A stretch of DNA of 64,000 nt from Dehalococcoidia bacterium (GTDB taxonomy: Bacteria; Chloroflexota; Dehalococcoidia; Plut-88900): contig CBDBLV010000004.1 in NCBI GenBank assembly GCA_965207225.1, positions 320,001-384,000 of the forward strand, in the 5' to 3' direction. A model generated the notes under the pieces. It ran no database searches. It was not told the origin of the DNA and worked only from the letters and a program-made list of their open reading frames with translations. The translations under genes and the position numbers were made by a program. Below, piece after piece: positions 1-64,000 of this stretch. Position 1 is the stretch's first letter; every line of letters starts with the position of its first letter.

Positions 1-1
1 C

Positions 2-922
2 CAGGAGCTAGCCTTTACTTTCTCCAACGCCATCGCCTACGTACAGGCTGCGGTGGAAGCTGGAATGGACGTTGACAAGTTCGGGGCCCGGCTTTCCTTC
101 TTCTTTGTCAGCCAGAACAACCTCCTGGAAGAGGTCGCCAAGTTCCGGGCAGCCAGGAAGATATGGGCTCACATAATGAAGGAGCGCTTTGGCGCCCAGA
201 ACCCCCGCTCCTGGATGGTAAGGTTCCACACCCAGACAGCAGGGGCGGCCCTTACCGCTCAGCAGCCTGAGAACAATATCGTCAGGGTTACGATCCAGGC
301 CCTTGCCGCGGTGCTCGGGGGAACGCAGTCATTGCACACCAACTCCATGGACGAGGCCCTCGCACTCCCGTCCGAGAAAGCAGCCACCATCGCCCTCCGA
401 ACCCAGCAGATCGTTGCTAATGAGTCCGGTTGCGCCGACGTTATAGACCCGCTGGCCGGGTCATTCTATGTGGAAAGCCTCACCAGGCAACTTGAAGAGG
501 AAACGTTCAAATACATTGAGCGGATCGACGACTTTGGAGGCGCCTTGGGGGCCATCGAACGAGGGTTTATCCAGCAGGAGATCCAGGATAGTGCCTTCCG
601 ACTCCAGCAGGAGATAGAGGCGAACAAGCGCATCGTCGTCGGTGTGAACGCACACGAAAGTCCTCAACCGCCATTGCAAGGCACGTTGAAGATTGACCCA
701 CAGCTGGCTCGGGAGCAGGTGGAAAACCTTGGGAAAATCAAGCAGACCCGAGACCAGGACGCCGTAGACAACGCCCTGAGCTCCCTTAAGGATATTGCCT
801 TGGGAGACGGCAACACCATGCCCGCAATCCTGAACGCCGTCGAATCCTACGCAACACTGGGAGAAATCAGCGACGTGCTTCGGGACGTATTCGGCGACTA
901 CGAGCCTTCGGCGACCTTCTAA
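2..922 (+). CDS. Methylmalonyl-CoA mutase family, large (substrate-binding) subunit; 5'-partial
   Basis: Motifs QELAFT, RLSFFF, EEVAKFRAAR, RFHTQT, QSLHTNSMDEALALP and ATLGEI. The frame is open from the window start. Confidence 0.95.
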   Translation, partial: QELAFTFSNAIAYVQAAVEAGMDVDKFGARLSFFFVSQNNLLEEVAKFRAARKIWAHIMKERFGAQNPRSWMVRFHTQTAGAALTAQQPENNIVRVTIQALAAVLGGTQSLHTNSMDEALALPSEKAATIALRTQQIVANESGCADVIDPLAGSFYVESLTRQLEEETFKYIERIDDFGGALGAIERGFIQQEIQDSAFRLQQEIEANKRIVVGVNAHESPQPPLQGTLKIDPQLAREQVENLGKIKQTRDQDAVDNALSSLKDIALGDGNTMPAILNAVESYATLGEISDVLRDVFGDYEPSATF

Positions 923-982
923 TATTCCCGGAGTTTTCGGAATCTCAATCTCGTCTATTTCATACAAGTAAGGATTATCTGT

Positions 983-2131
983 ATGGATTTCAGTCTCACA
1001 GAAGAACAGAAACTGTTACAGACCAACGTGCGGGACTTCGCCAAGAGAGAAATCGCCCCTTCGGCAGCCAGGATTGACAGGGACGAGGAGTTTCCGTGGG
1101 ACAATATTCACAAGATGGGTGAAATGGGGCTGATGGGCGTCTCCATAGATACACGGTATGGCGGCTCGGGAGGAGGGTATGCTGAACTGGCCATCGTAGT
1201 TGAAGAATTAGCCCGAGTCTGTGCCTCGACCTCTCTCATCTACATCGCATCCCTTTCGCTGGCTTCGAAGTGCATCGAGGCTTTCGGCACCGCTGAGCAG
1301 AAGGCCTCATACCTCACTCCCCTCGCCCGAGGCCAACGCCTCGCCGCATTCGCCCTGTCGGAACCCAATGCCGGAAGCGACGTTGCCGCACTCCGCACCA
1401 GTGCTACTTCCCACGAGGGCGGTTATTTCCTCAACGGCAGCAAGACCTTCATCACCAACGGTGATCTGGCCGACACCATTGTCGTCTTCGCCACCGAGAA
1501 CCGGAGTCTGGGATCCAAGGGCATCTCCGCCTTCATAGTAGAAAAGGGCTACGAAGGTTTCATCGGACGCAACGAGCCTGGAAAGATGGGGATGCGCGGG
1601 TCCAACACGGCTGAGTTGTTCCTGGAAGATTGTCGGGTGCCGCCCGACAACCGTCTCGGAGAAGAGGGAAAGGGCATGCGTATAGCCCTGTCAACCATTG
1701 ATGCCAGCAGGATAACCATAGCAGCCCAGGCAGTGGGGATTGCCCAGGCTGCATTGGAGGCAGCGCTTGAGTATGCGCGGACCCGGCAGGCCTTCGGCCA
1801 GCCCATAGCCGACTTCCAGGCCATTCAATGGATGCTGGCCGATATGGCCACACAGGTCAACGCAGCGAGGCTCATCACCTACCAGGCCGCCGACAAAAAG
1901 GAGCGTGGGGAACCCTTCGGCCGGGAGTCGGCCATGGCAAAGGTCTACGCATCCGAAGTCGCAGGGTTCGTAACGTCCAAGGCTATCCAGATTCACGGCG
2001 GTTACGGCTACTTCAAGGAAAGCCCCGTCGAAAGATATTTCCGTGATGCCAAGGTGACGGAGATTTACGAAGGCACCTCGGAAGTCCAGCGGTTGGTCAT
2101 ATCCCGCGACATCATTCGATCGGGCCTATAG
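983..2131 (+). CDS. Acyl-CoA dehydrogenase (short/branched-chain type)
   Basis: Motifs FALSEPNAGSD, LNGSKTFITNG, QIHGGYGY and RDAKVTEIYEGTSEVQR. Confidence 0.95.
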   Translation: MDFSLTEEQKLLQTNVRDFAKREIAPSAARIDRDEEFPWDNIHKMGEMGLMGVSIDTRYGGSGGGYAELAIVVEELARVCASTSLIYIASLSLASKCIEAFGTAEQKASYLTPLARGQRLAAFALSEPNAGSDVAALRTSATSHEGGYFLNGSKTFITNGDLADTIVVFATENRSLGSKGISAFIVEKGYEGFIGRNEPGKMGMRGSNTAELFLEDCRVPPDNRLGEEGKGMRIALSTIDASRITIAAQAVGIAQAALEAALEYARTRQAFGQPIADFQAIQWMLADMATQVNAARLITYQAADKKERGEPFGRESAMAKVYASEVAGFVTSKAIQIHGGYGYFKESPVERYFRDAKVTEIYEGTSEVQRLVISRDIIRSGL

Positions 2132-2152
2132 ACCTCTATAGAGATCATCAGT

Positions 2153-2587
2153 ATGGAAAACAACACTCCCATTTGCCAGGCAAAGCACATCAATCACGTG
2201 GCCATAGTAGTGAAGGACGCGGCGGAGACTCTTCGCTTTTACCGGGAGACCTTCGGAGTCTCCAATGCTGCAATAGAAGAGGTCGCAGACCAGGGGGTGC
2301 TGGCTTCCCTGGTGGCCGTCGGCGGAACAAACCTGGAACTAATCCAGCCCGTGCGCCCCGACACCGGCGTGGCCCGTTTCCTTGACTCCCGCGGTGAGGC
2401 CCTTCACCACGTCTGCTTCGAAGTGGAAAACCTGCAAGGGACTTTGGACTCTTTAAAATCGAACGGGACCCGACTTATAGATGAATCTCCCCGCGAGGGC
2501 CTCGCCGGGATGATTGCCTTCTTACACCCCAAGTCAACACGCGGTGTACTTGTCGAATTGGTTGACAAAGACACAGTGAAATCGTAA
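2153..2587 (+). CDS. mce: Methylmalonyl-CoA epimerase (VOC family)
   Basis: Motifs [23 protein letters not shown] and [14 protein letters not shown]; lies between the mutase subunit genes. Confidence 0.9.
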
Positions 2588-2610
2588 CTCTTCAGCCGGG
2601 GGCAGCGACG

Positions 2611-3033
2611 ATGACACAGACGGGAACAGAAACGATAAGGGTCCTGGTAGCCAAGCCGGGCTTGGACGGGCACGACAGGGGCGCAAAGGTGATAGCCCGA
2701 GCCCTTCGGGACGCAGGGATGGAGGTGATTTACACCGGCATCCGCCAGACCCCCGAGATGATCGCCGAGGCCTCTCTGCAGGAAGACGTGGACGTTGTCG
2801 CCATCAGCATCCTTAGCGGCGCTCACATGGAGCTATTGCCCCTGATAATTGGTGAGCTCAGGGACCGTGGCCTCGATGATCGGCTCGTCCTGGCGGGCGG
2901 AATAATTCCCGAAGACGACGTCTCTCCGCTGAAAGAGATGGGCGTTGGTGAAGTATTCGGGCCTGGCACATCCACCACAGATATAATCGACTACATCAGG
3001 TCGCACCAAGCCGAAAGCTCAGATCCAGACTAG
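2611..3033 (+). CDS. Cobalamin-binding subunit of methylmalonyl-CoA mutase
   Basis: [13 protein letters not shown] (DxHxxG B12-binding motif), SILSGAH and GGIIP. Confidence 0.95.
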
Positions 3034-3074
3034 CAGGCCCAAGTCCTTGATTCAGGCTGCAGGGCTCCATTTCC

Positions 3075-3884
3075 ATGCCTGAAAGCTCCTCACCAACAAG
3101 CCCCCTGACCGACCGTATCCTGTCTACCCTCAAGGAGTTGGGGCGCGATCGCGATTCCCTCACTTACCGAGATCTGATTCCTGTCAGCGAGCTTCACAAC
3201 CGGGGCAAGCAAGCTACCTCCGACTTGGCCCGGTTGGCAGGGGTTCAACCACATCACCATGTGCTTGATGTCGGCTGCGGCATCGGAGGGCCGGCCCGGA
3301 CCCTGGCCGCCGAGTTTGGGTGCCGGATCACCGGGGTGGATATTTCAGAAGAATTCTGTACTGCCGCCCGTTCCCTAAATGAATTGGTAGGCCTTTCGCT
3401 GCATATCGAGATTCGCCAAGCTGACGCCCTGGCTCTCCCCGTCGAAGACAATTCTTTCGACATCGTCTGGACACAGCACGCTTCCATGAACATCGCTGAT
3501 AAACCGGGCTTATTTACCGAAATGTACCGGGTCCTGAAGCCCAACGGCAAACTCGCTCTCCACGACGTGATGGCAGGCCCGGTTCAGCCCATTCGCTTCC
3601 CCGTCCCCTGGGCCCCGGACCCATCCGTCAGCTTTCTTGTCACCCGCGACGAAGTGCGCACCTTTGCCCAAGCCTCCGAATTCCGTGAGCTTGCCTGGCA
3701 AGACCATACCCGGTTGACCGAGGAGTGGTGGCAGAACATGCATGAACGCGCATCCGGGCAAAAGCCTTCACCTCTCAATCCGGGTCTCGTAATGGGGTCG
3801 CAATTTCCCGTGATGGCGAATAATATGTACCGGAACATCAGGGAGCGCCGGGTCGCCATAGTACAGGCCGTATTCCGGAAATAG
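3075..3884 (+). CDS. Class I SAM-dependent methyltransferase
   Basis: VLDVGCGIGG motif I, ADALALP, and FDIVWTQHASMNIADK. Confidence 0.9.
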   Translation: MPESSSPTSPLTDRILSTLKELGRDRDSLTYRDLIPVSELHNRGKQATSDLARLAGVQPHHHVLDVGCGIGGPARTLAAEFGCRITGVDISEEFCTAARSLNELVGLSLHIEIRQADALALPVEDNSFDIVWTQHASMNIADKPGLFTEMYRVLKPNGKLALHDVMAGPVQPIRFPVPWAPDPSVSFLVTRDEVRTFAQASEFRELAWQDHTRLTEEWWQNMHERASGQKPSPLNPGLVMGSQFPVMANNMYRNIRERRVAIVQAVFRK

Positions 3885-3930
3885 CCGACCCTCGGACCCC
3901 CGTCAATCGCATGATTGGAGATCTCTGCCC

Positions 3931-4779
3931 ATGCAAATTGGAGCCCACGTATCAACCGCAGGCGGCCTGGATAACGCCATAGGGAATGCCCAAAACATCG
4001 GGGCAGAGTGTGTACAAATCTTCGCGTCGGCACCCCAGAGCTGGCGGTATAAAGTGCCTGCCGAAGACATGATCACCTCGTTCAAGGAGAAGGCCCAGGA
4101 GGCCGACATCACGTCCGTATTCTTCCACGGGGTCTATTTGATCAACCTGGGCACGGAGAAGGAAGAACAACTTGATAAGGGCGTCGACTCCCTCGTCAGC
4201 CACATGTCACTGGCCTCAGATATCAACGCACAGGGCGTAATCTTTCACCTTGGCAGCCACAAGGGCCGGGGCTTCGATGGCGTCCTGCCACAAGTTGTGT
4301 CCGCCATGTCCCACGTCCTCCAAAACACCCCCGAGGACACCTGGCTCATCATCGAAAACGCTGCCGGAATGGGCAATCATATAGGTGCGGGGTTCGGGGA
4401 AATCGGCCAGGTGATAAAGGGTTTGACCGACGACCGCGTAAAGGTCTGCCTGGACACGGCCCACACCTTCGCCGCCGGATACAACATCGCCGACCCATCG
4501 GGCATCGAGGACGCGATGAACGAGTTCGACTCAGAAATCGGATTCGACAAGCTTGTTGCCGTTCACGCCAACGACTCCAAGATCCCTCTGGGCGGCGGCA
4601 AGGACCGCCACGAGAACATTGGCGAGGGATATATCGGTCGGGAGGGCTTCGAGGTCATAATGGCCCATCCTGCCTTTGCCGACGTGCCCTTCCTCCTGGA
4701 GGTGCCCGGCTTCGAAAGAAAGGGCCCCGACCGCCAGAACATCGAAATCCTCCAGTCCATCCGGGACGCCAACGCCTAA
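3931..4779 (+). CDS. nfo: Endonuclease IV (AP endonuclease)
   Basis: Motifs IGAHVS, HGVYLINL, FHLGSH, IIENAAG, VCLDTAH, HANDSK and DRHENIGEG. Confidence 0.95.
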   Translation: MQIGAHVSTAGGLDNAIGNAQNIGAECVQIFASAPQSWRYKVPAEDMITSFKEKAQEADITSVFFHGVYLINLGTEKEEQLDKGVDSLVSHMSLASDINAQGVIFHLGSHKGRGFDGVLPQVVSAMSHVLQNTPEDTWLIIENAAGMGNHIGAGFGEIGQVIKGLTDDRVKVCLDTAHTFAAGYNIADPSGIEDAMNEFDSEIGFDKLVAVHANDSKIPLGGGKDRHENIGEGYIGREGFEVIMAHPAFADVPFLLEVPGFERKGPDRQNIEILQSIRDANA

Positions 4780-5777
4780 TGCCTCGACCACCTTTCCTCA
4801 CCCTTCTCGTTGTCCTAACCCTCGGCCTGCTTTTCGTCTCTTGCGGCCCGGGTAGGGGCGATTTGCTAGTCTTTACTTCTGAAGACGAGACCCGTCACGT
4901 TTACATCCGCGAGAAAGACAGTCCTCCCCTTCAAGTAACCGACGGCTCTTCCGACAACCACTCGCCTCGCTTATCCCCCGACGGCGATCTCATAGCCTTC
5001 GTCTCGGACAGGGACGGCAACCCTGACGTTTACGTCATGGACCGGGATGGGGAGAACATCAGGAAGATATCCCATGAGGTGGGCGCCGTTTCTCATCCCA
5101 GATGGGCCCCAGACGGTGCCCGGCTCGCCTTCCTGGCCCGGGATGAAGAGGGCAGGACGCAGATTTACCTCTCCAGCGTCGAGGAGCCGGAGGCCCAGCG
5201 CTTGACGGTTGAAGGCTACGTGGAGGGCTCGCCCGCATGGTCCCCGGACGGGGAATGGGTCGCCTTCACGCTTACGGATGAAGAGGGTTCGGGGCTGGGG
5301 ATATACCTCCGGAATCCCGGCGGTGTCAACCAGATAGCCCTCACCGATGGGCCCGACTTCAGCCCCACCTGGTCCCCCGACTCCGACCAGATAGCATTCC
5401 AGTCATCCAGGAACGGCAACGATGACATCTACGTCATCGACATCGAGGAGGACTTTTCGGGCCAGCCCCGACGTATCACTACCAACTCCGCCCGCGACTA
5501 CAACCCCACATGGTCTCCTGACGGCGATCATATCGCCTTCATCTCCGAACGTAACGACAACCCCGAAATCTACGTGACCGAGCCCGACGGCACCGTCGTC
5601 TCCCGCTTGACGAGCAACCAAGCCGAAGAGACCGAGGTAGTATGGATGGCTGACGGCCAAATCGCTTTCGTCTCCCACCTGCACGGCAACGCCGACATCT
5701 ACATCATGGATGTCGAGGGTGAGGCACAGGCCCAGGTCAGCAGCCACCCGGGCCCCGACACCCAGCCCCACGGATAG
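4779..5777 (+). CDS. TolB-like beta-propeller (PD40 repeat) lipoprotein
   Basis: Hydrophobic signal ending in FVSC (lipobox-like) and repeated PxWSPDG-x-IAF-x-S-R units. The start overlaps the nfo stop (TAATG). Confidence 0.85.
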   Translation: MPRPPFLTLLVVLTLGLLFVSCGPGRGDLLVFTSEDETRHVYIREKDSPPLQVTDGSSDNHSPRLSPDGDLIAFVSDRDGNPDVYVMDRDGENIRKISHEVGAVSHPRWAPDGARLAFLARDEEGRTQIYLSSVEEPEAQRLTVEGYVEGSPAWSPDGEWVAFTLTDEEGSGLGIYLRNPGGVNQIALTDGPDFSPTWSPDSDQIAFQSSRNGNDDIYVIDIEEDFSGQPRRITTNSARDYNPTWSPDGDHIAFISERNDNPEIYVTEPDGTVVSRLTSNQAEETEVVWMADGQIAFVSHLHGNADIYIMDVEGEAQAQVSSHPGPDTQPHG

Positions 5778-5806
5778 CCCCCCTTCCATCTCTTTTCTAG
5801 TCGCCC

Positions 5807-5839
5807 TATAATTTGATCAAACCCCCACCCCAGGGGTAT
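5807..5839 (+). promoter_or_regulatory. TATAAT -10 box followed by a putative CsoR operator (C-tract/G-tract pseudo-palindrome)
   Basis: TATAAT at 5807-5812, then ACCCCCACCCCAGGGGTAT at 5821-5839, then the AAGGAG RBS of csoR. The arrangement resembles known CsoR operators. Confidence 0.6.
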
Positions 5840-5857
5840 GGGTCAAGGAGATCACTG

Positions 5858-6124
5858 ATGAAACCCGACGCCAGGGAAGAAACCCTCCGCCGACTTAACT
5901 ATATTGAAGGGCATTTGGACGGGATCCGTCGTATGGTCCGGGAGGACAAGTATTGCGTCGACATCCTCAAACAGACCTACGCCGTCCGAAAGTCCATCGA
6001 GAAACTGGAGCAGGTAATGCTTGGCAGCCACATGGAGACCTGCGTAATCACTGGAATACAGCAGGGCAGAGAGGCCCAGGTGGTTACGGAGCTCAAGGAG
6101 TTATACAAGGTGGCCGACAACTGA
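5858..6124 (+). CDS. csoR: CsoR-family copper-sensing repressor
   Basis: RRLNYIEGHLDGIRRMV, YCVDILKQ and HMETCV (Cys-His-Cys Cu ligands). ATG at 5858 follows AAGGAG. Confidence 0.9.
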   Translation: MKPDAREETLRRLNYIEGHLDGIRRMVREDKYCVDILKQTYAVRKSIEKLEQVMLGSHMETCVITGIQQGREAQVVTELKELYKVADN

Positions 6125-6149
6125 TCCCAACGGGGATGGAGAAAACCCA

Positions 6150-6353
6150 ATGAGCATTCTGTCCATATTCAAGAAGAAGCCGGAACTGGCCCGAGACCCA
6201 ATCTGCCACATGATGGTTGATCCGGCCAAGGCCCGGGCATCGAGCGAATTTGAAGGCGTCACCTATTACTTCTGTGCTCCCGGCTGCAAGATGCTATTCG
6301 AAGAAGACCCGGCCGGGCACATATCCTCTGAAAAGCCCGCCTTAGAGATGTAG
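6150..6353 (+). CDS. YHS-domain protein
   Basis: DPICHMMV...YYFCAPGCK...FEEDP YHS signature, located in the copper locus. Confidence 0.85.
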   Translation: MSILSIFKKKPELARDPICHMMVDPAKARASSEFEGVTYYFCAPGCKMLFEEDPAGHISSEKPALEM

Positions 6354-6368
6354 GCCCCTACTCCCGAC

Positions 6369-8762
6369 ATGGCATTCGACCTCGCCCTATCCCTCGGCGC
6401 CCTCGCCCTTGCCGCCGTCGTCCTCTGGTTTTTCCTCGGAAAGAGGACGCCATTGCCCGCTGCAGCGCAGATGCCGCAGTCATCCTTGGGTGATCTCACC
6501 GAGCCTCCAGACCATCTGGAATCAGACTCAGCAGCCGATACCGAGCAAGCCCGACTCTCCGTCCTGGGCATGACCTGCGCCTCATGCGTTCTGGCCATCG
6601 ACCGTACGCTGCGGGCGGTACCTGGGGTTGCCGATGCCAACGTTAACCTCGCTGCGGAGCAGGCCTCGGTCAGCTTCGACCCGCGACAAGTGACTCCTGC
6701 CGAGATGATCACTGCTATCCAGGATGTGGGGTACGACGCCCGCATAGCCGGGGGACTCCAGGAGTCGCAGGAAGCCGAAGAGAGCGCCAGGCAAAGGGAC
6801 ATGCGCCTTTTGATGCTCAAGTTTGGCGTCGGGGCGCCGCTTGCAGTGTTGCTGTTTATCGGAAGCAGCGGAGACTTGTTGAGGTGGGACCCGGGCTTGC
6901 TGGCCAATCACTACCTGCAATTCGGGCTGGCGGCGCCGGTTCAGTTCTGGGTCGGGTGGCAGTTTCTGGCTTCGGCCTGGAAGTCGGCCCGACACCGCAT
7001 GGCCGACATGAACACCCTGATCGCTGTAGGCACCATGGCTGCGTTCACTTTTAGCGCCGTGGCGACCTTTGCCGAAGGGGCTTTGCCGGATACGGTCTCA
7101 AGCAAGGTGTATTTTGATACGGCGGCAATCATCATCAGCCTCATATTACTGGGTCGCCTCCTCGAGGCCCGGGCCAAATCCAGGACATCCGAGGCCATTC
7201 GAAAGCTGGTCGGGCTCCAGCCCCAGACTGCCAGGGTTGTCAGGAATGGTGAGGAGCTGGAGGTCCCGATTTCCGAGGTCAGAGTCGCCGACCATCTCCT
7301 GGTAAAGCCCAGTGAAAAAGTCCCCGTCGACGGTGTAATGCTCTCAGGCACTACCTCCATCGACGAGTCGATGGTGACGGGAGAGAGTGTGCCGGCGGAC
7401 AAGGGCCCCGGGGACCGGGTTATAGGCGCGACTCTTAACACGGTTGGCGCCTTCACTATGGAGGCGACGCGTACAGGAGAAGAGGGGCTGCTGGGACAGA
7501 TTGCCCTCATGGTCAGGGACGCCCAGGGGTCCCGGGCCGCCATCCAGCGCCTCGTAGACGTTGTGGCGGGCTACTTTGTGCCGGGGGTGATGCTGGTGGC
7601 CTTCGCCACCTTCGCCGCCTGGACCCTCGCCCCTTCGGACCCAGAGCTTAACCGCAGCATTGCCGCCGCGGTTGCCGTTCTGATCATCGCCTGTCCGTGT
7701 GCACTCGGCCTGGCAACGCCCACGTCCATAATGGTCGGGACCGGCAAGGGCGCCGAGTACGGTGTCCTAATCCGAAACGCCGAGACCCTGGAAACCGCCC
7801 ACCGCATCGACACCATAGTCTTCGATAAAACCGGCACCTTGACCCACGGACAACCCTCCTTGACCGAAATCAGACCGGCGCCGGGATTCGCTGCCGAACA
7901 ATTCCTGGCCCTTGCCGCCTCCGCCGAACGCGTTTCCGAGCACCCCGTGGCCCGGGCCATCACGTCTTCCGCATTGGAAAGGGGCCTCAGCATCTCCGAG
8001 CCATCGGAATTCGAGATGAAGCCGGGGCAGGGGATTCGGGCCACGGTGGACGGGAAGGCGGTCGCGGTGGGCAACCAGGCGCTTATGACAAGCCTCGGCG
8101 TGCCCGTCGAATGCCTGCTGGATGATTTCGATACCCTGGCCAAGGCTGGAAACACGCCCATGTTTGTCGCCATAGACCAAGAGCCGGCGGCGGTCATAGC
8201 CGTAGCGGACACCTTGAAGGAAGATGCCGCCCAGGCGGTCCGAGATATGAAGCGCATGGGTATGCGCACTATCATGATCACGGGCGACAACCGATTCGCG
8301 GCCCAGGCAATCGCCGACAGCGTAGGGATTGATGAGGTGATCGCAGAGGTGCTGCCCCAGGACAAGGCAAGGCGAATATCAGAGCTCCAGGCGGAAGGCA
8401 GAATCGTGGCCATGGTTGGGGATGGCATAAACGATGCCCCCGCCCTCGCCCAGGCCAATGTCGGCATCGCCATCGGCGCCGGCACCGACATCGCTATCGA
8501 AGCGGCCGACGTGACTCTAATGGGTGAACGACTCTCGGGGGTGGTCACGGCTATAAAACTCAGCGCCGCTACCATGCGGAACATCAAGCAGAACCTGTTC
8601 TTTGCATTCGTCTATAACACCGCCGGCGTCCCCATTGCAGCCGGTGTGCTCTTCCCGCTCTTCGGGTTGCTGCTGAATCCTGGAATCGCCGCTCTGGCCA
8701 TGGCCGCCAGTTCTCTCTCAGTTCTGACTAACGCCCTCCGCTTGCGTGGGTTTAGGCCCTAG
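6369..8762 (+). CDS. copA: Cu(I)-translocating P1B-type ATPase
   Basis: GMTCASC HMA domain, [30 protein letters not shown] and MAASS. Confidence 0.95.
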
Positions 8763-8885
8763 CCCCGACTCTTCTCCAACCCCAGGCCTAGCGCTTTCGA
8801 CTCCACGGGTATCGGGCGCGGAACCGCGCCCGTAACCGAAAATGCTGTACCATTACCGCCAAATTCCTCTGGAAAGGCGCTATTG

Positions 8886-9971
8886 ATGCAGCTTCCCGAA
8901 TGGGACAAGTCCCTCATCGACAAATGCAAGGCTGCCAACATCCTCTACCTCTCCATGTGCAGCGCCCTGGAGCTTTCAACGCTGCGAGCCCACGGACAGG
9001 AAGCTGCCGCTACCCTTATGTTCAAGATGCTTCGCCGGCACCAGCTCGATCATTTCCTGCCGGGCCTGAAGAAGCTGGGAATCGACAAAGACCCGTCCGA
9101 CGCCGTCAAGTCCGCGAAATACCACTATTTCTCCAATATCCTGGGTGGGCTGGAAGTCGAGTTCATGGAAGAGACCCCCGAAAAAGCCTGGGTCCGATAC
9201 CCGCCGCCCTTCGCAATGTCCGACAGCCCGTTCACGCCCAGCGCCGCCGTCGCCGCCTACGCCCCGGAGGTAGGACACGCCGTGTTCCGGGCCTGGCACG
9301 CTCACAACGGCGTCTCGCTGGGGAACCCGAGGCTCGGGTTCGTCATGACCCAGGTCGCCCACCAGGGGGACCCGTGCCTCGAGGGCTACTTCAAGATCTT
9401 CGACCGGGACCTGGAACCCGACGAACGTCTCCAGTTCAGCCCCACCGAGCGCGGCCCGGCCTTTGATCCCTCAACAGCGCCGAAACTCCCCGTAGAGGAG
9501 TGGACCGAGGTCCGTGCAGCCCGGGCCCTCCGCAACTACGCAGTGGAATACGTCACCAGCCACGTTAACGCCCTCATGGAGATGTACGGCATCAGCGGCG
9601 CCCGACCCATCGTGGAACACGCAAGTCGGGTGATCTACGCCCAGCTGTCCCGCAAGGTCATCGACGACTACAACCTCGGAGACGTAGACCCAGGCCCCGA
9701 GGCCCTCGCCCTTTTCATCAAACGGGACCGCGAGTCGCTCCACGAAGAAGTCGAGGTTGAGAAGTTAAGCGATGGGGCCTTTCGGGTCCGGCAGCACTCC
9801 CGAAACCCGAGGCTCTTCCCACCCTCCAACCCCATGCCCGTAGAGATAGAGGACGCCCTGCACCAGGGCTGGCGCATCCTGGCCGGCGAGATGCAGTTTG
9901 GCATGGACGTGAAGATGACTTCTATGCTAGCCGCCGGGGATCCGTGCAACGAGTGGGTCATTCGGGCCTAG
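8886..9971 (+). CDS. Conserved hypothetical protein with two similar halves (V4R/ATC-hydrolase-like?)
   Basis: Long ORF with normal protein composition. Both halves end in T-x5-GDPC-x-E. Confidence 0.75.
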   Translation: MQLPEWDKSLIDKCKAANILYLSMCSALELSTLRAHGQEAAATLMFKMLRRHQLDHFLPGLKKLGIDKDPSDAVKSAKYHYFSNILGGLEVEFMEETPEKAWVRYPPPFAMSDSPFTPSAAVAAYAPEVGHAVFRAWHAHNGVSLGNPRLGFVMTQVAHQGDPCLEGYFKIFDRDLEPDERLQFSPTERGPAFDPSTAPKLPVEEWTEVRAARALRNYAVEYVTSHVNALMEMYGISGARPIVEHASRVIYAQLSRKVIDDYNLGDVDPGPEALALFIKRDRESLHEEVEVEKLSDGAFRVRQHSRNPRLFPPSNPMPVEIEDALHQGWRILAGEMQFGMDVKMTSMLAAGDPCNEWVIRA

Positions 9972-9999
9972 AACGTCTCAGGAAACCAAGGAGGACACC

Positions 10000-10404
10000 A
10001 TGGCTCCCAAATATTGGAAAGAATCGGACTCCACGGGCATCATATCCCGGCCCGTTCACCACGGCGAAGGTGATATAGACATGCGCGGCTTCTTCGATAC
10101 CGTCTCCAGCCTTCCCGTCAAGTTCCACGTCTGGGAGATGGCCCCGGGAGTCAGCGAAGGAGCCCACATCCACGAAGGCGAAAACTCGCTGGAAGAGCTG
10201 TACTACTTCCTGGATGGACGCGGCGAAATGTGGTTCGGGGAGGAGACGTTGCAGGTCAAGGCCGGGGACGCGGTCCTCGTACCGCAGGACGTAGACCACG
10301 GGATGCGCAACAACTCAGACAAACCCATGAGGGTGATCGTAGTCTGGGGTAAGCCCGACCGTCAAGCCGCGGGCGTGCTCTCAATGGGACGGGGGAAGGA
10401 TTAG
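10000..10404 (+). CDS. Cupin domain protein
   Basis: PG-x4-AHIH, EELYYFLDG, GDAVLVP and H motifs; GGAGG RBS. Confidence 0.85.
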   Translation: MAPKYWKESDSTGIISRPVHHGEGDIDMRGFFDTVSSLPVKFHVWEMAPGVSEGAHIHEGENSLEELYYFLDGRGEMWFGEETLQVKAGDAVLVPQDVDHGMRNNSDKPMRVIVVWGKPDRQAAGVLSMGRGKD

Positions 10405-10419
10405 GGTCTGGGGGCCCAG

Positions 10420-10671
10420 CTAGTCTTCTTGGAAGAAGTTGACGTTGATGTCGTAGTACTGGGCCCAGTACTCGGGGACCTCTGACTCTTCGAAGATCGC
10501 CGTGACCGGACAGACGGGCTCGCATGCGGCGCAGTCGATGCACTCGTCGGGGTCGATATAGAGCATGTCCTCGCCCTCACCGTCGGAGGGGTGGATACAG
10601 TCGACGGGGCAGACCTCCACGCATGCCAGGTCTTTAACTCCTATGCAGGGCTCAGCGATTATGTAGGTCAT
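10420..10671 (-). CDS. Dicluster (7Fe-type) ferredoxin
   Basis: [26 protein letters not shown] and [18 protein letters not shown]. Confidence 0.93.
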
Positions 10672-10763
10672 TTAGGCGAGGCCTCCAAGCTTTAGGGTCC
10701 GAATGGTCTATATCCAGGGTGCAAACCCGCTCTATTCTAATATCTTATCGCCGGTGACTCAAT

Positions 10764-12458
10764 CTACCCGACCGTCACCGCTCCCCGAGACGCCGAGGTA
10801 GCCAGCCTCGCGTACTTGACCAGGGCCCCTGATGTGTAGTTTGGGGGTATCGGGGCCCAGGCCGCGAGTCTGCGGTCGAATTCTTCCTGGGAAATTTCGA
10901 GGTTAAGCTGGGCGTTGGGAATGTCCAGGATAACGGTGTCACCCTCTTCAACGATAGCGATCGGCCCCCCGACCGCCGCCTCGGGCGCCACGTGCCCGAC
11001 CATGAAGCCCTGGGTAGCTCCCGAGAACCGACCGTCGGTTATCAGCGCCACGTCTTCCCCCAACCCCTGCCCCACGATGGCGGCCGTCACGTGCAGCATT
11101 TCCCGCATTCCCGGCCCGCCCTTGGGTCCCTCGTAACGGAGCACCACAATGTCTCCCGCCTCGATTTCCTGGTTGTCCACGGCCCGGAAGGCGTCCTGCT
11201 CCCGATTGAACACCCGCGCCCTGCCCCTGTGCACCTTGTGCAGATGCTCCGGGTGGGCCAGCTTCACCACCGCACCCTCCGGAGCGAGGTTGCCCTTCAG
11301 TATCACCATGGAGCCGTGAGGACTCAGGGGTTCGGCCACGGGATGAACTACCCTGCCGTCTCCCGGGATTTCCACGTCGGCCAGGTTCTCCGCTACGGTC
11401 TTGCCTGTCACGGTCAATGTATCCCCGTGGAGTAGCCCGGCGTCCAGGAGCCGTTTCATGACCGTGGGCACGCCGCCCTCCCGATGTAGGTCAACCATCA
11501 CGTGTCGGCCCCCGGGCTTCATGTCTGCGATGTAGGGTGTCCGTTCGCTGATCCTGGCGAAATCTTCAATCTCCAGGTCCACGCCTGCTTCGTATGCTAT
11601 CGCCAGCAGGTGTAACACGACGTTGGTGGAACCACCCATCGAGACAGCCACCGCGATGCCGTTCTCAAACGCTTCCCTGGTCAGAATGTCCCGGGGCCTA
11701 ATCCCCTGCTCCAGCAGCCTCATCACCGTGCGCCCGGCCTCGTATGACTTCTGTAGAATGCCCTCTTCAACCGCCGGCTCGGACGAGGCCCCCGGCAGCG
11801 ACATTCCCATCGCCTCGATGGTCGAGGACATGGTGTTCGCCGTGAACATGCCGCCGCAGGACCCGGCGCCCGGGCAGGCGGCGCACTCGATGTCCTTCAA
11901 GTCAGAGTCGCTTATCCGGCCCTTGCTGTGCGCCCCGATGGCCTCGAAAACATCCTGGATACTTATGTCCTTGCCGGCGTATCTGCCGGGCATGATGGTG
12001 CCGCTGTAGAGGAAGACGGTTGGGATGTTGAGTCGGGCGGCGGCCATCATGGCCCCAGGCAGGTTCTTGTCGCATCCGGCGATGGTAACCAGGCCGTCAA
12101 AGTACTCGGCGTGGGTGACCAGTTCAATGGAGTCAGCGATCAGCTCCCGGCTCACAAGCGACGCCTTCATCCCTTCCGTCCCCATCGAAATCCCGTCGCT
12201 TACCGTCAAAACCCCGAACTCAAAGGGAGTCCCCGACGCCGATTTCACCCCCGCCTTGACCCTCTCCGCCAGCTTGTCCAAGTGAACGTTGCAGGGCGTC
12301 ACGTCCGACGCGGTATTCGCCACCCCGATGAACGGCTGCTCAAATTCCTTATCCCCGACTCCCACAGCCCTGAGCATGGCCCTCGCGGCGGCCCGGTCAG
12401 GGCCGTCAGCCACAATTCTGCTGCGATGCCTAACGTCGAATTTTGCGGCCGTGGTCAT
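10764..12458 (-). CDS. ilvD: Dihydroxy-acid dehydratase
   Basis: Motifs [39 protein letters not shown] and TDGRFSG. Confidence 0.97.
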
Positions 12459-12610
12459 CTATTTCTCCTCCGGGCATGTTCACGTCTATTTCGGCGGACA
12501 TGATAGCACACCCCACACCCTTCTCCTCTTTCATTCCGATGCCCCGCGAGGAATCTAGGATTTGCCCACTCACGCCTCTAAACCCCGCCACTCCCTCAAA
12601 ACCTGTACAT

Positions 12611-12639
12611 TTGCACTATCTGAACCCCCGTGCTATAAT
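12611..12639 (+). promoter_or_regulatory. Sigma70-type promoter firing into the non-coding region
   Basis: TTGCAC-17 bp-TATAAT with an extended -10 TG. Confidence 0.7.
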
Positions 12640-12896
12640 GATCCCCAGGCTGCCGACTTCACACCTCGGCGCCCATCACTATGCAGGATCAAAGGAGTAC
12701 CATGAGCCGCATAAGCCTACACAGGCCTCGTCTCAACCGAGCGGCATCCCGCCGCCCGGCCCCCGGTACGCGCCTCCTCCCATTCTCCTTTCCCTTTCCA
12801 TACTCCGTCCTGCTCCCCAACACCCACTACAAGCGCTGCCCAAAGGCCCAGCGTCTCGGCCTTCGCAGCGATCAATCACCACCCCGCCCCCTTCAA

Positions 12897-13466
12897 GGAA
12901 GGTCCCCGGACAAATCACGGCACACCCTCTGGAGGGCCGTTGCCAGGTGAGCGCCCCACTCATAGGGCGCAACGGTTTCGCCCCGTCAGGCGACGCTAAG
13001 GAGCACGGTGTAATGCTGCTTCATCGGGCCATAGCGTCCTTTTTGGACTCCACCGTCGTCACCATCGGCAAGCTCCGATCTACGAACGGCGGTCACGGGT
13101 CCTCGCTCTCACCCCTTGGGGTGGCAGAGCACTTCCGGTGGGCGAGACTGCCCCAGAGCGAGAATTTCTCGTGTCTCGTCCGCGTCCCCTCGGAAGTATG
13201 GGGCTGTGATTCCACCGTCGTCACCATCGGCATGTTCCGGTCTACGAACGGCGGTCACGGGTCCATGCTCTCACCCCTTGGGGTGCTAGAGCGCTTCCGG
13301 TGGACGAGGCTGCCCCAGAGCGAGAATTTCTCGCGTCTCGTCCACATCCCCTCGGAAGTGTGGGGCTGTCGCAGAATCGACGCTGATGTGGACCGTCCCC
13401 GGGGGCGAACACCCCGCATCGGTACAGGCGTCGCCGACATCCTGCGCAAACCGTCCGGGACCTTCC
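12897..13466 (+). ncRNA. Candidate large structured ncRNA, copy A (two tandem modules)
   Basis: The ends GGAAGGTCCCCGGAC and GTCCGGGACCTTCC are complementary. There are many internal hairpins with G-U pairs on the + strand. Homologous to 53472-53779 (-). Confidence 0.55.
13049..13369 (+). repeat. Tandem direct repeat, period 162 bp (13049-13207 and 13211-13369)
   Basis: Alignment by eye gives 14 substitutions and no indels over 159 nt. Confidence 0.95.
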
Positions 13467-13502
13467 ACCCTCACTCCCTTCCCGCCACCCCAACCTTTTA
13501 CA

Positions 13503-13630
13503 CCGTCATCCCCGCCACCGGCGCTGGGCCGCTCGTGCTGAGGTTCTCGAAGTGCGAGCGGGGGGCGGTCCACACCCGACTGTCACGTCTCGCCAGTCAC
13601 CCCCGCCTACCCTATGCCGTCATCCCCGCC
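13503..13630. repeat. REP-like palindromic element bounded by the direct repeat CCGTCATCCCCGCC
   Basis: CCGTCATCCCCGCC at 13503 and 13617. Hairpin CCGCTCGTGCT-GAGGTTCTCGA-AGTGCGAGCGG at 13529-13561. Confidence 0.6.
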
Positions 13631-13784
13631 CTTCTTCCCAGTATTGAACTAGAGGCAGAGGTTGGCGCTGGAGCGCCAACCTCTGCCTCTGTTTTTCTCT
13701 CCCCCTCTCCCTCAATGGCCCTGAGGGAGAGGGGGATCAAGGGGGTGAGGGTTCCTCCGCGGGGCTGGGGGGGCATCCTCCCCC
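13629..13784 (+). repeat. Composite hairpin element, copy 1
   Basis: CCCAGTAYTGAACTAGAGGC, a perfect 19-bp inverted repeat (13651-13690), a CCCCCTCTCCC/GGGAGAGGGGG stem, then GAGGGTTCC. Homologous to 54083-54260 (-). Confidence 0.8.
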
Positions 13785-13822
13785 GATGCCACGCGAAATC
13801 CCCAGAAATCCCTTCAGGCGTC

Positions 13823-13875
13823 GTTCAATCAAACCAGCTACGAGTTCAATCAATGTTCAATCAACGTTCAATCAA
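13823..13875 (+). repeat. Four copies of GTTCAATCAA with helical phasing
   Basis: Copies start at 13823, 13844, 13855 and 13866. Confidence 0.85.
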
Positions 13876-13891
13876 AATCCCATCCCTCTCG

Positions 13892-13920
13892 TTGACCCAC
13901 CCGACACGCCCCCTTATCAT
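13892..13920 (+). promoter_or_regulatory. Sigma70-type promoter of the enoyl-CoA hydratase gene
   Basis: TTGACC-17 bp-TATCAT, with an AAGGAG RBS before ATG 13983. Confidence 0.65.
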
Positions 13921-13982
13921 TGGGCCAGTCATAACCCGCTTCATTCCTGGCACAAGACCCTCACGCTGCAAGGAGACCGCCG

Positions 13983-14783
13983 ATGTCCTACGAGAACATC
14001 ATCGTCGAAAGAGATGGCCGCATAGGCAAGCTCATCCTCAATCGACCCAACAAGCTCAACGCCATCACCGACTACATGGAAGAGGAGATGGCCCTTGCTA
14101 TCAAGGAGTTGGGCGATGATGACTCCGTAGGTGTGGTGGTGCTGACCGGTGCAGGTCGAGCCTTCTCCGCCGGCGCCGACGTGTCCGAGCTCCCCGGTGC
14201 CGAGTCCAACGGCCGAGGCGACAGCCCCGAGGACAAGCGGCGCAACTTCCGTAAGGCGATGAACATAGTGCTGGGTGTGCACCGGATGGAGAAGCCGGTC
14301 ATCGGCATGATCAACGGCGTAGCCGCCGGCGCCGGATTCGACCTGGCCTGCGCCTGCGACCTCCGGGTCGGCACCCCCAAGTCCCGGTTTCTTGCGGCGT
14401 TCATACGGGTGGGGCTGTTCCCGGGGTGGGGCGGGATGTGGCTCTACGCCAAGACCCTCGGCATCCCCAAAGCCGCCGAACTGGTCTTCACCGGCGATTT
14501 CCTGGAAGCCGACGACGCCTTCCGGCTCGGCATGTTGAACAAGCTGGTCCCCGAGGAGGAGCTTGAGGCCACCACCATGGAGATGGCCCGCAAGATCGCC
14601 GACGGCCCCCCTGTAGCCCTCAGGCTCTCGAAGCTGATGCTCTACAAGGCCCTCAATATGGACCTGGAGACCGCCATGCAGATGTCCGCTGCGCTGGAGA
14701 CCATCACCTTGACCTCAGAAGACCACACCGAGGGCGTCTCGGCTTTCAAGGACAAGCGTAAGCCAAATTACCTGGGCCGCTAG
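13983..14783 (+). CDS. Enoyl-CoA hydratase/isomerase (crotonase) family protein
   Basis: Motifs LNRPNKLNA, AFSAGAD, INGVAAGAGFDLACACD and EGVSAFKDKRKP. Confidence 0.93.
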   Translation: MSYENIIVERDGRIGKLILNRPNKLNAITDYMEEEMALAIKELGDDDSVGVVVLTGAGRAFSAGADVSELPGAESNGRGDSPEDKRRNFRKAMNIVLGVHRMEKPVIGMINGVAAGAGFDLACACDLRVGTPKSRFLAAFIRVGLFPGWGGMWLYAKTLGIPKAAELVFTGDFLEADDAFRLGMLNKLVPEEELEATTMEMARKIADGPPVALRLSKLMLYKALNMDLETAMQMSAALETITLTSEDHTEGVSAFKDKRKPNYLGR

Positions 14784-14786
14784 AAC

Positions 14787-15272
14787 TTGCGGATCATCGC
14801 CGCTGAAGTCGAGATAGAAGCCCCCGAATCCCTCATCTGGGAGGCACTCTCCGACCTGGATTCCTATGGGGACTGGAACCCCTTCCTCACCTCCGCCAAC
14901 GGCAAGATAGAGGAAGGCGCCCGCATTGAGTTGTTCATCAAGCCGCCTCGGGCGAAGGGGACTTACATCAACCCGCGAATCGTGCTGGTTGAAGAGGGAA
15001 AGGGCTTTAGCTGGCGCAACAACATGCTCTTCCCTGGCCTCTTCGACACGGAGCACTACTTCATCATCGACCCCATAGACGACACCCGGTGCCGGTTCGT
15101 ACAGGGCGAAGAGGTGAGCGGGCTTCTCTCCATTCCTATCCTGCTGCTAATCGGCGGTGCCACACGACGCGGCATGGAGAGGATGAACGCTGCTCTCAAG
15201 GCCCTCTGCGAATCCCCACCCATCCCTCCCGACTCCGAAGAAGAGGCGTCACCCTCTGAAGAAGGCGGCTAG
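14787..15272 (+). CDS. SRPBCC/polyketide-cyclase-like domain protein
   Basis: IEAP-x-x-IWEALSD-x-x-SY-x-DWNPF and MNAALK; TTG start. Confidence 0.8.
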   Translation: MRIIAAEVEIEAPESLIWEALSDLDSYGDWNPFLTSANGKIEEGARIELFIKPPRAKGTYINPRIVLVEEGKGFSWRNNMLFPGLFDTEHYFIIDPIDDTRCRFVQGEEVSGLLSIPILLLIGGATRRGMERMNAALKALCESPPIPPDSEEEASPSEEGG

Positions 15273-15276
15273 CGCC

Positions 15277-15948
15277 TTAGTCGTACCCCTTCTCCCAAGC
15301 CTCCAGTATCTCTGAGGAGTCGGTTACCCAGACCAGCCGCTCCATGAACTTCATGGCGTCGTCGTGCAGTTCGGCGACACGGGCCCCGACGAGGTCCCTG
15401 GGAATGACGGGGAAGAAGCCGAGCTGAGTCCCCGTCCAGGCCGTCGGAAGTATGCCGACTTCCGTTGCCACGCCCGTGGAGATGAAGGTCTTTATGCCGT
15501 GGCTTCGCAAAATGAGCTCAAAGGTGGAATGGACGAAGGTGTTGGTCCGATACTTGTTGATGACTATGTCGCCTTCCTGGGGCGCGAGGGCGTCGATCGT
15601 CTGGCATCCCCAGGTACCGAGCACTGTCGGGTTGGCGTACTGGTGCTTGCTCGGGTCTCCGACCAGGTTCCATCGCTTGTTCACCAGCGGGTCGTCGTAA
15701 GCGCCGAGGTCAGGAAGGCTGGTGAAGTTGGTCTGCCATATTCTGACGCCGTGGGCCCGGGCCCTGGCCACGAAGTCGACGAGGTTGTCCACGAAGGGCG
15801 ACACATCAATGCTCTCTCCCGCCTTCTTGAAAATGCCGTCTTCGTGAAGAAAGTCGTTTTGCATGTCGTGGACCATGACCACGGTGTGCTTTGGATTCAC
15901 CATCTCGGCTACCGACTCGAATATCTCCCGACCCTGAAACTCATACAT
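15277..15948 (-). CDS. Isochorismatase-family hydrolase
   Basis: HDMQNDF, INKYR and GVATEVGI (Gly at the usual catalytic Cys position). Confidence 0.88.
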   Translation of the reverse strand: MYEFQGREIFESVAEMVNPKHTVVMVHDMQNDFLHEDGIFKKAGESIDVSPFVDNLVDFVARARAHGVRIWQTNFTSLPDLGAYDDPLVNKRWNLVGDPSKHQYANPTVLGTWGCQTIDALAPQEGDIVINKYRTNTFVHSTFELILRSHGIKTFISTGVATEVGILPTAWTGTQLGFFPVIPRDLVGARVAELHDDAMKFMERLVWVTDSSEILEAWEKGYD

Positions 15949-15969
15949 GCCAAATCCTCCTGATTCGGA

Positions 15970-17070
15970 TCACTCCCACCTGAAGACCCTTGTTGCCGCA
16001 AGGAATGCAATTGCCAGCCACACCACCATACCCAACACCTCCCACGGAATCTCGGTAATGCTCGCTCCCTGGATTGCCACCTCCCGCATCCCGTCCGCCA
16101 GGAATGTAAGGGGAAGGTACTGGACGATATCTTCCAGGACGCCGGGGAGGGTGTCGGTGGGGAAGAACACGCCCGACAGGAACATCATTGGCAAAGCGAT
16201 TATGTTTGCCAGCGGCGCCCCGACCTCCTCGTTCTTGGCAAACCCTGATATCACAAACCCGATAGCCAAGAAAAGCGCCCCGCCAAGAACCGCCAGGATG
16301 AACAGGTAGCCGAAGTTGCCTGCCACGGTGACGTCAAAGATAAGCACCCCGACACCCAGCAGGACCACAACCTGCACTATGGAAACCAGCAAACGGGTAA
16401 AGACCTGCCCTATTAGGAAGTTGTGGGGGCGGATGGGGGTGGCATACAGCCTGCGCAGCACGCCCTGCTGACGGTACTGGATCAGTGAGAAGACGACGCT
16501 GAATATGCCCATCTGCATGATCGCCATGGCAATGATCCCGGGCACCAGAAAGTCGACGTATTCCAGTCCCTTGCTTTCAACCGCCTGGGACTCGACCAGG
16601 AATTGGCGTTGAACTTTCGCGCTCCGGAGGGTAAATTCGTCGAGGATGCCGCGGACTATGCCTATTCCGACATCCGCCTGCTGGAACCGGTCCTCGGCGT
16701 AGAAGGCCTCTACAGTGACCGGGTCCCGGGACTCCCCGAAGTCCGGCGGTATCACTATGACAATGTGTCGGTCGCCGTCCTCCAGCGCCCGCAGCTCCGC
16801 ATCCCGGGTCCCGACACTCAACTCGATAACCCCGCCCTCATCCGAACCTTCCGAGTCCTCCATCCTCTCCAAAAGTTCCGTCAGAATCTCCGATGCCGGC
16901 GTGTCCGCCTCGTCAACCAAGCCCATGTTGACAGTGGAGAACGCGCCAAAGTTGAGCAGGCCGAATATGACTATGAACATCAGGGGAAGGACGAGGGTCC
17001 AGAAGATGGCCTGACGATTGCGGTAATACATCTTCAGGGACGCAATCGTCAGGGCGAGGGTCGGGTTCAA
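15970..17070 (-). CDS. ABC-2 type transporter permease
   Basis: YVDFLVPGIIAM, LRRLYATP, MFLSGVFFP and multiple TM helices. Confidence 0.92.
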   Translation of the reverse strand: MNPTLALTIASLKMYYRNRQAIFWTLVLPLMFIVIFGLLNFGAFSTVNMGLVDEADTPASEILTELLERMEDSEGSDEGGVIELSVGTRDAELRALEDGDRHIVIVIPPDFGESRDPVTVEAFYAEDRFQQADVGIGIVRGILDEFTLRSAKVQRQFLVESQAVESKGLEYVDFLVPGIIAMAIMQMGIFSVVFSLIQYRQQGVLRRLYATPIRPHNFLIGQVFTRLLVSIVQVVVLLGVGVLIFDVTVAGNFGYLFILAVLGGALFLAIGFVISGFAKNEEVGAPLANIIALPMMFLSGVFFPTDTLPGVLEDIVQYLPLTFLADGMREVAIQGASITEIPWEVLGMVVWLAIAFLAATRVFRWE

Positions 17071-17071
17071 G

Positions 17072-17830
17072 CTAGTCTTCTCTCAAACTCTTACCGGTGA
17101 GGTGCAGGAAAACGTCTTCAAGGTTGGCGTACTTACCGGCCCTTTCCTTGCGGAAGCCCGTGTCAAGGAGGTTGTCGATCAGGGCATCAGGGGTGTCCAG
17201 GGATACGATGGAGCCCCTGTCTATAATGGCGACCCGGTCACACAACTCCTCCGCCTCCTCCATATAGTGGGTGGTCATCACGATAGTCTTGCCGTCGGCG
17301 CGGAGGCGCTTTATGAGGTCCCACATATGGCGTCGGGCCTGGGGGTCGAGGCCGGTGGTGGGCTCATCCAGGAACATCACAACGGGGTCATTGACCAGGG
17401 CCGTGGCTATGGAGAGGCGTTGTTTCTGGCCGCCGGAAAGCTGTCGGTATTTGGCCTTTCCCTTATCCTGCAGCTCGACCTTCTCCAAAACCTCAGCCGC
17501 ATCAACTTTGCGCCCGTAGAGGCGCCCAAACAGGCCGACGATCTCTAGCAATACCAGGTTGTCGAAGAAAGCGGCGGACTGGAGCTGGACACCTATCTTG
17601 GCCTTGACTCCCCTCGGGTCCTTGGTAACGTCCGTCCCGTCAATAACGGCTGTACCTTCCGAAGCGCTCCGCATTCCTTCCAGGATTTCAACCGTGGTCG
17701 TCTTGCCAGCCCCATTTGGCCCAAGAAGGCCGAAGATCTCACCTCGCTCCACCTCGAAGCTCACGTTATCCACGGCTGTCAAGCCGCCATACTTCTTCGT
17801 CAGGCCCGTGGCCCGGATCACGCAATTCAT
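17072..17830 (-). CDS. ABC transporter ATP-binding protein
   Basis: GPNGAGKT, LSGGQKQR, LDEPTTGLDP and TTHYMEEAE. Start re-called at ATG 17830. Confidence 0.93.
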   Translation of the reverse strand: MNCVIRATGLTKKYGGLTAVDNVSFEVERGEIFGLLGPNGAGKTTTVEILEGMRSASEGTAVIDGTDVTKDPRGVKAKIGVQLQSAAFFDNLVLLEIVGLFGRLYGRKVDAAEVLEKVELQDKGKAKYRQLSGGQKQRLSIATALVNDPVVMFLDEPTTGLDPQARRHMWDLIKRLRADGKTIVMTTHYMEEAEELCDRVAIIDRGSIVSLDTPDALIDNLLDTGFRKERAGKYANLEDVFLHLTGKSLRED

Positions 17831-17836
17831 GTGAAA

Positions 17837-17887
17837 ATTGTAACACGCCCTTCCCGATTGACTCCCAAATTCCGGCCCTCCTATAAT
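17837..17887. promoter_or_regulatory. Divergent promoters, each -10 box 6 nt from a start codon
   Basis: + strand: TTGACT(17858)-18 bp-TATAAT(17882), ATG at 17894. - strand: TGtTACAAT (17837-17845), ATG at 17830. Confidence 0.55.
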
Positions 17888-17893
17888 CCAGCC

Positions 17894-19027
17894 ATGCATG
17901 TAGACAAGCTAATCTCCGCCGATTCCCACGTAGTTGAGCCACCTGACCTCTGGGACTCGCGCATCGACGCGGCGTATAGGGACCGGAGGCCTCGGATGTA
18001 CCGAGACGGCGATGTGCACAGATGGGTTGCCGACGAGGATATAAATGTCGGGTCCCTGGGGGCGCCTTCCCAGGCCGGGCGCCGATTCGAAGACCCCGAA
18101 TCCCTTTCCATCGAGGCGGCATTCCAGGACACCCCTGAGGCCGCTTACGACCCGCACGCCCGGGTGAAGGCGATGGCAGTGGATGGCGTGATCGGCGAGG
18201 TTATCTACCCGACGATAGCGGTGAGGTTAGTCGAGACGGATATTGACTCGGCGCTTATGTCGGCGTGCTTCCGGGCGATGAACGACTGGATGGCAGATTT
18301 CTCCACGGCTTATCCCCACTCCATAAAGGGGAGCGGCGTCGTCAATGTGGACGACATAGATGACGCACTATCCGAAATGGAGCGATGCGTCAAGCTAGGG
18401 CTGGCCAGCATCACCATTCCTGCCTATCCGGGCGAAGGCCGCACCTATGATCTGCCTCGCTACGACCGCTTCTGGGCCCTTGCCCAGGACCTGGGTATGC
18501 CCCTGGCTATGCATTCGGGGTCATACCGCCCGGGGCCGGGAGTCATAGGGTCCTTTGCCAACGACATCACGGTAGGAGGTACTTCTTCCTTCCGAGCAAG
18601 CGAGGACTACTGGCCGCGTCGGGCGATAGGGGACATGATGTTCTCAGGCGTGTTCGAGAGGTTCCCGAAGCTGACCGTGGGAGCCGTTGAATTCGAACTC
18701 GGGTGGGCAGCCTATTTCATCCAGCAGATGGACCGTCACTATGCCGACCATCATTACGTCAAGGAGATCCAGTTCAACGGGGACTACCTGCCGGGAGACC
18801 TGTTTCGCCGGAACGTGTTCGTGACTTTCCAGGAGGATGTTGCTGGAATCGCCACTCGGCATGTCGTCGGGGTGGACAATATCCTCTGGAGTTCAGACTA
18901 TCCTCATACTGAGTCTACGTGGCCCAACTCTCTTCCCGTCCTGAACAAATTGCTGGCCGATGTGCCGCAAACCGAGGCGGAGAAGATGGCATTTGGTAAT
19001 GCGGCCCGGGTGTACGGGTTTAACTAA
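17894..19027 (+). CDS. Amidohydrolase family 2 protein
   Basis: Motifs ISADSHVVEP, PLAMH, GVFERFPKL and WSSDYPH. Confidence 0.92.
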   Translation: MHVDKLISADSHVVEPPDLWDSRIDAAYRDRRPRMYRDGDVHRWVADEDINVGSLGAPSQAGRRFEDPESLSIEAAFQDTPEAAYDPHARVKAMAVDGVIGEVIYPTIAVRLVETDIDSALMSACFRAMNDWMADFSTAYPHSIKGSGVVNVDDIDDALSEMERCVKLGLASITIPAYPGEGRTYDLPRYDRFWALAQDLGMPLAMHSGSYRPGPGVIGSFANDITVGGTSSFRASEDYWPRRAIGDMMFSGVFERFPKLTVGAVEFELGWAAYFIQQMDRHYADHHYVKEIQFNGDYLPGDLFRRNVFVTFQEDVAGIATRHVVGVDNILWSSDYPHTESTWPNSLPVLNKLLADVPQTEAEKMAFGNAARVYGFN

Positions 19028-19062
19028 GGCAGCCAGCCCACCTGTGATATCCTTACCCGACT

Positions 19063-21150
19063 ATGGGACTTAGACTTGGGGTCGACATCGGAGGAACTTT
19101 CACGGACCTCGCAGTAGTCGACGAAGATACCGGCGAGCAGACCACTTATAAACTCTCCTCAACGCCTTCCGACTACTCAGCCGCCGTAATTGAGGCCATA
19201 AAGGCTCTCTCTACCGACCACGGCATCGCACCGTCTTCCCTGTCATTCCTTTCCCACGCAACCACCGTAGTGACCAACGCCATCCTGGAGTCGAAGGGCG
19301 CCCGAGCTGCGCTGATTACCACCGACGGCTTTCGGGACATTCTTGAGATCCGGAGACAGTCTCGTGCGAAGCTGTACGACATTTTTCAGCCTCCACCCCA
19401 AGTGATCATCCCCAGGCACCTGCGCCTGGAGGTCTCCGAGCGGATCGATGCCTACGGAGACGTTTATAAGCCATTAGACGAGTCCGAGCTTGACCGAATC
19501 GTAGCCTTTCTGAAGGCCCATGAAGTCAAGGCCGTTGCGGTGTCCCTGCTCTTCTCCTTCCTGAACCCCGTTCACGAGCAGGCCATAGGGGAAGTTCTGC
19601 GTCGGGAGCTTCCGGAAGTCCGGACCTTCCTCTCCTCAGAGGTGCTCCCGGAGATGCGGGAATACGAGCGCAGCAGCACCGTGGCCGTTTGCGCTTACGT
19701 GGCTCCTGTCCTGGAAGGTTACCTGAAGCGCCTCAATGACTTTCTAGCCACAGACAATTATCCGTCGCTCTACCTGACGGGTTCCAGCGGCGGCGTATTC
19801 AGCGTAGAAGAGGGATTGCGGGTGCCGGCCATGCTGACAGAGTCTGGGCCGGCGGCGGGGGTTACTGCAACCGTTGCACTAGGCAACGTGCTGGGGCTGG
19901 ACCAGCTCATCTCATTCGACATGGGGGGCACCACTGCCAAGGCGTCCCTGGTGAACAATGGTGAGGTAAGCGTCACCACGGAGTACGAGGTCGGGGGGTC
20001 GGGCAACGTTCGGCGCTGGTTGCAGGGAACCGGCTATCCCATCAAGGTGCCGGTTGTAGACCTCGCGGAGGTTAGCGCAGGTGGCGGCAGCATAGCCTGG
20101 CTGGACGATGCGGGAGGCCTGAGAGTTGGGCCACAGAGTGCGGGCGCATCGCCGGGGCCTGCATGCTACGGACTCGGGGGGCAGGACCCGACGGTAACGG
20201 ATGCAGATGCGGTGCTCGGGTATCTGGATCCTGGACACTTTCTCGGGGGACGGATGGCCTTATCACTGGACGGTGCGGCAAAATCTATTGAAAAGACCGT
20301 TGGCAAGCCCCTTGGCCTGGAGTTGATGCAGGCGGCCCAGGGCATCGTGGACATCGTCAACTCCAACATGGCCGACGCCATACGCATGATTTCAATCGAG
20401 AGGGGCCACGACCCCCGGGAATACGCTTTAGTCGCTTTCGGGGGTGCGGGTCCCGTCCATGCGGGGCGTATCGGCGAGGAGTTGGGGATCAAGAAGGTAA
20501 TCATTCCACCAAATCCAGGGGTCTTTTCCGCCATGGGCCTCGTGTGCACGGACTTGAAGCGGGACTATGTGCGCAGCCTGTACACCCTTATGGCCGAAGA
20601 CGGTGTAGACGACCAGATGCGGCAGGTCCGGGACGAGATAACCACCGAGGCCCGGGACATGCTGGCCAGGTCGGGCATATCCAAAGAGAACTGGGAGTTC
20701 CGATATTCGATAGATATGCGCTATGGGCACCAGGCTTACGAGCTCACGGTGCCAGTCGAAAATTCGGAGATCGAAGCGGGAGCGTTGGATGCCATTGCCG
20801 AGCGGTTCCACGCCCAGCATTTCACAACGTATGACTACAATGCCCCCGACGAACCTATCCAGCTAGTGAACCTCCGGGTATCGGCTATCGGGAAGTTTGG
20901 GGCAGACTTCATCGCTTCCCGGAATTCCAATGGGAGAGGTAGTGGGAGCATATCGCCTCGCTCCCATCGAGAAATCTATTTCAAGGAAACGGGTCTGTCG
21001 TCCTGCCCAGTCTACGACAGGGGTGACCTGTACCCGGGCGCCGAGATTGAAGGCCCGGCTATTGTCCAGGAAAGCAGTTCAACCGTCATCGTTTATCCCA
21101 ACCAACGGGCCGCGGCAACGGAGTTCGGGACCATCGAGATCACAGTCTAG
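19063..21150 (+). CDS. Hydantoinase A / 5-oxoprolinase family subunit
   Basis: Motifs DIGGTFTD, HATTVVTNA, ESGPAAG, DMGGTT and GPQSAGASPGPACYG. Confidence 0.95.
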   Translation: MGLRLGVDIGGTFTDLAVVDEDTGEQTTYKLSSTPSDYSAAVIEAIKALSTDHGIAPSSLSFLSHATTVVTNAILESKGARAALITTDGFRDILEIRRQSRAKLYDIFQPPPQVIIPRHLRLEVSERIDAYGDVYKPLDESELDRIVAFLKAHEVKAVAVSLLFSFLNPVHEQAIGEVLRRELPEVRTFLSSEVLPEMREYERSSTVAVCAYVAPVLEGYLKRLNDFLATDNYPSLYLTGSSGGVFSVEEGLRVPAMLTESGPAAGVTATVALGNVLGLDQLISFDMGGTTAKASLVNNGEVSVTTEYEVGGSGNVRRWLQGTGYPIKVPVVDLAEVSAGGGSIAWLDDAGGLRVGPQSAGASPGPACYGLGGQDPTVTDADAVLGYLDPGHFLGGRMALSLDGAAKSIEKTVGKPLGLELMQAAQGIVDIVNSNMADAIRMISIERGHDPREYALVAFGGAGPVHAGRIGEELGIKKVIIPPNPGVFSAMGLVCTDLKRDYVRSLYTLMAEDGVDDQMRQVRDEITTEARDMLARSGISKENWEFRYSIDMRYGHQAYELTVPVENSEIEAGALDAIAERFHAQHFTTYDYNAPDEPIQLVNLRVSAIGKFGADFIASRNSNGRGSGSISPRSHREIYFKETGLSSCPVYDRGDLYPGAEIEGPAIVQESSSTVIVYPNQRAAATEFGTIEITV

Positions 21151-21168
21151 GCACGAAGGACTGACGCC

Positions 21169-22911
21169 ATGCATGAGGACATCGATCCCATCACCTTCCA
21201 GGTCATCAAGAACAGCCTTCTGTCGGCCGCCGAGGAGATGAAGGTAGTCCTTGCGAAGACGGCGTACTCGCCCATTCTGAAGCTGGCGGGCGACTATTCA
21301 TGCGGGATTTTCGATGCGTCGGGGAACATGGTGGCCCAGGGCCCAGACATCCCCATTCACCTCGGGTCCATGCCCCTTTCCGTGAAGGCCATACTTGCTC
21401 GAGCCGACGACATTTCCCCCGGTGACGTATTTATTCACAACGACCCCTATTTCGGTGGATCACACTTACCGGACGTGAATGTCATTACGCCAATCTACCT
21501 GAACGACGACCTGCTTCTGGGGTTTACATGCGTGAGGGCCCACTGGCCGGACGTCGGGTCTGCAAGCCCCGGCTCCTACGGCGCTACGACCGAGATCTAC
21601 GGTGAAGGGCTTCGGCTCCCGGGGGTGCGGCTGTTCACCCAAGGGACGTTGAACCGGGACATCGACGACCTGATCTTTTCCAACGTTCGCACACCGGAGG
21701 AGAGGAGAGGCGACCTCCGGGCCCAGGTGGCGGCCAACCATCGGGGCTCGCTGCGGGTACAGGGGCTGGCTGAGAAGTATGGGGTCGACATGATACGGGA
21801 GATGATGCAGGGGATCCAGGACTACTCCGAGCGGATGATCCGCAACCAGCTCGACCGGTTCGAGGACGGTGAGTTCTACTACGAAGACTTCTGCGACGGC
21901 GACGGCATCCTGGGAATCGGCCAGACGGAGGACGAGAACATCAACATACGTCTCCGGGTAAACAAGGTCGACGACCACCTGACGGTGGATTTCACGGGGT
22001 CGGACGGGCAGGTAGACGGACCTATGAACGCGCCTCTGGCTGTGACTGCGTCGGGGGTGTACACGGCGGTGAAGATGATCGCCGACCCCAACGACCTTAT
22101 CCCGCCCAATTCAGGCACGTGGCGGGCCATAGGCGTGAACGCTCCTGAGGGCTCGGTGGTCAACGTGCTTCCGCCGGCGCCGGTGGTATTCGCGAATCAT
22201 GAGATGACCCACCGGATCTGTGACATGGTGTTCGGGGCCGTGGCGCCAGGGTACCCCAATAATGTGCTGGCCGGCTCTCAAGGCACCTCCGCAATACTGA
22301 CCGTCGGAGGGTTGCATCCCAGGACCAAAAAACGATACGTGAGCTACGAGACTGTAGCCGGCGGTATGGGCGCCCGGCCCAACCAGGACGGCATCAGCAG
22401 CGTGAAGGTCGGCATATCCAACACCATGAACTCGCCGGTTGAGCAGATCGAGATGCGGTTCCCGATCATGATTGACCGCTATGAGCTGATAAATGACTCG
22501 GGCGGGGCGGGGAAGTACAGGGGGGGTCTCGGGGCGAGGCGCGTGACCCGGGTCATGGGGCACACGGCCATGGTGACCACCTGCTGCGAGCGCATGATAT
22601 CGCCGCCCTTTGGGCTGCAGGGCGGCAAACCGGGCGCGGTCAGCCACATCACCATGAGGGACAAGGAAGGCAACGAGAGCGCAGTGGCGGGCAAGGGGCC
22701 ACCGTTCCCCATAGGTGACGGGAGCGAGATCTGGTACGACGTTGCTGGCTCGGGGGGGTACGGAGACCCCAGGGAGCGGGACCCGGAGGCCGTGCGCCAG
22801 GACGTAATCAACGAATACGTCTCGGAGGAAGCGGCGGCCCGGGACTATGGTGTCGATCCGGCAGAGATGCGCTGCCCGTACTGCGGTGCGGAGTCGGAAG
22901 CTGCGGGATAG
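21169..22911 (+). CDS. Hydantoinase B / 5-oxoprolinase family subunit
   Basis: Motifs DPITFQV, PIHLGS, NDPYFGGSHLPD, HWPDVG, DSGGAGKYRGG and GGYGDP. Confidence 0.95.
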   Translation: MHEDIDPITFQVIKNSLLSAAEEMKVVLAKTAYSPILKLAGDYSCGIFDASGNMVAQGPDIPIHLGSMPLSVKAILARADDISPGDVFIHNDPYFGGSHLPDVNVITPIYLNDDLLLGFTCVRAHWPDVGSASPGSYGATTEIYGEGLRLPGVRLFTQGTLNRDIDDLIFSNVRTPEERRGDLRAQVAANHRGSLRVQGLAEKYGVDMIREMMQGIQDYSERMIRNQLDRFEDGEFYYEDFCDGDGILGIGQTEDENINIRLRVNKVDDHLTVDFTGSDGQVDGPMNAPLAVTASGVYTAVKMIADPNDLIPPNSGTWRAIGVNAPEGSVVNVLPPAPVVFANHEMTHRICDMVFGAVAPGYPNNVLAGSQGTSAILTVGGLHPRTKKRYVSYETVAGGMGARPNQDGISSVKVGISNTMNSPVEQIEMRFPIMIDRYELINDSGGAGKYRGGLGARRVTRVMGHTAMVTTCCERMISPPFGLQGGKPGAVSHITMRDKEGNESAVAGKGPPFPIGDGSEIWYDVAGSGGYGDPRERDPEAVRQDVINEYVSEEAAARDYGVDPAEMRCPYCGAESEAAG

Positions 22912-23352
22912 CTACTTTCGCCAGACTGACGAACCCCCGACCTTTACCACCGGCACGTTGTCCTGGTTGGTGAACAGGGCTTCCTTCTTCAGGAAGACCA
23001 TCGGCCCGGAACGTCCGGTTTTCGGATAGACGTCCGTGACTCTAATGGTGGCCCTGAGCACGTCCCCGGGCACTATGTCGGCGATGGGCTCTACCCAGTA
23101 TCCCGCCAGGTACAGGACCCCGTCGAAGTCGAGCTGGAGGTCGGGGGGGTCCCAGTTGTCTATCAACACCACGGGCAAGGAGGGCGGCGCAATGACGTTT
23201 TGGGAACCTCCATTGGGGTTGAACTTTGGGTTAGCATCGCCGGTGGAAGAAGAGTAGAGGCCTATCATCTCCCGGGTGATGTAGAACGGGCCAATACTGT
23301 ACTCGGTGTCCAGGATTTCCCGGTTGAATCGGACTTCAAAGAGTTCAGCCAT
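22912..23352 (-). CDS. MaoC/FAS1-type dehydratase-like hotdog protein
   Basis: GDANP...APP, PGDVL, KTGRSGPMVF and NQDN. Confidence 0.8.
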   Translation of the reverse strand: MAELFEVRFNREILDTEYSIGPFYITREMIGLYSSSTGDANPKFNPNGGSQNVIAPPSLPVVLIDNWDPPDLQLDFDGVLYLAGYWVEPIADIVPGDVLRATIRVTDVYPKTGRSGPMVFLKKEALFTNQDNVPVVKVGGSSVWRK

Positions 23353-23357
23353 GGCAG

Positions 23358-24011
23358 CTACCGGGCCGGGGCGAGGTCTTCCAGCCGGACTGCTTCGAAA
23401 GCGCCCTTTTTGAGCTCTTCGACCAACTCTTCCATATTGTCGACTGAGGTTTCGAATCGGGTTGCGTATTTGCCTATGGCGTTGACAAAGTGGGCATCAC
23501 TCCCCCCGATACCCCTAAAGCCCCGCTGTTCCGCCAACTCCTGGGCCCTCTCGTTCTCTGCGGTCGAGCTGCCGCCGTTCAGGATCTCCACCACTTGAAC
23601 GTCGGGCGCCGATGCACCATTTTCGATGAACTCACGAAGCCCGATCCTCTTGCGGCCGGGGTGGGCGGGGACACAAAAGGCGCCCGAAGCGTGAGCTTCT
23701 CGAACGAGGGCCACTGCGTCCATTGTCACGTCAGTAAAGTCGAACTTGTTTAGCAGGTAGTCGTTGACCCCGTACACAAGGATATGGCCCCGGTTGGTGT
23801 CCAGCTCAGTGGCCTTGAATATCCGGATGCTGTACTCCTCCTCGAGGTCAGAGTAGTCCCCGTCCTTGTCGAAGCCACGGTGCTCGGTGAGGACTATCGC
23901 GTCCAGGGATCCCTTCTTCCTGACCACTTTGGAGATCCACTTGGCATATTGTTCAACCGTCGCCCGAGAGTCGTCGGAGAAGACGGAGTGGGAGTGCATG
24001 TCGATGATCAT
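23358..24011 (-). CDS. PHP-domain metallo-phosphoesterase-like protein
   Basis: Motifs IDMHSH, SDDS, LTEH, GHILVYG, AHP and GGSDAH. Confidence 0.9.
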   Translation of the reverse strand: MIIDMHSHSVFSDDSRATVEQYAKWISKVVRKKGSLDAIVLTEHRGFDKDGDYSDLEEEYSIRIFKATELDTNRGHILVYGVNDYLLNKFDFTDVTMDAVALVREAHASGAFCVPAHPGRKRIGLREFIENGASAPDVQVVEILNGGSSTAENERAQELAEQRGFRGIGGSDAHFVNAIGKYATRFETSVDNMEELVEELKKGAFEAVRLEDLAPAR

Positions 24012-24102
24012 ATAGGCTGGTACCCGCTAGTTTAGGTTCGGGAGCGCGGAGCTACTTTAGCAACGGGCCAAATCGGGGTCAAGGATGGGGAGCGCTTTCG
24101 CT

Positions 24103-25116
24103 TCACCTGGCAAAGGCGTCGAATACGGCGTCCAGGTAACGTTCTTTGCTAATCCCGGAGCCATAGCTGTTCTGGGCAAACTGGATGGAATCCACGAATT
24201 CCCCGTACTCCCCGACCCGGCGCCGCACCTCGTCCACTGAGCCGACGACTGCAAATGCTTCGACCATCTCGTCGGGGACGGCCTCTATGACTTCAGGGCA
24301 ATAACCCTTCTCCAGGAAGATGTCCCTGATGTTCGCGGCCTCTTTCCCAAAACCGTGCCAGTCGAATATGGGTTGGTAGAGCCTGGTTACTGCGGAGAAG
24401 GCGATGGTGTCCTTATAGTCGTGGATTCCCTGTCGTCTGTCGTTGGTGATGGCCACGCTTATGCAGGCGCAAAAGTCGAAGTCTTCTCTACGTCGACCCG
24501 AGCGGGCCAGGCCCTTCTCGACGTTGGGTAGCATGACTTCCTTTATCCATGACGGGGAGCAGATCGAGTGGGGCATCAGTCCGTCGGCGACGTCTCCGGC
24601 CATCCGGCACATGCCTTGCTGCATGGCGCCGACGTATATGGGGATGTTATCGCGGGGCATCCTTTGAGCCCGATGCCAGCCATCAATGTTCACATCGTAA
24701 TAATCGCCCTTGAACCTGACCGGCCTGCCTTTTGAGGCGTCCTCGATAACGGCCCTGGTCAACTGGATACACTCCTTCATGTGGGGAGCGGGCCGGCCGT
24801 GGGGAACGCCGTACCATCGTTCGTTGATGGTGCGGAATGCCGGGGCCAAGCCCAAGGTGAAGCGCCCGTTAGAGAGGGAATCCAGGTCGAGGGCCGAGAG
24901 CGCGGTCTCCATGGGGCTGCGGGTAAAGGCATAGGCGATGTTAGTGCCTATGCCAATAGATTTGGTCTCACGGGCGATGGCTGCAAGAGGAATGAAGGGC
25001 GAGTTGTAGTAGTGGGTGGACCAGATGCCATCAAAGCCTGAGTTCTCCGCCCGTTTGGCGAGGGAGATCTGGTCTTCCAGGTCGGCGTCTATGTTGAGGC
25101 CAAGGTAGTATTTCAT
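24103..25116 (-). CDS. Luciferase-like (LLM) flavin/F420-dependent oxidoreductase
   Basis: AENSGFDGIW, NIAYAFTRSP, LSNGRFTLGL and AGDVADG. Start re-called at MKYYLG. Confidence 0.9.
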   Translation of the reverse strand: MKYYLGLNIDADLEDQISLAKRAENSGFDGIWSTHYYNSPFIPLAAIARETKSIGIGTNIAYAFTRSPMETALSALDLDSLSNGRFTLGLAPAFRTINERWYGVPHGRPAPHMKECIQLTRAVIEDASKGRPVRFKGDYYDVNIDGWHRAQRMPRDNIPIYVGAMQQGMCRMAGDVADGLMPHSICSPSWIKEVMLPNVEKGLARSGRRREDFDFCACISVAITNDRRQGIHDYKDTIAFSAVTRLYQPIFDWHGFGKEAANIRDIFLEKGYCPEVIEAVPDEMVEAFAVVGSVDEVRRRVGEYGEFVDSIQFAQNSYGSGISKERYLDAVFDAFAR

Positions 25117-25159
25117 ACCAGGCCGCCGATCATCCCGGCACATTCAGCGATCTCATCCA

Positions 25160-26185
25160 CTAGTTCGCGAACACCTCGAAGAGGCGCTTTTCGTATTCTT
25201 CGTGGACATCATCGGGGATGAAGTTGTGGGGAACTTCCAGGTCGACGGCGTCGCAGAATTCTTCGAACTGGGCCACGCGGGCCCGGGCCTCGTCTGCGTT
25301 GCCGACCACTACGAAGGTGTCGACCATCTCATCGTGGATGGGCTCCAGCACCTCGTCACCGAAGCCTTGCAGCTTCACGAAGGCTTCCCTGATCTGGTCA
25401 GCCTCTTTTTCGTAGCCGTGCCAGTTTACTAAGGGCTGGTATGTGCGGATGGTGGTGTAGAAGCCGGGTGTGCCCCTCGCGTCCCGGTAGCCCTGCTTCT
25501 TGTCGTTGGTGATGGCAACGGTTACGGCAGCGCGGATCTCGATGTCCTTGCGCTCTCTGCCGGAGCGGCTCAGCCCCTTGGCTATGTTCGGTATAACCAT
25601 CTGCTTGACCCATTCAAGGGACCACATGGGGAATCCAAGAACGCCATCGGCGACATCTCCCGCGGCGCGGAGCATTCCATCCCGGACAGCCGCCATGTAT
25701 ATCGGGACCCGGCCGTTAATTGGCTTGTGGGGCCCTTCCCAGCCCCGCATGTCGATATCGTAGTACTCCCCTTCGAACCTGACGGGTTCGCCCGACGATA
25801 CACCGTCTATGATCGACCGGATGGCCCGAACGCATTCCTTGAGGTGAGGGGCAGGTCTCCCGTAGTTAGGGACACCGTGCCACATCTCGTTGAGCCGCCT
25901 GACGCCCGATCCCAGGCCCAGTATGAAGCGTCCGTTGGTGATTGCGTCCAAGTCCAGGGAGGTGATGACGGTTTCCAGGGGACTGCGGGTGAAGCCGTAA
26001 GCGATGCTGGAACCCAGCTTGATCCTGCTGGTGTGGGGAGCGACGGTGGCGAGAGGTACGAAAGGCGACGTGAACAGCTCGTTAGACCAGGCTGCATCGA
26101 AGCCTGCGTCCTCGATTTTGCGGGCCTTGGCGATGAGGGCCTCCGGTTCCATGGTGTCGCCCAGTGCGTATCCGTATCTGCCCAT
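25160..26185 (-). CDS. Luciferase-like (LLM) flavin/F420-dependent oxidoreductase
   Basis: EDAGFDAAW, GFTRSP, NGRFILGLGSG and AGDVADG; paralog of the adjacent gene. Confidence 0.92.
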   Translation of the reverse strand: MGRYGYALGDTMEPEALIAKARKIEDAGFDAAWSNELFTSPFVPLATVAPHTSRIKLGSSIAYGFTRSPLETVITSLDLDAITNGRFILGLGSGVRRLNEMWHGVPNYGRPAPHLKECVRAIRSIIDGVSSGEPVRFEGEYYDIDMRGWEGPHKPINGRVPIYMAAVRDGMLRAAGDVADGVLGFPMWSLEWVKQMVIPNIAKGLSRSGRERKDIEIRAAVTVAITNDKKQGYRDARGTPGFYTTIRTYQPLVNWHGYEKEADQIREAFVKLQGFGDEVLEPIHDEMVDTFVVVGNADEARARVAQFEEFCDAVDLEVPHNFIPDDVHEEYEKRLFEVFAN

Positions 26186-26309
26186 GCGATGGTCCTCCCT
26201 GGAGTCTTTGTGAGTCTCGGGGCTGCGGGCTAATATACAGGCCGGTTCCCGAGGGTGGCAATCGCGTTACAATGAACGGAGGCGGCTACGTTTAGCTTTG
26301 GAGGTTGAC

Positions 26310-26768
26310 ATGGCAATCAAACCTACTCGGTTGGGACACCTGGTACTCAGGGTCCGGAACGTTAAAAAGTCGAAAGAGTTTTACGGCGGTGTTCTCGGGC
26401 TGGAGGTGAAGGAGCCGGCCGGGGACAAGATGGTGTTCTTCAGGAGCAACCCCGAGGTAGACCATGACCTGGCAGTGATGGAGATTGGGGAAGAGGCGTC
26501 GGGACCCGACTCTAATGGGGTAGGGCTGTACCACTTCGCGTATGAACTCGGGTCATTCGAGGAGCTTCAGGACGCTTACAGGACGGTCCTGGACAACGAT
26601 GTTCGAATTGCCGGTTACGGCGACCACGGTGACACCAAGGGCCTGTATATATTCGACCCCGACGGGAACGAGATCGAACTCTACGCCCTGGCCCCGGGGA
26701 GCGAGGACCTGAAGCTGGAGTCGATGCTGAAGGAGGGGGTTGGGGCGCCGAGCGGCGTAGCAGGCTAG
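26310..26768 (+). CDS. VOC/glyoxalase family protein (extradiol-dioxygenase-like)
   Basis: Motifs LGHLVLRV, DHDLAV, GLYHFAYE and YIFDPDGNEIE. Confidence 0.88.
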   Translation: MAIKPTRLGHLVLRVRNVKKSKEFYGGVLGLEVKEPAGDKMVFFRSNPEVDHDLAVMEIGEEASGPDSNGVGLYHFAYELGSFEELQDAYRTVLDNDVRIAGYGDHGDTKGLYIFDPDGNEIELYALAPGSEDLKLESMLKEGVGAPSGVAG

Positions 26769-26879
26769 GCTGCACCCGCCCTATGCTATAATCGCCCACG
26801 ATTTCACCCCCGGCACACTGGCTTTCTGCAGTGTCACTGGGGGTCCGGCCCGTACCTGCAGCGCATCCCTGGAGGAACT

Positions 26880-28247
26880 ATGAAGACCGCATTGGCAGAG
26901 GAACAGTTTGTAAAGACTCACCCGAAGTCCCAGGCCCTGGCTGAGAGGGCCAAGAGCCTGTTCCCGGACGGGGTGACGCACGATGGGCGAAAGCTCAATC
27001 CCTTTCCCATCTACATGGAGAGGCTGCAAGGCGCCAGGAAGTGGTGTGTAGATGGAGACGAGTACATTTGCTACGTAACGGGGCACGGGGCCTCGATATT
27101 GGGGCACGCTCACCCGGAAGTGGTTGAGGCGGTACAGCGGCAGGTCGCACTCGGCAGTCACGGGAGCGGCTCCAGCGCCCAGGAAATCGAGCTGGCGGAA
27201 CTTATCCTCAAGCTATATCCATCTGCCGACAAGCTGCGCTTTACAAGCTCGGGAACGGAGGCCAACATGATGGCCGTGCGTCTGGCCCGGGCGGCGACAG
27301 GACGGCCCAAGCTGGCCAAGCTGCAGGGCAATTTTCACGGCTGGGCCGACGCTCTCTATGCGGGCATCGATCCGCCGTTTGACATGCCTTCCGCGGGCCT
27401 GGCCCCGGGTGTACACGAGAGCGTGATCACTCTCCCCACGAATGATGTACAGGCCCTTGAAAACGCCCTGTCTAACCGGGACGTGGCCGCGCTCATCATC
27501 GAAGGGGCAGGGGCGCACATGGGGTCGGTTCCCACTTCAGCTGAATACGCTCACGCTGCTCGGGAGCTATGCACCAAGTACGGCACCGTCTTTATCATCG
27601 ACGAGGTGGTGAGTGGGTTCAGGTGGGCGCCGGGCGGGTGGCAGGAGACCATCGGGGTCGAGCCGGACATCTCGACGATGGCCAAGATCCTCATGGGGGC
27701 CATGCCGGGGGGCTGCGTGGCGGGCAAAGAGGAGCTGCTGAATGTCATCCAACACACGGATGATCCGGCGCGGGACCGGGCCAGGAGGATGCCCCATCCC
27801 GGCACCTTCAACGCCAACCCCGTATCGCTGGCCGCGGGAATTGCATGCCTGAATATAATCGCCACGGGGGAACCCCACCGTATTGCGAACGCTGCAGCAG
27901 AGACGATTAGGCAGCAGATGCACGCGGCGATACAGGAGCGGGGAATCTCGGGGTTCTGCTACGGGGATGCGTCGATGTTCCACGTATATCTCGGGGACAC
28001 GGACTCGGACCCCACGCAGTATTCCAAGCTACCCGCAGCGACGGCGGAGACCCTGTTCAAGGGTGGCAACGGCCTGGCCACGGGGAACCTGAGGAAGCAG
28101 ATGCTGTTCAACGGCGTCGACTGCTGGCTCCGCATCGGGATTTGCTCCATGGCCCATGACGACGAAGCCATCGAAAAGACGATGGATGCCTTTAACAAGG
28201 GGCTGGATGCGATTCTCGAGGATGGGGTTGCGCCGTTGAGGGGTTGA
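26880..28247 (+). CDS. Class III aminotransferase (GSA-aminomutase-like)
   Basis: Motifs RFTSSGTEA, FHGW, IIDEVVSGFR, TMAK (PLP lysine) and GTFNANP. Confidence 0.92.
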   Translation: MKTALAEEQFVKTHPKSQALAERAKSLFPDGVTHDGRKLNPFPIYMERLQGARKWCVDGDEYICYVTGHGASILGHAHPEVVEAVQRQVALGSHGSGSSAQEIELAELILKLYPSADKLRFTSSGTEANMMAVRLARAATGRPKLAKLQGNFHGWADALYAGIDPPFDMPSAGLAPGVHESVITLPTNDVQALENALSNRDVAALIIEGAGAHMGSVPTSAEYAHAARELCTKYGTVFIIDEVVSGFRWAPGGWQETIGVEPDISTMAKILMGAMPGGCVAGKEELLNVIQHTDDPARDRARRMPHPGTFNANPVSLAAGIACLNIIATGEPHRIANAAAETIRQQMHAAIQERGISGFCYGDASMFHVYLGDTDSDPTQYSKLPAATAETLFKGGNGLATGNLRKQMLFNGVDCWLRIGICSMAHDDEAIEKTMDAFNKGLDAILEDGVAPLRG

Positions 28248-28268
28248 TTCTCTTTTCCGCCACCGATG

Positions 28269-28306
28269 AAAGACGAGGCCCCTGTGTGACAGGGGCCTCG
28301 TCTTTT
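28269..28306. terminator. Bidirectional intrinsic terminator
   Basis: AAAGACGAGGCCCCTGT-GTG-ACAGGGGCCTCGTCTTTT between convergent genes. Confidence 0.88.
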
Positions 28307-28322
28307 GCTGTGGATAACGAGT

Positions 28323-29540
28323 CTAGCTTTTCACGACGATCCATTCGTTGGTGGGGGCGGAGGTTAGGATTTCGCAGCCGGATTCGGTGACGGCGATGCT
28401 TTCGCTGGCTCCGATGACGAAGCGGGCCGGGACCCGGAAGGAGTGGGGGGTGTGGAAGGTCATGCCGGGTTCCAATACCCGGTGATTGCCCTCGGCGATG
28501 TACATGGGGCCGTCAGTCCAGGTCGGGGGGAAGCCGAGACCTATGGAATAGCCGAAGTGGCCTGACCTGAAGATCTCTTCGTCTACATCCTTAACGCCTC
28601 TTTTCACCTCAACTGCGACCTCGTGGGCGGTGCGGCCTGCGCGGACGTTGGAATAGACCAGTTCCAGGGTTGCGCGGTTCGCGTCGATTATCCGCTTGGC
28701 GGTGTCGGAGGGCTTGCCGAGGACTACGGTGCGCATCTGGGGAGCGGTGTAGCGGTGCCAGCAGCCTCCGAACTCCAGCAGGACGTGGTCTCCCGCGCCG
28801 ATGGCCTGGCGCTTGAAGGTTGTGTGGAACCACCCGGACCTGTGAGCAGCGCTGGTTATGGGGTCGATGGAGAAGGGTTCGGAGCCAAGGTCGATCATCT
28901 TCTTGGACGCAAGGGCCGAGATCTGATTTTCGTTGGTACCGGCATCCGTCGCCTCTATGGCGGCAGCCATGCCAGCGGCAGTGATCTCTGCGGCTTTTCT
29001 CATGTGTGCAAGCTCGGCCTCCGATTTGGTGACCCGGATGTCGAACATCAGGGTGGTAGCATCTACAAACTCAGCATTCGGGAGGAGTTCTTTGAGGCGG
29101 AGGTAGGCCCGGGCGTCGAGGGGGCCGCGCAAGCCCATCTCGATGCTGCCCAACTGGACGCCGATGTTGCTATTGGCGAAGCCGCGGTCTGCGAGTAACT
29201 GTGCTAACTGCGTAGGCGCAACGTCGGCGCCCACCCAAGAGAAGGTGACGATGTCCTTAACGTAGCCCTGCAGGACAGCCAGGGCACCTTCAATCTCTCC
29301 AACCTGCATGAAGGGCTCGCCGTGACGGGGGACTATGAGGCAGGCGTAGGCCTCGGGCCAGAGGCTCTGGTAGCCGCTCAGGTAGCAGTTGTCGACGATG
29401 GCGTGGACGAGCAGCACGTCGATGCCGGCCTGGTCCATGGCTTGACGGGTCTTTGCCAGTCGGGCTCGGTATTCGGACTCGGGGAAGCTCCACTCCCGGG
29501 GAACGGGCTCTTTGAGGCATTCTTGCAGGTAGTCGACCAT
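28323..29540 (-). CDS. M24 (Xaa-Pro peptidase/creatinase/ectoine-hydrolase-like) protein
   Basis: F-x-x-SEY-x-ARL, YLSGY, KSEAEL, HRYTAPQMRT and GYSIGLGFPP. Confidence 0.88.
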   Translation of the reverse strand: MVDYLQECLKEPVPREWSFPESEYRARLAKTRQAMDQAGIDVLLVHAIVDNCYLSGYQSLWPEAYACLIVPRHGEPFMQVGEIEGALAVLQGYVKDIVTFSWVGADVAPTQLAQLLADRGFANSNIGVQLGSIEMGLRGPLDARAYLRLKELLPNAEFVDATTLMFDIRVTKSEAELAHMRKAAEITAAGMAAAIEATDAGTNENQISALASKKMIDLGSEPFSIDPITSAAHRSGWFHTTFKRQAIGAGDHVLLEFGGCWHRYTAPQMRTVVLGKPSDTAKRIIDANRATLELVYSNVRAGRTAHEVAVEVKRGVKDVDEEIFRSGHFGYSIGLGFPPTWTDGPMYIAEGNHRVLEPGMTFHTPHSFRVPARFVIGASESIAVTESGCEILTSAPTNEWIVVKS

Positions 29541-29574
29541 TACGACCTCCCAGGTAAATTTAGACAGCCGGTGG

Positions 29575-30426
29575 CTACTTCGGACAAGACCATGAGCCCG
29601 AGCCTAAGTCGGGATTCCATTGACCTTGCCAATGAGGTCTCCAATCGTAGCGCTTGGGGAACTCCCGGGGCTCGATTCCCGTGTCCAGGATTTCGACGCC
29701 GACAGGCCTAAGCGTGACTTTCTCGGGGGTTGTTGCGGCAAAACTGCCATCACCCATTGGACATACGGACACTGCGACCAGCAGGTCTATCTCTGCGTAG
29801 AAGGCAACGTAGTCGCCGGGTCGGGCCCTGGTGGCGGTAATCTCCATTTTCCCTGTCTCATCGTTGATTCGGCTAGGCATACACACACAGAAGTTGTCCT
29901 GGATGTTCATTTCGGCAAGGCCGAAGGGTTCGATGGCCTGGAGGAAGTTAAGGTGACAAGAGTTAAGCCTTTTTCTTTCGGACCGCATTTCGAGGAATTC
30001 GGATGTGCAGTGAGAACCGAGCACGAGGTGGTTATGCCATCCTTCAAGGACTTCGACCGTGTCTTCGATGCAGGTGGCCATTGGCCTAAAGTATGGGACA
30101 TCGGACCAGAGCCTGGTGTTTTCCCTGATGAACCAGCCTTCAATGAGGAAGCTGTGTTCGGGCCTGAAGAACTCGCGGGGCTCGTGGAGATTCAAGAGAG
30201 CAACGTCGACCACCTGGGGCCCGGTCTCCTGAATGATGCGGAATACCTGACCCTTCTTCACTTCGAAACCCTGGCCGTTGTTAGGGGGGATGACAGATTT
30301 CTCGGTGAGGGTGTAGTCGGGCTTGGCGTTGCGAACGGCCTGGTAAAAGTCGGGGTCGAGGGCGTACTGGGGAAGCAAGGTCTTGGACGGGACTATGGTG
30401 ACTTTATCCTTCGATTCTTCAGCCAT
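29575..30426 (-). CDS. DUF1989 / urea-carboxylase-associated family protein
   Basis: GPQVVD, LWSD-x-PY-x-RPM, SC-x-x-NF and PGDYVAFYAEIDLLVAVSVCP. Confidence 0.85.
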   Translation of the reverse strand: MAEESKDKVTIVPSKTLLPQYALDPDFYQAVRNAKPDYTLTEKSVIPPNNGQGFEVKKGQVFRIIQETGPQVVDVALLNLHEPREFFRPEHSFLIEGWFIRENTRLWSDVPYFRPMATCIEDTVEVLEGWHNHLVLGSHCTSEFLEMRSERKRLNSCHLNFLQAIEPFGLAEMNIQDNFCVCMPSRINDETGKMEITATRARPGDYVAFYAEIDLLVAVSVCPMGDGSFAATTPEKVTLRPVGVEILDTGIEPREFPKRYDWRPHWQGQWNPDLGSGSWSCPK

Positions 30427-30575
30427 GTCTTATCATCCTCCTTGCCGAGGATATGTCCGGCACATTCATGAATGGCTCACTGCGCAGCGGTAAAGATAAT
30501 AGCTCCGTGGGAATCCACCTCGTCCTCGAATGTTACAATCCTGCGCAGATTAGGGAAAGTTTGGGGGTGACAATC

Positions 30576-31580
30576 GTGAAATTCAGCCTTGAACTGGGCA
30601 ACGAGCTTCCCGTAGATCGGGCCCCGGGGCCCCATGTCGACGACCTTGTCGAGCAGATTCGGGCGGTGCGGGACTTTGGTTTTCACGGCCTGCTGTTTGG
30701 TCAGCATTACCTGTCCCATCCACTGCAGACGCTTCAGCCATTTCCGCTAATTGCCCGCATGGCCGCTGAGGCGGGGGATATGTGGCTCGGGACAGGCATT
30801 TTGCTGCTGCCGCTGCTTCACCCGGTGGACGTGGCCGAGCAGGTCTCGACGCTGGACATCATCTGCAAAGGCAAGTTCTTCTTCGGCCTGGGGCTCGGGT
30901 ATGAGATCGAGGAGTTTCAGGCCTTTGGAATTGAGAGAAAGACCAGGGTCAGCCGTTTCGAGGAGTCTCTCGAGGTCGTCAGGATGCTTTGGACACAGGA
31001 CACGGTGACCTTTCACGGGCGACATTTCAACCTGGAGAACGTCAAGCCCACGCTGCGGCCCATTCAAAAGCCTCATCCTCCAATCTGGATAGCGGCAAAC
31101 AACTACCCGGCGATACGTCGGGCGGCGAGGCTGGGGGCAGTGCTCTTTGCCAGCCCCCACGCACACAACGGCACCCTAAAGGAACAGATCGCGGTTTACA
31201 AGGAAGCCGTTGCGGAGTCTTCGGCGCCGACGCCGGAGGACATAGCAGTCCTCAAAGACACCTTCGTTGCCGAGACGGACGAAGAGGCCTTTGCCGCCTG
31301 CCAGCCCTACTTTGAGAACAGGTACAAGGTCTACGAGGACCAGGGACAGGACCAGGAGCTTCCCGAAGGAGACAGGTTCAACCTGCCCTTCGAGGAGTTG
31401 GCCAGGGACAGATTCCTCATCGGAAGCCCGGAGACGGTGATCAGGGGTGTCGAGGAGATGCTGGACATCGGCTACAACCACATCATCTTCTACACGCAGC
31501 ACCCGGGCCTGCCGGGAGACCTGGCCCTGAAATGCTACAAGATGCTGGGAGAGAGGGTGCTGCCGGCGTTCAGGTCATAG
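30576..31580 (+). CDS. Luciferase-like (LLM) oxidoreductase
   Basis: GQHY, LLPLLHPVDVAEQ-x-STLD, GLGLGY and PIQKPHPPIWIA. GTG start inferred. Confidence 0.9.
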   Translation: MKFSLELGNELPVDRAPGPHVDDLVEQIRAVRDFGFHGLLFGQHYLSHPLQTLQPFPLIARMAAEAGDMWLGTGILLLPLLHPVDVAEQVSTLDIICKGKFFFGLGLGYEIEEFQAFGIERKTRVSRFEESLEVVRMLWTQDTVTFHGRHFNLENVKPTLRPIQKPHPPIWIAANNYPAIRRAARLGAVLFASPHAHNGTLKEQIAVYKEAVAESSAPTPEDIAVLKDTFVAETDEEAFAACQPYFENRYKVYEDQGQDQELPEGDRFNLPFEELARDRFLIGSPETVIRGVEEMLDIGYNHIIFYTQHPGLPGDLALKCYKMLGERVLPAFRS

Positions 31581-32240
31581 GATGGACAGGAGGCTTTTCA
31601 GGTCCGGGAATTCGTAGTCGGGGCGGGCCTCGCCCCACGGCTGTCGGCCATGGCGATTTATCCAGGCCATTTTGAAGCCGAGGCCCGTGGCCGGCACAAC
31701 GTCGTGATAGTAGCTCTGGGCGACGTGTAGGACCACGTCTTTCGATACTCCCAGGGTCTCCATCATGCGGTCCCAGTGGCCCCGGGCGGGCTTGTAAGAG
31801 CCCACGGCTTCGGCGGTGATTACCTCGTCGAACTCGACCCCTATGGTCTCAATGGACTGGCGGATAAAGTTCTCGTCGGTGTTGGAGAGGATAACTAGCT
31901 TGTAGCCGCGGTTTTTCATTTCGGTGAGGGCCTCGGTTGTGTCCGGGAACTTGGGCCAGGAGGCGAGGCTGTCGCCGAAGATACCGGCTTCTTCATCGGT
32001 TACGTTGACGCCGAAGTGGGCGAAGGTCTCCCTTACGCTCATTCGCATTACGTCTACGTACTTGCCGCCTCGGGTCTCCTGGATGACGGGTTCCAATTTC
32101 TCATATCTGCCGTGGACTTCGTAAGGGTCAAGGGAAAGGCCGCGGTTCTTGATAACAACGGCCAGGGCGGACCGCATTCCGTCCTCCCAGTCGATGAGGG
32201 TTCCATAGCAATCAAAGGTGAGGACCTGATAGTTGGGCAT
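31575..32240 (-). CDS. Haloacid dehalogenase type II (HAD family)
   Basis: Motifs FDCYGTLIDWE, LSN, GSYKP and HVAQSYYHD. Confidence 0.92.
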   Translation of the reverse strand: MPNYQVLTFDCYGTLIDWEDGMRSALAVVIKNRGLSLDPYEVHGRYEKLEPVIQETRGGKYVDVMRMSVRETFAHFGVNVTDEEAGIFGDSLASWPKFPDTTEALTEMKNRGYKLVILSNTDENFIRQSIETIGVEFDEVITAEAVGSYKPARGHWDRMMETLGVSKDVVLHVAQSYYHDVVPATGLGFKMAWINRHGRQPWGEARPDYEFPDLKSLLSIL

Positions 32241-32311
32241 GGATAGTCCTTTCACGGTCACGTCTTCTGTGTGCTGAGATTATAGGGCAACCCCTGCAAG
32301 TTCAACATCCG

Positions 32312-32340
32312 TTGACACCCGACACTGCCGATGTTCTAAT
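32312..32340 (+). promoter_or_regulatory. Putative sigma70-type promoter
   Basis: TTGACA-17 bp-TCTAAT with an extended TG; GGAGG RBS downstream. Confidence 0.5.
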
Positions 32341-32381
32341 TCCCTCATCGGTGGGCAGCTTTTGAACGGAGGTGTGAGGCC

Positions 32382-33530
32382 ATGAAAAACGGTTTTCGCG
32401 TTATAGACGGCGACGGTCACATGCAAGAGCCGATGGACATGTGGGCAAACTACACCGACCCGGCCTACATCGAGCGCATTCCCAAGGTGAGCGGCCACCT
32501 AGCTCGGGCGATATACAGCTACGACCCCTGCGAGGCGTTTCCCGAGGGCCACAAGATCATCTACGAAGACTCCGTGTTCGCCGACATGGAGGAGCGCTAC
32601 GGGGACGCCTACCGGTCGTGGTGGAGCCTCGAGACCCGGCTGGCCCACCTGGACCAGGACGGGGTGGACGTCCAAGTGTGCTTCCCAACCAACGGGAGCG
32701 TTGCCACCTCCGCTCACATCACCGACTACGGGTTGCAGGCTGCGCTGTGCCGGGCATACAACCGGTGGTGTGAAGACTTCTGCCGGCCGTCGGGGGGCCG
32801 GGTGCAGTACATAGCGCAGATAACGCTGAAGGACATCGGACTGGCGGTGGAAGAGGTGAACCGCGTTGCGCCAACACAAGAGGTGGCAGGGGTAATGCTG
32901 ATGGGGTTCGGAGATGATGGCGCAGGCCAGCACTGGTCGGACGACACCTTCGAGCCTCTCTGGAATGCGCTTAACGAGCACGACATCACGGCGGCATTCC
33001 ACGGGGGCGGGGCACAGCAGAGACTCTTCGGCGACTATACGGGGCAGTTGTATTCCGTGAGCCACGCCATCTCCTTCCCGGTCGACTGCATGCTGTCCAT
33101 CGGGGACTTGATATTCGGGGACGTATTGGAGAAATACCCGAATATGAGATGTGGTTTCTATGAGGCGAACGCAGGATGGACGCCCTTCTGGCTGGCCCGG
33201 ATGGACGACCACGGGCCCGGGCGGCAGGGGGTCTTCCTGCAGGGCCACCACATGCCCCTGACGCCCAGCGAATACTTCATGCGGCAATGCTACGTGGCCT
33301 GCGACCCCGACGAGGGCACCCTACCGTTTGCGGTGGACTGGCTGGACGGCGACAACATCGTCTTCAATACCGACTACCCCCACCCCGACGCCCCCTTCCC
33401 GGGCTCGGTGGATAAGTTCCTGGTCCAGCCGCTGAAGGACGACCACCGAAGAAAGATCCTGTGGGACAACTCCCAGGCACTGTACGGGAGCCGGCTGGCC
33501 AGCGGCGCTATCTCGGGGAACGGGCATTAA
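32382..33530 (+). CDS. Amidohydrolase family 2 protein
   Basis: Motifs IDGDGHMQEP, RAYNRW, AAFH and FNTDYPHPD. Confidence 0.92.
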   Translation: MKNGFRVIDGDGHMQEPMDMWANYTDPAYIERIPKVSGHLARAIYSYDPCEAFPEGHKIIYEDSVFADMEERYGDAYRSWWSLETRLAHLDQDGVDVQVCFPTNGSVATSAHITDYGLQAALCRAYNRWCEDFCRPSGGRVQYIAQITLKDIGLAVEEVNRVAPTQEVAGVMLMGFGDDGAGQHWSDDTFEPLWNALNEHDITAAFHGGGAQQRLFGDYTGQLYSVSHAISFPVDCMLSIGDLIFGDVLEKYPNMRCGFYEANAGWTPFWLARMDDHGPGRQGVFLQGHHMPLTPSEYFMRQCYVACDPDEGTLPFAVDWLDGDNIVFNTDYPHPDAPFPGSVDKFLVQPLKDDHRRKILWDNSQALYGSRLASGAISGNGH

Positions 33531-33601
33531 GGTTTCGGCGCGGGTGGCAGGGTGATCGGACCGGATAGTCGCAACGCTCCTTCGGAGACCCCTGGCATCC
33601 T

Positions 33602-34315
33602 ATGAAGGCGATTATTTTGGCCGGGGGCCTGGGCTCCAGGCTCAGGCCTCTGACCGACTCCACCCCCAAGCCCCTACTGCCCGTTGCGGGAAAGCCGATT
33701 ATCCAGTGGCAGATCGAGTGGCTGAAGAACGCCGGCGTCGAGGACTTCGTACTCTCTGTGGGGCACCTAGCTGAGAAGGTACAAGCTGTCATGGGAAATG
33801 GCTCGGGGCTGGGGGTGTCCATACGGTATGCCATAGAACACGAGCCCCTGGGCACGGCAGGAGCGCTGAGAAATGCCATGGAGGCGGGCTCCGTGGATGA
33901 GCCTTTCTACGCGGGCAATGGCGATGTTCTCACGGACCTAGATCCACGCAGGTGTGAGGGTTTGAGGTCGGGGCAGGGGCTGGTTGCCGCACTGGCACTG
34001 GTGCCTCTGCCTTCGCCTTACGGGATAATCGAGGCAGAGGACAACGGGCTGGTTACGGCCTTCAGGGAGAAACCCCTGCTGCCCCACTGGATAAACGCGG
34101 GCTTCTATTCTCTGTCCCGGGAGGTATTCGACTACCTGCCAGAAAAGGGGAGCCTGGAGCGAGACGTATTTCCCGTCCTGGCCAGAAATGGGTTGCTGGG
34201 AGGAGCGAGGCTTCACCCACGGTTCTGGCGTTCGGTAGACACCCACAAGGACCTTGAGGAAACGGCGGAGTTCATCGACTCTTCAGGGGAGTCGTGGTAC
34301 GCGCGTCGGGGCTAG
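33602..34315 (+). CDS. Nucleotidyltransferase (NDP-sugar pyrophosphorylase family)
   Basis: ILAGGLGSRLRPLT-x-x-x-PKPL, EPLGTAG, NGD and FREKP. Confidence 0.92.
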   Translation: MKAIILAGGLGSRLRPLTDSTPKPLLPVAGKPIIQWQIEWLKNAGVEDFVLSVGHLAEKVQAVMGNGSGLGVSIRYAIEHEPLGTAGALRNAMEAGSVDEPFYAGNGDVLTDLDPRRCEGLRSGQGLVAALALVPLPSPYGIIEAEDNGLVTAFREKPLLPHWINAGFYSLSREVFDYLPEKGSLERDVFPVLARNGLLGGARLHPRFWRSVDTHKDLEETAEFIDSSGESWYARRG

Positions 34316-35361
34316 GCCCAGGCGAGGGCGTAAACATGGGTTGCTCCATCGGGTAAGGGGCTTTCCTCCCAACTAGAACCAGAATCTTCGCTTATATAAA
34401 CTTGACCCCGATAGGACGCGCAGGCCATGCGGCTGGGGTTTGAGTGGTCGAAGGCGATGCAGAAGATGGAGCTGGGGGGCTGCACCCCCATATTGATGGG
34501 ATTCCAGTTGTCGCCACCGTCCTCGCTTTTGTACAAGCCGCCGAGGCCTCCATCGAAGCCGTTGCCTGCGCCGACCCAGATGACGTTGGGGTCTGTCGGG
34601 TCTTCCTGGATGGCGCGGGTGTAGAGTCGGCCCGTGGCGTCGAGGGGAGTCAAGGGTACGTGACCCCAATGGTTACCGCCGTCGGGGCTGCGGAAGAGTC
34701 CTGCACCGGTGATGCTGAAGACCAGGTCCGGGCTCACACTGCTGGCGAGGATGCCGTGGGTGTCGACGGCCTGGTCAGTCTGGTACATGCCGTGGCTAAG
34801 ATTTTCCCATTGTAGACCCCCGTCCATGCTCCGCATCACGCCGCCGACCTCTATGGCGCCGTATAGGATTTGGGGGTCGAAGGGGCTGGCGCCCATCATC
34901 AGTACTCTCCTGGCGGGGTTGGCGCGGGGACGCATGGTTATCTCGGGGAAGCGCATGTCGGTTATGAGTCGGGTCCAAGTCTGTCCGCCGTCGGCGCTGG
35001 AGTGGACACTGGCCTCTTCGCCACCGGCGTACATGGTTGTGGGGTCATTGGGAGCGAATAGGATGGACCAGACTGGAAGCCCGCTCTCGACACCCGAAAC
35101 CCGTGTCCAGGAGTCACCCTGGTCTTCGCTGAGGTAGGGGCCGTCCTGGGTGCCGGCGTAGATTGTGTTGAGCCGGGAGGGATGGGGGGTGAGGGCCCTG
35201 ACTTCCGGGGCGTCGGGGAGTCCTGCGGCCGCGTTTTCCCAACCTCCGTTCCCGGGGTCGAGCCTGAACAGTCCGGAGTGCATTTCGTATCCCGGGGCGG
35301 TCTCACCTGCTAAACCCACGAATAGGCACGGATTCTTGCGATCACTACCATTCATTGCCAT
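34312..35361 (-). CDS. BNR/Asp-box beta-propeller protein
   Basis: Repeated S-x-D-G-G-x-x-W Asp-boxes. Confidence 0.85.
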   Translation of the reverse strand: MAMNGSDRKNPCLFVGLAGETAPGYEMHSGLFRLDPGNGGWENAAAGLPDAPEVRALTPHPSRLNTIYAGTQDGPYLSEDQGDSWTRVSGVESGLPVWSILFAPNDPTTMYAGGEEASVHSSADGGQTWTRLITDMRFPEITMRPRANPARRVLMMGASPFDPQILYGAIEVGGVMRSMDGGLQWENLSHGMYQTDQAVDTHGILASSVSPDLVFSITGAGLFRSPDGGNHWGHVPLTPLDATGRLYTRAIQEDPTDPNVIWVGAGNGFDGGLGGLYKSEDGGDNWNPINMGVQPPSSIFCIAFDHSNPSRMACASYRGQVYISEDSGSSWEESPLPDGATHVYALAWA

Positions 35362-35407
35362 GACTACTCCTTTCCCCTGAGTTTGTATTTCCAGACAATT
35401 CGAAGAA

Positions 35408-36571
35408 CTATTTGATCACCAATTCATGGGGGACATGGGTGATAACCTCGACGCCGTCTTCATGGATTATCGACTGTTCTCCCAGAGACATGGTCAGCCT
35501 GGATTCCCGATCAACCAGGATCATGTGGGTAAAGAAGGTCATGTTAGCCTCCAGGACCATGGGGCTGTCGGCGACTATCATGGGGTGTTCCATCCAGGAA
35601 GGGGACCACGTAGCGCCCATGGTATAGCCACAGGCATTCAGAAGAGCGTGTCCGTAACCGTGCCTGGTGAAGGCGTCAGCGTGGGCCTTGAAGACCTCGC
35701 CGACTGTGTTGCCGGGCCTCAGGGCTGCTTGTACGGAGGTCAAGGCATCGAGGCAGGCCTCGTGCATGCGGCGGTGCCGATCGTCGATTTTGGGGCCGGT
35801 GAGCACGACTACCATGTTAGCGGCATGGTAGTGCCGGAACCCGCACCCGATTTCATAAGTGATCTGGTCGTTTTCGCCAATCGTGCCTCGGCCGGTTGCG
35901 TAGCGGACCAACATGGCCTTCTTCCCGGAGCCCAAGGGCCAACCGCCCGCCGGAGACTCTCCATCGGACCTGAATATAACGCTGTCCATCTCGGCGATGA
36001 TGTCGCCCTCGAAAGCACCGGGCTGGGTCAATTCGATGCCCTTGGCGAGGGAGCGGTCGATGATCTTGCCCGCCTGGCGCAGGTATTCGAGTTCCTGGGG
36101 GCTCTTGACAACCCGCATCAGCCGAATGAGGTCTGACATGTCGACCAGCTCGCAGTAGTCGCCGACAGCGGCATCCAAGTCTTGGCCCATTTTACTGGTG
36201 AGGCCGAAGGTGTCCCTCTGTACGCCAATTCTCTTGCCTTTCAGGTTGAATCGCTCCAGCACTTCCCTCACCGAGTTGAAAGGTGAATTCTCGAGGCTGT
36301 CAACCCAGAGGTGGACGTCGTCGCAAATGGAGGAGTACTCGATGCTGGGTACGTCTGCGGAGCGGGTGATGTGTGTCAGTTCGCCGTTGACGCCTATGTA
36401 CATGGCGTGAAAGATGACGAAGCCCTGGGTGTCGAGGCCGCAGAGCCAGTACATGTCCTCGATCTTGAAGAGGAGCATCCCGTCCAGGCCATTATCGGAG
36501 AGGGCGGCGCGGACTCGGGCCTGGCGGTCAGCGAATTCTTCCCTGGTGAAATGAATGTTTGGTTCCGGCAT
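35408..36571 (-). CDS. M24 (Xaa-Pro peptidase/creatinase-like) protein
   Basis: FTREEF-x-x-R, KSPQEL, RHYHAA, CGYTMG and FFTHMIL. Confidence 0.9.
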   Translation of the reverse strand: MPEPNIHFTREEFADRQARVRAALSDNGLDGMLLFKIEDMYWLCGLDTQGFVIFHAMYIGVNGELTHITRSADVPSIEYSSICDDVHLWVDSLENSPFNSVREVLERFNLKGKRIGVQRDTFGLTSKMGQDLDAAVGDYCELVDMSDLIRLMRVVKSPQELEYLRQAGKIIDRSLAKGIELTQPGAFEGDIIAEMDSVIFRSDGESPAGGWPLGSGKKAMLVRYATGRGTIGENDQITYEIGCGFRHYHAANMVVVLTGPKIDDRHRRMHEACLDALTSVQAALRPGNTVGEVFKAHADAFTRHGYGHALLNACGYTMGATWSPSWMEHPMIVADSPMVLEANMTFFTHMILVDRESRLTMSLGEQSIIHEDGVEVITHVPHELVIK

Positions 36572-36633
36572 TGTTCCTCCGAGGCGTTCGCTCCATGAAT
36601 GATAAGGAGCCCGACTAGCCTGTTAATCAGGAC

Positions 36634-37797
36634 CTAGTGAACAATCAAGTCGTGGGGGATGTGGGTAATGATCTCATTTGCTTTGTCGAGGACTATGACC
36701 TGCTCGCCAAGGGACATGGTGAGTCTCGATTCCCGGTCCACCAGGATCATGTGGGTGAAGAAGGTCATGTTGTGTTTAATTACGAAGGGGTTGTTTTTGA
36801 TTATGAGCGGCTGCTCCATCCAGGAGGGTGACCAGGTGGCTCCCATTGTGTAACCGCAGGCGTTGAGCAGTGCGTGACCGAAACCGTGTTTAGTGAATTC
36901 CCTGGCGTGGGCATCGAAGACTTCTCCGATGGTGTTGCCGGGCCGCAGGGCATCCTGAACGGCTGACAGGGCATGCAGGCAGGCCTCGTGCATCCTGCGG
37001 TGACGATCATCCACCTGGGGCCCGGTAAGCACGGCAATCATGTTGGCCGCGTGATAGTGGCGGTAACCACACCCGATTTCGTAGGTGACCTGGTCGTTCT
37101 CGCCGACCGTGTTCCGACCGGTGGCATAGCGTACAAGCATGGCCTTCTTGCCGGAGCCGACGGGCCAGTGGGCCGCGGGAGGATCGCCCCCGTTGCGCAG
37201 GATGATGCCGTACATCTCGGCCCAGATGTCGCCTTCGTAGGCCCCGGGCCAAGTCATTTCGATGGCCTTGACCATGACCTGGTCCATTATCCTTCCGGCC
37301 TGCCGCACATACTCAAGCTCCTGGGTACTCTTTACGACACGCATGAGACGAATCATATCCGAGGCGTCTACGAGCTCACAGTAATCCCCAACCGCGGCAG
37401 CCAACTCTTCACCCATCCTGCTTGAGAGGCCATAGGTGTCGCGCTGAACACCGATCCGCTTGCCCTTCAGATTGAACCGCTCCAGGACTTCGCGGACGGC
37501 ATTGAAGGGGGAGTTGTCGAGGCTGTCCACCCAGAGATGAACATCATCGCAGACCGACGAGTATTCGATGCTGGCGACGTCGGCGGAGCGGGTGATGTGA
37601 GTGAGTTCGCCGTTGACGCCGATGTACAGGGCATGGAAGATCTTCCAGCCCTGGGTGTCGAGGCCGGTTAGCCAGTACATGTCCTCTATCTTGAACAAGA
37701 GCATGCCTTCGAGGCTTTGATTCGACAACTCGGCGCGGACTCGAGACTGGCGTTCGGCGAACTCTTCCCTTGAAAAGTAGATTGTAGGTTCAGGCAT
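36634..37797 (-). CDS. M24 (Xaa-Pro peptidase/creatinase-like) protein, tandem paralog
   Basis: Same length (387 aa) as the adjacent gene, with long identical blocks. Confidence 0.9.
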   Translation of the reverse strand: MPEPTIYFSREEFAERQSRVRAELSNQSLEGMLLFKIEDMYWLTGLDTQGWKIFHALYIGVNGELTHITRSADVASIEYSSVCDDVHLWVDSLDNSPFNAVREVLERFNLKGKRIGVQRDTYGLSSRMGEELAAAVGDYCELVDASDMIRLMRVVKSTQELEYVRQAGRIMDQVMVKAIEMTWPGAYEGDIWAEMYGIILRNGGDPPAAHWPVGSGKKAMLVRYATGRNTVGENDQVTYEIGCGYRHYHAANMIAVLTGPQVDDRHRRMHEACLHALSAVQDALRPGNTIGEVFDAHAREFTKHGFGHALLNACGYTMGATWSPSWMEQPLIIKNNPFVIKHNMTFFTHMILVDRESRLTMSLGEQVIVLDKANEIITHIPHDLIVH

Positions 37798-37930
37798 GGG
37801 TCCTCCAGGAAAAACTGTTTCCCGAATGATAAGGCGTCGGGGCTGAGTGTCAATCGTTCTTTGTCACACAATGAATCCAGGCCGAAAGTATGCTAACGTG
37901 TCCCTACCAGCCACCAAAAGGAGAAATTGA

Positions 37931-38596
37931 ATGGCGAAGTCCCCAATAATCTACACCGTCCGCATGGATGTTACTGATGATGTTAGAGACCTTTTCGAAG
38001 AGTGGTCGTCGGGCAGACACATCGACGACTTGCTGGCGGCGGGATTCCTGAGCGCCCAGCGATTCCGGGCGTCAAAGGGCAAGCCGGAGTTTCTCCACCT
38101 CTACGAACTGGAGAACGTCGATCTTCTCAGCACCGACACCTACAAGGCCGTGGCGCAGAACGACCCCAACATCGGACAGGTCAGGACGGGCCTGCAGAAC
38201 CACTCGGCGTCTCTGTATGAGCAGGTTGTGTATCTCCCCTCGGATGGAAACGGGGAGCTAGTCCCGGGGGTCGGGGCACGGCACCTGATCACCGTGCAGC
38301 TGGAAGTGCAGGAGGGGAAGGAAGACGAGCTAATAGAGTGGCACCGGGCAGAGCACATACCCACGCTGCTCCAAGCCGAGGGGATGATTGCCGGCCGGCT
38401 GTGCCGCAGGACAGCCATGCATCCATCGACACCGTGCCTGGACCCGACATGGGTGTCGATTTACGAGATGTCGGGGTCGGAGACGCTGCGCGACCCCAAG
38501 GTGGGGGAGGCGAACGGGACGGAATGGGCACAGCGCATGCACGCCGTCACAACCGAGGCCCGGCTCTGCATCCTGGAGCGGATAACTCCCGCCTAG
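37931..38596 (+). CDS. Duplicated dimeric alpha-beta barrel (EthD/DUF4286-like) protein
   Basis: Two repeats of W-x3-4-HI-x-x-LL...G...R...YE. Confidence 0.7.
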   Translation: MAKSPIIYTVRMDVTDDVRDLFEEWSSGRHIDDLLAAGFLSAQRFRASKGKPEFLHLYELENVDLLSTDTYKAVAQNDPNIGQVRTGLQNHSASLYEQVVYLPSDGNGELVPGVGARHLITVQLEVQEGKEDELIEWHRAEHIPTLLQAEGMIAGRLCRRTAMHPSTPCLDPTWVSIYEMSGSETLRDPKVGEANGTEWAQRMHAVTTEARLCILERITPA

Positions 38597-39546
38597 CCAA
38601 CAACCATAATCACCCCGGCGAAAGTTACGAAGACACCGGCGAGAGTCTTTAGCGTCAGCCGCTCTCTCAGGAATATCGGGCTGGCCAGGGCAAGCCAGAG
38701 CAGGGAAGTGTTGCTGAGGGTGAACGCGACAGCCAGACCGGCGTGGTCAATGGCCAGGAGAATGAACAGGCTGCCGATACCCAAGTTCAGCACGCCATTG
38801 AAGATGGGGACTATGTAGCCTCTGATTGTCGCCTGCAATCCGTTTTCCCTGCCGGAAGCTAGTGTTGCAGAGGAGGTGGAGGGAGAATTGGCTTGGTCTC
38901 GGGGGCGGAGGAACTTTCCGACGCCGAGGAAGGATAGAAGGGTGAGGAAGAGGAAGATGGCGGGCAGTCGGGCGAAGTTCAGGATTACGGCGTCGACTTC
39001 TCGTAGGGCCACGGTCTGCATGGAAAAACCGGTAACCCAGAAGGATGCCGCAAACACTAGGAAGGCCATTCCCTTGAAACCGAGCCAGACGGACTGGGCA
39101 ATATCGGTCTCATTCCTTTGGAAGAAGCTGAGGGCGTAAACGCCTATCAGGATCAAAGCGATGCCGCCGAGGGTGAGAGCCGACAGCCTCTCCCCAAGGA
39201 TGAAAATTCCGGAAATTGTCGAGAGTATCGCCGAGACGCCTCCGGACAGCGGGATGGCTTTGTTGGCGTCGACGGACTTGAGGAAAATCAGGAAGAGGGA
39301 GAAGCCGATACCAAAGGAGACCAGGCCACCGCATATTCCCAGAACCAAGGACGGAACATGGACAATGGGCAGGTCCTGGTATCTTCCCATTGCTGCCATT
39401 AGCACGAAGGTGAACAGAGCGCCGCCGAAAGACAGCAGGGCGGCTTGCTTCAGGGGAGGGAGGCGTCGGGTGAGGGCCTTATCGATCAGCGAGCCCGCCG
39501 AGTGGCTTATAGCCGCGCCAAGGGCGAAGAGTTCTCCTACCGGCAC
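38593..39546 (-). CDS. DMT/EamA family transporter
   Basis: About 10 TM helices in two repeats ending in ILGERL and FLRERL. Confidence 0.85.
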   Translation of the reverse strand: MPVGELFALGAAISHSAGSLIDKALTRRLPPLKQAALLSFGGALFTFVLMAAMGRYQDLPIVHVPSLVLGICGGLVSFGIGFSLFLIFLKSVDANKAIPLSGGVSAILSTISGIFILGERLSALTLGGIALILIGVYALSFFQRNETDIAQSVWLGFKGMAFLVFAASFWVTGFSMQTVALREVDAVILNFARLPAIFLFLTLLSFLGVGKFLRPRDQANSPSTSSATLASGRENGLQATIRGYIVPIFNGVLNLGIGSLFILLAIDHAGLAVAFTLSNTSLLWLALASPIFLRERLTLKTLAGVFVTFAGVIMVVG

Positions 39547-39711
39547 GCTTCACCCGGACGGTGGCGGTTTTTCATGGGCGCAATCATATCACCCACGCCT
39601 GCCTTATTTAGTAAATTCCCGACACCGTTACCTGGACTGCTTGGGGATGAAGCCCTAAAGGCGCCTCTGCGTCATTCGACCGCTCCTACAATTAGGAGTA
39701 CACTTTCCGAT

Positions 39712-41058
39712 ATGTCGGTCGCCTCCAAGCTTCCCCTCGCCGGTCGGCTCACCTTTTTCTATGGCTGGCGTATCATCGCGCTGGGCTTCCTCCTGAACCT
39801 TATGACCGCAGGCCTGAGCTCGTCGGCATTTTCGGTGTTTGTGAGCCCAATGGGAGACGACCTGGGCTGGTCACGATCGACAATCGTGTTGTCCACCACA
39901 ATCGGGACACTGGCGGCTGCGGTGTCGGGGCATTTCCTGGGGCTGGCTCTAGACAAGAGGCAAGGGGCGAGGCTGCTCGCAACCGGCGGGATGCTGATCA
40001 TAGGGGTAAGCACCATATTGATTGGCAGGATTCAGGAGAGCTGGCACCTGTACGGGCTATTCCTGATTGGAGGGGCGGTCGGGCTTTCTGCGTACCCGGG
40101 GCTCATTACGCCAACCATAGTGTCCAAGTGGTTCGTGCGCCGGCGGGGGATGGCCATCTCCTTTGCGAGCATGGGTCTACCGTCCAGTGGATTCATCCTG
40201 AGCCCCTATGCCAACTTCCTGATAAACGAGGTGGGCTGGCGTCAGGCCTGGACGTTTCTCGGGGTTACTGCCCTGGCTTTGACCGTGCCCTGGACTGCGC
40301 TTTTCATGCGCCGCCGCCCCGAGGACATCGGCCTCCGCCCTGACGGCGACGATCCGACAACGCGGCGCCTTGCGGGAGAAATGCCGCCAGTGGCGCCGGA
40401 TGAGCATTCCTGGACGATCCGGCAAGCTGTTACAACCCGGGCCTTTTGGCTAATTCTGATATCCAGCAGCCTGGGGATGTTCTGCTTTATCGGAGTACTT
40501 ATCAACTTCTTTGCATCGGTCACTGACTCGGAGTTCGGGTTTACCCGGGACCAGGCGACCCTGGCATTCAGCACTTTCTCTTTTCTTTCTCTTATCGGGA
40601 AGCTCCCGTGGGCTTACCTGGCCGACCGTATGGACCTGCGTCTCTCCAACGCTTTCACGTATGCAGGGCCGGCAATAGCGATGGCTGTGCTGGTCAACGC
40701 GAGCTCTCTGTGGATGCTGATCCTGTGGGGAGTGATATACGGGATTGGAGCGTCGGGTATATCCCTGCTTCCCTCTCTTGCGTGGGGAACGTACTTCGGT
40801 AGGACATTTCTGGGGTCAATCAGGGGGATTACATCCCCGGTGGCTTTCTTCGGGCAGGCAGTCGGGCCCCTGTTCGCGGCATTTCTGTATGACGAGCTGG
40901 GAAGCTATCAGGTCCCGTACTCGGTATTTATCGGCCTGTTCCTGCTGTCGGCGGCGCTGATGCTGTTTGCCCGAAAGCCCGTACCCCCAGCTCCAGAGCC
41001 AATTCCGGAGAGCCAGCGACTCTTTCCCAAAGACGCCTTAGAAAGCGTTTCCGGCTAG
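39712..41058 (+). CDS. MFS transporter
   Basis: FFYGWRI, LGWSRS, SKWFVRRRG and YFGRTFLGSIRG. Start re-called at ATG 39712. Confidence 0.9.
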   Translation: MSVASKLPLAGRLTFFYGWRIIALGFLLNLMTAGLSSSAFSVFVSPMGDDLGWSRSTIVLSTTIGTLAAAVSGHFLGLALDKRQGARLLATGGMLIIGVSTILIGRIQESWHLYGLFLIGGAVGLSAYPGLITPTIVSKWFVRRRGMAISFASMGLPSSGFILSPYANFLINEVGWRQAWTFLGVTALALTVPWTALFMRRRPEDIGLRPDGDDPTTRRLAGEMPPVAPDEHSWTIRQAVTTRAFWLILISSSLGMFCFIGVLINFFASVTDSEFGFTRDQATLAFSTFSFLSLIGKLPWAYLADRMDLRLSNAFTYAGPAIAMAVLVNASSLWMLILWGVIYGIGASGISLLPSLAWGTYFGRTFLGSIRGITSPVAFFGQAVGPLFAAFLYDELGSYQVPYSVFIGLFLLSAALMLFARKPVPPAPEPIPESQRLFPKDALESVSG

Positions 41059-41061
41059 TCC

Positions 41062-42306
41062 ATGAGAAGGCGGCCCTTCTACGGCTGGTGGGTCGTCACG
41101 ACCGGATTTATCGACCAGTTCACCGCTGCGGGGTTCGGAGTATACGCCTTCAGCGTCATGGTCAAGCCGATGACCGACGATCCTGAACTGGGCTGGTCGC
41201 GAACGGAACTGACATGGGGCATAACCATCGGGATAGTGGTGGCTACCAGCACGGGGCCCCTGTTCGGGGCTTTTCTGGACAAGAGGCATGGGCCCCGACT
41301 CCTGATGCTTACATTCGCGCTGATGGGTGCATTCGGGCTGATTATGACCAGCCGCGTACAATCCCTTTGGCAGTACTACTTGATGTTCGGAGTGGTCTCG
41401 GCGTTTTTTCTTCACACGACGATTTTCCTGATAGTTCCGACGGTGGTCTCCAAATGGTTCATACGGAACAGGGGTAGGGCGCTGATATTCTCGACCATGG
41501 GCCGACCGGCAAGCGGGCTGGTGATGCTGCCACTGACCCAGGTCTTGATGTCGGGGTTGGGGTGGAGGACAACCTGGCTGTTGCTGGGGATAGCGATCCT
41601 GGCCATAGTCATCCCGCTAAACGCGTTGTTTCTCCACCGCCGCCCCGAGGACCGGGGCCTCCTCCCCGATGGGGACCCCGAGCCGCCACGGTTCACACTT
41701 TCAGATGACGGGGGTGAGGCCAGCTGGACCCTCGGGTTGGCACTAAGGACTCGGGCGCTATGGCTGGTCCTCCTGGCGACGAACCTCAGTGGGGCAGGGA
41801 TCATAGGGGTGCTGGTCAACCAGGTTGCCTACTTGAAGGAGTTTTACAGCGACGCGGGGGCGGTGGGGGGCGCAACGCTGATCACGGCGTCAAGCCTTTT
41901 TGGCAGGCTCGGGTGGCTGCTGATAGCGGACAGGGTGAACCCCAGACACTCGGCTGCACTGAGTTTTCTGCTGTCGGCAGCAGGGATGTTCTTCCTGATC
42001 TATGCGGACAACGTGGTCATGATGGTGCTTTGGGGACTATCATTCGGGGTGGGGATAGGGGGGATGGACCCGATGACCTCCCTGGTGTGGGCCCGATTCT
42101 TCGGGCGCCGGTTCCTGGGTTCGATAAGAGGGTTCGTGACGATGACCAACATGGTCTCTACGGCAGGTTCGCCGCTGCTGGTAGCGGCGATATTTGAATC
42201 GACCGGCACCTACAGGCCGGCATTCATCATTCTGCTGGCAGCGTTCTTATTGGCAGCGGCACTGATTCTCGCCTCTCGGGCCCCGAGGCTTCCCGAAAAG
42301 AGGTAA
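41062..42306 (+). CDS. MFS transporter (paralog of the upstream gene)
   Basis: FYGWWVV, LGWSRT, SKWFIRNRG and FFGRRFLGSIRG. Confidence 0.92.
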   Translation: MRRRPFYGWWVVTTGFIDQFTAAGFGVYAFSVMVKPMTDDPELGWSRTELTWGITIGIVVATSTGPLFGAFLDKRHGPRLLMLTFALMGAFGLIMTSRVQSLWQYYLMFGVVSAFFLHTTIFLIVPTVVSKWFIRNRGRALIFSTMGRPASGLVMLPLTQVLMSGLGWRTTWLLLGIAILAIVIPLNALFLHRRPEDRGLLPDGDPEPPRFTLSDDGGEASWTLGLALRTRALWLVLLATNLSGAGIIGVLVNQVAYLKEFYSDAGAVGGATLITASSLFGRLGWLLIADRVNPRHSAALSFLLSAAGMFFLIYADNVVMMVLWGLSFGVGIGGMDPMTSLVWARFFGRRFLGSIRGFVTMTNMVSTAGSPLLVAAIFESTGTYRPAFIILLAAFLLAAALILASRAPRLPEKR

Positions 42307-42307
42307 C

Positions 42308-43330
42308 GTGCTATACATCTTTCACGGCGAAGACGATTTCTCCCGCAAGGAGGCGCTGGCGCGGCTTGTTGAGGGGCTCGGGGCTGCGGAGGAGCTGGCA
42401 ACCAACACTTCGAAGCTGGACGGGGCGGATGTTACGTTTGACCAACTGATGTCGGTAATCAATGCCCTGCCTTTCCTGGCTGACCATAGGCTCGTAATCG
42501 TTGAAGGCCTGCTGAGCAAGTCCAATCCTCCCGAACGGCAAAGGGGTGGGACGCCAGCGAGTCGGGCCAAGAGGGGAGCAAAGGCTGCAGGCCAATGGGA
42601 CGGCCTTCCGGAAGCGGTCAATGCCATGCCGCCGTCAACGGTCCTTGTCTTTGATGACGGCCCGCTGCACAGGGACAACACCATGCTCAAGGCCCTGGCT
42701 CCGGTGGCCAAAGTGAAGGCCTTCGAGCCTTTGAAGGGTGGAAAGCTACAAAGCTGGGTCCGCGACCGGGTCTTTGAGTCGGGTGGGCAGATATCTCCGA
42801 AGGCGACTTCTCTGCTTACGTCTTCCTATGATGGTTCACTCTGGAAATTGGCCGGGGACATCGAGAAATTGACGCTTTACGCCGCTGGGAGGGTTATAGA
42901 GGAGTCGGACGTTGAGAAACTGGTGGTCGGGAGCCAGGACTCCAACATCTTTGCACTGGTAGACGCGGTGATTACGGGGAACCGGACTCGGGCGTATAGA
43001 CAGTTGTCGGCGCTTTTGGCAAACGGTGTTTCGGCGTTTCACATCCTGACCATGGTAGGGCGTCAGCTGCGGATGATGGCCTTGGCAATGGACCTACGGT
43101 CGCGTCGGGTCCCAAGCTCGGAGTACCCGAGGCACCTGGGCACGAGCTCCCGGTTCGCAATAGATAAGGTGATGGAGCAAGCCTCGGGGACTAGCCTACC
43201 TGCCGTAACACGGGCCTACGAGGCTGTGCTGGAGACCGACCTGAAGCTGAAGTCGACGGACGAGCCAGAGGAAATTGCGTTGGAGATGCTGGTCGGGGCA
43301 CTGGCCACGACTCTCCGTTCCAGGAACTAG
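42308..43330 (+). CDS. holA: DNA polymerase III delta subunit
   Basis: YIFHGEDDF, LPFLADHRLVIV, IEKL-x-LY, IFALVDAV and D-x-x-LKS. Confidence 0.9.
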   Translation: MLYIFHGEDDFSRKEALARLVEGLGAAEELATNTSKLDGADVTFDQLMSVINALPFLADHRLVIVEGLLSKSNPPERQRGGTPASRAKRGAKAAGQWDGLPEAVNAMPPSTVLVFDDGPLHRDNTMLKALAPVAKVKAFEPLKGGKLQSWVRDRVFESGGQISPKATSLLTSSYDGSLWKLAGDIEKLTLYAAGRVIEESDVEKLVVGSQDSNIFALVDAVITGNRTRAYRQLSALLANGVSAFHILTMVGRQLRMMALAMDLRSRRVPSSEYPRHLGTSSRFAIDKVMEQASGTSLPAVTRAYEAVLETDLKLKSTDEPEEIALEMLVGALATTLRSRN

Positions 43331-43366
43331 GAATGCACGGATCAGAAGGCAGAGGATGGGTCGGGT

Positions 43367-44002
43367 CTACCTGAGAGGGGCGGGGTGGAACCTTCCGGCC
43401 TTGAGTTCGGCGATCAGGTCTTCGAGCCCAGTGATTTGTCGCTCGAACTCGGTCGCGTTCTTGGCGATGTCGTGGGTCTGGTGGGAGTCGCTGGTGGCGA
43501 CGCCTTTCAGGTTCAACCTGCGGCACACCTCTTCGGCAAAGGCGTTTTCCTGGTCAGACCCGCGCCCATTGTTGACCTCCGCTCCTTCGACGATGGCTAG
43601 CATGCTGTTGGTACAGGCTTTCTGTAGCATACCTTCATATTCTTCGGCGTCCTTGTACTCGGGCCTGAAGCGTCGGCGATAGGGATGGGCGGCCAGCATC
43701 GCACCTCCGGCCTTGTCAACCATATCTTTCAGGAACCAGGTCTTGTGCATCCCGAAGACGTAGTGATCGAGGCCGAAGACGAGGAGGTGTCCTTCGTCGG
43801 TGTTGATCTCAACAGCGGGAATTACCAGGAATTCCATGCGCTTTCCTAGGTTGACCAACTCGTCGTGGTCCCAGAAGAAATCGTGCTCGGTGATAGCTAT
43901 GCCGTCAAGACCGGCTTTTTTTGCTTCGTCAATCAGGTGTTCGGGGGGAAGGAGGCTGTCATCGGAGTATCGGGAGGTGTGGTTGTGGAGATCTATAAGC
44001 AT
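43367..44002 (-). CDS. PHP-domain protein
   Basis: Motifs IDLHNHT, SDDS, ITEHD, GHLLVFG, AHPYR and SDSH. Confidence 0.9.
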   Translation of the reverse strand: MLIDLHNHTSRYSDDSLLPPEHLIDEAKKAGLDGIAITEHDFFWDHDELVNLGKRMEFLVIPAVEINTDEGHLLVFGLDHYVFGMHKTWFLKDMVDKAGGAMLAAHPYRRRFRPEYKDAEEYEGMLQKACTNSMLAIVEGAEVNNGRGSDQENAFAEEVCRRLNLKGVATSDSHQTHDIAKNATEFERQITGLEDLIAELKAGRFHPAPLR

Positions 44003-44192
44003 TGCATCGGGGTTGTTCTGCGATTCACAATAGTCTTGCATGTCGATGTGGCCTAGTCAACCGCGACCTTGTATCAATTCCTGTGGTAATTGGACAGCGC
44101 ACGTTAAATTAAGGATGACAGGTTGGGTTGCCTCATATCCAATATCTTCTTATGTTAAAATCGCGGTATAGCGAGACAGGAAACGTGTACGA

Positions 44193-44420
44193 ATGGACTA
44201 TTCCACAATCATCACAATCGACCCCCAGAAGCGAGGCGGCAAGCCCTGTATCAGGGGGCTTCGGATAACTGTTTACGATGTGTTGGAATATCTTGCATCC
44301 GGCATGTCGGAGGAACAGATCCTTTCAGATTTTCCAGATCTGGAAGAAAAAGACATTAAGGCGTCGCTGGCCTTCGCCGCAGATCGCGAGAGGCGACTGG
44401 TTGCTCTGCCTCCACAATGA
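44193..44420 (+). CDS. DUF433 antitoxin
   Basis: GGKPCIRGLRITVYDVLEYLASGMS-x-x-x-IL-x-DFPDL. Confidence 0.93.
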   Translation: MDYSTIITIDPQKRGGKPCIRGLRITVYDVLEYLASGMSEEQILSDFPDLEEKDIKASLAFAADRERRLVALPPQ

Positions 44421-44749
44421 GGCTCCTCTTCGATCAAAACCTGTCCCATAGGCTAAAGATTCTACTCAATGACCTCTTTCCGGAATCTCTCCACGTCAGG
44501 GACGCTGGGCTTGGAACATCAGATGATTGGGCAGTCTGGGAATACGCTAAGGCCAATTTCTTTACTCTAGTCTCCAAAGACTCCGACTTTAGACAGCTAA
44601 GCTTTGCCTACGGGCATCCCCCCAAAGTTATTTGGATAAGACGCGGCAACTGCACAACCACACAAATCGTTACAATTCTGCGTAACGGGTATAAGGACAT
44701 TATCGACTTTATCGAGGACCCTCAAGGTTCTTTCTTAGCAATCGTCTAA
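44417..44749 (+). CDS. DUF5615 PIN-like toxin
   Basis: MRLLFDQNLS, SLHVRD, VSKDSDF and PPKVIW-x-R-x-GN; ATGA overlap with the antitoxin. Confidence 0.9.
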   Translation: MRLLFDQNLSHRLKILLNDLFPESLHVRDAGLGTSDDWAVWEYAKANFFTLVSKDSDFRQLSFAYGHPPKVIWIRRGNCTTTQIVTILRNGYKDIIDFIEDPQGSFLAIV

Positions 44750-44805
44750 GCCGAAATCTGACCATATTTACGCAGCCGAGCGTATATGCTAACCACCGGA
44801 CACCC

Positions 44806-46131
44806 TTGGAGGACCCTTTGGACCCGACCACCGACAGCGTGACAATGGAAAAGATTGTGTCCCTTTGCAAGCGCCGCGGGCTGATATTTCAGAACTCGGA
44901 GATTTACGGAGGTCTCGGGAGTGTGTGGGACTACGGGCCCCTGGGGGTGGAGTTAAAGCGCAACGTGAAGGACGCCTGGTGGCGGTCCATGGTACAACAG
45001 AGGAGCGACGTGGTGGGTCTGGACTCCGCGATCCTAATGCACCCGCGGGTGTGGGAGGCAAGCGGACACCTGGAGAGCTTCACCGATCCGCTAGTCGAGT
45101 GTCGGGAGTGCAATCAGCGTTGGAGGGACGACGCCCTCGTCGAGGGCCGCTGTCCAAAGTGCAATGGCGAGGTCGGTGAGGCGCGGATGTTCAACCTGAT
45201 GTTCAAGAGCTTCATGGGCCCCGTGGAGGACGATGCTGCAGTAGTCTACCTGCGCCCCGAGACCGCCCAAGGTATATTCGTCAACTTTGAAAACGTGCTC
45301 AACTCAACTCGCAAGCGGCTCCCTTTTGGAATAGCGCAGATCGGGAAGTCCTTCCGCAACGAGATCACGCCGGGCAACTTCACCTTCAGGACCCGGGAGT
45401 TCGAGCAGATGGAGATGGAGTATTTCGTAATGCCTGAAGAGGCGGATGCCTCACTCCAATACTGGGTGGAGCAGAGGTTCCAATGGTACCTGGACCTCGG
45501 GGTGCGGGCCGAGAATCTGCGCCTCCGATGGCACGGTCCCGACGAACTGGCCCACTACGCCAAGGCCACCGCCGACGTGGAGTACCTGTTTCCCATGGGC
45601 TGGTCCGAGTTGGAAGGTATAGCCAACCGCACGGACTTCGACCTGCTTCAACATTCGAAGGTGAGTAGCAAATCGCTGACAGTGTTCGATGAGCCGAACA
45701 AGAGGCATGTCACGCCGTTTGTGATCGAGCCGTCGGGCGGGGTGGACAGGGCCACACTAGCCTTCCTCGTGGACTCCTACAGGGAGGAGGAGGTGAGGGG
45801 AGAGACCCGTGTCCTGCTTAAGCTACACAAGGACCTATGCCCCGTGCAGGTGGCAGTGCTGCCGCTCAGCCGTAACCAGCGTCTTCTTCCTCTGTCGCAA
45901 GAAGTGTTTGAGTCGGTCAGGGTCAATTTCAGGGCACAATATGACGATGCGCAGTCCATCGGGCGGAGGTACCGCCGGCAGGACGAGATCGGGACTCCGC
46001 TGTGCGTGACGGTCGACTTCGACTCGCTGGACGACAATGCGGTGACCATAAGGGACCGGGACACGATGAACCAGGCTCGGGTGCCGATTGAGGGTTTGGT
46101 GGCTGAAGTTCGGAGTCGCCTGGGCATCTAA
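44806..46131 (+). CDS. glyQS: Glycine--tRNA ligase (homodimeric type)
   Basis: SEIYGG, YLRPETAQG, GKSFRNEI, FRTREFEQME and IGRRYRRQDEIG. The start may be 44845. Confidence 0.96.
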   Translation: MEDPLDPTTDSVTMEKIVSLCKRRGLIFQNSEIYGGLGSVWDYGPLGVELKRNVKDAWWRSMVQQRSDVVGLDSAILMHPRVWEASGHLESFTDPLVECRECNQRWRDDALVEGRCPKCNGEVGEARMFNLMFKSFMGPVEDDAAVVYLRPETAQGIFVNFENVLNSTRKRLPFGIAQIGKSFRNEITPGNFTFRTREFEQMEMEYFVMPEEADASLQYWVEQRFQWYLDLGVRAENLRLRWHGPDELAHYAKATADVEYLFPMGWSELEGIANRTDFDLLQHSKVSSKSLTVFDEPNKRHVTPFVIEPSGGVDRATLAFLVDSYREEEVRGETRVLLKLHKDLCPVQVAVLPLSRNQRLLPLSQEVFESVRVNFRAQYDDAQSIGRRYRRQDEIGTPLCVTVDFDSLDDNAVTIRDRDTMNQARVPIEGLVAEVRSRLGI

Positions 46132-46190
46132 GTCTCACCCTTCTCCGGCGGGCCGGTATACTAAGGCTATGCCGCCAACGAGACATCTAA

Positions 46191-47444
46191 TTGCGTATAG
46201 TCCATTTCTCTGATTTGCACATAGGCGTCGAAAATTACGGCCGCCTGGACCCGAGCACGGGCCTTTCGACGCGGATGGGTGACTTCCTTTCGGCGCTGGA
46301 CGAGCTAGTGGAGTATTCGCTGGGCAATGACGTGGATTTGGTGCTTTTTGCCGGGGATGCGTTCAAGAGCCGGGAGCCGAAGCAGACCCAACAGCGGGAG
46401 TTCGCCAAGCGAATAGCCCGGCTGGCAAACGCGGGGATTCAGGTGTTTCTGCTGGTCGGCAACCACGACCTTCCCTACGCGTTGGCCCAGGCCACGGCAA
46501 TCGAGATATACCACACGCTGGAGGTTGAGAACGTAGTCGTGGCCGACAGGGTTGGTACGTGGCGGATAGACACGAAGTCGGGGCCCGTTCAGGTTGTCGG
46601 GCTTCCGTGGCCACGCCGCTCTGTCCTGTTGACCCGGGACATGATCAGGAACCTCACTTTCGACCAGATCAACGACCGGATGCAAACACTTCTTACAGAG
46701 CTGTTGCAGAATGAGGCTGATTCCCTGGACCCATCCGTACCCGCGTTCCTGGCAGCGCATGTAACCGTGGCTCAGGCGACGGTCGGGTCTGAGCGAAGCA
46801 TGATGATTGGAAACGACCACGTGCTTCTCCTCAGTAACGTAGCGTTGCCACAATTCGAATATGTGGCGCTTGGACACATCCATAAGACGCAGGTGTTAAC
46901 GGAGTCGCCGCCGGTGGTTTACAGCGGCAGCATGCAGCGCGTTGACTTCAGTGAGGAGAAGGACCCCAAGGGGTTCTACGTCGTGGATGTCGACGCGGGA
47001 CTGCCACAGGGGAGTCGAGTGACGGGCTACAGGTTTCAGCCTGTCCAAGCCCGACCCTTCCTGACCATTGACGTAGACATTGCCACCGACGACCCCGACC
47101 CTACATCGACCATAGTCAGGCGTATCCAGGACTCGGCGGTGGCGGATGCGGTGGTGCGGCTGCGTATAAAGGTTGCGGCAGAGCTGGAAGCCATGATTAT
47201 TGATTCGGAGATCCGGAAGGCGCTGGCGCCGGCACACTTTGTGGCTTCGATCAACCGGGAGGTGGACAGGACGCGGACATTCAGGCTGGAGGGTCGGGCT
47301 ATTGACGGGATGACTTCGCTCGACGCCCTGAAGGCATATCTTGACGCCTCAGCCGAGGATCGGGGGTGGTCACATTCACAAGTGGACGAGATGCTGGCAC
47401 TGGGCGAAGATCTAATCCGGGAGTCAGGGGAATCCAAGTCCTGA
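46191..47444 (+). CDS. sbcD: SbcD/Mre11 nuclease subunit
   Basis: Motifs HFSDLHIG, AGDAF, GNHD, ALGHIH and YSGSMQRVDFSE. Confidence 0.93.
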   Translation: MRIVHFSDLHIGVENYGRLDPSTGLSTRMGDFLSALDELVEYSLGNDVDLVLFAGDAFKSREPKQTQQREFAKRIARLANAGIQVFLLVGNHDLPYALAQATAIEIYHTLEVENVVVADRVGTWRIDTKSGPVQVVGLPWPRRSVLLTRDMIRNLTFDQINDRMQTLLTELLQNEADSLDPSVPAFLAAHVTVAQATVGSERSMMIGNDHVLLLSNVALPQFEYVALGHIHKTQVLTESPPVVYSGSMQRVDFSEEKDPKGFYVVDVDAGLPQGSRVTGYRFQPVQARPFLTIDVDIATDDPDPTSTIVRRIQDSAVADAVVRLRIKVAAELEAMIIDSEIRKALAPAHFVASINREVDRTRTFRLEGRAIDGMTSLDALKAYLDASAEDRGWSHSQVDEMLALGEDLIRESGESKS

Positions 47445-47484
47445 GCCCACGCACACCTTTAATCTACTCTACAGGAACAGGTCT

Positions 47485-48546
47485 ATGAAAATTTTCGACT
47501 ACATGGAGGAATACGGCTACGAGGAGTTGGCCTTCTACACGGACGAGGCTGCGGGGCTGAGGGCCCTTGTCTGCATCCATGACACGACTCTCGGGCCTGC
47601 ATGCGGAGGGACCCGGATGTGGCCCTTTGCCACTGAGGAAGAGGCAATACTGGATGTGCTGCGGCTGGCGCGGGCCATGACCTATAAGTCCTCGCTGGCG
47701 GGGCTGGACTACGGCGGGGGAAAGGCGGTCATCATCGCCGACCCGACCACCGACAAGTCGGAAGCACTCTTTCGGGCACACGGCCGATTCGTGGACACTC
47801 TGGGCGGGCGGTACTTTACGACTGAGGATGTCGGGATTGTGGCTGAGGACGTAGTAAACATGCGCAAGGAGACGCAATATGCGGTCGGGCTGCCGGAGTC
47901 CCATGGAGGGCTGGGAGGGGCGGAGGTAATCACGGGATATGGTATCTACCGGGGGGCCCGGGCGTGCATGAAGGAGCTCACGGGTTCGGACTCGCTGGAG
48001 GGGAAGACGGTGGCCATCCAGGGTTTCGGGAAGGTTGCCTACCACTACGCTCGACACCTGAAGGAGGACGGGGCACGGATTATAGCCGCAGACATCAACG
48101 AGACCCGTATTGCAGAGGCCGCGGGCATGGGGGCCACTATCGTGGCGCCGGAGGAGATTCACGCTGTCGAATGCGACATCTTTTCACCGTGTGCGCTGGG
48201 TGGGGTGCTGAACGACGAGACGATACCGCAGATCAAGGCTCCAATAGTGGCGGGGGCGGCCAATAACCAGCTACAGGAGCCCCGGCACGCAGAGGCCCTT
48301 GCCGAAGCCGGAATCCTATACGCGCCCGACTACGCCATCAATCCTGGCGGCGTCATAACAGTCGCCTGCGAAATAGAGGGGAAAAGCAAGGATGCAGCCC
48401 TGGAGAAGATCGGCGGGGTACACGACACACTGTTGGACATCTTCGCCCAAGCGAAGGCCAGGGGAATTACGACAGCAGAGGCAGCAGACCGGCTGGCGGA
48501 GGCTAGGATAAGGAGCGTGGCGGGGGTGAAGAAGATCGCGAGGTAG
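47485..48546 (+). CDS. Leucine/valine dehydrogenase (Glu/Leu/Phe/Val dehydrogenase family)
   Basis: IHDTTLGPACGGTR, MTYK, GGGKAVI, QGFGKV, PCALG and GAANNQL. Confidence 0.93.
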   Translation: MKIFDYMEEYGYEELAFYTDEAAGLRALVCIHDTTLGPACGGTRMWPFATEEEAILDVLRLARAMTYKSSLAGLDYGGGKAVIIADPTTDKSEALFRAHGRFVDTLGGRYFTTEDVGIVAEDVVNMRKETQYAVGLPESHGGLGGAEVITGYGIYRGARACMKELTGSDSLEGKTVAIQGFGKVAYHYARHLKEDGARIIAADINETRIAEAAGMGATIVAPEEIHAVECDIFSPCALGGVLNDETIPQIKAPIVAGAANNQLQEPRHAEALAEAGILYAPDYAINPGGVITVACEIEGKSKDAALEKIGGVHDTLLDIFAQAKARGITTAEAADRLAEARIRSVAGVKKIAR

Positions 48547-48552
48547 GGTTCT

Positions 48553-49305
48553 CTAGGGTTCGCGGATCTTGGTACGGGCGTCGTGGGGGTAGGTGTTGGT
48601 CTCGATCATGCGGGCCTTGACTGCGGTGCGGAGGAGCAGCAGCTCCTCGTCGGAGATTTGGGGTGTCATGGGTGCTTGCTCGGCGGTGCCCTTGATCGAG
48701 AGGTCGAAGCCCGTGTTGTCCCTCACTTCTTCCAGGGTGTGACCCTGATGCACCGAGGCCAGTTCGAGGTGTCCCGACTCCCGGGAGAGCTCCATGCGGG
48801 CCATGGGGGTTACAACTATCACCTCCCTGTTGCGTCGGGAGAATCCCTCGGGGGAAGAGGCGGAAGCGGAGACGTAATCTACTTTTTCGACGAAGGTGCG
48901 ACGGTCGTGGCGGGTGCGGAATAGGACGACTTTCGGGACGGCGTAGTAGAGGAGGCCGGAGCCGTACTGGCCGGGCATCCTGACGTCCGGGGCGTCGGGG
49001 TCTCCGATGAGCTGGAGGTTGAAGTTGGCCTCTCGGTCTATCTCTATACCGCTTAAGAAGAAAAGGTCGAGCTTGCCGCGCTGGGCCAGGTAATGAAAGT
49101 CTTTGCCGCCCACGAAGGGGTTGTAGTAGTCGCTGTCCAGGATTATGAACTCACCGTTGGGGGCGTGGGAGGCCTCGGCGAGGAGGAGGGCGCAGGCGGG
49201 GATGAAGGAGAGGGCGCCGCAGGCAGAGGTCTCCCAATCCCGCACCTCCCGGGACAGGAGGACGGCCATGAATTCTTCGAAGGCGCAGTCGGGAGAGAGG
49301 GTCAC
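48553..49305 (-). CDS. Family I CoA-transferase beta subunit (GctB-like)
   Basis: DLFFLSGIEIDREANFNL, PG-x-x-GS, HDRRTFVEKVDYVS and VRDNTGF. Confidence 0.85.
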   Translation of the reverse strand: MTLSPDCAFEEFMAVLLSREVRDWETSACGALSFIPACALLLAEASHAPNGEFIILDSDYYNPFVGGKDFHYLAQRGKLDLFFLSGIEIDREANFNLQLIGDPDAPDVRMPGQYGSGLLYYAVPKVVLFRTRHDRRTFVEKVDYVSASASSPEGFSRRNREVIVVTPMARMELSRESGHLELASVHQGHTLEEVRDNTGFDLSIKGTAEQAPMTPQISDEELLLLRTAVKARMIETNTYPHDARTKIREP

Positions 49306-50174
49306 TAGCCTACAGCGGCGGGGATTTCCACGCCCAGGCCCCTGGCCCGGCAGTAACTCTCATGGTCGTTGAAGGCGAATACCTCGGCGGCGAGGTAGTC
49401 CTGGAAGGCGTCATCGGATGAGGAAGCTTCCAAGTACTTCTTCATCTCGTCAACGTCCATGGCGTAATGGCCGGGGCACGCGCTGGGGAAGGCGCCAAAG
49501 GGGGCGTGGGCCACGGCTTTGACGTGAATGGCCGGGATGTAGGTACCGGAAGGGTCGTCGGGGGAGACCTGATCGACTATCTCTTCGACAGTGACGATAA
49601 CCCGGTCCGAGGCTTGAGCCAGCATCAGGGCTTCTCCGCCCTTCTTGACGAGCACGTTGCCTCGCCTGTCAGCCTTGGTGCCGTGGAAGAGGGCCACGTC
49701 GGGGTTGATGGCCTTGGCCATAACTATCGGCTCGGAGGGGTTGAAAGGGTTGGGGGCGATGGTGAAGTCATCTCGTTGGCTAATCACGTCGCTGTTGGCG
49801 TAGCCGAGGGTCGGGACGAAGGGGATGCCCATTGATCCAGCCTGGACCATGCTGTAGAGAACGCCTCAGGTATTGTCCTTCATCTTGACCCGGCCCTCCT
49901 TCTGGAGGCGCAGGTAGTTGGGGGCGACCCGGGCGAAGGGTTGGAAGTTGAAGTCGCAGGTCTCAACGGTGGCGGTACGGCCGGCCCCGACGAGGAAGTC
50001 GAGGTTCATGGAAGCGCCGACCACGCCGACAGTGTTGAGCTCCGTGGTCTCGCCGCGGACGATCTCGCGGAGGAGGGCCATGGGGGTATTGTCCAGGCCA
50101 CCCATCATGATCACCTTGTCACCGGTGCGTACCAGGCTGGCGGCTTGTTCCAGGGTTACTAGTTTCTCTCTCAT
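49305..50174 (-). CDS. Family I CoA-transferase alpha subunit (GctA-like) with in-frame UGA at codon 103 (possible selenocysteine)
   Basis: ORFs 49866-50174 and 49305-49850 are in the same frame and are joined by TGA-GVLYS, giving 289 aa. Motifs KLVTLEQA, AG-x-MGIPFVP, AINPDVALFH, ADRRGNV and PFGAFP. Confidence 0.75.
49833..49849 (-). promoter_or_regulatory. Putative bacterial SECIS hairpin
   Basis: mRNA UGGUCCA-GGC-UGGAUCA; the G-starting loop lies 23 nt after the UGA. Confidence 0.5.
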
Positions 50175-50282
50175 CTGTGCTTCATTCCCTTCATCGAACC
50201 CAGAGCCTGTACAACGTTGGACTCAGGTTATATTTCGACACTGTGGGTGTCAAGGCAGGAGTGGCGGAGGTCATGGGCACCT

Positions 50283-52679
50283 TTAGGTTGGGGTGCGGGC
50301 GCGGGCGCCGCCGAGTCGGGCCTGCACCCGACGCCAGACCATCCTGAATTCACCCTTCTCCCACATGACGAGCACCTGCGGGCCGATCAGCATGGAGCTG
50401 TAGGTACCGGCGAGGACACCTATAAGCAGCACCAGTATGAAGGGCAGGAGGGTCCCGCCGCCGAACAGGACTAGGGCGAGCAGAGTAAACAGTGTTGTGA
50501 GGCTGGTGTTGACTGAGCGGCCCATGGTCTCAAGCAGGCTGTTGTTAACCGTGACCTCGAAGGGGTCGCCGGTGCGCCTTAGCATGTTCTCCCTGATGCG
50601 GTCGAAGACGACGATGGTGTTGTTAATGCTGTAGCCGATGACGGCAAGGATAGCCGTGATGACCATGGTGTTGAGCTCGACGCCAAAGACCTTGCCGAGC
50701 AGGGAGAAGAGGCCGAGGACGATCAGAACGTCATGGGCGAGGGCAAAGACGGCCGCGGCGCTGTAGCGGAAGAAATGGGGCATCTTGCGGAAAGCCCACG
50801 CTATGTACAGGAATATACCGATGATGGCGAAGAACACGGCCAGAGCGGCGTTGCGCACCATTTCGGCGGCGACGATGGGAGAAACGAAGTCCACCTCGAA
50901 GCGGTCTATGCTGGTGGGGCCGAAACGTTGGGCGAAGGCCTGCTGAATGAGCTGGCTATCGGAAGGCCCGACATTGCCATCCTGGTCAATCTCGCCCTGG
51001 CCTAGGGTCTCGGTGCGGATGAGGAAGGCGTTGGTCTCCAGGGCCTGGACGATGGCGTCGCCGTGGCCCAGTTCCTCCAACTCTTGCCGCACAGCTGTTA
51101 CCGTTACTTCTCCACCTGTGAGCCGGTCGCGGTCGGCGGGGTTGATGAAGCGGACCTCGATGGTGGAGCCGCTGGAGAACTCGATGCCGGTGTTGAAAGC
51201 CGGGGGGAATATGAGAGACACGATACCCGGAAGTATCACGGCACCGGAGATTGCAAAGTACCAGAACCTCCTGTTGACGACGTTGATGCGGCGGCCGGGG
51301 GTGGGGTCCTGGGGGGTGTCGGCCAGGGTCTTGGGCACGCCGAATACTCCGGGCTTCTCCTGGGCCCAGGAGCCGACGAAGAATCTCAGGAAGCTGCGGG
51401 TGACGAACATGGCGGAGAACATGCTGGTGACGATGCCAATGGCGAGGGTGATGGCGAATCCGGTGACCAGGGGGGTGCCCAGCTTGTCGCCGAACCACCA
51501 GAGAATGGCGCAGGTTATGAGGGTGGATACGTTGCTGTCGCGGATGGCCACCCAGGCCCGGTTGAATCCGGCTTCGATAGCGACGCGGAGGCTACGGCCG
51601 GCGCGGAGCTCCTCTTTCAGACGTTCGAAGATGAGGACATTCGCGTCGACGGCCATGCCGATGGACAGGATGAACCCGGCGATGCCGGAGAGGGTAAGGG
51701 TGACGGGGAGCAGCTTGAAGGTGGACAGGACCACGAGGCCGTAGACGATGAGGGCGCCGGCGGAAAGGACGCCCGGGAGCCTGTAGTAGACCATCAGGAA
51801 ACCCAGGACAAGGAGCAATCCCACTATGCCCGCCACCATGCTCTTGTTGACCGACTCGGCGCCGAGGGTGGCATCGACGTCCTGCTCTCGGATGAGCTGG
51901 ATAGGAATCGGCAAGGCACCGGCGTTGAGCTGGATGGCGAGGTCATCAGCCTGTTCGATGCTAAGACCGGTGATTACACCGTTTCTGGATATGACCGCCT
52001 GGACCACGGGGTCGGAAATCAAAAGGCCGTCCAGGTGGATTCCCAGGGGCTGGTTGAGGAGCCTGCTGGTGATGTTTTCGAACATCCTGGCGCCTTCGCT
52101 GTTGAACTCGAAGGCGACCTGGGGAAGGTTGGTTGCAGGGTCTAGCACGACCTGGGAATTCGGCAGCATGTATTCGCCTGTGAGGGGGACCAGCTGGCCG
52201 GTATCGTTTGGAGCTAGGACGGGGTCCCAGATGATGCTGCCGGTCTGGGGGTCGGTGACGAAGGTGCCATCTTCCTGTCGCCGCTGCTCTCGGAAGTCGA
52301 GCTGGGCGGTGCGGCCGATAAGGCTCTTGGCCCGCTCCACGTCCCGGATACCGGGGATCTGTACCATGATCCGGTCGTCGCCAACTCTTTGGACTATGGG
52401 CTCGGAGACTCCGAAGGCGTCGACGCGGTTGCGGATGATGCTGATAACGCCCTCGACCTGGGAGTCGGTGACGGCTTCACCTTCGGGGGGTTGGGCCTCA
52501 TAGACGAGGTGGGTGCCGCCCCGGATGTCGAGTCCCTGTCGGAAGCCGACCCTGTCGATGCCGGGCGTCTTGTCGGGGAGCAGGACCACGAGACCGGCTA
52601 TGAATATGAGGCCGATCATGATCAGACAAAGGGTGTTCCCCTTCGGGATAAGCCTGTATAGCCTGAGTAGACCTAGCAA
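50283..52679 (-). CDS. secDF: Protein translocase SecDF fusion
   Basis: GLDIRGG, LNAGALP, GMAVDANVLIFER, GIEFSSG and GYSINNTIVVFDRIRE. Exact start uncertain. Confidence 0.95.
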   Translation of the reverse strand: MLGLLRLYRLIPKGNTLCLIMIGLIFIAGLVVLLPDKTPGIDRVGFRQGLDIRGGTHLVYEAQPPEGEAVTDSQVEGVISIIRNRVDAFGVSEPIVQRVGDDRIMVQIPGIRDVERAKSLIGRTAQLDFREQRRQEDGTFVTDPQTGSIIWDPVLAPNDTGQLVPLTGEYMLPNSQVVLDPATNLPQVAFEFNSEGARMFENITSRLLNQPLGIHLDGLLISDPVVQAVISRNGVITGLSIEQADDLAIQLNAGALPIPIQLIREQDVDATLGAESVNKSMVAGIVGLLLVLGFLMVYYRLPGVLSAGALIVYGLVVLSTFKLLPVTLTLSGIAGFILSIGMAVDANVLIFERLKEELRAGRSLRVAIEAGFNRAWVAIRDSNVSTLITCAILWWFGDKLGTPLVTGFAITLAIGIVTSMFSAMFVTRSFLRFFVGSWAQEKPGVFGVPKTLADTPQDPTPGRRINVVNRRFWYFAISGAVILPGIVSLIFPPAFNTGIEFSSGSTIEVRFINPADRDRLTGGEVTVTAVRQELEELGHGDAIVQALETNAFLIRTETLGQGEIDQDGNVGPSDSQLIQQAFAQRFGPTSIDRFEVDFVSPIVAAEMVRNAALAVFFAIIGIFLYIAWAFRKMPHFFRYSAAAVFALAHDVLIVLGLFSLLGKVFGVELNTMVITAILAVIGYSINNTIVVFDRIRENMLRRTGDPFEVTVNNSLLETMGRSVNTSLTTLFTLLALVLFGGGTLLPFILVLLIGVLAGTYSSMLIGPQVLVMWEKGEFRMVWRRVQARLGGARARTPT

Positions 52680-52800
52680 CTAAAGTGACCGCCGGACCAT
52701 GAGTGGTAGTCTGTCATGTGTATTGTACGCCGCGCTTGGCGGAAATCTGTTAGTGAATGTTAGCACAATGGGCTGGGAGATGGCGTGGGACCCGGACCCG

Positions 52801-53292
52801 CTATCCTTCTTCCTCTTCCTCCGCCGGGGTGTATTTGTGGAGCTTGTCCATGCTCTCCAGCAAGTCGGTGTAGAGGGAGCCCTGGATGTGCCCGACCTCA
52901 TGCTCGAGGGCCTGGGCGAGGAGTTCGGTGGCCTTGATGCGCACTTCCTTGCCGGCCAGGTCCAGCCCTTTGGCGACTACGGTCTCGGCGCGCTTGATTT
53001 CGCCGCGGTAGCCGGGGATGCTGAGGCAGCCTTCGTTGACTTCCCGTTCGCCGGTCTTCTTGACTATTTCCGGGTTGATAAGGGTGATGATTTCCTCGTC
53101 GGGTATGCCTATTACTATGACACGCAGGGAAACCCCTACCTGAGGCGCCGCGATGCCGACGCCGTCGTAGGCGTGCATGCTCTCGACCATGTCCTTGGCG
53201 AGCTTCTTGATGTAGGAGTCGATGGCCCGGACGCGCTTGGCTTTCAGGCGCAGTATGGGGTCGGGGGTGACTTTAAGAGGAAGTACGGCCAA
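52801..53292 (-). CDS. def: Peptide deformylase
   Basis: [15 protein letters not shown] and HEVGH; TTG start. Confidence 0.95.
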
Positions 53293-53345
53293 GGGGCGCC
53301 TCTGGGGCGTGAAGGATGATCACGTATGATTCGGGCATCGGAACA

Positions 53346-53374
53346 ATTCTAAGAAAAGGGTTGATGCCTGTAAA
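53346..53374 (-). promoter_or_regulatory. Putative promoter of def
   Basis: TTTACA-17 bp-TAGAAT on the minus strand. Confidence 0.55.
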
Positions 53375-53471
53375 GGTTAGGCGCTCGTCGGGGGGGCCGG
53401 TGAAGCATCGGGGGTTTATTCAGTTGTGGGGTCTCGGTTTTCGTTTTGATTGTTCTGTCGGGTTTTGGGTC

Positions 53472-53779
53472 GGCGATGGAAGGTCCGGGACTCAGTTTCA
53501 GGGGGCGGGAGGCCAGCCTGGTTCAGCCCCGTGTTCCTGTGTCACATGGCAGACAAACGAGGGGTTCTCGCCTGAGGGCGTCTCTACCACCAGTTTCTCA
53601 GTTTTCCCGACCCACTCGGAGGGGTGGGTGGGTGTTTTCTCGCTGCCGTCGCTGGGTTTATGGGAATCTCCGAGGGGAACGACGGGGGAGATTTTTCCAA
53701 GGGCGTAATTGCCCGAGGTTTTTCGGCAGGGCTCCTAAGTGAGGAGCGTGCCGCTTAATGTTGTGGACCTTCCATCGCC
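53472..53779 (-). ncRNA. Candidate large structured ncRNA, copy B (single module)
   Basis: Perfect 15-bp terminal inverted repeat GGCGATGGAAGGTCC. The module at 53523-53690 aligns with the 162-bp repeat unit at 13049. Confidence 0.55.
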
Positions 53780-54034
53780 TGGATGGATGGGGAAGGGGCA
53801 CGGGACCCTTGGGTTGAGGAGATGGCGCCCCCGACTTCTCGGGGGCAGGCTTTTCGCTTGTGCCACAACCTGCCGTCCTCGCAAGGGGGGGCGATTGGCC
53901 GGTCGCCTCCCTATGGGAGGGGAGAGGTCTTGGGATGGGCTAGGGCGTTGAGTCCTCTTGGGTCTCGGGGGCTTCCCTTAGGTTTTTGGTTCCTCCTTTG
54001 ATGATGTGACTTAGTGTTCGATCAGACGCAGGGT

Positions 54035-54063
54035 ATGATAGTACCATCGGACAGCTGTGTCAA
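54035..54063 (-). promoter_or_regulatory. Sigma70-type promoter firing into the non-coding region
   Basis: TTGACA-17 bp-TATCAT on the minus strand. Confidence 0.7.
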
Positions 54064-54082
54064 GAGCAAATGTGCGGCTTTT

Positions 54083-54260
54083 GGGGGAATATCCCCCAGC
54101 CCCCCAAGGGAACCCTCTCCCCCTTGGTCCCCCTCTCCCCCTCGAGGGACTCGGGGCAGGCTCTTAGGGCCTTTAAGGGAGAGGGGGAAAGAAGAACAGA
54201 GGCCCACGTGGGCGCGCTGCACCCACGTGGGCCTCTAGTTCAGTACTGGGGAGGAAGGGG
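54083..54260 (-). repeat. Composite hairpin element, copy 2
   Basis: The reverse complement aligns with 13629-13784. Long hairpin at 54198-54236. Confidence 0.8.
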
Positions 54261-54307
54261 ATGGCTCGGTTTGGGGGACATGCAAGTCTTAGCGTGGGTG
54301 GCGGGCA

Positions 54308-54371
54308 GGGTACCCACGAGGGGCACCCCTACGGGGGAGGGGATGGATTCCGGCTCGGGGGCCGGAATGAC
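54308..54371 (-). repeat. Two REP-like palindromes (GTAG-type and GTCATTCC-type) downstream of priA
   Basis: Minus strand GTAG-GGGTGCCC-CTCGT-GGGTACCC and GTC-ATTCCGGC-CCCCGA-GCCGGAAT. Confidence 0.65.
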
Positions 54372-54381
54372 GATTGGAGGG

Positions 54382-56805
54382 TTAGAGGAGGGTTACGGGG
54401 TCTACTTCGACGGCCCAGCCGTCTCCGGGGCCAACTTTTTTGAGGAGCAGTCCGGGTTCGTTGCCGCGGATGAGGACCTGCCAGCGGTAGCGGCCCTTGA
54501 CCCTGGGGATGAAGCAGGGAACGGGGCCGAGAACTTCGGTCTGGGGAAGGCCGAGCCGGTCACATTCGTGGCGGAGGGCCAGGGCGACACGACTGGCCTC
54601 AGTCTCGGCTTTTTCGGCATTGACCTGGGAGTGGGTGAGCCTGGTGAGTCGGGCGAAGGGGGGGTAGCGGTTCTGGAGTCGGTAGTAGATTTCCTGGCGG
54701 GAAAATCGCTCGTAGTCGTGGGCAGCGACGGAGCGGATGGCGTAGTGCTCAGGGTTGAAGGTCTGTATGACGACGCGCCCGCCTCCCGGGCCCCGGCCCG
54801 CTCGACCGGCGACCTGGGTGAGAACCTGGAAGACGCGTTCGCCGGCACGGTAGTCGGGGAAGTTGATGCCGACGTCGGCGCTCATGACGCCCACGAGGGT
54901 GACCTGGGGGAGGTGGAGACCCTGGGCCACCATCTGGGTGCCGACGAGGATATCGATCTCGCCGGACTGGAGCTTGCGGAGGACCTCCTCGTGCTCGGCC
55001 TGGTCGGAGGCGGTGTCCCTGTCCCAGCGGAAGGTGCGGGCGCCGGGAAACCGGGAGCGCATTTCCTGCTCGATGCGCTGGGTGCCTGCTCCGATGTACC
55101 CGAGGTCGGGGCTGCCGCACTGGCGGCACATCTGGGGCCTGTTGATGCTGTAGCCGCAGTGATGGCACAGGAGCCGGCCCAGGGCGCCGTGATAGACCAG
55201 GGAGACCTCACAGCGTCGGCACTGTACTACGTTTCCGCAGTGGCGGCAGTGGACGGAGGTAGAGAAGCCCCGCCGGTTGATGAAGAGGATGATCTGTTCT
55301 CGGGCGTCGAGGGCCCTGGCCATCTCGGTGCGGAGGAGGCGGCTGAACATGTCGCGGTTGCCGCTGGTAAGCTCCTTCTTCATGTCGACCACGTCGACCC
55401 GGGCCAGGGCCGAGTCCTCAGTGCCCTGGCGGATGCGCCGGGGGAGCTCCAGGAACTCAAGCTCGCCGGTTGCGGCCCGGTAGGAAGTGGTCACGTCAGG
55501 GGTAGCACTCCCCAGAATAACCACCGCGCAGGTAAGCCGGGCCATTTCCAGAGCGGCCTCCCTGGCATGATAGCGGGGGGCGGGCTCCGACTGCTTGTAG
55601 GAGGCATCGTGCTCTTCATCGAGGACGATAAGGCCGAGGTCGGGCTGGGGGGAGAAGAGGGCGCTCCTAGGTCCGATGACGACGCCGAACTCGCCCTGGT
55701 GGATGCGCCACCATTCGTCGAACTTCTCGCCGGGCTTTAGTCGGCTGTGGAGGACGGCGACCTGGCCCGGGAACCGGGAGCTGAAGCGCTGCACGGTCTG
55801 GGGGGTGAGGGAGATCTCGGGGACGAGGACAATGCCACGCCGCCCGAGTTTCAGGGTGCGTTCCAAGGCACGGAGGTAGATTTCGGTTTTGCCACTCCCC
55901 GTGACTCCCCTGAGCAAGAACGCCTTACTTTCCCCACCCGACGCCACATCCTCCAAGGCTTTTTCGATGGGTTCCCAGGCATATTGCTGGTCTTCCGTGA
56001 GGTCGGGGGCGGAGATCTGTTTGTAGTGCCTGGAGGCGAGGGGGTCGCGGATGACACGAACCTTCTTGCTGGCGGCCACGCCTCTCGATACCAGGGCCTT
56101 GATGGCTGTAGGCGAAATGCGTCTTTCCCTCAACTCGGAAACGGAGATGCCCTGCGGTTGTTCGAAGAGGGCGTCGAGGAAGGCACGCTGGTTGACGGCG
56201 TTAGACTTCAGGTTGGCGAGAGATAGGGCGTGCTCGGGGTCGGGCTTTAGGTAGTACTGGGTCTCGTACTTGGCGGAGACGGCGGGGCGGGGAAGCTCCC
56301 ATTCGCGGGTCACGACTCCGATCCTGACCAGGGAGTCGAGCCTCTGCTGGGCCCTTCCTCCGAGCTCCTTCCTCAAGGCTGGGAGCTGCGAGCGGCCCAG
56401 CTCTTTCAGGGCATCCAGGGCTTGTTGTTGGGGGTCGTTCGGAGAGAAGGAGTCGGGCCAGGGGGCGAGGGAGTAGAAGGTGCGCACACGACGGCGCACG
56501 CCCTGGGGTAGCATCACGGAGGCGGCTTCGAAGAGGGAGCAAAGGTAGCGAAGGCTGGTCCATCGTGAGAGGGAGAGGTGGTGGGGTGAGAGGAGGGGTA
56601 CAGGGTCGACGAGGCCGACGACGTCCCGGGTCTCCTGGAAGGCAGGGGCCTCGGTGACTTCGAAGACAATGCCCTGAAGGGTACGACGCCCGAAGGGGAC
56701 CCAGACGCAGTGGCCGGGTTCCACTTTGAGGTTGCCAGGGATGGAATAGGTGAAGGTACGGCCCGGTTCCAGCGGGGCGTCGACGGCTATTTCAGCGAAT
56801 GGCAT
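54382..56805 (-). CDS. priA: Primosomal protein N'
   Basis: GVTGSGKTEIY, LVPEISLTPQ, DEEH, four CxxC pairs, GTQM and QVAGRAGR. Confidence 0.97.
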   Translation of the reverse strand: MPFAEIAVDAPLEPGRTFTYSIPGNLKVEPGHCVWVPFGRRTLQGIVFEVTEAPAFQETRDVVGLVDPVPLLSPHHLSLSRWTSLRYLCSLFEAASVMLPQGVRRRVRTFYSLAPWPDSFSPNDPQQQALDALKELGRSQLPALRKELGGRAQQRLDSLVRIGVVTREWELPRPAVSAKYETQYYLKPDPEHALSLANLKSNAVNQRAFLDALFEQPQGISVSELRERRISPTAIKALVSRGVAASKKVRVIRDPLASRHYKQISAPDLTEDQQYAWEPIEKALEDVASGGESKAFLLRGVTGSGKTEIYLRALERTLKLGRRGIVLVPEISLTPQTVQRFSSRFPGQVAVLHSRLKPGEKFDEWWRIHQGEFGVVIGPRSALFSPQPDLGLIVLDEEHDASYKQSEPAPRYHAREAALEMARLTCAVVILGSATPDVTTSYRAATGELEFLELPRRIRQGTEDSALARVDVVDMKKELTSGNRDMFSRLLRTEMARALDAREQIILFINRRGFSTSVHCRHCGNVVQCRRCEVSLVYHGALGRLLCHHCGYSINRPQMCRQCGSPDLGYIGAGTQRIEQEMRSRFPGARTFRWDRDTASDQAEHEEVLRKLQSGEIDILVGTQMVAQGLHLPQVTLVGVMSADVGINFPDYRAGERVFQVLTQVAGRAGRGPGGGRVVIQTFNPEHYAIRSVAAHDYERFSRQEIYYRLQNRYPPFARLTRLTHSQVNAEKAETEASRVALALRHECDRLGLPQTEVLGPVPCFIPRVKGRYRWQVLIRGNEPGLLLKKVGPGDGWAVEVDPVTLL

Positions 56806-56875
56806 AGCCAACAGTCGCGGCCACAAATGCCGCCGTTCAGGGACGAATTAGAGGGCGCGGGGAGGGGTGTCGGGG

Positions 56876-57238
56876 CTAGGCGAGGCGCTTCTCTTTTATT
56901 CGAGCGGCTTTGCCGGAGCGCTCCCGCAGGTAGTAGAGTCGGGCCCGCCTTACTTTGCCCAGTCTCACGCGTTCCAGCTTCTGCAGCCGGGGGGAGTTGA
57001 AGAGGAAGGTCCTCTCGACGCCGACGGCGTGGGTCACCCTACGCACGGTGAAATTGGCGTCGATTCCGCCGTTGCGAATCTTGATGACCGTACCCTGGAA
57101 GACCTGGATACGCTCCCTTGTACCTTCGATGACCCTGTAGTGCACCTTCACGGTGTCGCCGGGGTGTATCTCGTCGAGGTCGGGGTTGGGTTCGGCCTTG
57201 ACGGCCAAGCTTTCGTCGATTCCTTTAAGACCGCTCAT
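56876..57238 (-). CDS. rplS: 50S ribosomal protein L19
   Basis: [21 protein letters not shown] and [12 protein letters not shown]. Confidence 0.97.
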
Positions 57239-57432
57239 GACAGATTGACCAATGCGGGGTCAGGCTAATCCGACTACCGCTCCTTGCTTCTGAATTAGTG
57301 CGTATACTCTAGCACAGTTTAACGCCAAGGTTGAAGGGTTAGCTTCGCGTGAACGCGAAGTGCGCCCCCTAAGCCTTTAGTTCTCCACTTCTGATTGCTA
57401 GAATAAGCCGACTACAGTCTTGGGGGCATTAC

Positions 57433-58545
57433 ATGGTGCAATCACTTGAGGGAATGGACTTAGATGAACGTGTGCGAGAAGTTTCAAGTCGCGCTCAAAA
57501 GCGGCTTGACAAGATTCAAACAGAGGAGTCCACAAAAAACGCCCTGGTTATGCCATTCATCAATCACGTACTCGGATATAACGTCTTTGACCCTTCGGAG
57601 GTAATGCCCGAATTTACGGCTGATGTCGGGACTAAGAAGGGTGAAAAGGTTGACTATGCAATTCTTCAAGATGACCAACCGGTAATCCTATTCGAGTGCA
57701 AGAAGTATGGGACCCAATTGGATAAGGATCATGCGTCACAGCTTTACAGGTACTTTACCGTCACTCAAGCCAGATTCGGGGTCCTTACTGACGGGATCAT
57801 TTACAGGTTCTATTCCGATTTAGAAGAACCAAACAAGATGGACGAAAGGCCATTCTTTGAGCTAAACCTCTTGGACTTTAATGATGCTGAAATCGAAGAG
57901 CTAAGAAGGTTTACAAAAGCCTCCTTTGACCTCGATCAAATATTAAGCAATGCAAAGGACCTTAAGTACACACGTGAGATCAAGAGGCTCCTGGCAAACG
58001 AGTGGGCAAGTCCGTCAGAAGAATTCGCCAGGTATTTCGCTGGTCAAATATATGACGGCCTAAAGACGAAAACTGTAATTGAACAGTTCCTTCGCTCCAC
58101 TAAGAAAGCGCTAAGTCAATTCCTAACGGATCGCGTAAATGACAGACTCAAGTCTGCTTTACAGGGCGGAACAGAAACTGAAGAAGAGGCAGAGCAACCG
58201 CCCGAGGATACTGAAGTAGAGGAGAGGAAAGCGGGCCCCTCGGGAATCGTTACAACTGAAGAAGAACTCCAAGGATTCTTCATCGTAAAGGCCATACTCA
58301 GTCAAGACATTCCAATAAGTCGTGTGGCTATGCGAGACACAAAATCCTATTGTGGTGTGCTCTTGGATGATACCAATAGGCGGCCTATCTGTAGACTTTA
58401 CTTCAACGGAGAGCAGAAATACTTGGGCCTATTTGATGAAAACAAGGATGTGGAGCGCGTAGCAATTGAGGCGCCTGACGATATATTCCAGTTTGCTGAT
58501 CAACTTCGTGAAACAGTTCGGCGTTACGACTCAGTTGCCGGATAG
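57433..58545 (+). CDS. Stand-alone type I restriction HsdR N-terminal-domain (PD-(D/E)xK) protein
   Basis: TEESTKNALVMPFI, EVMPEFTADVG-x-KKGEKVDYAI, ILFECK and QLYRYF; visibly more AT-rich than its neighbours. Confidence 0.85.
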   Translation: MVQSLEGMDLDERVREVSSRAQKRLDKIQTEESTKNALVMPFINHVLGYNVFDPSEVMPEFTADVGTKKGEKVDYAILQDDQPVILFECKKYGTQLDKDHASQLYRYFTVTQARFGVLTDGIIYRFYSDLEEPNKMDERPFFELNLLDFNDAEIEELRRFTKASFDLDQILSNAKDLKYTREIKRLLANEWASPSEEFARYFAGQIYDGLKTKTVIEQFLRSTKKALSQFLTDRVNDRLKSALQGGTETEEEAEQPPEDTEVEERKAGPSGIVTTEEELQGFFIVKAILSQDIPISRVAMRDTKSYCGVLLDDTNRRPICRLYFNGEQKYLGLFDENKDVERVAIEAPDDIFQFADQLRETVRRYDSVAG

Positions 58546-58605
58546 TCGTCACAAATCGCTAGACTCCACATTCTTGACTAAGTAAGGCCAAGAAAGACGT
58601 TCTCC

Positions 58606-59568
58606 ATGCTCAATAGACCCACCTTCGCCGATATTCTTTCGGCGAGACAAGTTATCCGTCCCCATGTTACCCGGACTCCCCTTCGGCATTACCCGTCGCT
58701 ATCCGCCGCGGTGGGCGCTGAAGTCTACCTGAAGCACGAGAATTACCAGGTGACGGGGGCGTTCAAGGTGAGGGGTGGGATAAACCTGGTGTCGCGGCTG
58801 TCGGAGGAGGAGAGGGAGCGGGGGATAATCTCGGCGTCTACGGGGAATCACGGTCAGTCGATTGCGTACGCGGGTCGGCTGTTCGGTGTGAGGGCGATAA
58901 TCGTGGTTCCTGAGGGTGCGAACCCGGGCAAGGTGGAGGCGATGCAGGATTTGGGCGCGGAGGTGGTGTTCCACGGGGCGGACTTCGACGAGTCCCGGGA
59001 GCATGTTGAACGTCTCTGTGCGGAGTTCGGGTACCGGTACGTCCACAGCGGGAATGAGCCTGACCTGGTGGCGGGGGTCGGGACATACGGGCTGGAGATC
59101 ATGGAAGACCTGCCCGATGTTGACACAATACTCGTGCCGATAGGCGGGGGGAGCGGAGCGTGCGGTACGGCCATAGCGGCGAAGGCGATCAATCCGGGGG
59201 TGGAGGTGATTGGGGTCGGGGCGGCGAAGGCACCGGCGGCGTATCTTTCGTGGAAGAGCGGGGATATGGTGGAGGCGGCGATGGAGACGGAGGCCGAGGG
59301 GCTCGCGACCCGGACGGCTTTCGAGTTTCCCCAGGCCATCCTGCGGGACATGCTGGACGACTTCCTGCAGGTGAGCGAGGAAGAGATAAAGTCGGCGATA
59401 GTGATGCTGCTGGAGAAGGCACGCACCCTGGCCGAGGGGGCGGGCGCGGCGTCGCTGGCGGGGGCGGTGCAGATCAAGGACCGGTTACAGGGCAAGAAGG
59501 TGGCAGTGGTGGTGAGCGGGGGGAACCTGGCGATGCGGCAGCTGCGGGGGGTGGTGGCCGAGGGGTAA
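58606..59568 (+). CDS. Threonine/serine dehydratase (catalytic domain only)
   Basis: LKHENYQVTGAFKVRG, ASTGNHG, PIGGGSG and SGGN. Confidence 0.92.
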   Translation: MLNRPTFADILSARQVIRPHVTRTPLRHYPSLSAAVGAEVYLKHENYQVTGAFKVRGGINLVSRLSEEERERGIISASTGNHGQSIAYAGRLFGVRAIIVVPEGANPGKVEAMQDLGAEVVFHGADFDESREHVERLCAEFGYRYVHSGNEPDLVAGVGTYGLEIMEDLPDVDTILVPIGGGSGACGTAIAAKAINPGVEVIGVGAAKAPAAYLSWKSGDMVEAAMETEAEGLATRTAFEFPQAILRDMLDDFLQVSEEEIKSAIVMLLEKARTLAEGAGAASLAGAVQIKDRLQGKKVAVVVSGGNLAMRQLRGVVAEG

Positions 59569-59633
59569 CGCACAGTACTGGTACACTTCGGATGGCCAAA
59601 AGCCGCATCATCCATGCCCAAAAGCCCCGCCCC

Positions 59634-59661
59634 AGATTCCTCGCGGGGCATCGGAATGACA
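59634..59661. repeat. REP-like element of the ...ATTCC...GGAATGAC type
   Basis: AGATTCCTCGCGGGGCATCGGAATGACA shares the ATTCC/GGAATGAC ends with 54345-54371. Confidence 0.5.
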
Positions 59662-59722
59662 GTTATACAAGGCGCTCTTGATGGAAAGGAGGCCTTCTTA
59701 GGCTAGTTTTGGGCTTTCCCAG

Positions 59723-60856
59723 CTAGGTTTCCAGGGAGATGCCGACCAGGGAGCCGATGCCGTAGGTTACTCCGGCGGCCGCGGCGCCGACGAAGAGCAT
59801 ACGGCCTCCTCCCCAGAAGAGGTTCTTTCCGGTCAGGGTGCCGAGCAGGGCGCCTATTCCAAAGACCGCTGCGCCACTCAAGGCGACGGTCAGGATGAGG
59901 GCAAGGAGGTCGGTGGTGAAGAGGTTCGGGAGGAGGGGAATGAGTGCTCCGAAGCCGAAGGCCAGGAATGAGCTGATGGCGGCGGTCCACGGGTTGCCGA
60001 GCTGGTCGGGGTCCAGGCCGAGCTCCTCACGAGCCAGGGTTTCCAGGGCGACCTCGGGGTTGGAGATGATCCGCTCGGCGACGGCTCGGGCCTCCTGCCT
60101 GGTGAAGCCCTTGCGCTGGTAGATGAGGGCGAGCTCCTGGGCCTCCTCCCTCGGGACTTCTTCGAGCTCGGCCCTCTCCACCTCGATCTCCCTTTCGTAG
60201 ACGTCTCTCTGGGCCCGGACGGAGACGTATTCGCCCGCGGCCATGGAGAAGGCCCCGGCCAACAGACCAGAGATGCCTGCGATGACAATGAAACTGGAGT
60301 CGGAGGTGGCGCCGGTGACACCCATGACGAGGCTGACGTTGGAAATGAGGCCGTCGTTGAAGCCGAGAACACCGGCCCGGACGTTGACCGTGCCGCTGTA
60401 GTGACGACGTTCCAGGGAGATGATCTGGGCGTGGTCTGGGAGGCCCGAGAGTCGGCCCAGGACGTTAAAGTGCTCGACCTCTTCCTGCACGATGTTGGAG
60501 GCCTCGGGGTCTTCGCGGTAGGTGCTGGCGTCTGCGGCCTCGGCCTTCAGGATGATGGGCATGACGGCCTTGGTGCCGAAGATGGCGGCGATGGACCTCA
60601 GAACGAGCACCCTAAGGGTGCGACGGTAGTTGTCGGGGGACTGGTCTTCCATGCCGAGCTTTCGGGACCAGATGCGGACGTGTCTCATCTCGGCCTGGGC
60701 GAGGCGGCGGAAGAGCCGGGCGCGGTCGTCATCTCTCTCGACATTGGCGAGGTCACTGTAAAGCTGGACAGCCTCTATCTCGTTCTTGAGGTAGCGGCGG
60801 TAGCGTGCGCGGTCGCTCTCATCGGCGCCGGGCTTTCTTTTCAGGAGTCCGATCAT
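59723..60856 (-). CDS. VIT1/CCC1 family transporter with N-terminal rubrerythrin/ferritin-like domain
   Basis: N-terminal E-x-x-H motifs (EMRH, EVEH), plus RAGVLGFNDGL, GAFSMAAGEYVS and AREELG. Confidence 0.9.
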   Translation of the reverse strand: MIGLLKRKPGADESDRARYRRYLKNEIEAVQLYSDLANVERDDDRARLFRRLAQAEMRHVRIWSRKLGMEDQSPDNYRRTLRVLVLRSIAAIFGTKAVMPIILKAEAADASTYREDPEASNIVQEEVEHFNVLGRLSGLPDHAQIISLERRHYSGTVNVRAGVLGFNDGLISNVSLVMGVTGATSDSSFIVIAGISGLLAGAFSMAAGEYVSVRAQRDVYEREIEVERAELEEVPREEAQELALIYQRKGFTRQEARAVAERIISNPEVALETLAREELGLDPDQLGNPWTAAISSFLAFGFGALIPLLPNLFTTDLLALILTVALSGAAVFGIGALLGTLTGKNLFWGGGRMLFVGAAAAGVTYGIGSLVGISLET

Positions 60857-62373
60857 TGGCTATTCGCTGGGGTCTTGGCCTGGGAGAGGACGTAGTTGAT
60901 GAGGGTCCTGACCGGGACACCTGTTGCGCCCTTGACCACGTAGCCGCTGGTCTTGGACGCCATGAAGGTGCCGGCGATATCGAGGTGAACCCAGGGCGTG
61001 TCTTCGCTGAACTCGGCGAGGAACTGGGCGGCGGTGATGGAGCCCGCGGGTCGGCCCCCGGTATTCTTGACGTCCGCCACATCGCTCTTGTTCTGCTCCT
61101 TGTACTCTTCGAAGAGTGGCATGTGCCAGATCTTCTCACCGGCCTGCTTTCCGGCGTCGATGATGCAGTCCACCAGCCCCTGATCGTTGCCGAAAGCGCC
61201 CGAACTCACGTGTCCAAGGGCGATGACCATTGCGCCGGTGAGGGTGGCGACGTCGACCATGGAGGTCATGCCGATCTTGCGGCCGTAAGAGAGGGCGTCG
61301 GCGAGGAGGAGACGGCCCTCGGCGTCGGTGTTTTCTATCTCGATGGTCTTGCCGTTCATGGCGCGGACAACATCGCCGGGTTTCTGGGCGTTGCCGTCGG
61401 GGAGGTTCTCGGAGGCTGGGACGAGGCCCGTGACGTTGATACCAGGTTTCAGCTTTCCTATGGCGCCCATGGCTGCGATTACGGATGCGCCGCCGGACAT
61501 GTCGCCCTTCATGTCGCCCATGTTCAGGGCGGGCTTCAGGGATATGCCGCCGGAGTCGAAGGTGACGCCCTTGCCCAGGAGGCCGAGGTGCCGCTCTGCG
61601 CCGTCTTCATCGCCGCGGTACTTGAGGATGATGAACTTTGGGGGCTGTCGGGTGCCCTTGGCCACGCCGGCGATGGCGCCCATACCGAGTCCGTCCATCT
61701 GCTCGCTGTCCAAGACCTCGACCTCCAGGCCGGACTCCCCGGCGACCCGTTCGGCGGTGGCGGCCATGTCGGAGGGGGTCATGAAGTTGGCGGGCTCGTT
61801 GGCCATGTCCCGGGCGAGGGCTGCGGCCTCCGCGATGATCTTGCCGCGTTCAAGGCCGGATTCCAGGGCTTCGACCTTGGAGCTATCGACTTCAACCAGG
61901 GAGAGCTGATCGATCTCCTTAGGCTCGGGGGCGGTGGTGCGGTGCCTGTTGAAGGTGTAGGTCCCGAGAAGGCTGCCCTCGGCGATGGCCTGAGCAGAAT
62001 TACCGGCGTCCATGCCGCCTATCCCCGCACCGTGGACAAGGGTAGTCACCTTCTTGATACTCTTGGCGGAGAGGTCTCGGCAGAGGCCGCCCATTATGCG
62101 GCGGACTGTGTCCTCGTCGAAGCGTTCTCTCTTGCCCAGGCCGACAATGACGACTCGCTTTGGCGCGATTCTGCCGAAGGTGTGGACCTGGACAATCTCG
62201 CCCTCCTTGCCGGTGAGCTCGCCGTCGGCGATGAGTTCGGTGATGGCGCCGTCGAGGGCGCGGTCCACGGCGCCGGTGCCGCCGCCAGGCTGCTTCACGC
62301 CTTCGAAGAGGTTGACGACTGCGGCGTCGGCTTTCAGGTCGGTAATGTCGCCCTGGACAACGTTGATATCCAT
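60853..62373 (-). CDS. pepA: Leucyl aminopeptidase (M17)
   Basis: GKGVTFDSGG, MKGDMSG, NTDAEGRL and HLDIAG. Confidence 0.96.
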   Translation of the reverse strand: MDINVVQGDITDLKADAAVVNLFEGVKQPGGGTGAVDRALDGAITELIADGELTGKEGEIVQVHTFGRIAPKRVVIVGLGKRERFDEDTVRRIMGGLCRDLSAKSIKKVTTLVHGAGIGGMDAGNSAQAIAEGSLLGTYTFNRHRTTAPEPKEIDQLSLVEVDSSKVEALESGLERGKIIAEAAALARDMANEPANFMTPSDMAATAERVAGESGLEVEVLDSEQMDGLGMGAIAGVAKGTRQPPKFIILKYRGDEDGAERHLGLLGKGVTFDSGGISLKPALNMGDMKGDMSGGASVIAAMGAIGKLKPGINVTGLVPASENLPDGNAQKPGDVVRAMNGKTIEIENTDAEGRLLLADALSYGRKIGMTSMVDVATLTGAMVIALGHVSSGAFGNDQGLVDCIIDAGKQAGEKIWHMPLFEEYKEQNKSDVADVKNTGGRPAGSITAAQFLAEFSEDTPWVHLDIAGTFMASKTSGYVVKGATGVPVRTLINYVLSQAKTPANSQ

Positions 62374-62386
62374 GTGTCGGTCTCCC

Positions 62387-63001
62387 TTAATCTCCATTAA
62401 TCGAATTCAGTTTGTCGGCTATCTTCCGGATCAAAGGGGCGATGTCTTTCGAAGTATCCACTGTGATGTGAGGCCCGGCGACCGGTTCTTCCCGTGCTTT
62501 CATTCTCCTGTAAACGTCCCAACCTGCCTCGGAGGCGCCATCCTTCGTTTTACCTTGCTCTCTGCGTTTCAGCCTTTTGGCTATGAGGGTCTCGGGGGCG
62601 GTCACTTCGACCACCACAACGTCCGCTCCCTTTGCCGACGCAGCTTCGCGTGAGTATGCCCTGTCCCGCTCGGTGAGATTTGTTGCGTCGAGCAAGACTG
62701 GAACGCCGTGCTCAAGGAGATCCTGCATGAGCCGACGGCATGCACCGAAGACGCGCCGGTTTTCATCTGAATTATACGCGGGTATTCCGGCCAGTGTTTT
62801 CCGCGCTGCGTCCGACTCGATCACCAGCATAGGGACTTCCGCGGCCAAGAGGCGGGCGAAGTGAGTTTTTCCGGCTGCGGGGAGGCCGCACAACAGAACC
62901 AGGTATGGATTGGGGACGGGTGGAGGGGGTGGGGGGAGGCTTCTCCTGAGGGTCTCAACGTCGGCTTCGAGGCGGGAGACAGAGGGGTCTGGGGTTGACA
63001 T
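62387..63001 (-). CDS. P-loop kinase (AAA_33-like)
   Basis: CGLPAAGKT, SDAARK and LLDATNL. Confidence 0.85.
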   Translation of the reverse strand: MSTPDPSVSRLEADVETLRRSLPPPPPPVPNPYLVLLCGLPAAGKTHFARLLAAEVPMLVIESDAARKTLAGIPAYNSDENRRVFGACRRLMQDLLEHGVPVLLDATNLTERDRAYSREAASAKGADVVVVEVTAPETLIAKRLKRREQGKTKDGASEAGWDVYRRMKAREEPVAGPHITVDTSKDIAPLIRKIADKLNSINGD

Positions 63002-63022
63002 GGGGTGGACGGGGTCAGGAGA

Positions 63023-63718
63023 TTACCTAGTGGATCGGTCGTACAGGGCCCTGTTACGGATGACCTGCTTGATGTCTTTGCCCTCGGCGATGTCGTTGGA
63101 GAGGCCACCCGTGACCCGACGCACCATAATGGCGATAGTCGCGGCGAAGAGGGCACGGACTGCGGGTTTCGGCTCCTTCATGAGCCAGGCAAAGAGGGGT
63201 ATGCCCAGCCATCCGAGAAGCATCCCGATAGGTATTTCGTCGCTGTTCCTGCCGGGGAACTTCAGCCGCTGTTTCCAGGTGAGGTCGGTGCGGACCATTA
63301 TGGGCAGCGCCCATATAGCGCCACCGCCGAACATGGGGACCATGGCCATTATGCCGGCCCTGGGGCTCAGGGCGGCCAGGGCACCGATGGCCGTGGCATT
63401 GCCCCGACCGCCGTCAAACCTCCTGAAGACGGGCCACATCTGGCCTACCAGCCCCGCAACCGCACCGGCGGCGCCAACGCCCTTGCCCAACTTCAGCCAG
63501 TCGGCTAACAGTACGGGCAAAGCGCCCTTACCGACATCGAAGAGGCCACCTACCAGGCCGTACTTTGCACCGGAGGTCTGCCAGAGGTTTCCGGCGCCCA
63601 CCTTACCCGTACCTTCCTGCCGGAGGTCGGCGCCCTTACGTCGGGCCAGCAGCTCCGTGACGGGCAAGGAGCCGTAGAGGTAGCATCCCAGTATGAAAAG
63701 CGCTTTCAGCATAAGCAT
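63023..63718 (-). CDS. plsY: Glycerol-3-phosphate acyltransferase PlsY family (divergent)
   Basis: YLYGSLP, DLR-x-x-GTG-x-VGA-x-N, DVGKG and WPVF-x-RF-x-GGRG-x-AT. Confidence 0.85.
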   Translation of the reverse strand: MLMLKALFILGCYLYGSLPVTELLARRKGADLRQEGTGKVGAGNLWQTSGAKYGLVGGLFDVGKGALPVLLADWLKLGKGVGAAGAVAGLVGQMWPVFRRFDGGRGNATAIGALAALSPRAGIMAMVPMFGGGAIWALPIMVRTDLTWKQRLKFPGRNSDEIPIGMLLGWLGIPLFAWLMKEPKPAVRALFAATIAIMVRRVTGGLSNDIAEGKDIKQVIRNRALYDRSTR

Positions 63719-63728
63719 ACGGAGTTGA

Positions 63729-64000
63729 TCAGTCGGCGTAGTAGGTGATTCCCAAGACCCCGGGGCCCGTGTAGATGCCCATAACGGGGGTCAGGTGGGA
63801 CATCAGGAGCTCGGTGCAGTCTATCGTTTCGGAGACCTGGCGGGCAAATTCCTCGGCCTCCGCAGGTACGTTGGCGTGGAGCATAGCCACTCGAATCGAG
63901 TCCTTGCCGCGGGTATCCCTTTCGAGCATACGAAGCATTCTCCGGAGGGCTCCCTGCCTGCTCCGGGCTACTGTAACAGGCTTCACCTGTCCCATCCGCA
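63729..64000 (-). CDS. DegV family protein, C-terminal fragment (5'-partial)
   Basis: HAN-x-x-x-EA and TPVMGIYTGPGVLG at the C-terminus; adjacent to plsY. Confidence 0.8.
   Translation of the reverse strand, partial: RMGQVKPVTVARSRQGALRRMLRMLERDTRGKDSIRVAMLHANVPAEAEEFARQVSETIDCTELLMSHLTPVMGIYTGPGVLGITYYAD

Follow-up and report, generated by a model that had tools for sequence, protein, structure and literature searches.

Putative structured upstream-leader cassettes in front of ech, def and other genes in an uncultured Dehalococcoidia genus

Two cassettes upstream of ech and def

The window is a stretch of 64,000 nt from an MAG of an uncultured Dehalococcoidia bacterium. It contains two long intergenic regions of shared layout: copy A on the plus strand upstream of the enoyl-CoA hydratase gene ech, and copy B on the minus strand upstream of the peptide deformylase gene def (Table 1). 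Each belongs to a type of cassette whose parts follow in the order sigma70-type promoter, 5′-proximal Shine-Dalgarno sequence (SD), C-rich leader, a stem of inverted arms around one to three modules, and CA-rich tail. The SD lies within ~30-50 nt of the predicted start; promoters here are consensus predictions, and SD complementarity is assumed because the pattern search missed the 16S 3′ end.

In copy A, the motifs, layout and tandem modules described in an earlier note on this DNA were all recovered, including the promoter, ATCAAAGGAG and the GGAAGGTCC/GGACCTTCC pair. GGAAGGTCC begins at 12897, 258 nt past the -10 hexamer, and its complement GGACCTTCC occupies 13458-13466. The tandem repeat at 13049-13369 has a period of 162, 2.0 copies and 91% matches. 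Among five aligned A copies, similarity has a sharp 5′ edge at the promoter-like site, from ACATTTGC (-35), and ends just past the 3′ arm. The C-rich leader (12646-12896) has a fold z of -4.5. The terminator-like module that stands between copy A and ech, a hairpin followed by a T run, recurs at 89 places in the genome.

The ATG at 12702 opens a class-A leader ORF, and both SD and ATG are conserved in class-A elements. The frame of the window copy is shifted by a 1-nt deletion near 12930, which may be an assembly error rather than a real loss, and the continuing frame is open to 14119. A 558-aa ORF at 12443-14119 was rejected as a gene: it starts upstream of the promoter, has a junk-like translation and matches no Pfam family. 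It is the class-A frame carried on past the shift.

The layout of copy B was likewise located on the minus strand, with its promoter, ATCAAAGGAGG and the arms GGCGATGGAAGGTCC and GGACCTTCCATCGCC; the closing stem proposed for it is present, with a length of 15 bp rather than 9 bp. Its type of promoter-like site is conserved among B-type copies. A terminator-like site between the copy B tail and def, on the same strand, was not found. Both downstream genes have promoter-like sites of their own, as the earlier note had predicted, at 13892-13920 for ech and at 53374-53346 (minus strand) for def.

Contigs from one RNA-library run (X1) map to pieces of 53467-53999, with several differences from the window sequence. 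These contigs are short and carry no start, end or strand information; they show that the family is represented in an RNA library, but not that copy B itself is transcribed. Both 54042-54500, where the upstream terminator and hairpin modules stand, and most of def are free of contigs, an absence that weighs nothing.

Table 1. Features of the two cassette loci in the window
Feature	Positions	Strand	Details
Copy A promoter-like site	12610-12639	+	TTTGCA/TTGCAC, 17-18 nt, TG-TATAAT; 10/12 matches, TG extension
Copy A C-rich leader	12646-12896	+	C 44.6%, G 18.7%
Copy A SD ATCAAAGGAG and ATG	12688-12704	+	SD itself 12688-12697; ATG at 12702
Truncated class-A ORF	12702-12950	+	82 codons plus stop
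Copy A 5′ arm of closing stem GGAAGGTCCCCGGAC	12897-12911	+	begins with GGAAGGTCC
Copy A module 1	13046-13207	+	~161-nt six-helix module; R1 159.3 bits
Copy A module 2	13208-13369	+	tandem copy; R1 159.3 bits
Copy A 3′ arm CCGTCCGGGACCTTCC	13451-13466	+	includes GGACCTTCC at 13458-13466
Terminator-like hairpin and T run	13650-13701	+	between copy A and ech
ech promoter-like site	13892-13920	+	TTGACC-17-TATCAT
ech (enoyl-CoA hydratase)	13983-14783	+	gene that copy A faces; PF00378, E 9.3e-55
Terminator-like module upstream of copy B	54197-54237	-	
Copy B promoter-like site	54035-54063	-	TTGACA-17-TATCAT; 11/12 matches
Copy B orphan SD ATCAAAGGAGG	53992-54002	-	~28 nt from predicted start; no start codon after it
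Copy B leader	53780-54028	-	C 38%, G 23%
Copy B 5′ arm GGCGATGGAAGGTCC	53765-53779	-	
Copy B single module	53524-53692	-	R1 134.2 bits
Copy B 3′ arm GGACCTTCCATCGCC	53472-53486	-	
Copy B CA-rich tail	53400-53471	-	A 43%, C 36%; repeated ~30 times
def (peptide deformylase)	52801-53292	-	gene that copy B faces; PF01327, E 1.6e-42

Family extent, RNA structure and genomic setting

The earlier note had placed this architecture at two loci, whereas ~35 stem-closed elements are present in the window's own genome, and the cassette family occurs in all 8 of the 8 congeneric genomes. By arm count, the own-genome set comprises 30 elements with 15-bp arms (17 perfect, 13 with one mismatch) and 5 A-type elements; nhmmer recovers 17 A-type and 38 B-type promoter modules. 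The covariance model that the note had called for, built on the ~161-nt module and termed R1, gives 40 matches in the same genome. BLAST finds the cassette in none of three other genera of the same family (0/3). R1 finds it in 5/5 genomes of the genus, in 0/1 of another genus of the family, and in 7 of the ~144 remaining genomes of the class, with a single weak match of 24-44 bits apiece. By these searches, the cassette family appears essentially genus-restricted.

Cassettes vary within a fixed order of parts. The closing stem measures 15 bp in most types and 9+6 bp in A, and the distances between arm starts define interiors of 286-290, 309, 327-333, 346, 363-365, 378-384 and 443 nt. Among the five aligned A copies, one has a single module and four have two, with a 78-nt extra insert in two of those four; each B copy has a single module, to which a 25-nt hairpin insert may be added. 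The repeated unit begins at the promoter, with the 5′ arm following ~300 nt later, and the orientation of the interior relative to the promoter is always the same. The elements are embedded among a mosaic of further repeats.

Rfam 15 at gathering scores returns no match across the whole window, and its E-value mode at both loci returns solely miRNA-like matches far below threshold, on flanking hairpins, in keeping with the note's impression of an RNA family not previously known. A limited literature search found no account of the cassette, which does not by itself prove unpublished status.

The modules of the two copies are alike above the level of chance, but only modestly so. Global identity between A and B modules is 103/173 columns. 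The local score z is 5.5 for the first A module against B (0/1000 shuffles reach it), 2.6 for the second (24/1000 reach it) and -0.2 with the reverse complement. Single-sequence nhmmer at E 1e-3 fails to retrieve A-type modules with B-type modules or the reverse, and the likeness of A and B rests on the pairwise scores together with intermediates and the shared architecture.

The B-type alignment alone (50 copies) has 84% column identity and only 4/71 predicted pairs changed on both sides; it is too conserved, and covariation was therefore measured on a more diverse set of 29 modules. In these, the paired fraction of cells is 94.9%, versus 90.8% after shuffling, and 36 cells are changed on both sides, against 15.7 (0/500 shuffles reach either value); slid controls are 34-57% paired. 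The ratio of G.U to A.C on the promoter strand is 108:12 in the modules and 196:26 in B cores, and the B core folds with a z of -6.69 on the promoter strand versus -2.28 on the opposite strand. Helix covariation and the large excess of G.U over A.C on the promoter strand together indicate that the structure is selected in RNA. Compensatory change and G.U excess thus bear out the observation in the earlier note that stems keep their pairing, with mostly G-U mismatches on the promoter strand. The ~161-nt module stands out cleanly as a candidate new RNA family, and its covariance model is usable.

With gene starts taken from a home-made caller, 32/34 elements have a co-directional downstream gene. 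The regions they occupy (n = 34) are 16 tandem co-directional, 16 divergent, 2 tandem anti-directional and 0 convergent, and B promoter modules are co-directional at 30/33 places. The note had called the elements independently transcribed. A promoter-like site of their own is indeed present, but whether they are independent of the gene downstream is doubtful, because nearly all elements face a gene start and none lies between convergent genes. All 30 scanned downstream genes fall into functionally unrelated Pfam families, with rpoB, nusA, recA, gyrB, rpsB, rpsO, leuS and def among them, which argues against a riboswitch or gene-specific cis-regulator and agrees with the note's choice of a modular multi-copy element over a riboswitch. 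A terminator-like module separates core and gene in 11/34 elements, copy A included, and follows the core in 7/11 elements with A-type promoters versus 4/23 others; most B-type copies lack a terminator before the gene.

Across relatives, arms are found upstream of def in 8/9 genomes and upstream of rpoB and nusA in 3/5 genomes each. The proximal promoter-like site of ech is kept in 6/6 genomes read, whatever cassette stands upstream, with a varying first hexamer (TTGCCC-type in five other genomes, read by eye). Since both window genes retain such proximal sites, the cassette would not be required for basal expression. Cassette class and core type at the same site differ between species, a turnover that fits selfish replacement as well as function. 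At def, ech, rpoB, nusA, recA and rpsB, the relatives have no clean empty site and instead carry another cassette or unalignable sequence; no filled/empty pair that would reveal target-site duplications was recovered. In the own genome, left and right arms never stand 1-4 kb apart, and hence an autonomous partner sharing these ends is not seen there.

Reading frame of class A and class B elements

Class A elements carry an ORF that begins at the SD-ATG and runs for 190-580 codons. Across 21 class-A elements (14,112 nt), stops per frame number 5/114/56, with all five in the window copy; the ORF is thus open in 20/21 copies, although the copies are kin rather than independent and the signal is partly inherited. 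Class-A indels measure 6, 21, 3, 78 and 240 nt, apart from the 1 nt of the window copy. The ORFs traverse terminator-like and other repeat modules and stop between -327 and +286 nt of the start of the next co-directional gene in 12/12 usable cases. The earlier note had treated copy A as an ncRNA, which is not confirmed: the class to which it belongs maintains a reading frame and is not plainly noncoding.

The sequence of the encoded protein itself evolves neutrally. The pN/pS of class A is 0.90 in the ATG frame versus 0.90 and 0.65 in the other frames, and differences are evenly spread over codon positions (257/312/236). Third positions are slightly more variable in unpaired columns (0.89 versus 0.72 and 0.71). 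A Pfam scan of the ORF products finds no family, and AlphaFold2 (67 sequences) gives a mean pLDDT of 48 and a pTM of 0.15 with no secondary structure. Class-A proteins share nothing past the 3′ arm. A public collection holds at least 354 similar predicted proteins, all unnamed.

Class B is more numerous and better conserved than class A. ATG, GTG or TTG occurs 8-30 nt after the SD in 0/64 B-type elements, and stops per frame number 200/221/193, so that no frame is open. The genome encodes Rho, RNase J (561.7 bits, cut-off 400) and RNase III, all above curated cut-offs.

Interpretation against known systems and rival explanations

The large Rfam ncRNAs OLE, GOLLD, ROOL, HEARO and raiA are usually present just once or a few times per genome. 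The cassette resembles them in being several hundred nt long, multi-helix and covarying; it differs in its many copies, in having no Rfam match, and in forming a promoter-SD unit aimed at diverse genes. Known leader peptides are short, from a few codons to some tens, and each senses specific amino acids. As in leader-peptide attenuators and in translated upstream ORFs coupling translation to termination, an upstream ORF and then terminator-like hairpins precede the gene in class A, and the leader is C-rich and G-poor, of the kind preferred by Rho. Unlike leader peptides, the class-A ORF is 190-580 codons long, is not tied to a particular sequence and stretches over the entire intergenic region.

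Pneumococcal BOX and enterobacterial BIMEs are modular mosaic intergenic repeats with a variable number of internal modules and stable hairpins, and the cassette shares their fixed module order with variable internal-module number. Repeats of the BOX, BIME, Correia and ERIC type are ~100-300 bp long, occur in both orientations and lack an SD or ORF. The cassette, in contrast, points toward a gene almost throughout, contains a 161-nt multi-helix module, and has a G.U:A.C asymmetry indicating selection at the RNA level. Correia elements and ERICs are named as promoter-bearing repeats in PMC3575422, which describes putative mobile promoters as strongly similar non-coding upstream regions before non-homologous genes of one genome (Nijveen, Matus-Garcia, van Passel 2012; PMC3575422). 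Its authors leave their movement unexplained and allow that RNA motifs may travel along (PMC3575422). The cassette is similar in placing a homologous promoter-bearing region, with promoter activity predicted here from consensus, before non-homologous genes; those mobile promoters, however, are defined on 50-100 bp and mostly in pairs (PMC3575422), whereas the cassette unit is 600-900 nt with dozens of copies. The SD, the stem-closed RNA module and the maintained class-A ORF go beyond that definition.

STAB-SD stabilises the cry3A mRNA of Bacillus thuringiensis from its 5′ end (Agaisse and Lereclus 1996, described in PMC4113751). Class B is like it in bearing GGAGG near the 5′ end without a translation start; class A has an ATG and is not. 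The presence of RNase J in the genome adds to the likeness, with stabilisation and 30S binding putative for class B. Unlike STAB-SD, the cassette SD precedes a ~500-nt structured leader and lies within a repeated cassette. Taken against these systems, the cassette is an unusual form of a known kind of repeated regulatory DNA.

The reading tentatively preferred here, with somewhat less than even confidence, is that both loci are genus-restricted, high-copy, portable, ribosome-loaded structured upstream-leader cassettes. Each would be transcribed from its own promoter toward the next gene, supplying a further long structured 5′ leader or an upstream transcript. In class B, a 30S subunit may dock at the start-less SD, close to the 5′ end, in the manner of STAB-SD, and the docked subunit and folded domain could shield a transcript reading into the next gene, which is def for copy B. 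In class A, translation would begin at the SD-ATG, and the ORF would be selected solely for remaining open through the structured core and the terminator-like hairpins until the next gene is reached. Ribosome transit may hold off Rho, RNases and terminator hairpins, such that transcription begun at the cassette promoter would depend on translation to enter the gene. The window copy of class A would have lost this translation-dependent read-through by its 1-nt deletion, unless that deletion is an assembly error. The data show the architecture, the copy number and orientation of the cassettes, covariation at the RNA level, the maintained frame and the neutral evolution of the protein; transcription from the cassette promoters, 30S docking, protection, read-through and the way the cassettes spread are inferred.

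A reading along the lines of the earlier note, in which these are independent trans-acting stable structured RNAs, each cassette an RNA gene with its own promoter, is considered unlikely. It would have the closing stem mark processing or guard the ends, would give the modules some function of their own, and would derive the orientation bias from harmful antisense read-through alone. The promoter at the sharp 5′ edge, the strong closing stem, the covarying helices with their G.U excess on the promoter strand, the terminator-like module past 11/34 cores (copy A among them), the promoters retained by downstream genes and the RNA-library contigs inside the element are all consistent with it. It sits poorly, however, with the complete absence from convergent regions, where a self-contained RNA gene would be harmless, and with the lack of a terminator ahead of the gene in most B-type copies. 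A 5′-proximal SD and a class-A frame open to the next gene would have no role in a free ncRNA, and a trans-acting RNA does not usually come as dozens of diverging copies whose interiors can be exchanged. A second rival reading is that of selfish non-autonomous DNA repeats of MITE- or BIME-like kind, spread or swapped by recombination, with the arms as terminal inverted repeats, the promoter and SD as passengers, and selection merely purging harmful insertions.

Perfect 15-bp inverted arms around interiors of differing length and sequence, high copy number within one genus, different cassette types at one site across species and a setting among other repeats all speak for such repeats, yet their probability is also put low. 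The unit of similarity starts at the promoter and not at the arm, the interior keeps a fixed orientation relative to the promoter, 32/34 elements point toward genes, and the class-A frame is maintained; moreover, the G.U:A.C asymmetry points to selection in the RNA of one strand, not in DNA. An ordinary MITE, which the earlier note had named as the outcome that would undo its proposal, would fit the inverted arms, but no arm pair 1-4 kb apart, and so none enclosing a transposase-sized insert, exists in the own genome. It is very unlikely that class A elements are genes for fast-evolving disordered Arg/Pro/Ser-rich proteins with 54-residue repeats and class B their decayed non-coding relatives. 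The SD and ATG, the frame open in 20/21 copies, indels in threes, a module of exactly 54 codons, the predicted proteins in the public collection and the slightly more variable third positions in unpaired columns would fit a protein family. Against this, pN/pS in the ATG frame is no lower than in the others, differences are even over codon positions, and the products have neither a Pfam family nor predicted secondary structure. The ORFs also cross terminator-like and repeat modules, end wherever the next gene begins and share nothing beyond the 3′ arm, and class B is the more numerous and better conserved of the two.

Under the preferred reading of portable upstream-leader cassettes, a further and rather doubtful step would make class A a new portable expression device, in which a promoter and a "sequence-free" long ORF, by bringing ribosomes over the folded module and terminator hairpins to the next gene, tie read-through into housekeeping genes to translation capacity, with class B as its ribosome-docking untranslated sister. 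Together with the standardised terminator modules, many upstream regions of the genus would then have been put together anew from interchangeable standard parts. If so, an exchangeable promoter-leader family would front core genes (rpoB, nusA, recA, gyrB, ribosomal protein genes and def) as natural standardised regulatory parts, and class A would exemplify selection that holds a frame of several hundred codons open while indifferent to the protein. This would bear on gene callers, as the ORFs filed as unnamed predicted proteins would be of this kind, and on how long leaders are kept in check by translation, Rho and RNases.

Layout and distribution of the cassettes

Copy A, upstream of ech, and copy B, upstream of def, each contain a promoter, a Shine-Dalgarno (SD) sequence, a C-rich leader, and an inverted-arm stem that encloses modules of about 161 nt. 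The earlier note described this layout and its motifs accurately at both loci; the closing stem it saw in copy B is present but longer than it reported. Promoter calls throughout are consensus matches. The downstream genes' own predicted promoters, also claimed there, are seen for both ech and def, and no terminator-like hairpin lies between copy B and def on the copy B strand. Copy B holds a single unit akin to the copy A units, with identity in 103/173 columns; local scores of A against B units stand at z = 5.5 and 2.6 relative to shuffles, and the reverse complement at z = -0.2. A check against Rfam proposed in the same note returned 0 matches to known families at gathering scores in the window and nothing credible in E-value mode.

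Features of the window cassettes, their accompanying repeats, and one alternative core in relatives
Feature	Position	Strand	Details
Copy A promoter-like site	12610-12639	+	10/12 consensus matches, TG extension
Copy A SD ATCAAAGGAG	12688-12697	+	ATG at 12702
Copy A arm GGAAGGTCC	12897	+	complement at 13458-13466
Copy A tandem units	13049-13369	+	two of 162 nt, inside arms, 91% alike
Strong terminator-like hairpin between copy A and ech	13650-13691	+	
ech own promoter-like site	13892-13920	+	
Copy B promoter-like site TTGACA-17-TATCAT	54063-54035	-	11/12 consensus matches
Copy B SD ATCAAAGGAGG	54002-53992	-	no start codon downstream
Copy B stem GGCGATGGAAGGTCC with GGACCTTCCATCGCC	53779-53765 with 53486-53472	-	perfect 15 bp
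def own promoter-like site	53374-53346	-	
Terminator-like module	13620-13700; 54195-54245		89 places in genome
Second hairpin module ccctctccc ... gggagaggg ... gggggtgagggttcc	13700-13790; 54105-54195		129 places in genome
REP-like short hairpin repeat cattccgatgccccgcgaggaatc and complement	12509-12570; 59608-59670		about 25-43 copies (BLAST cover)
Tandem 11-nt repeat GTTCAATCAAC	13844-13875 (within 13800-13880)		2.9 copies
Hairpin core of about 57-nt units, loci L125/L130/L129: gcggatgcc...gcggatgatttcccgctccgcc...	~880-1200		gene-oriented numbering (loci stored reverse-complemented)

The earlier note counted two loci; the genome (4.03 Mb searched, 5 contigs) carries 35 elements, comprising 30 closed by 15-bp arms in a motif scan (17 perfect, 13 with one mismatch) and five A-type cores, a core being the arm-closed part. 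Promoter-leader modules detected by BLAST and nhmmer number 17 of A type and 38 of B type, and cores number 5 of A type and 14 full ones of B type, besides other core types. Arm starts are spaced in groups of 286-290, 309, 327-333, 346, 363-365, 378-384, and 443 nt, and interiors from different groups do not align with one another. The only repeated stretches in the 64-kb window are 12509-13888, 53384-54376, and the short hairpin repeat at 59608-59670. Parts differ in copy number: the terminator-like and second hairpin modules reach about 115, the arms and tail of copy B about 30, its interior 13, and stretches along copy A 4-15.

Both queries match 8/8 congeneric genomes (12-34 matches each), 0/3 other genera of the family, and at most one borderline site in another 29 genomes of the class. 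The covariance-model search of this and other Chloroflexota genomes that had been proposed was run with R1, a module model of 161 positions and 30 pairs. It finds 40 matches in the window's own genome and, among 151 class genomes sampled, at least 18-19 scored matches in that genome and in each of all 5 congeners. The single sampled genome of a different genus in the family has none (0/1), and beyond the family 7 of about 144 class genomes have one weak match each (24-44 bits). The sole out-of-genus match of notable score, G043:C37:6664-6824 (43.8 bits, E 1.2e-8 per genome), lies in a genome from another family.

RNA structure and reading frames

On the promoter strand the B core is far more stable than shuffles (z -6.69), an advantage that shrinks greatly on the opposite strand (z -2.28); the A core scores -6.75 and -5.18, respectively. 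Fifty B cores from 7 genomes say little on covariation, with 4/71 predicted pairs changing on both sides, because they are too alike (84% column identity). A more diverse set of 29 modules (<93% identity, thinned from 121 full-length matches) yields a consensus of six helices and 30 pairs, in which 94.9% of cells pair, compared with 90.8% in column shuffles (0/500 reach this). Both-side changes affect 7 pairs against 4.0 shuffled (4/500 reach) and 36 cells against 15.7 (0/500); when the structure is shifted by 1-3 columns as a control, pairing drops to 34-57%, with 2-8 such cells. The earlier claim that stems are kept by compensatory change thus gains moderate support, since kin sequences can beat shuffles without structure.

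The ratio of G.U to A.C cells is 108:12 for the modules and 196:26 for the B cores; restricted to pairs whose majority is Watson-Crick, it is 55:11 and 58:23. The structure behind these counts was predicted on the promoter strand, a choice that favors G.U. The 13 one-mismatch arm pairs on that strand comprise 5 G.U, 8 U.U, and 0 A.C in the authors' reading. Both the size of the G.U excess and the asymmetry in z-scores still point to selection on the RNA of the promoter strand.

Elements with A-type promoters carry an SD and an ATG (class A). From the ATG to the 3' arm end, 21 elements of this genome and its relatives (14,112 nt) contain 5/114/56 stops per frame, counts that overstate independence because the copies are kin. 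All five ATG-frame stops belong to copy A of the window, where a single 1-nt deletion, possibly an assembly error, shortens the ORF to 82 codons; other gaps among 7 A-core copies measure 6, 21, 3, 78, and 240 nt. The module equals exactly 54 codons. Class A ORFs of 576-1596 nt run on through terminator-like and other repeat modules. In 12/12 usable cases of 16 (set aside were the window copy and three with an intervening antisense gene), they end within a range from 327 nt inside the next co-directional gene to 286 nt short of its start. Elements with B-type promoters have a start codon 8-30 nt past the SD in 0/64 cases and an even stop distribution (200/221/193 in 31,952 nt).

Genomic setting and exchange at shared sites

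The typical order is terminator-like module, second hairpin, promoter, leader, core, and gene. Gene calls come from a home-made caller (3,251 genes, 83% coding), with approximate starts. All 30/30 downstream proteins scanned, out of 34, have Pfam families with unrelated functions; two opposite-strand neighbors and two others were omitted. Information-processing and housekeeping genes include rpoB, nusA, recA, gyrB, rpsB, rpsO, def, leucyl- and glutamyl/glutaminyl-tRNA synthetases, RNase HII, and RNase D. Metabolic genes include moaA, fructose-bisphosphatase, catalase-peroxidase, sulfite reductase, ETF, amidohydrolases, and luciferase-like oxygenases. One gene encodes an IS481-type transposase (rve, HTH, and LZ_Tnp_IS481 domains) at locus L081 (G000 contig C1, 37613-40354), where the cassette has 384 nt between arm starts; no sign links this transposase to the cassettes.

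The terminator-like module matches the orientation of the downstream gene at 64/87 places and of the upstream gene at 41/87, which argues that it acts as part of the upstream region and not as the preceding gene's terminator. Its flanks, ccagtactgaactagagg ... cctctgttcttct, are conserved, and its stem sequences vary among copies yet stay paired. It follows the core in 7/11 elements with an A-type promoter versus 4/23 others (authors' count). The second hairpin usually lies between this module and the cassette promoter. The stretch that holds the GTTCAATCAAC repeat has about 32-38 copies genome-wide, sits between the second hairpin and the ech promoter, and is also found after the A copy on contig C3. 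The REP-like copy at 59608-59670 lies between convergent ORFs.

Arms occur upstream of def in 8/9 genomes of the genus, with starts 293-383 nt apart. Only this genome and the one most closely related to it have the A-type cassette ahead of ech. Of the remaining 7 loci, five were read, and the proximal ech promoter-like site is retained in 5/5. Locus L124 (G005) has a B-type promoter, an SD, and a different core (800-1260), whose closing stem retains the outer 9 bp of the arms and has compensatory replacements of the inner 6 bp on both sides (GGCGATGGA-TAGACGC with GCGTCT-TCCATCGCC). At L125, L130, and L129 (G007, G004, G002), tandem hairpin units without GGAAGGTCC arms lie behind an A-type promoter, SD, and ATG; the fifth locus has other sequence. 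A motif search places both arms ahead of rpoB in 3/5 relatives, nusA in 3/5, recA in 2/5, and rpsB in 4/5, with promoter class varying between species. Cassette positions are therefore long-lived, but their occupant is exchangeable.

Competing explanations and proposed role

A free structured RNA would suit the folds and is unlikely. One RNA-library run (X1, contigs only) contains family sequence: six short contigs match 53467-53596, 53711-53812 (on to 53981-53999), 53790-53829, 53887-53957, and 53915-53957 with 0-6 differing letters per matching piece, and one further contig lies inside def. This is only a hint that family members are transcribed, as the contigs show neither strand nor ends and RNA libraries can contain DNA. 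Orientation counts against a free RNA: of the 34 elements (among 35) with both neighbors called, 32 share the direction of the downstream gene and 16 that of the upstream gene, and the regions are 16 tandem co-oriented, 16 divergent, 2 tandem anti-oriented, and 0 convergent (authors' count). Promoters point toward the downstream gene at 30/33 B and 11/16 A places.

Selfish, MITE-like DNA is similarly improbable. In five A copies aligned with their flanks, similarity sets in sharply at the -35 region, not at the 5' arm, and ends just past the 3' arm; a single module is present in one copy, and two copies have 78 nt of additional inserted sequence. A family of genes for disordered proteins, which the open frame would allow, is very unlikely. 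AlphaFold2 gives the class A product pLDDT 48, pTM 0.15, and no secondary structure, and public collections hold at least 354 such unnamed predicted proteins, nearly all listed clusters being single-sequence. The product matches no Pfam family, and nothing beyond the 3' arm is common to 67 aligned relatives. pN/pS is 0.90 in the ATG frame and 0.90 and 0.65 in the others; differences spread evenly over codon positions (257/312/236), and in unpaired columns third positions show no more than a slight excess. The protein sequence is not conserved.

The preferred reading, held tentatively, treats each cassette as a portable transcription unit, placed upstream, that sends a long structured leader, loaded with ribosomes, toward the next gene. 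The swapping of cassettes at fixed sites and the flanking modules they share suggest spread by recombination, not cut-and-paste. RNase J, Rho, and RNase III are all encoded in the genome. Class B may act as a STAB-SD leader, in which, according to PMC4113751, an SD near the 5' end binds the 30S subunit without translation start and blocks 5'-3' decay by RNase J. Class B likewise has an SD near the predicted 5' end without a start codon, in a genome that encodes this nuclease. The class A leader would instead be translated. Rich in C (44.6%) and poor in G (18.7%), it has the composition that Rho prefers. With the frame open over the folded core and terminator hairpins up to the gene, ribosome transit may stop Rho loading and hairpin formation, and read-through into the gene would therefore depend on translation.

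Follow-up and report, generated by a model that had tools for sequence, protein, structure and literature searches.

The closest described counterparts of the locus analysed here are IpdAB, GctAB and AibA/AibB, two-subunit proteins of the family I CoA-transferase fold, and for the IpdAB-like family we know of no member in the large Cys/Sec and Glu branches that has been characterised outside steroid breakdown. IpdAB, known from Rhodococcus jostii RHA1 and Mycobacterium tuberculosis, is a ring-cleaving hydrolase that acts on COCHEA-CoA (PDB 6CO6, 6CO9, 6COJ, 6CON), AibA/AibB serves Myxococcus xanthus as 3-methylglutaconyl-CoA decarboxylase (PDB 5MZW-5N03), and GctAB comes from Acidaminococcus fermentans (PDB 1POI). 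According to PMC5380842, type I CoA-transferases require a glutamate of the beta subunit (Glu54 of GctB), and IpdAB, which has Gly57 of the beta subunit instead of this glutamate, shows no transferase activity. AibA/AibB is likewise no transferase, and Cys56 of its beta subunit, which replaces the catalytic glutamate, was proposed as a general acid (PMC7756340).

A gene pair with this fold was located in the window, by which we mean the whole stretch of 64,000 nucleotides that was analysed. The features of the pair were as follows:

49305-50174, minus strand: gene for the alpha subunit of a predicted heterodimer with the CoA-transferase fold, 289 codons and a terminal stop
49866-49868, minus strand: in-frame UGA at codon 103, almost certainly read as selenocysteine (U103) on the basis of column comparison
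49833-49849, minus strand: SECIS-like hairpin UGGUCCA-GGC-UGGAUCA, starting 16 nt 3' of the UGA
48553-49305, minus strand: beta subunit gene with a GTG start (Pfam CoA_trans, E 7.3e-9)

The alpha gene was listed as two open reading frames of 102 and 181 residues. Retranslation confirmed the original prediction that both belong to one frame without a frameshift (...RVKMKDNT-TGA-GVLYSMVQAGSMGIPF...), in which codon 103 is the only internal TGA, and that together they give a GctA-like subunit of 289 amino acids. The read-through protein contained a single CoA_trans (PF01144) domain from residue 7 to residue 223 (E 2.1e-15). The GTG start of the beta gene shared one base with the alpha stop (TAGTG), and a promoter and terminator scan of 48300-50500 returned no match. 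The two pieces are exactly what gene callers predict, and 71 among the 120 matches listed from the protein database were C-terminal pieces of 169-189 residues, so gene callers everywhere stop at the alpha TGA. An actual split gene would look the same: translation would stop at the UGA and restart at the ATG that lies close behind it, six codons on (window 49850), and the pieces of 102 and 181 residues would assemble without selenium.

The column of U103 was located in 49 homologous loci. TGA occupied it in 32 of them and a Cys codon (TGC/TGT) in 7, and the remaining 10 were more distant paralogues with Gly, Asn, His or Leu; TAA and TAG did not occur. The 32 distinct TGA genes, all of them from Dehalococcoidia, came from at least nine GTDB families, with protein identities as low as 34%. 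These data speak against the split gene, because an ordinary stop would be expected to change between TGA, TAA and TAG over time, whereas all 32 copies had TGA, and because relatives carried Cys codons in the same column. Moreover, the DSG/DST-U-P subgroups had Leu or Gly at the position of the Met, so there is no conserved restart codon. In the protein database, the closest relatives of full length, P0013 and P0014, had DNTCG at the site, in agreement with the D-x-T-C given for homologs in the original prediction.

An alpha homologue was found at E <= 1e-20 in 170 of 401 sampled Dehalococcoidia genomes, a tally that takes in the unpublished genome G243. At least 54 of the 401 had a match with exactly one TGA, counted among the matches listed, with 75 weaker ones outside the count; one match in these 54 genomes also contained a TAG, and another was a contig-end fragment. 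In a phylum-wide sample of 301 Chloroflexota genomes searched at E <= 1e-42, the family was present in two genomes, both of them Dehalococcoidia. Within the genus, TGA stood at the same codon in 8/8 related genomes of a species-level collection, whose proteins were 84-97% identical, and the frame was otherwise open. The median dN/dS over 36 pairs from nine same-genus genes was 0.068 for the part before the TGA and 0.090 for the part after it; the comparison across the codon proposed earlier therefore indicated that both parts are translated and constrained.

These distributions bear on the reading of the alpha gene as a pseudogene, a strain-private nonsense mutation or a sequencing error. Gene defects most often take the form of one in-frame stop, which gives this reading its initial appeal. 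However, the codon was shared by all eight same-genus genomes and by the 54 or more genomes across the class, which shows that it is not private to a strain, and the dN/dS was below 0.1 on both sides. As for a sequencing error, contigs from four sequencing runs showed that the gene and its TGA region occur in a second study. Contigs of this study span the codon, and of 129 differences the 40 shown included no variant there; this lends weak support to the TGA being real. A search of sequencing runs for the alpha gene listed no RNA run with it. For practical purposes, the comparative data already refute the pseudogene or error reading, to which we give a vanishingly small probability.

The selenocysteine machinery was looked for in the source genome, as the original prediction had proposed, and selA, selB, selC and selD were all found, tRNA-Sec included. 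The match to selA scored 556 bits and that to selB 359 bits, summed over two matched stretches. The tRNA-Sec was detected by Rfam (66 bits) and called by ARAGORN as tRNA-SeC with anticodon tca. The selD gene contained an in-frame TGA of its own (HCAG-U-ASK), followed 19 nt after the UGA by an 8-bp hairpin with a G-first loop of 3 nt. In other genomes, selA was present in 5/5 with the TGA form and in 3/5 with the Cys form only. The alpha gene resembled SelB-dependent selenoprotein genes, such as selD of the same genome, in its in-frame UGA, in its Cys-containing homologues and in a hairpin whose apical loop begins with G, the two hairpins lying 16-19 nt downstream.

Some uncultured bacteria reassign UGA, and codon 103 might in principle be read as another amino acid (Trp, Cys or Gly) through a reassigned code or near-cognate read-through. 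Against this, TGA ended 6 of the 39 long frames in the 64-kb window, so it serves as an ordinary stop elsewhere, and no internal TGA occurred in long genes, for example in secDF with its 798 codons. The genome has a dedicated tRNA-Sec with selA, selB and selD, and a site-specific hairpin would be pointless under global reassignment. We consider such a reading extremely improbable. The preferred reading, recoding at a genuine and conserved selenocysteine codon, is well supported by the comparison of the homologous genes.

Separately, a crude window-wide scan turned up 42 other candidate frames interrupted by TGA. Five of them, one with VPG-TGA-LEC, were tested; they had no family match and looked like antisense frames.

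Criteria of the bSECISearch type ask for a stem-loop close behind the UGA whose apical loop contains a G. The alpha hairpin had a 7-bp stem and the loop GGC, and both positions given for it originally were correct: it begins 16 nt past the UGA, and the first G of the loop lies 23 nt from the UGA. The folding energy of a 71-nt stretch was no better than that of shuffles (z = 0.66; 158 of 200 shuffles folded as well), and an Rfam scan of 49700-49950 with E up to 10 returned no SECIS family, its sole match being a chance miRNA on the other strand. As a predicted structure, the hairpin is unremarkable by itself, and it gains significance only when other copies are compared.

For this comparison, the 32 TGA forms were placed in an ungapped alignment of 63 nt, in which UCCAGGC-N-GG was invariant (32/32). 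Pair 28:40 was CG in 16, GU in 14 and AU in 2 forms and never unpaired; pair 26:42 was UA in 15, GC in 8, CG in 4, GU in 1 and UG in 1, with 3 forms unpaired. Two further outer pairs were mostly unpaired, which sets the helix at 7 pairs. The covariation score was 0.273 against 0.100 in shuffles (reached by 0/500), a control that overstates the significance because the counts include related sequences, and it fell to 0.116 or less when the partners were slid. On average 6.75 of the 7 pairs were formed in the TGA forms, compared with 3.35 of 7 in the 17 non-TGA homologues. Codons +7 to +11 (V-Q-A-G-S) used one codon each in 14 close genes, while the adjoining Gly and Pro codons used three or four. 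Owing to the related sequences and the conserved Q-A-G peptide, the conservation signal of the hairpin is not wholly RNA constraint. The SECIS-like character first attributed to it was nevertheless borne out by the compensatory pairs, by its absence from non-TGA homologues, by the frozen synonymous sites and by the selD hairpin of the same build, and the view that the alpha hairpin behaves like a SECIS element is supported by this sequence comparison. A split gene, in contrast, gives no reason for a hairpin kept with compensatory changes only in TGA forms.

The structure of the read-through alpha protein was predicted by AlphaFold2 as one compact domain (pLDDT 92.2, pTM 0.90), in which residue 103 opens a helix (103-115) after the strand 97-100. 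A break at residue 103 would thus fall mid-domain, which also argues against the split gene, and we judge that reading very improbable. In Foldseek comparison the alpha subunit matched GctA (TM 0.87, 30% identity), IpdA (TM 0.86, 23% identity) and AibA (TM 0.79). The same three relatives were found by phmmer with GctA again the best (E 1.5e-30), in line with the GctA-like assignment made at the outset. In the phmmer alignments, U103 stood opposite the sole position at which 6co6_A, with Glu, and 6coj_A, with Ala, are not identical. The title of PDB entry 6coj is that of an IpdAB E105A COCHEA-CoA complex, so the mutated residue aligns with U103. The residue in this column was Gln in GctA and Gly in AibA.

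Among 97 homologues the U103 column held U in 32, E in 25, C in 23, G in 9, N in 6, and L and H in 1 each. A quick maximum-likelihood tree recovered a clade of 42 sequences (SH-aLRT 100) with only U (32) and C (10), and the Glu, Gly and Asn forms lay outside it; at least four switches between U and C were forced by well-supported branches of this tree. At codon 103, where the original prediction had looked to an alignment of homologs, this clade had Cys or TGA and not Trp, Arg or Gly. The special residue of the present enzyme and that of IpdAB are therefore both on the alpha subunit and in the same alignment column, being Glu105 in IpdA, which we take to be the catalytic base, and Sec or Cys here, although the U/C clade stands apart from the clades with Glu. 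Searched against NCBIfam release 20, the alpha protein gave sub-threshold transferase models only and no selenoprotein model.

The beta subunit matched GctB, AibB and IpdB in the PDB. In 18 beta sequences, the position of the classical catalytic Glu was occupied by Gly in most, by Asp in the window gene and by Ser in one, and no conserved Glu or Asp was present at this transferase position across the 18. The beta subunit also had no Cys at the position of AibB Cys56. Thus the pair differed from GctAB, its best match in sequence and fold with the same alpha-then-beta order, both in the beta subunit, where GctB has its catalytic Glu54 (PMC5380842), and in the alpha subunit, where GctA has Gln and the present protein Sec. 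With AibA/AibB it shares the fold, but there the reactive Cys56 is on the beta subunit and has no equivalent here. With IpdAB it shares the lack of the transferase glutamate. Because the beta subunit is without the catalytic glutamate, the enzyme is probably not a working CoA-transferase, and it is most likely an IpdAB-like acyl-CoA-processing enzyme with Sec or Cys as the catalytic residue.

Recoding could also be real in an enzyme that is a true CoA-transferase or thioesterase and whose Sec would be non-catalytic, acting as a redox-sensitive switch or as a residue that binds the CoA thiol near the active site. Such an enzyme would agree with GctA as the best match by sequence and by fold and with nearby genes for family III CoA-transferases, which show a context of CoA-ester metabolism, and most known selenoproteins are redox proteins (PMC13188914). 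However, the Glu that type I transferases cannot do without (PMC5380842) is replaced by Gly, Asp or Ser in the beta subunits. A conserved second Cys was looked for in the alpha and beta subunits of the U/C clade and none was found, which means that there is no built-in redox pair and no partner for a switch. Furthermore, U, C and E replace one another in the column, and its E corresponds to Glu105 of IpdA, which does not fit a non-catalytic Sec. We regard this reading as unlikely. That codon 103 is the Sec codon of an IpdAB-like non-transferase, with Sec 103 as its reactive residue, appears to us in turn a quite probable reading of the sequences; this Sec may act as a nucleophile, in acid-base catalysis, or in redox chemistry together with an external thiol.

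Based on these results, a mechanism can be proposed. The ribosome would most likely read UGA 103 with Sec-tRNA(Sec) delivered by SelB, and the small hairpin that lies 16 nt downstream would recruit SelB, so that the alpha subunit is made at its full length of 289 residues. Together with the protein encoded by the overlapping gene behind it, this subunit would form a heterodimer of the family I CoA-transferase fold, as adjacency and homology suggest. From the alignment, the reactive residue would sit on alpha where IpdA has Glu105, at the N terminus of a helix, as Sec here and as Cys in relatives. More speculatively, the selenolate might attack a carbonyl or an activated double bond in the acyl part of the bound acyl-CoA. 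Its most likely part would be that of a covalent nucleophile, either in a retro-Claisen-like cleavage of a C-C bond or in a hydrolytic step, with a selenoester intermediate that is subsequently hydrolysed; an AibAB-like proton transfer or decarboxylation would be the second option.

The gene neighbourhood was surveyed in 18 diverse loci with flanks of 8 kb. The alpha and beta genes were adjacent in all 18, and their neighbours were the following:

family III CoA-transferases: neighbours in 7 of 18 loci
ABC ATPases: neighbours in 6 of 18 loci
MFS transporters: neighbours in 5 of 18 loci
Leu/Val-type dehydrogenase: neighbours in 4 of 18 loci, including the convergent gene at window 47485-48546
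short-chain dehydrogenases: neighbours in 3 of 18 loci
luciferase-like monooxygenases: neighbours in 3 of 18 loci
acyl-CoA dehydrogenases: neighbours in 3 of 18 loci
FMN-type TIM-barrel gene directly after beta: 3 of 18 loci, in one genus

The neighbourhoods were heterogeneous, no neighbour being common to more than 7 of the 18 loci. This composition fits the catabolism of CoA-activated organic acids, to which the recurrent neighbours would point without naming a substrate. The steroid-catabolic genes echA20, fadA6 and ipdC, which belong to the IpdAB context, were not seen among the recurrent neighbours of the 18 loci. The Leu/Val-dehydrogenase gene beside the pair of the window fits branched-chain acyl-CoA chemistry, as in the comparison with AibA/AibB. 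It is conceivable, though doubtful, that the enzyme represents the first selenoenzyme of the CoA-transferase fold, a non-redox catalyst in which a selenolate, in the place of the IpdAB glutamate base, would attack a keto- or enoyl-acyl-CoA and cut a C-C bond through a selenoester; the selenoprotein-rich Dehalococcoidia would then employ it in opening alicyclic or branched CoA-activated acids.

Many selenoproteins have a thioredoxin-like fold. The Sec site of the alpha subunit, by comparison with SelB-dependent selenoproteins, had no UxxC or CxxU redox motif, and PF01144 stood outside the inventory of 119 prokaryotic families published in 2026 (PMC13188914), whose whole Table 1 held no CoA-transferase, PF01144, glutaconate or IpdA entry. 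This agrees with the earlier remark that CoA-transferases are not among the classical selenoprotein families. A term search of the text found no such family in the 2022 review PMC9312934 or in the GOS study PMC2398784, and likewise none in the main text of the deep-Sep (PMC12013277) and BSepDB (PMC13326102) papers, whose supplementary tables could list it. A full-text literature search combining selenocysteine or selenoprotein with CoA-transferase returned only unrelated papers. Judged from sequences and this literature, the Sec/Cys branch of the IpdAB-like, glutamate-less enzymes of the CoA-transferase fold is an uncatalogued selenoprotein family. The BSepDB paper reports Dehalococcoidia MAGs with 46-49 selenoproteins (PMC13326102), so heavy use of Sec in this class was already known.

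The finding also has a consequence for annotation. Public records split the alpha gene into pieces of 102 and about 180 residues, and metabolic reconstructions of Dehalococcoidia consequently miss or misname an enzyme of about one in seven sampled genomes (at least 54/401). If the proposed reading is true, Sec would occupy the catalytic position of an acyl-CoA enzyme, a position at which evolution has swapped it with Cys and relatives have Glu, and the range of selenium chemistry would be wider.

The stop codon of the CoA-transferase-fold alpha subunit gene and the start codon of its beta partner overlapped by one base (TAGTG, window 49303-49307), which suggested translational coupling of the two genes. 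Alpha and beta were abutting or overlapping in most of the 18 compared loci. The genes flanking the pair in the window were as follows, and all except the dehydrogenase were named from the look of the translation only.

46191-47444, + strand, metallophosphoesterase-like gene
47485-48546, + strand, Glu/Leu/Phe/Val-dehydrogenase family gene, convergent with beta
50283-52679, - strand, probable fused SecDF-type translocase subunit, 798 aa
52801-53292, - strand, peptide deformylase-like gene

Because only 108 nt lay between the secDF-like gene and the start of alpha, co-transcription of these two genes is possible.

Elsewhere in the source genome, selD was found to encode a selenoprotein itself, and its hairpin (8 bp, loop GUG) was located 19 nt past its UGA.

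G000:C5:649975-650898 (locus L012), selD, HCAG-U-ASK

Among the homologues of alpha, the one at G114:C1:12532-13374 carried a TAG besides the TGA; this may be a genuine defect there, or the alignment may have run past the end of the gene. The TGA-form gene of genome G337 was broken across two contig ends (G337:C23:1-351 and G337:C50:11577-12059) near the hairpin region, and as far as can be seen this split was an assembly break rather than biology.

In three loci of one genus (L090, L091 and L092, g9 group), the gene directly 3' of beta, about 1.6-3.0 kb past the alpha start, matched the IMPDH/FMN-dependent dehydrogenase/NMO TIM-barrel families. The ipdC gene, adjoining ipdAB, also encodes an FMN-type reductase. 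L082 had a homologue of the Glu/Leu/Phe/Val-dehydrogenase gene at the equivalent position; in L089 and L096 the homologue lay roughly 3-4 kb 5' of alpha. This dehydrogenase neighbour is a possible sign of branched-chain amino-acid or acyl-CoA chemistry.
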